Shown here in pieces: positions 1-20,000 of a stretch of DNA of 20,000 nt; positions within the stretch are counted from its first letter, which is position 1, and every line of letters starts with the position of its first letter. Source of the stretch: an uncultured virus (IMG/VR IMGVR_UViG_3300021092_000028) (lineage: Duplodnaviria; Heunggongvirae; Uroviricota; Caudoviricetes); the IMG/VR virus record IMGVR_UViG_3300021092_000028; one strand, written 5' to 3'. The notes below the pieces were generated by a model. The model was not told the DNA's origin, did not search any database, and worked only from the letters and a program-made list of their open reading frames with translations. The position numbers were made by a program, and so were the translations under genes.

Positions 1-3000
1 TCATAATTTTCAATGTTTGTGATTGAGATAGTGTCAGTTGTAGTATCAGAAATTGGAGACGCAAGAGTAGTAGTAATTCCTGCATATTTTGTAAACAGTC
101 TTCCAGAACCACTATCATTAGTAAAGTCTATATTACCACCACTTGAACTATATCCTGGGTGATGAATATAAAGAGTTCCTGAAATTGTAGGAGCAAAAGT
201 ATTAATTCCTACATTTAAGGTGAATGATGTTGAAGAACCAACTCTCTTAACTACAAAGTCATCGTTATAGAAACTCTCGGAAGCACCACTTAGACGAACT
301 TTATTATCAACCTTAAGTCCATGGTAATCACTGGTTGTTACAATACCAAGACCTGTTGTTGGATTGTAACTAAATGCAGAGACAACTACTGATCTTCCGG
401 ATAGATATGCAGTTGAATTTGAAGTAACTACAGATCCAATTCCAAGAGTTGTAGCAGCTCCAATGCTTCTAGTAGATTCAACAACAATCTGCTTTGGTTT
501 TCCGATTGGAACATCAGTAATTCTATAGATCTCATTATATCCATCATAAGTTTTCGATCTAATAGCATCAATTACAAGAGTATCTCCAATGTTGTTGTAT
601 ATTTTGGTTACATTTACAACACCAACTGTATGTCCAGTAGTAGTTGCGATACCTACGACAGATAGTGTATTACCAATACCGTAAGCACTGCCGCCGTCCA
701 TAATCTTGACAGCGGTAATATTTCCACTTGCATTAACAGTGACTCTAGCAGTAGCATCAGATCCAGTGACTGAAGCACCAATACTTACGAGTTTTGCATT
801 ATAAAATGTTTGTGCGGATCCATTTCCATATCCAGCACCACTATTAGCAATTCCAACTTGAATAATACGGTTCAAACCGTGGTTATAATCTGTATGAATT
901 GTATGCCCAACACCAGACAAGGAAACAATATCTGTAATACCAATTCCAGAGCGAGAATCTAGAAGAGAAGCATTAAGAGTTTCTTTTGTAATACTGTGCT
1001 GAGGATCATCAATTGCAACTTGACCAATTGGATTTGGAAGTGCAAAAGATACAGATGGTTTTGGATCTGATGTTGGATTATCTCTATTTGTCTGAGGATA
1101 GAAATTCTGAATTGGTTGAGAGAATCTCAGATTAGTAAATGGAGTTACATTTGGACTATTGGATGAATTTAGGACAAACAGATGATAGATACCATCTTGC
1201 TTTCCTGGAATATATTTTTGAACTTCTTGTGATCGGTAGATGTAATAAGTTCCATTATATTTCTTACGTGCAAATCTTGGAAGATCTGCATCACGAGTAG
1301 TAGTATCATTCGTGAAAGTTCCTGGATTTGTTTCCAGTGAATAATTAAACTCTTTTGTACTTGGAACAGAAGTTACAGTATATGTTCCATTATAACCAGT
1401 GGGTGTTACTTTTTCAATCTTAACACGATCACCAACTCTCAGTCCGTGAGGAAGTTCTGATGTTATCGTGGTAATTCCAGAAGTCCAAGTTGCATTTGCA
1501 ACGAATTTTGGATTTCTTAGTTCATTTTCATTTGTAAGAGTTGCTCCAGAAACACTGAAATATGCAGCGTTCTCTGCATCAGTATATCCACTGGAGTTTG
1601 TTGATTCTTGAATTACAAATCCATCAATAGGTGGTCTAGCAGTGGTAATTCCAGATCCTGCTGGAATACAATATCTCAATCTATAAACAGTATCTACTAA
1701 GCCTCTATTATCAGTTCTTCTAGTAATATAAGTTCTTGATGTTGCATCACCAAGATTTGTTGCACCCAATGAACGAATTTGAGAATAGATTCCATTCTCT
1801 GTTGATGCAGCAGATACGTTTAGATACCACTGATTTTGTGTTGTATCATACTGAATTGGGTGGCCAATATCCCCAGATTGTTTATCACTTACTCTACTTA
1901 TAACTGTTAGAGTTCCCCCTGCAGTGTTGAAGGTTAATGTAGTTGGTGAACTATTAATTGCATCGTTCAGAGTTTGTGCTACTTTTATTTGTGTTGATCC
2001 AATTCCAGTTGCACTTGTAACAGCATAATAAATTCTATTACTTTCTAAACCATCTGGTAGTTGTCCTGTATTGCTGATGATACGAATAGATTCGCCAGAA
2101 ATAAATGAGTGGTCTGTTGCAAATCCTAAAGTGTTGTTAGAAATATTACCAACAATTAAGCTCTTTTCTGAAGTTGATGTAGAGAATCCTACACCATTAT
2201 CAGGCATCACAATACGTGATGAGTATTCTGTAGTGACTCCAGATTGAGAAACAAGAACCTTTAGAGTATCCCCATACTTTGCACCAATTCGATATCCTTC
2301 TACAGAACTTTCTGGTGATATATCCTGATTGGTTTCACCATATAAGTACAAACGTGAAGTTGTTGCAGCTCCTGCAGATACTGAAGTAGTTACTCCTACA
2401 TCAATTGCAGTAAATTCAACACTAACTTCCTCAGTTTCAAGTTCCTTAGGTGGAACAATATGAGTTACATATCCAACATCATCTCTTGGGAATACATCTT
2501 TTCTATATCCCGATGCAACAAGTGACTTAGCACCGAAGTTAGAGTTAGAGTTTGTAATGGATTGATCTCCACCACCTTCAGCGACAAAGTGACCTGCAAA
2601 ACCAATTGCAAAGATTGAAACTAACTGAAGAATAGATCCATTCGAACACTTAATATGATAGTTTTCATAATCAGGTTTGTAAAGTGCTGTAGAATCGGTA
2701 TTAATATTTGCGTTTGCAGGAACCTCTGCACCTTGATAGATTCCTGTTGTTGAATTATATTTTACAAATGCGTTTCTATCTTTCTGTAGACCAATACCAG
2801 TAAACTGGGCAACAACCATCGATTTGAAACCTGTTGCATTATTTCCATCTGCGTGAAGACCGCACATACCATAAACAGATCTCAATGAAATATTGAAGAC
2901 GTATGGTGATGCAGAAGAAACTGTATCAACAACTAGATTTACAAGAGCTCCTGCTGTTGATGGTAGAGCAACTTCTGGTGGATTTGATACTTCGTATTGG

Positions 3001-4052
3001 AATTGAGTATCACTAACACGATTACTGACTACAAATTGTCCATTATAACTTGTTGCTCCAGTTGTTGGAACACCTTCAACACGAATTGGAGTGTCAACAT
3101 CAAGACCACCAAGTTCTTCTGTAGTTGTAACAGTAATTGTTGTGGTGGGTGTTACACCATTACCTGCCTTGATGCTACTGATTCCAACTGTTCCTCCAGT
3201 TGCTCCAACAATACGATATTCATCAACTTTTGGTTGAATGTCAATAGCATTTGAAGGATAATCTGGTTGAATTTCTCTTCCAGAAGATGGACCATATACA
3301 AGTCCAATCTTTTCATAATACATATCAAGATCAGTACGATCTGTAGAGTAAGTCTGAAACTCGTCATCAATGTTTACACTATTAATACCATCAGCATACT
3401 CAAAGCAAGTGAGTTTATGGTGCGAAAAGTTAGGAATAAATGTATTAGTAGTGTAGTCCTTATAAATGAAACTATTTGGACTTGCATCAAAAATGGTAAA
3501 TTGCCACAAGTAGCAAGAACCTGTCAATCTAAAAATTGCAGATCTCTCAATATTATCGTTTTCTGGGTTTGGTACGTATTTTGGACGGATCGTGGTTTTT
3601 CTTAGATCCATACCAACGATTGATGTACCACGAGGTAAAATTACACCCCCGTGAATACTATTCATTTTATAGAGAGCATTATTATCAGTTGTTAAATCAA
3701 AGTTTGTACTAAGACCAAATTGAGAAAAATCTGTAGAGGTAGTGCCGTTTCTCAATCTGAAGTTTGTTACGCCACCAGAGACACCATCAGGTATCCAACC
3801 AGGACGGTTATCAATTAAATGCTCTCCAGGATAAACAAGAATAGTTGTTTTTCCAAATCTATCATTATCTAAACCTGCCTGCCACGAAAATCTTGCAGAC
3901 TCAATTAAAGCTCTTTGAATCGTTTTGAACGGTCTTGTTAAAGAATTTCCTTGATTTTCAATACTGTCAGTAGCATCAAGGTCATTTGGATTAACATAAA
4001 GAATATTTCCACGAACATTCTTGATGAAATTATCTAAGCGACTGAGTGGCAT
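1..4052 (-). CDS. Large virion structural / tail-fibre-like protein (N-terminal ~1350 codons; continues past the left edge of the window)
   Basis: Absent from the ORF track because it has no stop in the window. Manual translation from ATG at 4052 gives MPLSRLDNFIKNVRGNILYVNPNDLDATDSIENQGNSLTRPFKTIQRALIESARFSWQAGLDNDRFGKTTILVYPGEHLIDNRPG, and the same frame is open at the left edge (...SPISDTTTDTISITNIENY). The N-terminal YV..GNS..RPFKTIQRAL motif is typical of beta-helix-type cyanophage fibre proteins, and there are several internal HGL-type repeats. A late-promoter-like CTAAATA precedes it. I spot-checked the frame rather than translating every codon. Confidence 0.88.
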   Translation of the reverse strand, partial: MPLSRLDNFIKNVRGNILYVNPNDLDATDSIENQGNSLTRPFKTIQRALIESARFSWQAGLDNDRFGKTTILVYPGEHLIDNRPGWIPDGVSGGVTNFRLRNGTTSTDFSQFGLSTNFDLTTDNNALYKMNSIHGGVILPRGTSIVGMDLRKTTIRPKYVPNPENDNIERSAIFRLTGSCYLWQFTIFDASPNSFIYKDYTTNTFIPNFSHHKLTCFEYADGINSVNIDDEFQTYSTDRTDLDMYYEKIGLVYGPSSGREIQPDYPSNAIDIQPKVDEYRIVGATGGTVGISSIKAGNGVTPTTTITVTTTEELGGLDVDTPIRVEGVPTTGATSYNGQFVVSNRVSDTQFQYEVSNPPEVALPSTAGALVNLVVDTVSSASPYVFNISLRSVYGMCGLHADGNNATGFKSMVVAQFTGIGLQKDRNAFVKYNSTTGIYQGAEVPANANINTDSTALYKPDYENYHIKCSNGSILQLVSIFAIGFAGHFVAEGGGDQSITNSNSNFGAKSLVASGYRKDVFPRDDVGYVTHIVPPKELETEEVSVEFTAIDVGVTTSVSAGAATTSRLYLYGETNQDISPESSVEGYRIGAKYGDTLKVLVSQSGVTTEYSSRIVMPDNGVGFSTSTSEKSLIVGNISNNTLGFATDHSFISGESIRIISNTGQLPDGLESNRIYYAVTSATGIGSTQIKVAQTLNDAINSSPTTLTFNTAGGTLTVISRVSDKQSGDIGHPIQYDTTQNQWYLNVSAASTENGIYSQIRSLGATNLGDATSRTYITRRTDNRGLVDTVYRLRYCIPAGSGITTARPPIDGFVIQESTNSSGYTDAENAAYFSVSGATLTNENELRNPKFVANATWTSGITTITSELPHGLRVGDRVKIEKVTPTGYNGTYTVTSVPSTKEFNYSLETNPGTFTNDTTTRDADLPRFARKKYNGTYYIYRSQEVQKYIPGKQDGIYHLFVLNSSNSPNVTPFTNLRFSQPIQNFYPQTNRDNPTSDPKPSVSFALPNPIGQVAIDDPQHSITKETLNASLLDSRSGIGITDIVSLSGVGHTIHTDYNHGLNRIIQVGIANSGAGYGNGSAQTFYNAKLVSIGASVTGSDATARVTVNASGNITAVKIMDGGSAYGIGNTLSVVGIATTTGHTVGVVNVTKIYNNIGDTLVIDAIRSKTYDGYNEIYRITDVPIGKPKQIVVESTRSIGAATTLGIGSVVTSNSTAYLSGRSVVVSAFSYNPTTGLGIVTTSDYHGLKVDNKVRLSGASESFYNDDFVVKRVGSSTSFTLNVGINTFAPTISGTLYIHHPGYSSSGGNIDFTNDSGSGRLFTKYAGITTTLASPISDTTTDTISITNIENY

Positions 4053-4082
4053 CTTATTCGCACTTTGAGTTCTATTATGATT

Positions 4083-4089
4083 TATTTAG
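4083..4089 (-). promoter_or_regulatory. T4-type late promoter variant (CTAAATA) for the large fibre gene
   Basis: Minus strand reads TCTAAATAAATC about 30 nt upstream of the ATG at 4052, just after a terminator. It matches the TAAATA core of the gp55-dependent TATAAATA late promoter. Confidence 0.65.
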
Positions 4090-4091
4090 AC

Positions 4092-4123
4092 ACAAGAAAA
4101 CCCCCGATTGCTCGGAGGTTTTC
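4092..4123 (-). terminator. Rho-independent terminator
   Basis: Minus strand GAAAACCTCCGA-GCAA-TCGGGGGTTTTC-TTGT forms a 12-bp stem with one U:G pair and a GNRA tetraloop, with a U-rich 3' end. Confidence 0.88.
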
Positions 4124-4157
4124 AAGTTAGCACTTAGGCAATTCCTTCACACGGGCT
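4092..4157 (-). ncRNA. Candidate small RNA (~65 nt)
   Basis: Bounded by a sigma70-like promoter (4163-4192) and an intrinsic terminator (4092-4123), with no meaningful ORF. Predicted 5' sequence AGCCCGUGUGAAGGAAUUGCC. Inference from sequence signals only. Confidence 0.5.
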
Positions 4158-4162
4158 TGTAT

Positions 4163-4192
4163 ATTTTACCACTTTTCCTCTTTCCAAGTCAA
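4163..4192 (-). promoter_or_regulatory. sigma70-like promoter (TTGACT-N18-TAAAAT with extended -10 TG) embedded in the 3' end of the Mom-like gene
   Basis: -35 TTGACT at 4192-4187, TG at 4171-4170 and -10 TAAAAT at 4168-4163, overlapping the stop codon of the upstream CDS. Confidence 0.6.
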
Positions 4193-4774
4193 GCGTTTTT
4201 GTAGTTCTTTATCAAATACCATAAGGTATCTATGCTTTCTACTTCTATCTCTCCATTCACCTTCAGAACCTTTTACTTTTCCACGAGAGTGTTTAGTTCC
4301 GTCTGAATAGTAGAAATCTTTTTTTCTATCCGTGAGACCGTAGTACTTAAAGTTGCAAGCGCGATAAATTGTACCAGAATGGTGATTTGAATCAGCATAA
4401 GAAAGGATTGCTTTAACTTCAGTATCTTTCCGAAGTTGTCTAATCGCTCTTGAAACAAACCAAGAAGTGATGTTATATTCCAAAGACTGGATATCAGGTC
4501 TGATGCAGAGTCTTGAGAGTTCAAAGAGTCCTTGTTGTTCGTTTCTTTCAAGACCAAATGCTCCTTTTGCTATTTCTGGAACTGGGAGACCAGTAAAAAT
4601 GCAGACGCCAACAGACCCACCAATATTAAGGACATCTGTGAATGACTTTCTGTAAAGTGAGTAATTATATCCACTCTTGAAATCTTTTGATTCGTCTTTA
4701 AGATAATGGTAAGTATAAAGAAGTTCTTTGATTTCTTCTTTACTCACTTTATCTAGGTAAAAATCCGATTTCAT
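4166..4774 (-). CDS. Mom-like GNAT-fold DNA (adenine) modification protein
   Basis: 202 aa with motifs HYL, FELSRLCI, SWFVSRAIRQLRK, ILSYADSNHHSGTIYRACNFKYYG and a C-terminal KHRY. This motif series is characteristic of the phage Mu Mom family (ELxRL ... SYAD..GH.G.IY.A.N..Y.G). Confidence 0.75.
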   Translation of the reverse strand: MKSDFYLDKVSKEEIKELLYTYHYLKDESKDFKSGYNYSLYRKSFTDVLNIGGSVGVCIFTGLPVPEIAKGAFGLERNEQQGLFELSRLCIRPDIQSLEYNITSWFVSRAIRQLRKDTEVKAILSYADSNHHSGTIYRACNFKYYGLTDRKKDFYYSDGTKHSRGKVKGSEGEWRDRSRKHRYLMVFDKELQKRLTWKEEKW

Positions 4775-4784
4775 CTAAGTATTT

Positions 4785-4958
4785 TTACTCAGTTTGTTTG
4801 CATTCTAACATATATTCTACAGTGTTTGCAACATCATTCATTGCATCACGAAGAAATGGTTGTTGACCAGATTCTTGCTTAAGGATAGGACGTGAATCAT
4901 CAGTAAGAACCCAACGCCACTGCTTCATATCCTTACAATACCAAAGATTAATTTTCAT
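4785..4958 (-). CDS. Small hypothetical protein (57 aa, MKINLWYCKDMKQWRWVLTDD...)
   Basis: C-terminal part of the track ORF 4785..5069. The start is reassigned to the ATG at 4958 because the upstream region is occupied by a better ORF in another frame whose end overlaps this start. Confidence 0.7.
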   Translation of the reverse strand: MKINLWYCKDMKQWRWVLTDDSRPILKQESGQQPFLRDAMNDVANTVEYMLECKQTE

Positions 4959-5106
4959 TCTTGAAATATTCCAGTCGAATCCAGTTGATAAGTGCGTTGA
5001 CTTCCATTCGGTCTTCTTCGGACCATTCGAGAGCATCTTTAACTCTAGCATAACAGGTAAGTGCATCAATTGCGAGTTGTCTATCTCTTTGTGAAATTAG
5101 TGACAT
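4948..5106 (-). CDS. Small hypothetical protein (52 aa)
   Basis: Not in the ORF track. Manual translation: MSLISQRDRQLAIDALTCYARVKDALEWSEEDRMEVNALINWIRLEYFKNEN*. It fills the gap between tRNA-Thr and the next ORF and has an amphipathic helical pattern. Confidence 0.7.
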   Translation of the reverse strand: MSLISQRDRQLAIDALTCYARVKDALEWSEEDRMEVNALINWIRLEYFKNEN

Positions 5107-5124
5107 TGGAGTTTATAGAACTCA

Positions 5125-5197
5125 AGCCCCCAGACGGAATTGAACCGTCCTCTCCGCTTTACAAGAGCGGTACATCGCCACTTAATGCTTTAGAGGC
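5125..5197 (-). tRNA. trnT: tRNA-Thr(UGU), 73 nt, CCA not encoded
   Basis: GCCTCTA-AA-GCAT-TAAGTGGCG-ATGT-A-CCGCT-CTTGTAA-AGCGG-AGAG-GACGG-TTCAATT-CCGTC-TGGGGGC-T forms a full cloverleaf with anticodon TGT. Confidence 0.93.
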
Positions 5198-5200
5198 AAA

Positions 5201-5470
5201 TTAATCAGCAGGTAACATTTCTGGATTTTCCAGTTCCAACTCATATAAGAGTGGATGACATTCTTCAAGCATTAAGTAGTATGATGCTTGATAAAGGTCT
5301 TCTGGTTCAAAACGTCTTTCGTTATCTGCTAATTTGATTAATTCCAAATCGAATATTGATTCGTCTGGAAGGTCATCAAAAGTAAAAGGAATTGAATTTA
5401 TAAAGTACATCAGAACTATTTGAGTTCCGCGATTATACCAAACGTATCTGGCATCTATTCTGTACTTCAT
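5201..5470 (-). CDS. Hypothetical protein (89 aa, acidic C-terminus)
   Basis: ATG start with an upstream AAGGA RBS and a CTAAATA element. It fits exactly between the two tRNAs. Confidence 0.8.
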   Translation of the reverse strand: MKYRIDARYVWYNRGTQIVLMYFINSIPFTFDDLPDESIFDLELIKLADNERRFEPEDLYQASYYLMLEECHPLLYELELENPEMLPAD

Positions 5471-5492
5471 AGAATAGTTCCTTACTTTTGTT

Positions 5493-5499
5493 TATTTAG
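5493..5499 (-). promoter_or_regulatory. Late-promoter-like CTAAATA upstream of the 89-aa ORF
   Basis: The same TCTAAATAAA 10-mer as at 4081-4090, about 22 nt upstream of the ATG at 5470. Confidence 0.55.
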
Positions 5500-5512
5500 A
5501 GGTAGAACCTCA

Positions 5513-5585
5513 TACCCGTGGGCGGATTCGAACCGCCCCTGGAGGAGTTTTAAGCTCCCTGTCTCTGCCGCTGGACTACACGGGC
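5513..5585 (-). tRNA. trnL: tRNA-Leu(UAA), 73 nt, short variable loop, CCA not encoded
   Basis: GCCCGTG-TA-GTC-CAGCGGCAGA-GAC-A-GGGAG-CTTAAAA-CTCCT-CCAGG-GGCGG-TTCGAAT-CCGCC-CACGGGT-A forms a cloverleaf with anticodon TAA and discriminator A. Confidence 0.92.
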
Positions 5586-5592
5586 AAAAAAC

Positions 5593-5796
5593 TTACACTT
5601 CGTAAGTAGTAGGATTATACTTGATAAACTCCCAGAATGTCAACTTCATTTCTTTTTGTGACATTCCACAGTGCTTTGCTGCTTTAGGGAGATTCCACTT
5701 GGCACAAAAGAGTGCTTCATTTGCCTCTTTTACATTATCTGGAGTGGTTTTGATTGGTTCCTCTTTGAGGTCTTTGTATGAAATCTTATAAGGCAT
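5593..5796 (-). CDS. Small hypothetical protein (67 aa), possible HTH-like segment (NLPKAAKHCGMSQKEMK)
   Basis: Track ORF with an ATG start, co-directional with its neighbours. The AA..CGMS pattern resembles a helix-turn-helix. Confidence 0.75.
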   Translation of the reverse strand: MPYKISYKDLKEEPIKTTPDNVKEANEALFCAKWNLPKAAKHCGMSQKEMKLTFWEFIKYNPTTYEV

Positions 5797-5857
5797 ACTT
5801 AAAAAAATCTAATAGAGCAATTTTTTGCCGGAAAAATTTTTGGACCTAAAATGGAAC

Positions 5858-6040
5858 TTAAAGTTGATTTGCGTATGACAGAGAATCTTCATTGACTTGT
5901 GAACGAACCACATCAAGAACGTTTATAAACTGATCTACAGTTTCACAAGTTACAACCTTTTCATTACCAAGACTTGAGTAAAGGTTAAAGGTACGCTTAC
6001 TGGTATCAACCACGCACCGAGTCAAATACTCATCATTCAT
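5858..6040 (-). CDS. Small hypothetical protein (60 aa, MNDEYLTRCVVD...)
   Basis: Track ORF 5858..6064. The start is moved to the ATG at 6040 because the GTG at 6064 lies upstream of the transcription start predicted from the adjacent promoter. Confidence 0.78.
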   Translation of the reverse strand: MNDEYLTRCVVDTSKRTFNLYSSLGNEKVVTCETVDQFINVLDVVRSQVNEDSLSYANQL

Positions 6041-6066
6041 TTGGGGTGTCTCTTGATTACCCACTT

Positions 6067-6095
6067 ATTATAGGGGAAGACCCTAGGGGTGTCAA
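6067..6095 (-). promoter_or_regulatory. Perfect consensus sigma70 (early) promoter TTGACA-N17-TATAAT
   Basis: Minus strand TTGACA (6095-6090) CCCCTAGGGTCTTCCCC TATAAT (6072-6067). The -35 box overlaps the TGA stop of the upstream gene. Confidence 0.9.
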
Positions 6096-6844
6096 GGGCT
6101 AGTCTGAGTGTTGATTCTATCTGCGAACTGTTCACCATTGTATTGTGGGTCTGGATAATCCTTCCAACTGTCCCCACGATACTCAACCACAAGAGCATTT
6201 ACATCCTTTCTTTCAGCATAAACGTGATAAAAACAATCAATTGGCATTCCTCCATTTGATTGAAGATATATTTTACTATCATCCCATCTTTTTATAATCA
6301 CATCTTGATGGGATCCAATTGGTTGAAGTTGAACACTAATGCTTTCGATGTGTACTAAGTCTTTCCAATACCAAGGCAAATCAATCTCGGTTTTATTTCT
6401 TACTCTACCTCTAAAATATACTCCAACTTCTGGACCCTCAATACACGCATAACGAAGCCTATGTCCTTCACCATTTGACGGGTGAACCATATCAAAAGGT
6501 TTTGGTCTTGAGTCTGCTACATTAAATCTCTCGGATAAATCACCAATGTTTGGATGGTTAAAAAATGCATTACCAGAGACATATAGAGGATATTCTCTTC
6601 CTCTAGGTCCTTTAATATAAACAGCATGTGGTGCAGAACCACAATCATCATTTTCCAAAGGACCAACCATTAAGGTTGCTTCAATACTTGAATAAGAACC
6701 ATCATTACCAATCTGAACTGGTCCTTGAAGATATGCAGCACCATCTACCCTCTGCTCACCTCTACCAAGAGCTTCTGGTTTTGATGTTGTGTTTGTAACA
6801 AATAATTGACCATGAATTAATTCAACATCACTTGATGATGACAT
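6092..6844 (-). CDS. Tail/spike-associated protein with the KPFDMVHP...LRYACIEGPE.GVY.RG domain
   Basis: 250 aa with a GGAG RBS. The C-terminal domain (F.I.HP...L...EGPE.GVY.RG...I.LP.YW..LV....I.VQL.PIG) is one I recognise from the C-termini of phage tail-fibre proteins. Confidence 0.7.
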   Translation of the reverse strand: MSSSSDVELIHGQLFVTNTTSKPEALGRGEQRVDGAAYLQGPVQIGNDGSYSSIEATLMVGPLENDDCGSAPHAVYIKGPRGREYPLYVSGNAFFNHPNIGDLSERFNVADSRPKPFDMVHPSNGEGHRLRYACIEGPEVGVYFRGRVRNKTEIDLPWYWKDLVHIESISVQLQPIGSHQDVIIKRWDDSKIYLQSNGGMPIDCFYHVYAERKDVNALVVEYRGDSWKDYPDPQYNGEQFADRINTQTSP

Positions 6845-6854
6845 AAATTACTCC

Positions 6855-7448
6855 TTATTTTGAACTTGGTTTTACTGATGCTAGACCTCTTGGATTAATT
6901 GCGAATCCTGGTTTTTTAAGTGCGCTCGCGGCACTTAATTTTTGAAAAGATCCTGCGGTCATTTTCATAATGTTTTCCGCTGTGGTATTTATTTCTCCAG
7001 ATGAAAAGATACTGCAAGTTTCGGTAGCATCAATATTGATTCTCTTTGCTTTTAATTTAATCTCTTCATCTGCGTCTAGGTTAATATATCCATTACTGTT
7101 GTCACTTCCTCTTGCAATTAACTGAATGTTCTCAGCATTGACTTTAAAAGTTCCTTTCGTAAGAATTTCAATGTTTCCTTTCGAAAGTCCATTACCGCCC
7201 GCAGAACTGATATAAATTCCAACATCACCTGGTTGAATATTATCTCCAGCAATTACTTGATAACGTCCTCTACATCTTGACCAAATCCATCCTTCTCTAG
7301 GACTTGTCTGATCAATCGTAATAAATTCAAGACCTCCTTGACCTTGAAGCATAATGGATGATTTGGCCTGATCCTTATGGATGTGACCAAATCTTAGATT
7401 TCCATCCTTTGTTCTTACGTCTTTAATTTCTTTATTGACTGATTTCAT
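6855..7448 (-). CDS. Probable gp5 C-terminal-like baseplate spike (beta-helix) protein
   Basis: 197 aa whose C-terminal half has periodic beta-strand repeats (NIEILTKGTFKVNAENIQLIA...INLDADEEIKLKAKRINIDATETCSIFSSGEIN) typical of gp5/VgrG/gpV spikes. It is coupled to the upstream ORF by a TAATG overlap. Confidence 0.65.
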   Translation of the reverse strand: MKSVNKEIKDVRTKDGNLRFGHIHKDQAKSSIMLQGQGGLEFITIDQTSPREGWIWSRCRGRYQVIAGDNIQPGDVGIYISSAGGNGLSKGNIEILTKGTFKVNAENIQLIARGSDNSNGYINLDADEEIKLKAKRINIDATETCSIFSSGEINTTAENIMKMTAGSFQKLSAASALKKPGFAINPRGLASVKPSSK

Positions 7449-8647
7449 TAAAATACCTTACCTACACAATCAATGACTTGAACAACCGCTGCTCCTTCAG
7501 GAACAGAGAATGGTTTATAAAGTTGACCTTCAACAGTTGCTGCTGTTGTTGGAAGTGGTTTTGCAGGAACAACTTGCTCTTCAATAGGAAGCGTTGGATC
7601 AACTCTAGTGACTTTAAAGATAGTTGTAAATGTAGCATTAAATCCAGTTGGAGAATCTGTGCGAATATCTGGAAGATCTTCATACCCACAACCACCTGTG
7701 AGGATATTTATTCTTTCAATTTGCCCTCTCTCATTAATCACAGGTTCTGCTACTGTACCATTGTTTGGTGTAATAATAAGTTTGTCTCCAGGACGATATC
7801 CAAATCCTCCATCCAGAACAACAATCTCTTCAATACACAAAATTACTGGATATTGGGGTCCAAATACTTCTGGTCTTGGTGTTGGTACAGGAACTAATGG
7901 TTGAGTAATAACTTCATCTTCTTCCAATTCTCTAGGAGGACCATCAGGAGGATAATATTTGTCACCCTTTTTTACCAAAATTGGTCTATCAATTTGAACA
8001 ACGTAATACTTTCCGTCTGCGGTTGTTACAAAACCTTCATCGGGATCTTTCCATACTCTTTCATTACCCCCTAAACTTCCATCAGGAGATGGCAAATAAC
8101 CATCTCCTGGAGCAGTAATTGTAATATTTTTTATCTGTTTTCCAAGTCTATCAATTCCATCTCCCGCTTTAGGTCTATTGTTACCAGTTTCTGGTTCCAT
8201 ATTGACTATTAACTTTCCACCAGATCCTTTACCACAACCATCCATTAGTTCAGCAAATGGAACGTTTTGATATCCATAACCAGGATTTACAATATCGAAA
8301 CCAATTACTGATGATGAGATGGGACTTATGACAGCATTTGCCATTGCTCCCCATCCATCTCCACCAAAAAATTGAACTAATGGTGGTCCACAAAACTGAG
8401 GATCGGTGGGGCAAGATGGTGCTGTTGGAAGAGTATCTTCTGGAATTAACCTTTCAACTTCTTGAAACGTTAATACACTCTCAACTCCATCACCATTTTG
8501 AAAATAGAATTTTCTTGTTGGGTCAGCTTGATGAACTTTACGAGCATCATCAACGGTTAATCCATTAATTCTTTTGCCTTCACTATCAACAAAGGCTACT
8601 TTGATTACATTTTTTGGTAGAATACCTGAGAAAAACTTAGATTTCAT
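7448..8647 (-). CDS. Baseplate hub-associated protein (gp5 middle-region-like)
   Basis: 399 aa with repeated I.I.NPG.GY / V.DGG.GY motifs and CGPPLVQFFGGDG.GA, typical of cyanomyovirus baseplate proteins. It lies between the gp5 OB-fold ORF and the spike ORF. Confidence 0.65.
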   Translation of the reverse strand: MKSKFFSGILPKNVIKVAFVDSEGKRINGLTVDDARKVHQADPTRKFYFQNGDGVESVLTFQEVERLIPEDTLPTAPSCPTDPQFCGPPLVQFFGGDGWGAMANAVISPISSSVIGFDIVNPGYGYQNVPFAELMDGCGKGSGGKLIVNMEPETGNNRPKAGDGIDRLGKQIKNITITAPGDGYLPSPDGSLGGNERVWKDPDEGFVTTADGKYYVVQIDRPILVKKGDKYYPPDGPPRELEEDEVITQPLVPVPTPRPEVFGPQYPVILCIEEIVVLDGGFGYRPGDKLIITPNNGTVAEPVINERGQIERINILTGGCGYEDLPDIRTDSPTGFNATFTTIFKVTRVDPTLPIEEQVVPAKPLPTTAATVEGQLYKPFSVPEGAAVVQVIDCVGKVF

Positions 8648-8657
8648 AATTCATACC

Positions 8658-10670
8658 TTAATATAAAGTGAACGAAGGATCTGGGTCACTATCTTTCTTT
8701 CCAGAGTTAATTTCATCACGTAGTTTTGGAGTCTCATTCTTAACTTGATTATCAACGTATGTAGCAAACTTTTGAAGATCTTCTGGATTATTCTTTGCGG
8801 ATGTTCTTAGTTGTCCAATACCGCTTGTATTACTTTCAGAACCAACATAAATTTCATATTCCTTAGCAGTTTCAACCAGAGAACTTACCTGACCAGTAAA
8901 TGCATCTGTGCTTGCGCCAGAAACTTGATAATCTCCATTAAATGTAGTATTAGAAACAATATTGGACATAACAGGATTTGCGGTATTTGCACCTTTACCA
9001 GTTGCAGATTGATTATCACCTGTTGGTGTAGGTGCAGCATCTCCACCAGGAAGTGCAGATCTATCTTGAGATATTTCTTGATATTTTACAGCAGATTGTG
9101 TATCTTCGCAAGAGAAGAATTGAAGAATTCCAGGAACATAGTCAAGAGCATTAAATAAGTTTCCTGCAACTTTGCCTAAACCTCCACCAACAAGACCTCC
9201 TACCAAACTTCCAATACCTCCAGCAAGACCTCCAGTAATTGTTCCTAGAAGAGCATTAATTGGAGTAAAGATTCCATCCAGTGTGCTCATAAGAGGATCT
9301 AAAATTGTATCAATAAAGTCACCCATTATTGATTCAGCAGCACAAAGGGGAGCATTAATAAAACGATCGAGTACATTTTCTAGTAAACCAGTAAATGTTC
9401 CTTGAAGTCCTTTGATAATTTTGTTCATTACACAAGAAAGTTTGTCACAACCTTTCTGACTAATTTCTAGAAGTTGAGGAACTTCAGTGGGGAACAAATA
9501 TGGAACAACAGACTTGACACCATCAGAGATCTTTTTAGAGATATATCCTCTTACTCCATTCAACATTCCTTTTGCAAATCCTGCCATTTCAAAAGCAGCA
9601 TTTGAAACTGTTGATTTTATTTTTTCAGTGAATTCTAAAACACCTGTTGCAAATGAAGATGCCTGATTATAAATTCTTTTTAATTCTTCAACAACATTCA
9701 ACAGATTTTTCATTGTCCGTTGAATCCCTTTCATCTTAGAGTTTCCTTGTTTGGAAACATCAAGTAAAGGAACTTTTATTTTACTATCCTTATCCTGATC
9801 GGTTTTAGACTGAACTTCTACGTGTTGTGCTTCTGTTGTTGATAATGGAGAACCATTTAAGATTCTATCATCAGGAACTTTAGCTGCAGTTTGTGGAGAT
9901 CCTTCAGTATAAGTATCATTAAACTGCTGATAACCTTTATTACAGTTTCCGCTGGAAGCAGAGGCACCTGGTTGTCTTGATGCCTTTACAGTTGCGGCAA
10001 GAACCAACCTTTCAATTTCTTTTGAATCCTTTCCTTCTACCTTTGCTTTTTGTCTTGCTTCAGATGCTGCCTTAAAAACTGCAGATGAAGGAGTCTTAGA
10101 TGGATCTAAGAGTTTCTTAAGTTGATCAATACTCAATTGATCAACGTTAGGAGGTACTGGTTTATTTGCAAGACTACCTGGACCACGAACAGGTGTTGGT
10201 GGTTTAGATACTGTAGGTTTTCCACCAGTTGGAGATGGAGTTGCTACTGGTTGGTTTGGAGCTGGTTCTGCTCTCTTCTTAGGAACATTGTTATTTGAAT
10301 TACCAATCACTCCCACAATGTAGGGTTCTTGCCCTGCCATTCCATCCTTGAAGAATCCAAAGACAACAGAACCAGATTCAATTGATGGAGTGATTGACGC
10401 CCCACCGTGACCAGATCCTGCAGTAACTGGCATCACCACTTGAGCCTTAACTGTTTCTTCTGGTTTTAGTTTATCTACATCTCCAGTATGCCAGTTGAAG
10501 ACACGGACATTATATCTGTGTCCCCAACCTTTAATTGCGTTTAAACCTTCAAAAGTTTCTGCCTGAACATTTTCATCCCAAGTAGTTTTTGATTCTACTC
10601 GTCCAATCCACCAAGGAGGATTTACAAAAAATTGTGGATTAAAGGCACTTCCCGTAGTTACATCAGACAT
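8658..10670 (-). CDS. gp5: Baseplate hub protein gp5-like (N-terminal OB-fold; no lysozyme domain recognised)
   Basis: The N-terminal WWIGRVE...RYNVRVFNWH...AQVVMPVTAGSG...GSVVFGFFKDG..GQEPYIVGVI is the gp5 OB-fold signature. A Pro-rich linker and a long helical region follow. Confidence 0.82.
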   Translation of the reverse strand: MSDVTTGSAFNPQFFVNPPWWIGRVESKTTWDENVQAETFEGLNAIKGWGHRYNVRVFNWHTGDVDKLKPEETVKAQVVMPVTAGSGHGGASITPSIESGSVVFGFFKDGMAGQEPYIVGVIGNSNNNVPKKRAEPAPNQPVATPSPTGGKPTVSKPPTPVRGPGSLANKPVPPNVDQLSIDQLKKLLDPSKTPSSAVFKAASEARQKAKVEGKDSKEIERLVLAATVKASRQPGASASSGNCNKGYQQFNDTYTEGSPQTAAKVPDDRILNGSPLSTTEAQHVEVQSKTDQDKDSKIKVPLLDVSKQGNSKMKGIQRTMKNLLNVVEELKRIYNQASSFATGVLEFTEKIKSTVSNAAFEMAGFAKGMLNGVRGYISKKISDGVKSVVPYLFPTEVPQLLEISQKGCDKLSCVMNKIIKGLQGTFTGLLENVLDRFINAPLCAAESIMGDFIDTILDPLMSTLDGIFTPINALLGTITGGLAGGIGSLVGGLVGGGLGKVAGNLFNALDYVPGILQFFSCEDTQSAVKYQEISQDRSALPGGDAAPTPTGDNQSATGKGANTANPVMSNIVSNTTFNGDYQVSGASTDAFTGQVSSLVETAKEYEIYVGSESNTSGIGQLRTSAKNNPEDLQKFATYVDNQVKNETPKLRDEINSGKKDSDPDPSFTLY

Positions 10671-10672
10671 AA

Positions 10673-10888
10673 TTAATCATCATATATTCTACATTCAAGT
10701 GCAGTTGGGTTTAGATCACAATAAAGTTCTAATGGTGTTGGATCGTGTTCATCATCTGGATGATTCACTTGATATTTTTCAAGTGAATATAATTCATCTT
10801 CTAGATGACGACGACGTTGTGAATTAGTATCTGGATTATCCAGTTCATCACGATCATCATTGATGTGTTGGGAAAGTGTTCTATCCAT
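10673..10888 (-). CDS. cp12: CP12 Calvin-cycle inhibitor protein (phage auxiliary metabolic gene)
   Basis: 71 aa from the ATG at 10888. The C-terminal DPTPLELYCDLNPTALECRIYDD matches the CP12 signature (LE.YC..NP...EC..YD). The N-terminal Cys pair is absent, as in picocyanobacterial and cyanophage CP12. Confidence 0.92.
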   Translation of the reverse strand: MDRTLSQHINDDRDELDNPDTNSQRRRHLEDELYSLEKYQVNHPDDEHDPTPLELYCDLNPTALECRIYDD

Positions 10889-10912
10889 ATTGAACACACA
10901 GTTAGTTGTTAT

Positions 10913-10920
10913 TATTTATA
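10913..10920 (-). promoter_or_regulatory. T4 late promoter TATAAATA upstream of cp12
   Basis: Exact TATAAATA on the minus strand, overlapping the stop codon of the hub gene, 24 nt before the cp12 ATG. Confidence 0.8.
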
Positions 10921-12478
10921 GTGCTGGAGGTTGATCTCTCCTACCTTCAAGATAATCAATCTCTGCTTGATTGAGACCTAACTCTTTATAACTTGCTCCA
11001 GATTGGAGTCCTTCACTAACTGCCTCCCAGTAATCCGCAGTTGCTCCATAATATTGTGATTCTGCAAGGTTCGCTTCTGCTTCTAATGCATCTGCAACAT
11101 CAGCATCAGTGACTCCTTTACCAGTGACTCCTTGACCTTCAGAGAAAATACCTTGTCCCTGATTATTAACTCCTTGTCCAACTCCTGTTGGTGCAGGTTC
11201 TTGCTTTTTAGACAACATTGGTTTTCTACCATAAGAATCACGAATGAGTTCTAAAGATGTAAAGCACTGTTGTTGTGGGTCAATACGATGGCAAAGTGCA
11301 GATATCATATAGATGCCACTCATTCTTGGGTTTGCTGTTGTATTTGTTTTGGTTGATTGCTCAGGGAAATCACAGAAGATAAGTTGACCAACCTCCAAAC
11401 TATAATCACCAAAGATTGTGATGTTGGCCTTTACAGTGTATGCTTGATTATATCTTGCAGTTGCTGAAGAAAGATACTTCGCTTTATCAGTATCCAATTC
11501 TTTTGCTTCATCAATCGGTTTTAATCCACCAATTGATTCACTTCCAGTAAAAAATCTTGATGGTTTTGATACAAAATCTTTGAACAAATTTTTTCCATAC
11601 TCAGTTCCAGCAGCAGTAATTGCAGACTCCTGTGTCGTAATATCCAAAGGATTGCAGTTAAAAGAACTTTCAAATGAATTGAATAGATTTACTGAGGTAT
11701 TGAAAGTTCCCATTGTGAGTTGGTCTTTCATATCAGCACTATCAACAAAGTCATATTCTAAAATCTTTGCATCATATCCCGTAGGTATAACAGTGGAAGT
11801 TGTGTTGTTGTAGATGTATTTCTTAACTGGATTCTGTCCAAACAGAGTATCAATTGATTTAAATTTATAACCAGATTTTGTCTCAAAGAAAAAGTATCCA
11901 GAACTTAATCCTAGGGCACTTGTATTTTCACGAATAGATTGACCAGCAAGCCACATAATAAACCAAAACGGTTTTTTCATAGTACCAATAAAAGAACGTG
12001 TGTTCTTAGTTGGTTCAATATCTAACTTCTTTTGAGTTTTTAAAACATCCTTTAAAATCTTATTCAGAGAATCCGAAATTTTTCCATCGTAACGTTTATC
12101 AACTCTCACACTTTCATTTTTCAAATATTCTTTTGATACTAATTCTAATATCTCAATATCTTTGAGTTTATCAGTTATTCGTTCTCTTCCAGTAATGTGC
12201 AATTCATTTGCAGTTGTCTTGAAAGATATCTTTTGTTCTTGAGAATCCTCAAGTTCAATGTGAACCTTTTCAGTTCCTGTAAGTTTAATTTGTTCAGATG
12301 CTGTAGTTCCATTATCTCCTTGTCCAGTATCCACAACAATGATGGTCATTCTTACTGTCTCCGACAAAAGATTCTCATAATAATATAACTCAGCAACACC
12401 ACCATTGAATGGGAGTTCTTTACCCGTTGCATTTGAGAATATTTTAAATACAGGTATATTACTTGAATTTAGAGTCAT
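10916..12478 (-). CDS. Baseplate hub protein (gp27 / P2 gpD-like)
   Basis: 520 aa with motifs YYENLLS, GYFFFETKSGYKFKSIDTL, ITIFGDYSLEVGQLI and SGIYMISALCHRI...TSLELIRDS. It sits between the tape-measure-like genes and gp5. Confidence 0.75.
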   Translation of the reverse strand: MTLNSSNIPVFKIFSNATGKELPFNGGVAELYYYENLLSETVRMTIIVVDTGQGDNGTTASEQIKLTGTEKVHIELEDSQEQKISFKTTANELHITGRERITDKLKDIEILELVSKEYLKNESVRVDKRYDGKISDSLNKILKDVLKTQKKLDIEPTKNTRSFIGTMKKPFWFIMWLAGQSIRENTSALGLSSGYFFFETKSGYKFKSIDTLFGQNPVKKYIYNNTTSTVIPTGYDAKILEYDFVDSADMKDQLTMGTFNTSVNLFNSFESSFNCNPLDITTQESAITAAGTEYGKNLFKDFVSKPSRFFTGSESIGGLKPIDEAKELDTDKAKYLSSATARYNQAYTVKANITIFGDYSLEVGQLIFCDFPEQSTKTNTTANPRMSGIYMISALCHRIDPQQQCFTSLELIRDSYGRKPMLSKKQEPAPTGVGQGVNNQGQGIFSEGQGVTGKGVTDADVADALEAEANLAESQYYGATADYWEAVSEGLQSGASYKELGLNQAEIDYLEGRRDQPPAL

Positions 12479-12479
12479 A

Positions 12480-15400
12480 TTATCCTAGTTGAGCAAGTGT
12501 TTGTTCAAACATATCATTTGTACTATTTACACCGCCACCAGCGGCAATCATAGAAGAACCTCCGCCATTTGCTGCGCCTGCTCCGCCATTTAGTCCTCCT
12601 CCCCCACCACCACCAACTAAAAATACTTCTATAATCTGAGGTTCGCCACCATAAGGCATTTCATAATCAGTATAACCAGAAATTGCTTTAAGTTTTTCAA
12701 TAATTGATGGTGCTCTTGCAACTAGTTGTGCTCTGTTTTCAATACTAATAATATCTTGAACTAGTTCTTTACCAAACAAATCTACAGAATCTTTATCAAC
12801 TACACGTACTAATTCACCTTTATGAACTTTCAAAAATCCATCACTTGATATGACTTTATTCATTCCATTAAATGCTGCACCAACAATCTTAGCTGCCCCA
12901 AGTGATTTGGCATAATCGCGGGGACCAATTGGACCAGTTCCATAGGTAGACCAAGGAATATCAAATGCAGCACCATCAGACATATCATTATAGGTTGGTT
13001 TACCTCCAACTGGTCCGTAGTGACCACCCGATGGGGAGTGTGCACCGGGTCCACCAGCATCTCGAACTCCTTGACGAGTAAATCCTTCAAACTGCCATGG
13101 TTTGTATCCTGCATTTTCTAGAGCAGTAAAAGCAGCAAGCGCAGCAGATCTACTCTTAAAACCAAAGTGATCATGAGCATTGGCTTGTCCTCCATGACCA
13201 TAGGGCTCGTACCCTGCGCGACCAGGTGTGCCATGTAACCATTGAACAACATTACCTTTTTTAACAGTTCCTCCAGCTACAGACCCTCCCATAACAGTAA
13301 TGTCACCGAGTGCTGGTGCTTTCGCAGGTCCAGGGTTTTTCTTTCCATAAGCAATAGCAGCAGGACCAACAAACCATCCAAAGAAATTATTTGGAGCATT
13401 AGTTGTTCTTTGAACATCCTCTGCACCTTTCTTATTACTACCCCCCATAAAATCTGTTCTTCCACCAACAAATTTTCTTGCCTCTTCTTGATATTTTGAG
13501 TTCTTTAGTGCTGCAGCAGTTTTCTGTAAGTCTCCTTGAGAGATTCCTGTTGCTGCAGAAGCACTCGCAAGATCTTTAATAGCGTGCCACTCTGGATTGG
13601 GAACTCCAGTCTTACCTCTTTTTGGATATTTCCAAGTCGGTTCATACTGACCTTGCCTCAAGACTATCTCTTTGATAGTTTTTCCACCATATACTCCAGA
13701 TGCTACTCTATTATAAATTGATTGAGCGACGTCAGCAGATCCCTGAGGATCAGAATCTTCCATTCTTGCAATTGCAACTAATGTCCAAAAATCTGCATTT
13801 CCTCCAGTTACGGTTCCGCCAGGTCCAACATCTAAACTTGGGGTTGTATCGTCACCTTCTTTTTGTTTTTCATATCCTGTTTTTGGTCTTTCAGGTTCCT
13901 TTAACATCAACTGCTTCATTAAATCTTGAATAGTTCTATCGATTTCTGGAGCAACAGAATCTTGAACTGACCTTGCAATTACATCACTATAATCTTCACC
14001 GGAAACAATACTCTCCATTCTAACTTCACCACCACCAGCATATGCAAGAGTAGTTGGAGATACCGATTGATTCATCCAATTGTTAATACCAACACCCACG
14101 TTCTTATAGTCTGCATAAGATGGTTTATCCCCCATCAAAGGTTTGATTGCAAGAGCAACTAATGCACCTAGACCAGTAGATTTTGAGACATTATCATAAG
14201 AATTTTTCAAGAAATCAAAAGGACTCATTTTTGTCTTATCTTTTGATTTTGGATATAATTTCTTGATTTTCTTTTCTCCACCAATTGCTCCACCTGGTTT
14301 TAATTTTGAAGGCGTTGCTCTTAAAGTTCTTGGTGCTTTCTTTTTCTTGATAGTTCTTTTTGCTGGACCACTTGTGAGTTTTCCTCCGCGTGTAGCAGGT
14401 CTTCCACCACCTGCTGCTTTCGCTACTTTACCTTTTGGTTTTACTTTTTTATTACCAAAGAACATATCATATAAGACACCACCCGCTTCTCCGCCTGCCC
14501 AAGAACCTAGGAATGCTCCAACAGGTCCACCAATTACAGTTCCAATCGCACCTACAAGAACAGAACCTATTCCTCGAAATGCTGCCTTTCCTAAAGGTTC
14601 ACCAAGAGCCCAAGACAATCCAAACTCAATTAAACCACCAATAATAGGAATTCTACTTACTAGAGGTTTTACAAACTTGAGAACTGCTTTTGCTCCTTGT
14701 TTTCCAGCAAGGCCCATAAAGGCAGCACGAGCACCTTTTTGGACTGCCCCTCTCTGCATTCCTCCAGATAGATTTCTTAAGTTTTTCTTACCAAACCTAT
14801 CTACAAATTGATCTTTACCAAATCTTTGTGCATATCTTCTTTGTACATCTTTACCAACTCTTCTTCCTGTGGAATCAAATCCTCTTCTTCCACCTCTTCC
14901 GCCTGCACCACCATCTCCACCTCCCATAGCAAGAGAAGCAAGACCAACAACAATTGCAGCATCCAAAAGACCATTTAATGCTCCACCAAATTTATCAAAA
15001 TTCTGAGCAAGACCATCTCCACCTATCTTTTTAATAAACCCACGAGTTGCATCATAAGCCTTATAACCCCAATCAATAAAAGTTATAAGACCATCAAGCA
15101 TCTTACCACCAACATCAGTAATAAAATCAGTGACTTTGATAATCGTTGGCAATACTGAAAGAAGAGTTGGTAGATAATCAATCAATCTAACAGCAATAAA
15201 TCCAAGTATTGTCTGTGTAATAAAGTTTTTAATCCAATCAAAGAATCCCATTTTTGGGGGTGTGGGTAAGTCAACACCTTTTACTTTTGGTGGTTTCTTT
15301 TTCTCAAGTTCTTTTTCTCTACCTTCAAATTCTTTTTGTTCTTCTCCCTTTCTCTTTTTTTCACCCTCCTTTTTAGATAAGAACAAAGAGTCTTTTAAGA

Positions 15401-15587
15401 GTTTATCAATCTGAATGACTTTTCTTTCAATCTTAGTAAGAGTATCTTCTAAAAATTTTGGTGATTCTGTTTCCGTATTTTTTACATCACTTACTTTTGT
15501 AGTTTTTGTCTTCGTATTAAGAAACTTATCTGCTTTTACAATAGCAGACTTTTGTTGTTTAGCAATAACAGGAAGAAGGTTTGCCAT
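12480..15587 (-). CDS. Tape-measure/gp29-like tail protein with a SleB/Hydrolase_2-like cell-wall hydrolase domain
   Basis: 1035 aa: charged coiled-coil N-terminus, hydrophobic and Gly-rich helices, then FWTLVAIARME...ADVAQSIYNRV.SG.YGGKTIKEIVLRQGQYEP (Hydrolase_2 pattern) and a His-rich domain. Confidence 0.75.
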   Translation of the reverse strand: MANLLPVIAKQQKSAIVKADKFLNTKTKTTKVSDVKNTETESPKFLEDTLTKIERKVIQIDKLLKDSLFLSKKEGEKKRKGEEQKEFEGREKELEKKKPPKVKGVDLPTPPKMGFFDWIKNFITQTILGFIAVRLIDYLPTLLSVLPTIIKVTDFITDVGGKMLDGLITFIDWGYKAYDATRGFIKKIGGDGLAQNFDKFGGALNGLLDAAIVVGLASLAMGGGDGGAGGRGGRRGFDSTGRRVGKDVQRRYAQRFGKDQFVDRFGKKNLRNLSGGMQRGAVQKGARAAFMGLAGKQGAKAVLKFVKPLVSRIPIIGGLIEFGLSWALGEPLGKAAFRGIGSVLVGAIGTVIGGPVGAFLGSWAGGEAGGVLYDMFFGNKKVKPKGKVAKAAGGGRPATRGGKLTSGPAKRTIKKKKAPRTLRATPSKLKPGGAIGGEKKIKKLYPKSKDKTKMSPFDFLKNSYDNVSKSTGLGALVALAIKPLMGDKPSYADYKNVGVGINNWMNQSVSPTTLAYAGGGEVRMESIVSGEDYSDVIARSVQDSVAPEIDRTIQDLMKQLMLKEPERPKTGYEKQKEGDDTTPSLDVGPGGTVTGGNADFWTLVAIARMEDSDPQGSADVAQSIYNRVASGVYGGKTIKEIVLRQGQYEPTWKYPKRGKTGVPNPEWHAIKDLASASAATGISQGDLQKTAAALKNSKYQEEARKFVGGRTDFMGGSNKKGAEDVQRTTNAPNNFFGWFVGPAAIAYGKKNPGPAKAPALGDITVMGGSVAGGTVKKGNVVQWLHGTPGRAGYEPYGHGGQANAHDHFGFKSRSAALAAFTALENAGYKPWQFEGFTRQGVRDAGGPGAHSPSGGHYGPVGGKPTYNDMSDGAAFDIPWSTYGTGPIGPRDYAKSLGAAKIVGAAFNGMNKVISSDGFLKVHKGELVRVVDKDSVDLFGKELVQDIISIENRAQLVARAPSIIEKLKAISGYTDYEMPYGGEPQIIEVFLVGGGGGGGLNGGAGAANGGGSSMIAAGGGVNSTNDMFEQTLAQLG

Positions 15588-18199
15588 TATTTCTTAATAC
15601 CTAGTGTTGCTTGTGCTGTTCTAGTTCCTTTACTATGTGTAGGACTAAAACTTGGTGGTTTAGAACCAGTTGATGGACTTGAACCACTTCCTCTTCTACC
15701 ACCCATTCCACCACCAGCAACTTGTGGTTTTGGTTGTGGTTTTGGAAGTGGTTTTGGTGCAGGTTTTTTTGTTTGAGAACCAGATATTGACATTCTCATC
15801 TTTTCCCTTGCAGTATATTTCGTTCCATCCGGTTTTAATTGTCCCGATTTAATTAATCCTTCTCTCTTTTTTCTATAATTTAAATCATTCTGAACATCTT
15901 TTAAGTTTCCGCCCATTTGCTTCATCATTCTTGCTTGTGCGTCAGGAGCCATCCCTTGTTTTTGGAAACCTTCAAGAGCATTGACCATTGCAATTTTCTG
16001 ATTCTTCATTGCAAGTCTTTGGTCATTCTCTTTATATGCACCAGGATTAATCATTCTGCCAAGTGATTCGAGAGGATTAGTAGTTCCAGTTCCAGGTTTT
16101 GATGGTCTTACATAAGTCAACTTTCCATTCTTCATTGCCTTATGACCAACAAAAGGTCTACCTTTACTATCAGTCATCACCATTGTTTTTGGTGCATCTT
16201 TAAATTCTTGTTTTTTCAATCCATAACCACCTTTAATTGCACCACCAACTCCACCACGACTCATTCGTTCTTTTGCTGCATTGACTCCAGACAAATCATC
16301 AGCAAGTTTTCCACCCAACGAAGCACCACCAAAACCACCAGCAACTCCACCAATAATTGCACCTATGGCAGCGCCAGGAGCGGCACCAACTCCCCCAAAC
16401 ATTGCACCTATGGCACCACCAATTAATGCACCGCCCTTCGCTCCTGCCATCCATCCAACTTGACCACCGAGCGCAGAACCAGCAGCACCTAATCCTGCTT
16501 GTGCTGTTGTTTGTCCTGCTTGTTTTCTATCGTTAAATTCCATAGCAGCAAAAGCTGCTTGTAAAGCACCACCATAACCTCTAACATTAGGTTTTGGAGT
16601 TCTAACATCAGTTGATAATGCTCCACCTCTAGGTTGTCCTTGTGGTGTTGGTCTTGTTATAGATGTTGATGGTGGTTTTGATGAAGATTGTGGTCGTGGT
16701 GTTTGAACTCTGGTTGTTTTTTGTTTAATGTTTGCCCACTCTGGTGGTTTTCCAGTTTTCATATAGGTCTTCATAAAATCTCTTGAAGCACGATTCACAG
16801 ATTCAAAGTCACCATAATCTGCACCCCTAGCAAATTTGCTAGGATTCATCTTCATATAATTTGACCAGGCTTCTTGTGCTGCAACTGGATCTCCAACATA
16901 ACCGCCGCCGGCAGCGTGCATAATGCCACTAGCAATCTGAGGAATATTAGTTCCTCCACCAGCAGCATTCATTGATTCAAAAGTATCAACTCCAAACTTA
17001 CGAACTGCCCCTGCAGACATAACAAACTCACCATCAGTAAGCATTGCAGGAACTTTATCTCTTCCTTTTGGACCCTTTACAAGACCACTGAACATATTGC
17101 CAAAGAAATTTTTGGCACCACTAAACATGTTACCAAAACCTTTATTCCATCCACCACCACTGAATTGTGGAACTGCTGCTTCCTTTTTGTCTCCTCCAGC
17201 AAGACTTTCAATACCTTTACCTAATGCTAAAGTTCCACCAATTGTTGCAACAGCACTTAATCCAGCACCTAAAAGTTTACCTTTTGGTCCACCAAGAAAA
17301 CTTGCTGCTGCTCCAAATTTTTTCAGTCCAGCAGATGCAAGGAGACGAGCAGTTAAAGCACCAAGTTTAATAGCACCTTTGATTAAAAACCCAGTTAGTT
17401 TACCAACAAACCTACCAATACCAGTTCCAAATCTCAGATATAATGCTAGAAGAGTTGGCCAATGGTCACTGAAAAATCTGATTATACTGTTAATCTTTCC
17501 TTGATTATTCGGGTCAGCAAACCAATCTAAAAGTTTTAGAACAATTCTACCAAGAACTACATTGGTAATAAATTGTACTATTCTATCCCAAATAGATTGG
17601 AATGGTTTTGTAATTATAGAAAGTGCTTTCTTTATACCATCAAATCGTTTTGATTCTAAATCCCTTTCTCTTCCACCTCTTCGTCTTGTTTCAGAATCTC
17701 TTCTTTCTCTATCAACTCTTTTTCTATTTTCCTTGTTAATATCGGTGAGAGTTCTTAGAATTGAATCTAAGGTCTTACTGATACGAAGAAGTGGATCACT
17801 TTCTGTCCTTTTCTTTTTAGAAACTTTTTCTACTTTTTCTTTTACATCTTTTCCACCTTTTGGAATTCCTCCAACAGGCATCAGCATTATTCTTTGCTGA
17901 GTTACTTTTGCTTGCTTTCGAATTCCACCAAGACCGAGACCAGTTGCAGTTACTTTCGATTTCTTAGAAACTATTCTAAATCTACCTTTTTTTCCTCTTA
18001 CTCTTTTAAATTCTTTCTGTATTAATTCTGCTTCACCACTATCAATTTTTCTTCCTGCACTAATTTCAGTGAGAAGTTCTCTTAAATATTTACTATAAGT
18101 TTCATAGTCAAGTTCATCAACCTCGTTAGGTTCTAAGGCTAGTAATCTTAGAATTACCTCATCTATATTCTCTGTAGGTAAAGTAGGATTACCAGCCAT
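15587..18199 (-). CDS. Tape-measure-like tail protein
   Basis: 870 aa, Gly/Ala/Lys-rich, with glycine-zipper helices and the GPKGRDKVPAMLTDGEFVMSAGAV motif common in tape-measure proteins. It lies directly downstream of the gp26/gp51-like pair. Confidence 0.72.
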   Translation of the reverse strand: MAGNPTLPTENIDEVILRLLALEPNEVDELDYETYSKYLRELLTEISAGRKIDSGEAELIQKEFKRVRGKKGRFRIVSKKSKVTATGLGLGGIRKQAKVTQQRIMLMPVGGIPKGGKDVKEKVEKVSKKKRTESDPLLRISKTLDSILRTLTDINKENRKRVDRERRDSETRRRGGRERDLESKRFDGIKKALSIITKPFQSIWDRIVQFITNVVLGRIVLKLLDWFADPNNQGKINSIIRFFSDHWPTLLALYLRFGTGIGRFVGKLTGFLIKGAIKLGALTARLLASAGLKKFGAAASFLGGPKGKLLGAGLSAVATIGGTLALGKGIESLAGGDKKEAAVPQFSGGGWNKGFGNMFSGAKNFFGNMFSGLVKGPKGRDKVPAMLTDGEFVMSAGAVRKFGVDTFESMNAAGGGTNIPQIASGIMHAAGGGYVGDPVAAQEAWSNYMKMNPSKFARGADYGDFESVNRASRDFMKTYMKTGKPPEWANIKQKTTRVQTPRPQSSSKPPSTSITRPTPQGQPRGGALSTDVRTPKPNVRGYGGALQAAFAAMEFNDRKQAGQTTAQAGLGAAGSALGGQVGWMAGAKGGALIGGAIGAMFGGVGAAPGAAIGAIIGGVAGGFGGASLGGKLADDLSGVNAAKERMSRGGVGGAIKGGYGLKKQEFKDAPKTMVMTDSKGRPFVGHKAMKNGKLTYVRPSKPGTGTTNPLESLGRMINPGAYKENDQRLAMKNQKIAMVNALEGFQKQGMAPDAQARMMKQMGGNLKDVQNDLNYRKKREGLIKSGQLKPDGTKYTAREKMRMSISGSQTKKPAPKPLPKPQPKPQVAGGGMGGRRGSGSSPSTGSKPPSFSPTHSKGTRTAQATLGIKK

Positions 18200-18362
18200 T
18201 ACTTTGTTGTTGTTGTTTTAACTCTTCTTCTTCAATATGTTGCTTGAGAAGTTCAACATAAATGTCTCTTTCCCAAGGTATCATATTTTCTATTTCTGTC
18301 AATGAATATTTATGGTACTGCATTAACGAAAAATTAAGTCTGAAGTAGTTTTCAAGGTCCAT
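18189..18362 (-). CDS. gp51: gp51-like baseplate hub assembly protein (possibly made mainly as a -1 frameshift extension of the upstream ORF)
   Basis: MDLENYFRLNFSLMQYHKYSLTEIENMIPWERDIYVELL matches the short cyanomyovirus gp51-annotated family. Its frame is open back to the slippery site at 18380-18386, and there is no clear RBS. Confidence 0.8.
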   Translation of the reverse strand: MDLENYFRLNFSLMQYHKYSLTEIENMIPWERDIYVELLKQHIEEEELKQQQQSNGW

Positions 18363-18373
18363 ATGGACCAATG

Positions 18374-19093
18374 CTATGCGAAAAAACTTGATAGCCCTTC
18401 CAGAACAACTTCACTTTCGACTTGAGTATTTGGATTTGTAATCTTCACTGTATGAGATAGTTTAGGCATTGTCTCAAAGAACTTCTCAATCTGCTTAAAC
18501 TGACTTGAATTCATTTGGTCAAGAAACTCCATGAGTTCTTTCTTAGTCACATCAGCAGCTGCCCAAACTTCATCTTCACTATAAATTTTATCTACACAAG
18601 AAGCAACCAATTCAAAGGATTGCTCCATTGCATTATTATTTGAAAGATCAAAGTTATTCTTAATAAATTGTTCTAATGATGGATACTTCATTTCCATCAT
18701 CAAATGAGCATCTAATTTAATCTTATTATCGTGCTCTTCGTTCTTTTGAACTTTAATATCATCAACGTTGAGTTTGATGGGGACGGTTGTTTCTCCATCA
18801 TCTGGACAGATAATATTAACCTCAATTTCTTCACCTACAGACTTACCACGAATATTTAAAAACAAATATTCAATATCAAATGTAGGAAGAGATTCTACTT
18901 TGATTCCTTTAGTTTCAATACAATTTTTAATTACCGTTTTAATTGCCGTTGTAATCTGTTTAGTATCTTCAGATTCAAGAGCAATAACTAAAAGTTTTTC
19001 TTCTTTAACTAGAAAAGGTCTATATTTTACAGTCTCTCCAGTAGAAGGCAATTCCAACTGATAAGTTGGAGTAGTAATTTTTGGTAAAGGCAT
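18374..19093 (-). CDS. gp26: gp26-like baseplate hub subunit / assembly chaperone
   Basis: 239 aa, MPLPKITTPTYQLELPSTGETVKYRPFLVKEEKLL...FDIEYLFLNIRGKSVGE...LEGLSSFFA, the T4-like gp26-annotated family. AGGAGA RBS at 19096-19101. Confidence 0.88.
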   Translation of the reverse strand: MPLPKITTPTYQLELPSTGETVKYRPFLVKEEKLLVIALESEDTKQITTAIKTVIKNCIETKGIKVESLPTFDIEYLFLNIRGKSVGEEIEVNIICPDDGETTVPIKLNVDDIKVQKNEEHDNKIKLDAHLMMEMKYPSLEQFIKNNFDLSNNNAMEQSFELVASCVDKIYSEDEVWAAADVTKKELMEFLDQMNSSQFKQIEKFFETMPKLSHTVKITNPNTQVESEVVLEGLSSFFA

Positions 19094-19119
19094 AATCTCC
19101 TAAAACAATTCAGGTACTT

Positions 19120-19127
19120 TATTTATT
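19120..19127 (-). promoter_or_regulatory. Late-promoter-like AATAAATA upstream of the gp26-like gene
   Basis: 7/8 match to TATAAATA, 26 nt upstream of the ATG at 19093. Confidence 0.6.
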
Positions 19128-20000
19128 ATGGGGCAAGAGGCCCTACGTTTCTACCAACATATGGAAGACCTTCTTCTACAGGTCTTTGATTTGATGAAAC
19201 TGCACTTATAATTTCTTCACCCTCTCCAACAGTATTAGATAAAGTACCAGCGGATATTCCATACTGACTTGGTGCAATATTATTAAAGAGAGAACTATCA
19301 TTCAAGGATGCATTACCAGTAAATGCATTAGTTGCTACTTGACCACCAGCATAAGATACCTCGGATGGATTTGGGATTCCTGTTGCTGGTGATGGAGTTG
19401 ATGGTTCCGCTTGAAGAGGTCTATCTCTTGGATTGTCAACAAAATATCTATCATATGTAAAAGAAACTGTGCATTTTAAAAGTTGAGATGAATCATAAGA
19501 AACTGGCATAGAAGTTACAGAAATTGGAAAGGCATTCACAAAAGTATAAGTCATAACTCTATTACTACCTTTTTTAATTCCAAAGTCTCTTTCAAATTTT
19601 TTAATATAAATTGCACTTGCTTTATATTGCTTTGGATAAGGACTTCTAAATGAAACATCAGTTTTTTCACCAAAAGAAAGTTGCTCACCAGCAATAAATC
19701 TCATCCACACTTCAAAAAGTCTAATCTGTAAATAATCTCTATCAACATAAAAAGTAAAATCTACACGATCATCATAAAGTCTTCTATATGCGTGTCTTTG
19801 AGTAACACCTGTGAAATCGTTATTTAATTCGTGAGTTGCTAATGAAGAACCAGGTAATGAAGCATCAGAGCAAGAAATTGTTAGAGTTTCTGTAGTTACT
19901 GGTGAATTAGCATTAATCGTGTTATATGATAACTGCTTCTTAACCTCTTCCGGAATAACAAAATAGCACTCAAAATGAGAAGATAATGCCGGTTGCATTA
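19126..20000 (-). CDS. Tail tube-fold protein (gp54-like baseplate-tube initiator), 5' end probably outside the window
   Basis: Motifs SCSDASLPGSSLAT, VDFTFYVD...FEVWM and YTFVNAFPISVTSMPVSYD...CTVSFTYD are typical of the gp19/gp54 tube fold. The frame is open to the window edge, so the ATG at 19998 may be internal. Confidence 0.72.
   Translation of the reverse strand, partial: MQPALSSHFECYFVIPEEVKKQLSYNTINANSPVTTETLTISCSDASLPGSSLATHELNNDFTGVTQRHAYRRLYDDRVDFTFYVDRDYLQIRLFEVWMRFIAGEQLSFGEKTDVSFRSPYPKQYKASAIYIKKFERDFGIKKGSNRVMTYTFVNAFPISVTSMPVSYDSSQLLKCTVSFTYDRYFVDNPRDRPLQAEPSTPSPATGIPNPSEVSYAGGQVATNAFTGNASLNDSSLFNNIAPSQYGISAGTLSNTVGEGEEIISAVSSNQRPVEEGLPYVGRNVGPLAP

Follow-up and report, generated by a model that had tools for sequence, protein, structure and literature searches.

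A candidate small RNA gene of T4-like cyanophages that may be antisense to host tRNA-Val(CAC)

Introduction

In the genome of an uncultured virus of the Caudoviricetes (IMG/VR record IMGVR_UViG_3300021092_000028), a Mom-like DNA-modification gene and a tail-fibre gene are separated by a short region with a promoter-like and a terminator-like sequence. Does this region encode a small RNA (sRNA), and if so, what would the RNA pair with? An earlier reading of the locus, made without database searches (the sequence-only reading), proposed a self-contained phage sRNA whose 5' motif might titrate the host sRNA Yfr1. We analyzed the window, by which we mean the whole 20,000-nucleotide stretch of this virus's DNA, along with related phages and host genomes; a near-identical virus record (G001) served in place of the window's own assembly. 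Our best explanation is that 4192..4091 on the minus strand is an sRNA gene with its own promoter and terminator, that it belongs to a family of T4-like cyanophages, and that its body is antisense to part of host tRNA-Val(CAC), a tRNA that it is proposed to capture. We give this explanation slightly less than an even chance.

Results

An sRNA-like unit between two genes

The features of the locus are as follows (all on the minus strand).

4166..4774: Mom-like DNA-modification gene, the upstream neighbor (PF25680, 1.3e-21; phrog_1384)
4187..4192: TTGACT, the -35 element of the candidate sRNA promoter, within the last codons of the Mom-like gene
4163..4171: TGgTAAAAT, an extended -10 element (TG at 4171..4170, TAAAAT at 4168..4163)
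4155..4157: predicted transcription start, placed by spacing alone, 6–8 nt past the -10 element
4094..4157: predicted sRNA of ~62–64 nt; in the centroid fold, the 5' motif is unpaired and the terminator hairpin is formed
4152..4141: GTGTGAAGGAAT, the 12-mer singled out by the sequence-only reading; it occurs once in exact form in the window
4142..4154: CCGUGUGAAGGAA, perfectly complementary to host tRNA-Val(CAC) (13-nt exact match and alignment)
4127..4140: remnant of a complement to the tRNA's D arm, UGC .. CUA .. GUGCUAA with deletions (by alignment)
4096..4123: intrinsic terminator hairpin (12 pairs, of which 6 are G-C), with a U-rich tail to ~4091
4083..4089: CTAAATA, which resembles a T4-type late promoter and would serve the tail-fibre gene (by sequence match)
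3..4052: tail-fibre gene, the downstream neighbor, which extends beyond the window (phrog_529, E = 0)

The sequence-only reading had placed the sigma70-like promoter, the 12-mer, and the terminator correctly on the minus strand. The promoter has the form TTGACT-N18-TAAAAT (4192..4163, minus strand), and its -10 element overlaps the TAA stop codon of the Mom-like ORF (4168..4166). The Mom-like gene is outside the RNA, but the promoter sits in the gene's 3' end. The unit lies between this gene and the tail-fibre gene, whose ATG is at 4052. (The T4 late-promoter consensus follows PMC3037559.) Because just ~62–64 nt separate the predicted start from the end of the U-tail, a gene does not fit, and the earlier claim that there is no room for a protein was right. 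The terminator (4123..4096) has the longest stem among the 16 terminator-like sites in the window. With its own promoter, its own intrinsic terminator, and no ORF, the locus looks, at the level of sequence, like an independent sRNA gene.

Database searches did not identify this RNA as a member of a described family. At the gathering score, Rfam found two tRNAs in the whole window and nothing else. These are the only tRNAs in the window according to ARAGORN and Rfam (Leu(taa) at 5512-5586 and Thr(tgt) at 5125-5197), and at the sRNA locus, neither ARAGORN nor the Rfam tRNA model (RF00005) recognized a cloverleaf. At E <= 10, positions 4040-4220 gave 12 weak and unrelated matches, mostly terminator look-alikes.

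Taken alone, the promoter match is not above chance: the window has 62 promoter-like sites, versus 62.6 +/- 7.1 in shuffled sequences. Similarly, the 12-mer was found 3 times in the window with up to two mismatches, versus 2.9 expected. The unit rises above chance because it is conserved in relatives. The number of promoter-like sites, and the location of the -35 and -10 elements inside coding sequence, would fit a simpler account, namely that the Mom-like mRNA simply ends here with its 3' UTR and terminator and that the codons for ...LTWKEEKW-stop happen to produce the hexamers. Similarly, at loci of the Syn9 type (described below), the motif could equally be the 3' end of abundant late mRNAs. 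The comparison with relatives leaves this account only a very slight chance.

The unit is conserved independently of its neighbors

Among 80 contigs that carry a relative of the Mom-like gene, 64 have a GUGUG core followed by a hairpin and a T-run, 64 have a promoter match (TTGACN-N16-19-TRNNNT), and 57 have both. In relatives, the -10 position reads TGGTATAAT, which removes the stop codon of the Mom-like ORF, so that the promoter is retained and the ORF runs on to a later stop. If the hexamers were a by-product of the codons, we would not expect them to be kept when the stop is lost and the end of the protein is altered. Nor is the conserved sequence between the stop codon and the hairpin necessary for termination. 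The late-promoter motif ([ACT]TAAATA) is found at 70 of the 80 loci.

The unit is also found without the Mom-like gene, in cultured marine Synechococcus phages, where its own promoter is of the sigma70 type or the late type. When we compared the Mom-like protein to those of cultured phages with BLAST, no cyanophage gave a match, and the best match, at 55%, came from a Roseobacter phage. Hence, Mom does not always accompany the unit. In S-SM2, Bellamy, S-B43, S-SCSM2R, and S-CAM1, all of which lack Mom, the unit lies before the late promoter of the tail-fibre gene. A second locus, downstream of gp23, is occupied in Syn9, Syn19, Syn33, S-SSM5, S-SM1, and S-MbCM100, and these units have a late-type ATAAATA 5–6 nt upstream. 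In Syn9, the unit lies at ~119,420-119,465 of NC_008296 and would give an RNA of ~44 nt. Since the unit is present in phages without Mom, and since copies with their own promoter also follow unrelated genes and tRNAs, it is not just the 3' UTR of the Mom-like mRNA, and the earlier proposal of a self-contained unit is borne out at the level of sequence.

A search for one exact 15-mer (GTGTGAAGGAAGTGC) matched at least 120 viral stretches, in 109 distinct contexts, although exact-pattern searches may overlook diverged copies. The matches are in marine and freshwater contigs and at three kinds of locus. Of the 109 contexts listed, 87 have a -10-like hexamer 2–12 nt upstream (and 47 of those 87 have a -35 element as well), 61 have a terminator after the 15-mer, and 29 have a tRNA gene after it; in one, the 15-mer is the opposite strand of a tRNA-Val(cac) gene. 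Judging from these comparisons, the unit is a real and conserved small transcription unit that is kept independently of the neighboring genes.

We made two other observations about the loci. Variable genes are concentrated in the slot (Mom-like genes, HNH genes, and small ORFs), and some members of the family are leaders before phage tRNA genes or lie behind wcaG RNA.

Complementarity to host tRNA-Val(CAC)

Four sequence classes occupy the same genomic slot, and all four are complementary to host tRNA-Val(CAC), in collinear order. The members have just one piece in common, GUGUGA(A), which is complementary to the anticodon loop (UUCACAC). This piece is single-stranded and lies at the 5' end of some RNAs and immediately ahead of the terminator in others. 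From there, the window's RNA, like the GUGUGAAGGAAGUGC forms, continues into sequence complementary to the 5' strand of the anticodon stem and to the D arm, whereas the GGCGAUACU...CCCCUUCCGUGUGA forms continue into sequence complementary to the 3' strand, the variable loop, the T arm, and the acceptor. In the family alignment, GTGTGAAGG is invariant, and the loop complement is fixed while the rest drifts. In the commonest relatives, the complement to the tRNA starts 6 nt past the -10 element. The longest exact matches to the tRNA are 16 nt in S-SM2 and 17 nt in Syn9 and S-MbCM100; class 2 has 15 nt exact plus a complement to the acceptor, and class 3 has collinear blocks for the T arm and the variable loop. 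A 21-mer complement is found in tRNA-Val(CAC) from Synechococcus WH7803, Cyanobium, and other picocyanobacteria.

In the window, CCGUGUGAAGGAA reaches, in tRNA terms, from the anticodon stem's 5' strand, across the anticodon loop, into the 3' strand, and U4141 is a single mismatch to the tRNA complement (G would be expected). The window's own copy is a weak family member: its longest exact match of 13 nt is at the chance level for other tRNAs in the same phage, so its assignment to the family rests on the gapped alignment and on the relatives. When aligned to antisense tRNA-Val, the window scored 32, as compared to 12.3 +/- 1.9 (maximum 20) for 300 shuffled sequences. We dropped this lenient local-alignment scoring (+2/-3/-5/-2) as a test because it also gave 27–32 for a plain chance match inside the Mom gene, and we trust only exact blocks and collinearity. 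By that standard, the window has a 13-nt exact block with collinear remnants of the D arm, and its relatives have blocks of 15–17 nt. The complement to the anticodon loop and to one strand of the stem, collinear with other portions of the tRNA, is what defines the family that we propose as antisense to host tRNA-Val(CAC).

When we compared the whole genomes of Syn9 and S-SM2 to the 41 tRNAs of WH7803, all exact matches of at least 15 nt were in the sense orientation and in phage tRNA genes, except for one antisense match to tRNA-Val(cac) in each genome. There were no antisense copies (at least 15 nt) of other host tRNAs in G001, Syn9, or S-SM2.

Pairing was also favored in predicted dimers. 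The gain from pairing with tRNA-Val(CAC) was -12 to -24 kcal/mol for all eight phage RNAs, each beyond all of its 100 shuffles, in an energy model that ignores the tertiary structure and modifications of the tRNA. Because the mature tRNA is tightly folded and modified, invasion of its stem is not assured.

Yfr1 as the alternative partner

The sequence-only reading had a different partner in mind, host Yfr1, for which the phage RNA might be a sponge or a mimic of Yfr2. In this model, the 5' motif would pair with ACUCCUCACAC, which is single-stranded in Yfr1 (and would also serve in Yfr10), and the phage RNA would relieve or rewire Yfr1 control, as Yfr2 does in the host. The Yfr1 motif that this reading gave agrees with PMC2190773, in which the motif is unpaired and accessible, and its tally of 9 pairs and a single bulged A is right. 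The common form of the phage RNA could form 11–12 pairs with two bulges. Host Yfr2 acts on another sRNA by base pairing, and its interaction with Yfr1 was demonstrated experimentally, according to PMC6778093. Yfr2 (RF01701) is like the phage RNA in being short, in having a single-stranded 5' GUGUGA(G/A)GGA.., and in ending with a terminator. The 5' ends of host Yfr2 (found with the Rfam model Cyano-1) read GUGUGAGGAGUGC, and the phage's GUGUGAAGGAAGUGC differs by two inserted A's; contig L065, with GUGUGAAGGAGUGC, is one step nearer to Yfr2. So the resemblance of the motif to the 5' end of host Yfr2 holds up.

The rest of the proposal fared less well. With the two extra A's, the phage sequence is perfectly complementary to tRNA-Val(CAC) but imperfectly to Yfr1, and the same is true of the strictly conserved AAGGAAG; the window's 5' motif is not fully complementary to ACUCCUCACAC. 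The Cyano-1/Yfr2 model has no match in 4040-4220 even at E <= 10 (its gathering score is 41 bits). Its best match in G001 is elsewhere and scores 12.5 bits, yet the same model finds Yfr2 in three of three host genomes. The internal loop of Yfr2 (GUCGAAAC.AGG.CAGAC) is present in all four host copies and absent from the window's RNA, which, unlike Yfr2, is encoded by a phage. In cofolding with Yfr1, the gain was -6 to -16 kcal/mol, which is within or at the edge of the range of 100 shuffles for each of the eight RNAs. In classes 2 and 3, which have the same slot and the same promoter, GUGUGA is all that is left toward Yfr1, and the flanks fit tRNA-Val; just one sequence class could pair with Yfr1, and with bulges. 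Finally, Yfr1 is reported from nearly all cyanobacteria, including most Prochlorococcus, yet the unit was found in none of the seven phages isolated on Prochlorococcus. By predicted pairing, tRNA-Val(CAC) is a much better partner than Yfr1, and we consider a Yfr1 sponge to be improbable.

We also considered a Shine-Dalgarno sequence with a GUG start, a CsrA-type GGA decoy, and CRP-type and NtcA-type DNA sites. These were dropped by eye, as they are not conserved across the classes.

A leader, or a relic of a tRNA gene?

The same complementarity might act in cis. As a leader or attenuator, the element could guide the processing or stability of a downstream phage tRNA, or it could be a T-box-like switch that responds to tRNA-Val(CAC) and sets read-through. 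The motif always abuts a hairpin, and in 29 of the 109 listed contexts of the 15-mer, it is the leader of a phage tRNA with a hairpin that is non-terminating; in two contexts (L102 and L152), it lies directly after a tRNA. In S-RSM4 and Syn1, the motif is behind wcaG RNA (RF01761), a cyanophage noncoding RNA that directly precedes a 16-mer complement of tRNA-Val(CAC). The last consensus positions of wcaG resemble the 5' end of the class-2 RNA, but wcaG has no match in the window, and none at the class-2 loci at E <= 1. PMC2864571 describes it as a structured, 98-nt candidate riboswitch. These leader members and wcaG-following members are not explained by a purely trans-acting model. On the other hand, at 70 of 80 loci, the downstream genes have a late promoter of their own, so read-through would be unneeded. 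The motif is at either end of the RNA, depending on the class; T-box and other leader families have no match in 4040-4220 at E <= 10; and there is no sequence beside an antiterminator that would pair with the 3' end of the tRNA. Also, T-box leaders are far longer than the window's ~63-nt RNA. We view a cis-acting role as an unlikely explanation for the family.

Another idea is that the unit is a decaying, inverted fragment of a tRNA-Val gene or is a site in the DNA, such as a target for a homing endonuclease or for recombination or an att-like identity block, and that its place between a promoter and a terminator is accidental. The attP identity blocks of tRNA-integrating elements cover the anticodon loop to the 3' end of the tRNA, which is also the span of classes 2 and 3, and a slot that is a hot spot for variable genes would suit such a site. 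The window's form, however, corresponds to the 5' half of the tRNA, a part that att blocks leave out, and none of the window's 16 ORFs belongs to an integrase family. A relic would not be expected to be always antisense relative to the promoter, with transcription beginning at the homology, or to have an invariant loop complement while the remainder drifts, or to keep its 15-mer across three kinds of locus and at least 120 contigs of marine and freshwater origin. We consider a relic or a DNA site to be very unlikely.

Host range and codon usage

Within the family of WH7803, the exact anticodon arm is present in 95 of 99 genomes of at least 2.25 Mb and in 4 of 39 genomes of at most 1.55 Mb, and five low-GC genomes of 1.7 Mb have tRNA-Val(gac) and tRNA-Val(tac) but no tRNA-Val(cac). 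Genomes of the size of Synechococcus or Cyanobium have tRNA-Val(CAC). By a census of exact patterns, the unit is in 12 of 17 phages isolated on Synechococcus (14 of 17 if a variant form is included) and in 0 of 7 isolated on Prochlorococcus (Fisher two-sided P = 0.0046, for a census that is small, phylogenetically non-independent, and partly ascertained via the unit itself). Among 16 phages that were picked blind, the counts were 5 of 10 and 0 of 6 (P = 0.09, two-sided). The presence of the unit goes with hosts that have tRNA-Val(CAC), which is a co-occurrence.

The phage makes little use of the codon that this tRNA reads. In the window's 16 ORFs, just 22 of 416 valine codons (5.3%) are GUG, as compared to 49% and 37% in two stretches of host sequence. 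Syn9 and S-SM2 encode tRNA-Val(tac) (see also Table 1 of PMC11726456). GUG is not the only codon whose use differs between host and phage.

Discussion

A proposed mechanism

The likeliest function of the unit is antisense capture of tRNA-Val(CAC), by which the phage might silence a single host tRNA for which it has little need. In the window's phage, the host's RNA polymerase would make the RNA early in infection, whereas Syn9-like phages would use a late promoter for it. The RNA would dock on the anticodon loop of tRNA-Val(CAC) and zip up with one of the two anticodon-stem strands, and the captured tRNA would be lost to charging and decoding or be marked for cleavage. As GUG is the host's commonest and the phage's rarest valine codon, host translation would be slowed more, and related phages supply their own tRNA-Val(UAC).

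There are arguments against capture. Titrating an abundant tRNA requires a very abundant RNA, and the host's tRNA-Val(UAC) may read GUG through wobble. Also, G001, Syn9, and S-SM2 have no antisense copies (at least 15 nt) of other host tRNAs, and GUG is not the only codon that differs, and neither observation explains the choice of Val(CAC).

A more specific version is a codon-selective shut-off in T4-like cyanophages of Synechococcus and Cyanobium. A strongly made RNA of 40–70 nt would unzip the anticodon stem, inactivate or destroy tRNA-Val(CAC), and stall host ribosomes at GUG codons, while the phage (with ~5% GUG and often its own tRNA-Val(UAC)) would translate on. Such an RNA would be the first example of a natural antisense RNA that is aimed at a tRNA as a weapon. 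We find this version rather doubtful.

Relation to known systems

The tRNA cluster of phage T4 encodes small stable RNAs, species 1 and 2 (rnaC/rnaD), some of which are co-transcribed with tRNAs. They have no known antisense relation to a host tRNA. By description, they are similar to the phage unit in being small non-tRNA RNAs in or beside a T4-type tRNA region, but they are longer. In logic only, the unit would resemble HSUR1 of Herpesvirus saimiri, which binds and destroys the host's miR-27, as both would be viral small RNAs that remove a small noncoding RNA of the host by pairing; HSUR1 is from a eukaryotic virus, with another class of target and other machinery.

In the contest over tRNAs, phages add tRNAs and hosts cut or withhold them. 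If our proposal is true, then a phage RNA that removes a host tRNA by pairing would be a new move, and tRNAs would be a new class of target for bacterial and viral small RNAs. Phage tRNA genes counter the limits of host codons and tRNAs, as for Syn9 in Synechococcus WH5701 (PMC11726456). Those genes are in the sense orientation and add capacity, whereas the antisense unit would remove a host tRNA, and the same phages carry tRNA-Val(UAC). In the literature that we searched, we found no report of a phage RNA that is antisense to a tRNA or of the motif in such a context. A 2025 review of phage sRNAs (PMC12197685) has, in its available part, just abiF, wcaG, manA, glnA, and CfrI as cyanophage entries and no mention of tRNA.

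The family is large, with at least 120 viral contigs from one exact 15-mer, in marine and freshwater cyanophages. Because it has members in the well-studied phages Syn9, S-SM2, Syn19, and S-SM1, the idea is directly testable in existing phage-host pairs and possibly in RNA-seq data that are already public. It would also give a concrete reason for a gene whose presence is linked to host range, as the unit is in phages whose hosts have tRNA-Val(CAC). Lastly, the ultraconserved motif of Yfr1 is similar to the anticodon arm of tRNA-Val(CAC), which had previously gone unnoticed. As a side reading, the host's Yfr2-Yfr1 pair could be an old offshoot of a pair formed by an antisense tRNA and its tRNA.

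A promoter, predicted small RNA, and terminator behind the Mom-like gene

This part of a T4-like cyanomyovirus has every long ORF on the minus strand; its ORFs include T4 baseplate hub, tail tube, baseplate, and tail-lysozyme proteins, CP12, and a tail fibre, and its tRNAs are tRNA-Leu(UAA) and tRNA-Thr(UGU). Virus record G001 is 100% identical to the window across 1001 nt around the candidate unit, which lies in a 113-nt gap from the Mom-like gene to the tail-fibre gene. When we re-read the minus strand, the coordinates, promoter, and terminator proposed by the sequence-only reading were all correct. The elements of the region are:

4774..4166, minus: Mom-like gene (PF25680)
4192..4187, minus: -35, TTGACT
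4171..4163, minus: -10 with upstream TG (TGgTAAAAT) after an 18-nt spacer; its TAA is the Mom stop codon
near 4157-4155, minus: predicted transcription start
4154..4141, minus: motif CCGUGUGAAGGAAU
4123..4096, minus: 12-pair hairpin with a U-rich tail; of the 16 terminator-like sites in the window, this one has the longest stem
4089..4083, minus: CTAAATA, a T4-type late-promoter motif
4052, minus: ATG of the tail-fibre gene

Elsewhere on the minus strand, two sigma70 promoters match the consensus perfectly (TTGACA-17/18-TATAAT, 12/12), at 6095..6067 and 5643..5614. One precedes the DUF7294 gene; the second is within the end of a small ORF, immediately ahead of tRNA-Leu(UAA). Both probably serve the block of tRNAs and small genes as early promoters. 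The CP12 gene (PF02672, 2.8e-13; 10673..10897, minus) sits amid the block of baseplate and tail genes.

Conservation of the unit

Taken alone, the unit is not above chance: the window has 62 promoter-like sites versus 62.6 ± 7.1 in shuffles, and when up to two mismatches are allowed, the 12-mer is found as often as expected. Conservation settles that the unit is real. Mom-like relatives were confirmed in 595 of 600 viral stretches scanned, and 80 were kept for comparison. At 64 of these 80 loci, a GUGUG core precedes a hairpin and T-run, the promoter pattern TTGACN-N16-19-TRNNNT is also present at 64, and 57 have both; a late-promoter-like motif lies further downstream at 70. By eye, four of the 16 loci that failed the automated test for the unit (L020, L026, L027, and L044) have the motif and hairpin with an interrupted T-run, and the remaining ones have different DNA behind Mom. 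We keep a plain 3' UTR as an alternative, and in the window the -10 does share its TAA with the Mom stop codon. In many relatives, the -10 is TGGTATAAT, the stop codon is gone, and the ORF ends at varied later points while the promoter stays in place, which is not how a by-product of coding would behave. The Mom-like gene itself is common in uncultured relatives (the 595 confirmed stretches) and absent from the cultured cyanophages of the collection; the best cultured-phage match to its protein is from a Roseobacter phage (55%).

The unit is also found without Mom. In the cultured marine phages S-SM2, Bellamy, S-B43, and S-SCSM2R, it has a sigma70-type promoter and lies ahead of the tail-fibre late promoter, and in S-CAM1 it is directly behind tRNA-Asn. 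Syn9, Syn19, Syn33, S-SSM5, S-SM1, and S-MbCM100 carry it at another locus, behind the major capsid gene, where a late-type ATAAATA or CTAAATA precedes the first conserved base of the RNA by 5-6 nt and another late promoter lies beyond the terminator. The observation made from the sequence is confirmed, and its interpretation as a Yfr1 sponge or Yfr2 mimic is partly supported (see below).

Two phage genomes deserve a comment. Syn9 gp135 (L435 865-897, Syn9 119464-119496) is annotated to start at a TTG in the U-tract of the terminator and to run across the late promoter, and the true start looks like the in-frame ATG 33 nt further on. In the freshwater phage DSL-LC03 (L089 340-700), tRNA genes and G+C-rich non-coding DNA of about 250 nt take the place of the small RNA ahead of the tail-fibre late promoter; this phage has its copy of the motif 1.2 kb upstream, after a TTGACA-17-TATAAT of its own.

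Complementarity to host tRNA-Val(CAC)

At least 120 viral stretches contain an exact copy of the 15-mer GTGTGAAGGAAGTGC, and the matches listed represent 109 distinct contexts. A -10-like hexamer lies 2-12 nt upstream in 87 of the 109 contexts listed (47 of these 87 also have a -35), usually at a distance of 6 nt, which would place the motif at the 5' end of the RNA. A terminator follows in 61 of the listed contexts. In 29, a hairpin and a phage tRNA gene follow, which makes the motif the leader of a tRNA transcript there, and we keep a cis leader or tRNA-sensing attenuator as an alternative role. The 15-mer is directly after a tRNA in two listed contexts, and about 14 appear to be chance matches in unrelated coding DNA. 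Finally, in one listed context the 15-mer is on the opposite strand of a tRNA-Val(CAC) gene, within it, and through this match the motif was recognised as antisense tRNA-Val(CAC).

At six loci (L123, L126, L129, L132, L136, and L162), a conserved insert of about 45 nt, beginning GGCACCGUGCCUGUGAAGGGAAACCUGAGG, separates the motif from a phage tRNA-Leu or tRNA-Gly gene. It may be a new structured RNA; at the gathering score, Rfam identified only tRNAs in this region of L126 and L132.

The motif is the reverse complement of the tRNA-Val(CAC) anticodon arm, CUUCC-UUCACAC-GGAAG, plus flanks. The corresponding 21-mer of the tRNA is found in at least 119 genome stretches, from Synechococcus WH7803 (the isolation host of several unit-bearing phages), Cyanobium, and other picocyanobacteria but also from unrelated phyla, and is therefore widespread among bacterial tRNA-Val(CAC) genes.

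The RNA bodies fall into four classes. Class 1, which includes the window, starts with (CC)GUGUGAAGGAA(G)UGC; class 2 is GGCGAUACU..CCAAACCCCUUCCGUGUGAC; class 3 is GACGAUACUGAAUCGUUACAGUGACCCAAAAAGUGUGAC; and class 4 has both flanks. GUGUGA is the only element common to all. In our alignment, the classes are collinear pieces of the antisense strand of WH7803 tRNA-Val(CAC), with a loop complement that is invariant and predicted to be unpaired. The exact match is 16 nt in class 1b and 17 nt in Syn9 and S-MbCM100. Class 2 matches 15 nt exactly across the other side of the loop and adds GGCGAUAC(UG), the complement of the acceptor 3' strand. In class 3, GUGUGA is preceded by sequence complementary to the acceptor, T arm, and variable loop. 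The shared loop complement is thus extended into the two opposite strands of one stem by two independent kinds of sequence, which chance cannot explain. When the full Syn9 and S-SM2 genomes were scanned with the 41 distinct WH7803 tRNAs, all exact matches of at least 15 nt lay in sense in phage tRNA genes, except for one antisense tRNA-Val(CAC) match in each.

The RNA of the window matches 13 nt exactly, then has one mismatch (U4141 for the expected G), followed by UGC, CUA, and GUGCUAA, which are remnants of the D-arm complement. In the same phage, other tRNAs have chance matches as long as this 13-nt block. A relic or a DNA site is another alternative that we keep. Lenient alignment scoring ranked antisense tRNA-Val first in 50 of the 58 distinct segments downstream of Mom, but a plainly accidental similarity inside the Mom gene also scored 27-32, so our case rests on the exact blocks, the collinearity, and the family. 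We regard the antisense relation to tRNA-Val(CAC) as near certain across the family and as probable in the window's copy.

Comparison with Yfr1 and Yfr2

The sequence-only reading proposed that the motif may pair with the host RNA Yfr1. The Yfr1 motif that it gave, ACUCCUCACAC, agrees with PMC2190773, and its count of 9 base pairs with a bulge was right. Rfam Cyano-1 located Yfr2 RNAs in all three host genomes, starting ..GUGUGAGGAGUGC.., and host Yfr1 is ..CACACUCCUCACACC.. The resemblance to Yfr2 stands, as the phage motif is the Yfr2 motif plus two A's. However, the Cyano-1 model has no match at the phage locus, and the phage RNA lacks the internal Yfr2 loop.

For eight RNAs with 100 shuffles each, the predicted gain from pairing with Yfr1 was -6 to -16 kcal/mol, within or at the edge of the shuffles, versus -12 to -24 kcal/mol with tRNA-Val(CAC), beyond all 100 shuffles for 8/8; the energy model unduly favours the tRNA because it ignores tertiary structure and modifications, and the Yfr1 motif is truly single-stranded. 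Classes 2 and 3 offer only six bases to Yfr1. We keep the Yfr1 sponge as an alternative.

The two candidate targets are themselves alike: the tRNA arm ACUUCCUUCACAC (positions 26-38 of tRNA-Val(CAC), L243) is the Yfr1 motif (L339, L338, and L337) plus two U's, and the Yfr2 5' motif is the antisense of positions 26-38 minus two A's. Yfr1 and Yfr2 may have originated as a tRNA and its antisense RNA.

Distribution of the unit and of the tRNA

Of 201 genomes in the family of WH7803, 121 contain a single exact copy of the 17-nt anticodon arm, and none contains the reversed control. The arm is present in 95/99 genomes of at least 2.25 Mb, 12/18 of 1.95-2.25 Mb, 10/45 of 1.55-1.95 Mb, and 4/39 below 1.55 Mb. 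In five 1.7-Mb low-GC members, a search with the WH7803 tRNA found tRNA-Val(GAC) and (UAC) but no (CAC). We infer that the small low-GC genomes are Prochlorococcus.

We searched the whole genomes of 24 cultured T4-like cyanophages with two 11-mers and obtained 23 matches versus 2 for reversed controls (the expectation being about 2 for each pattern). Of the 17 phages isolated on Synechococcus, 12 have real units (14 with the variant behind the wcaG RNA in S-RSM4 and Syn1); by these exact patterns, which can miss diverged copies, none of the seven isolated on Prochlorococcus has one. Matches in P-TIM68, P-SSM7, S-PM2, and three others are in coding DNA without promoter or terminator. For this difference, the Fisher two-sided P is 0.0046 (0.0003 including variants), with the phages being related to one another. 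Eight of the 24 were reached via the unit or its neighbour; for the 16 picked blind, the counts are 5/10 (7/10 with variants) versus 0/6 (P = 0.09, or 0.011).

In S-RSM4 (L430 1501-1610) and Syn1 (L431), a 16-mer complementary to tRNA-Val(CAC) comes immediately after the wcaG RNA (RF01761; 92 and 45 bits). The wcaG consensus also resembles, in its final positions, the 5' end of class 2 RNAs, and wcaG may carry an antisense-tRNA tail.

Possible function and novelty

These comparisons show a conserved promoter-RNA-terminator unit whose predicted RNA is complementary to, and collinear with, host tRNA-Val(CAC). We tentatively propose that it acts by antisense capture of this tRNA. The RNA would be transcribed early in the window's phage and late at the Syn9-type locus, dock on the anticodon loop, and invade one strand of the anticodon stem, and tRNA function would be lost.

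A phage that disabled tRNA-Val(CAC) would harm host translation more than its own. GUG makes up 22 of 416 valine codons (5.3%) in the window's 16 ORFs, versus 49% and 37% in stretches of WH7803 and Cyanobium by a crude measure (stop-free frames of at least 250 codons). The window's phage record has only tRNA-Leu and tRNA-Thr; Syn9 and S-SM2 carry tRNA-Val(UAC) (Table 1 of PMC11726456). The bias against GUG is common to all G/C-ending codons, however, and we found no antisense copy of any other host tRNA, so codon use does not account for the choice of Val(CAC).

No Rfam 15 family covers the unit. In the literature, we found no phage RNA antisense to a tRNA, although the Syn9 transcript may have been sighted earlier; in the part available to us, a 2025 review of phage sRNAs (PMC12197685) has only abiF, wcaG, manA, glnA, and CfrI as cyanophage entries and does not mention tRNA. 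The unit would be a base-pairing phage small RNA with a new sort of target. A tRNA-Val(CAC) gene is itself present on a 7.6-kb AT-rich viral contig (L154 167-241), with the same anticodon arm and an acceptor stem that differs from the picocyanobacterial one.
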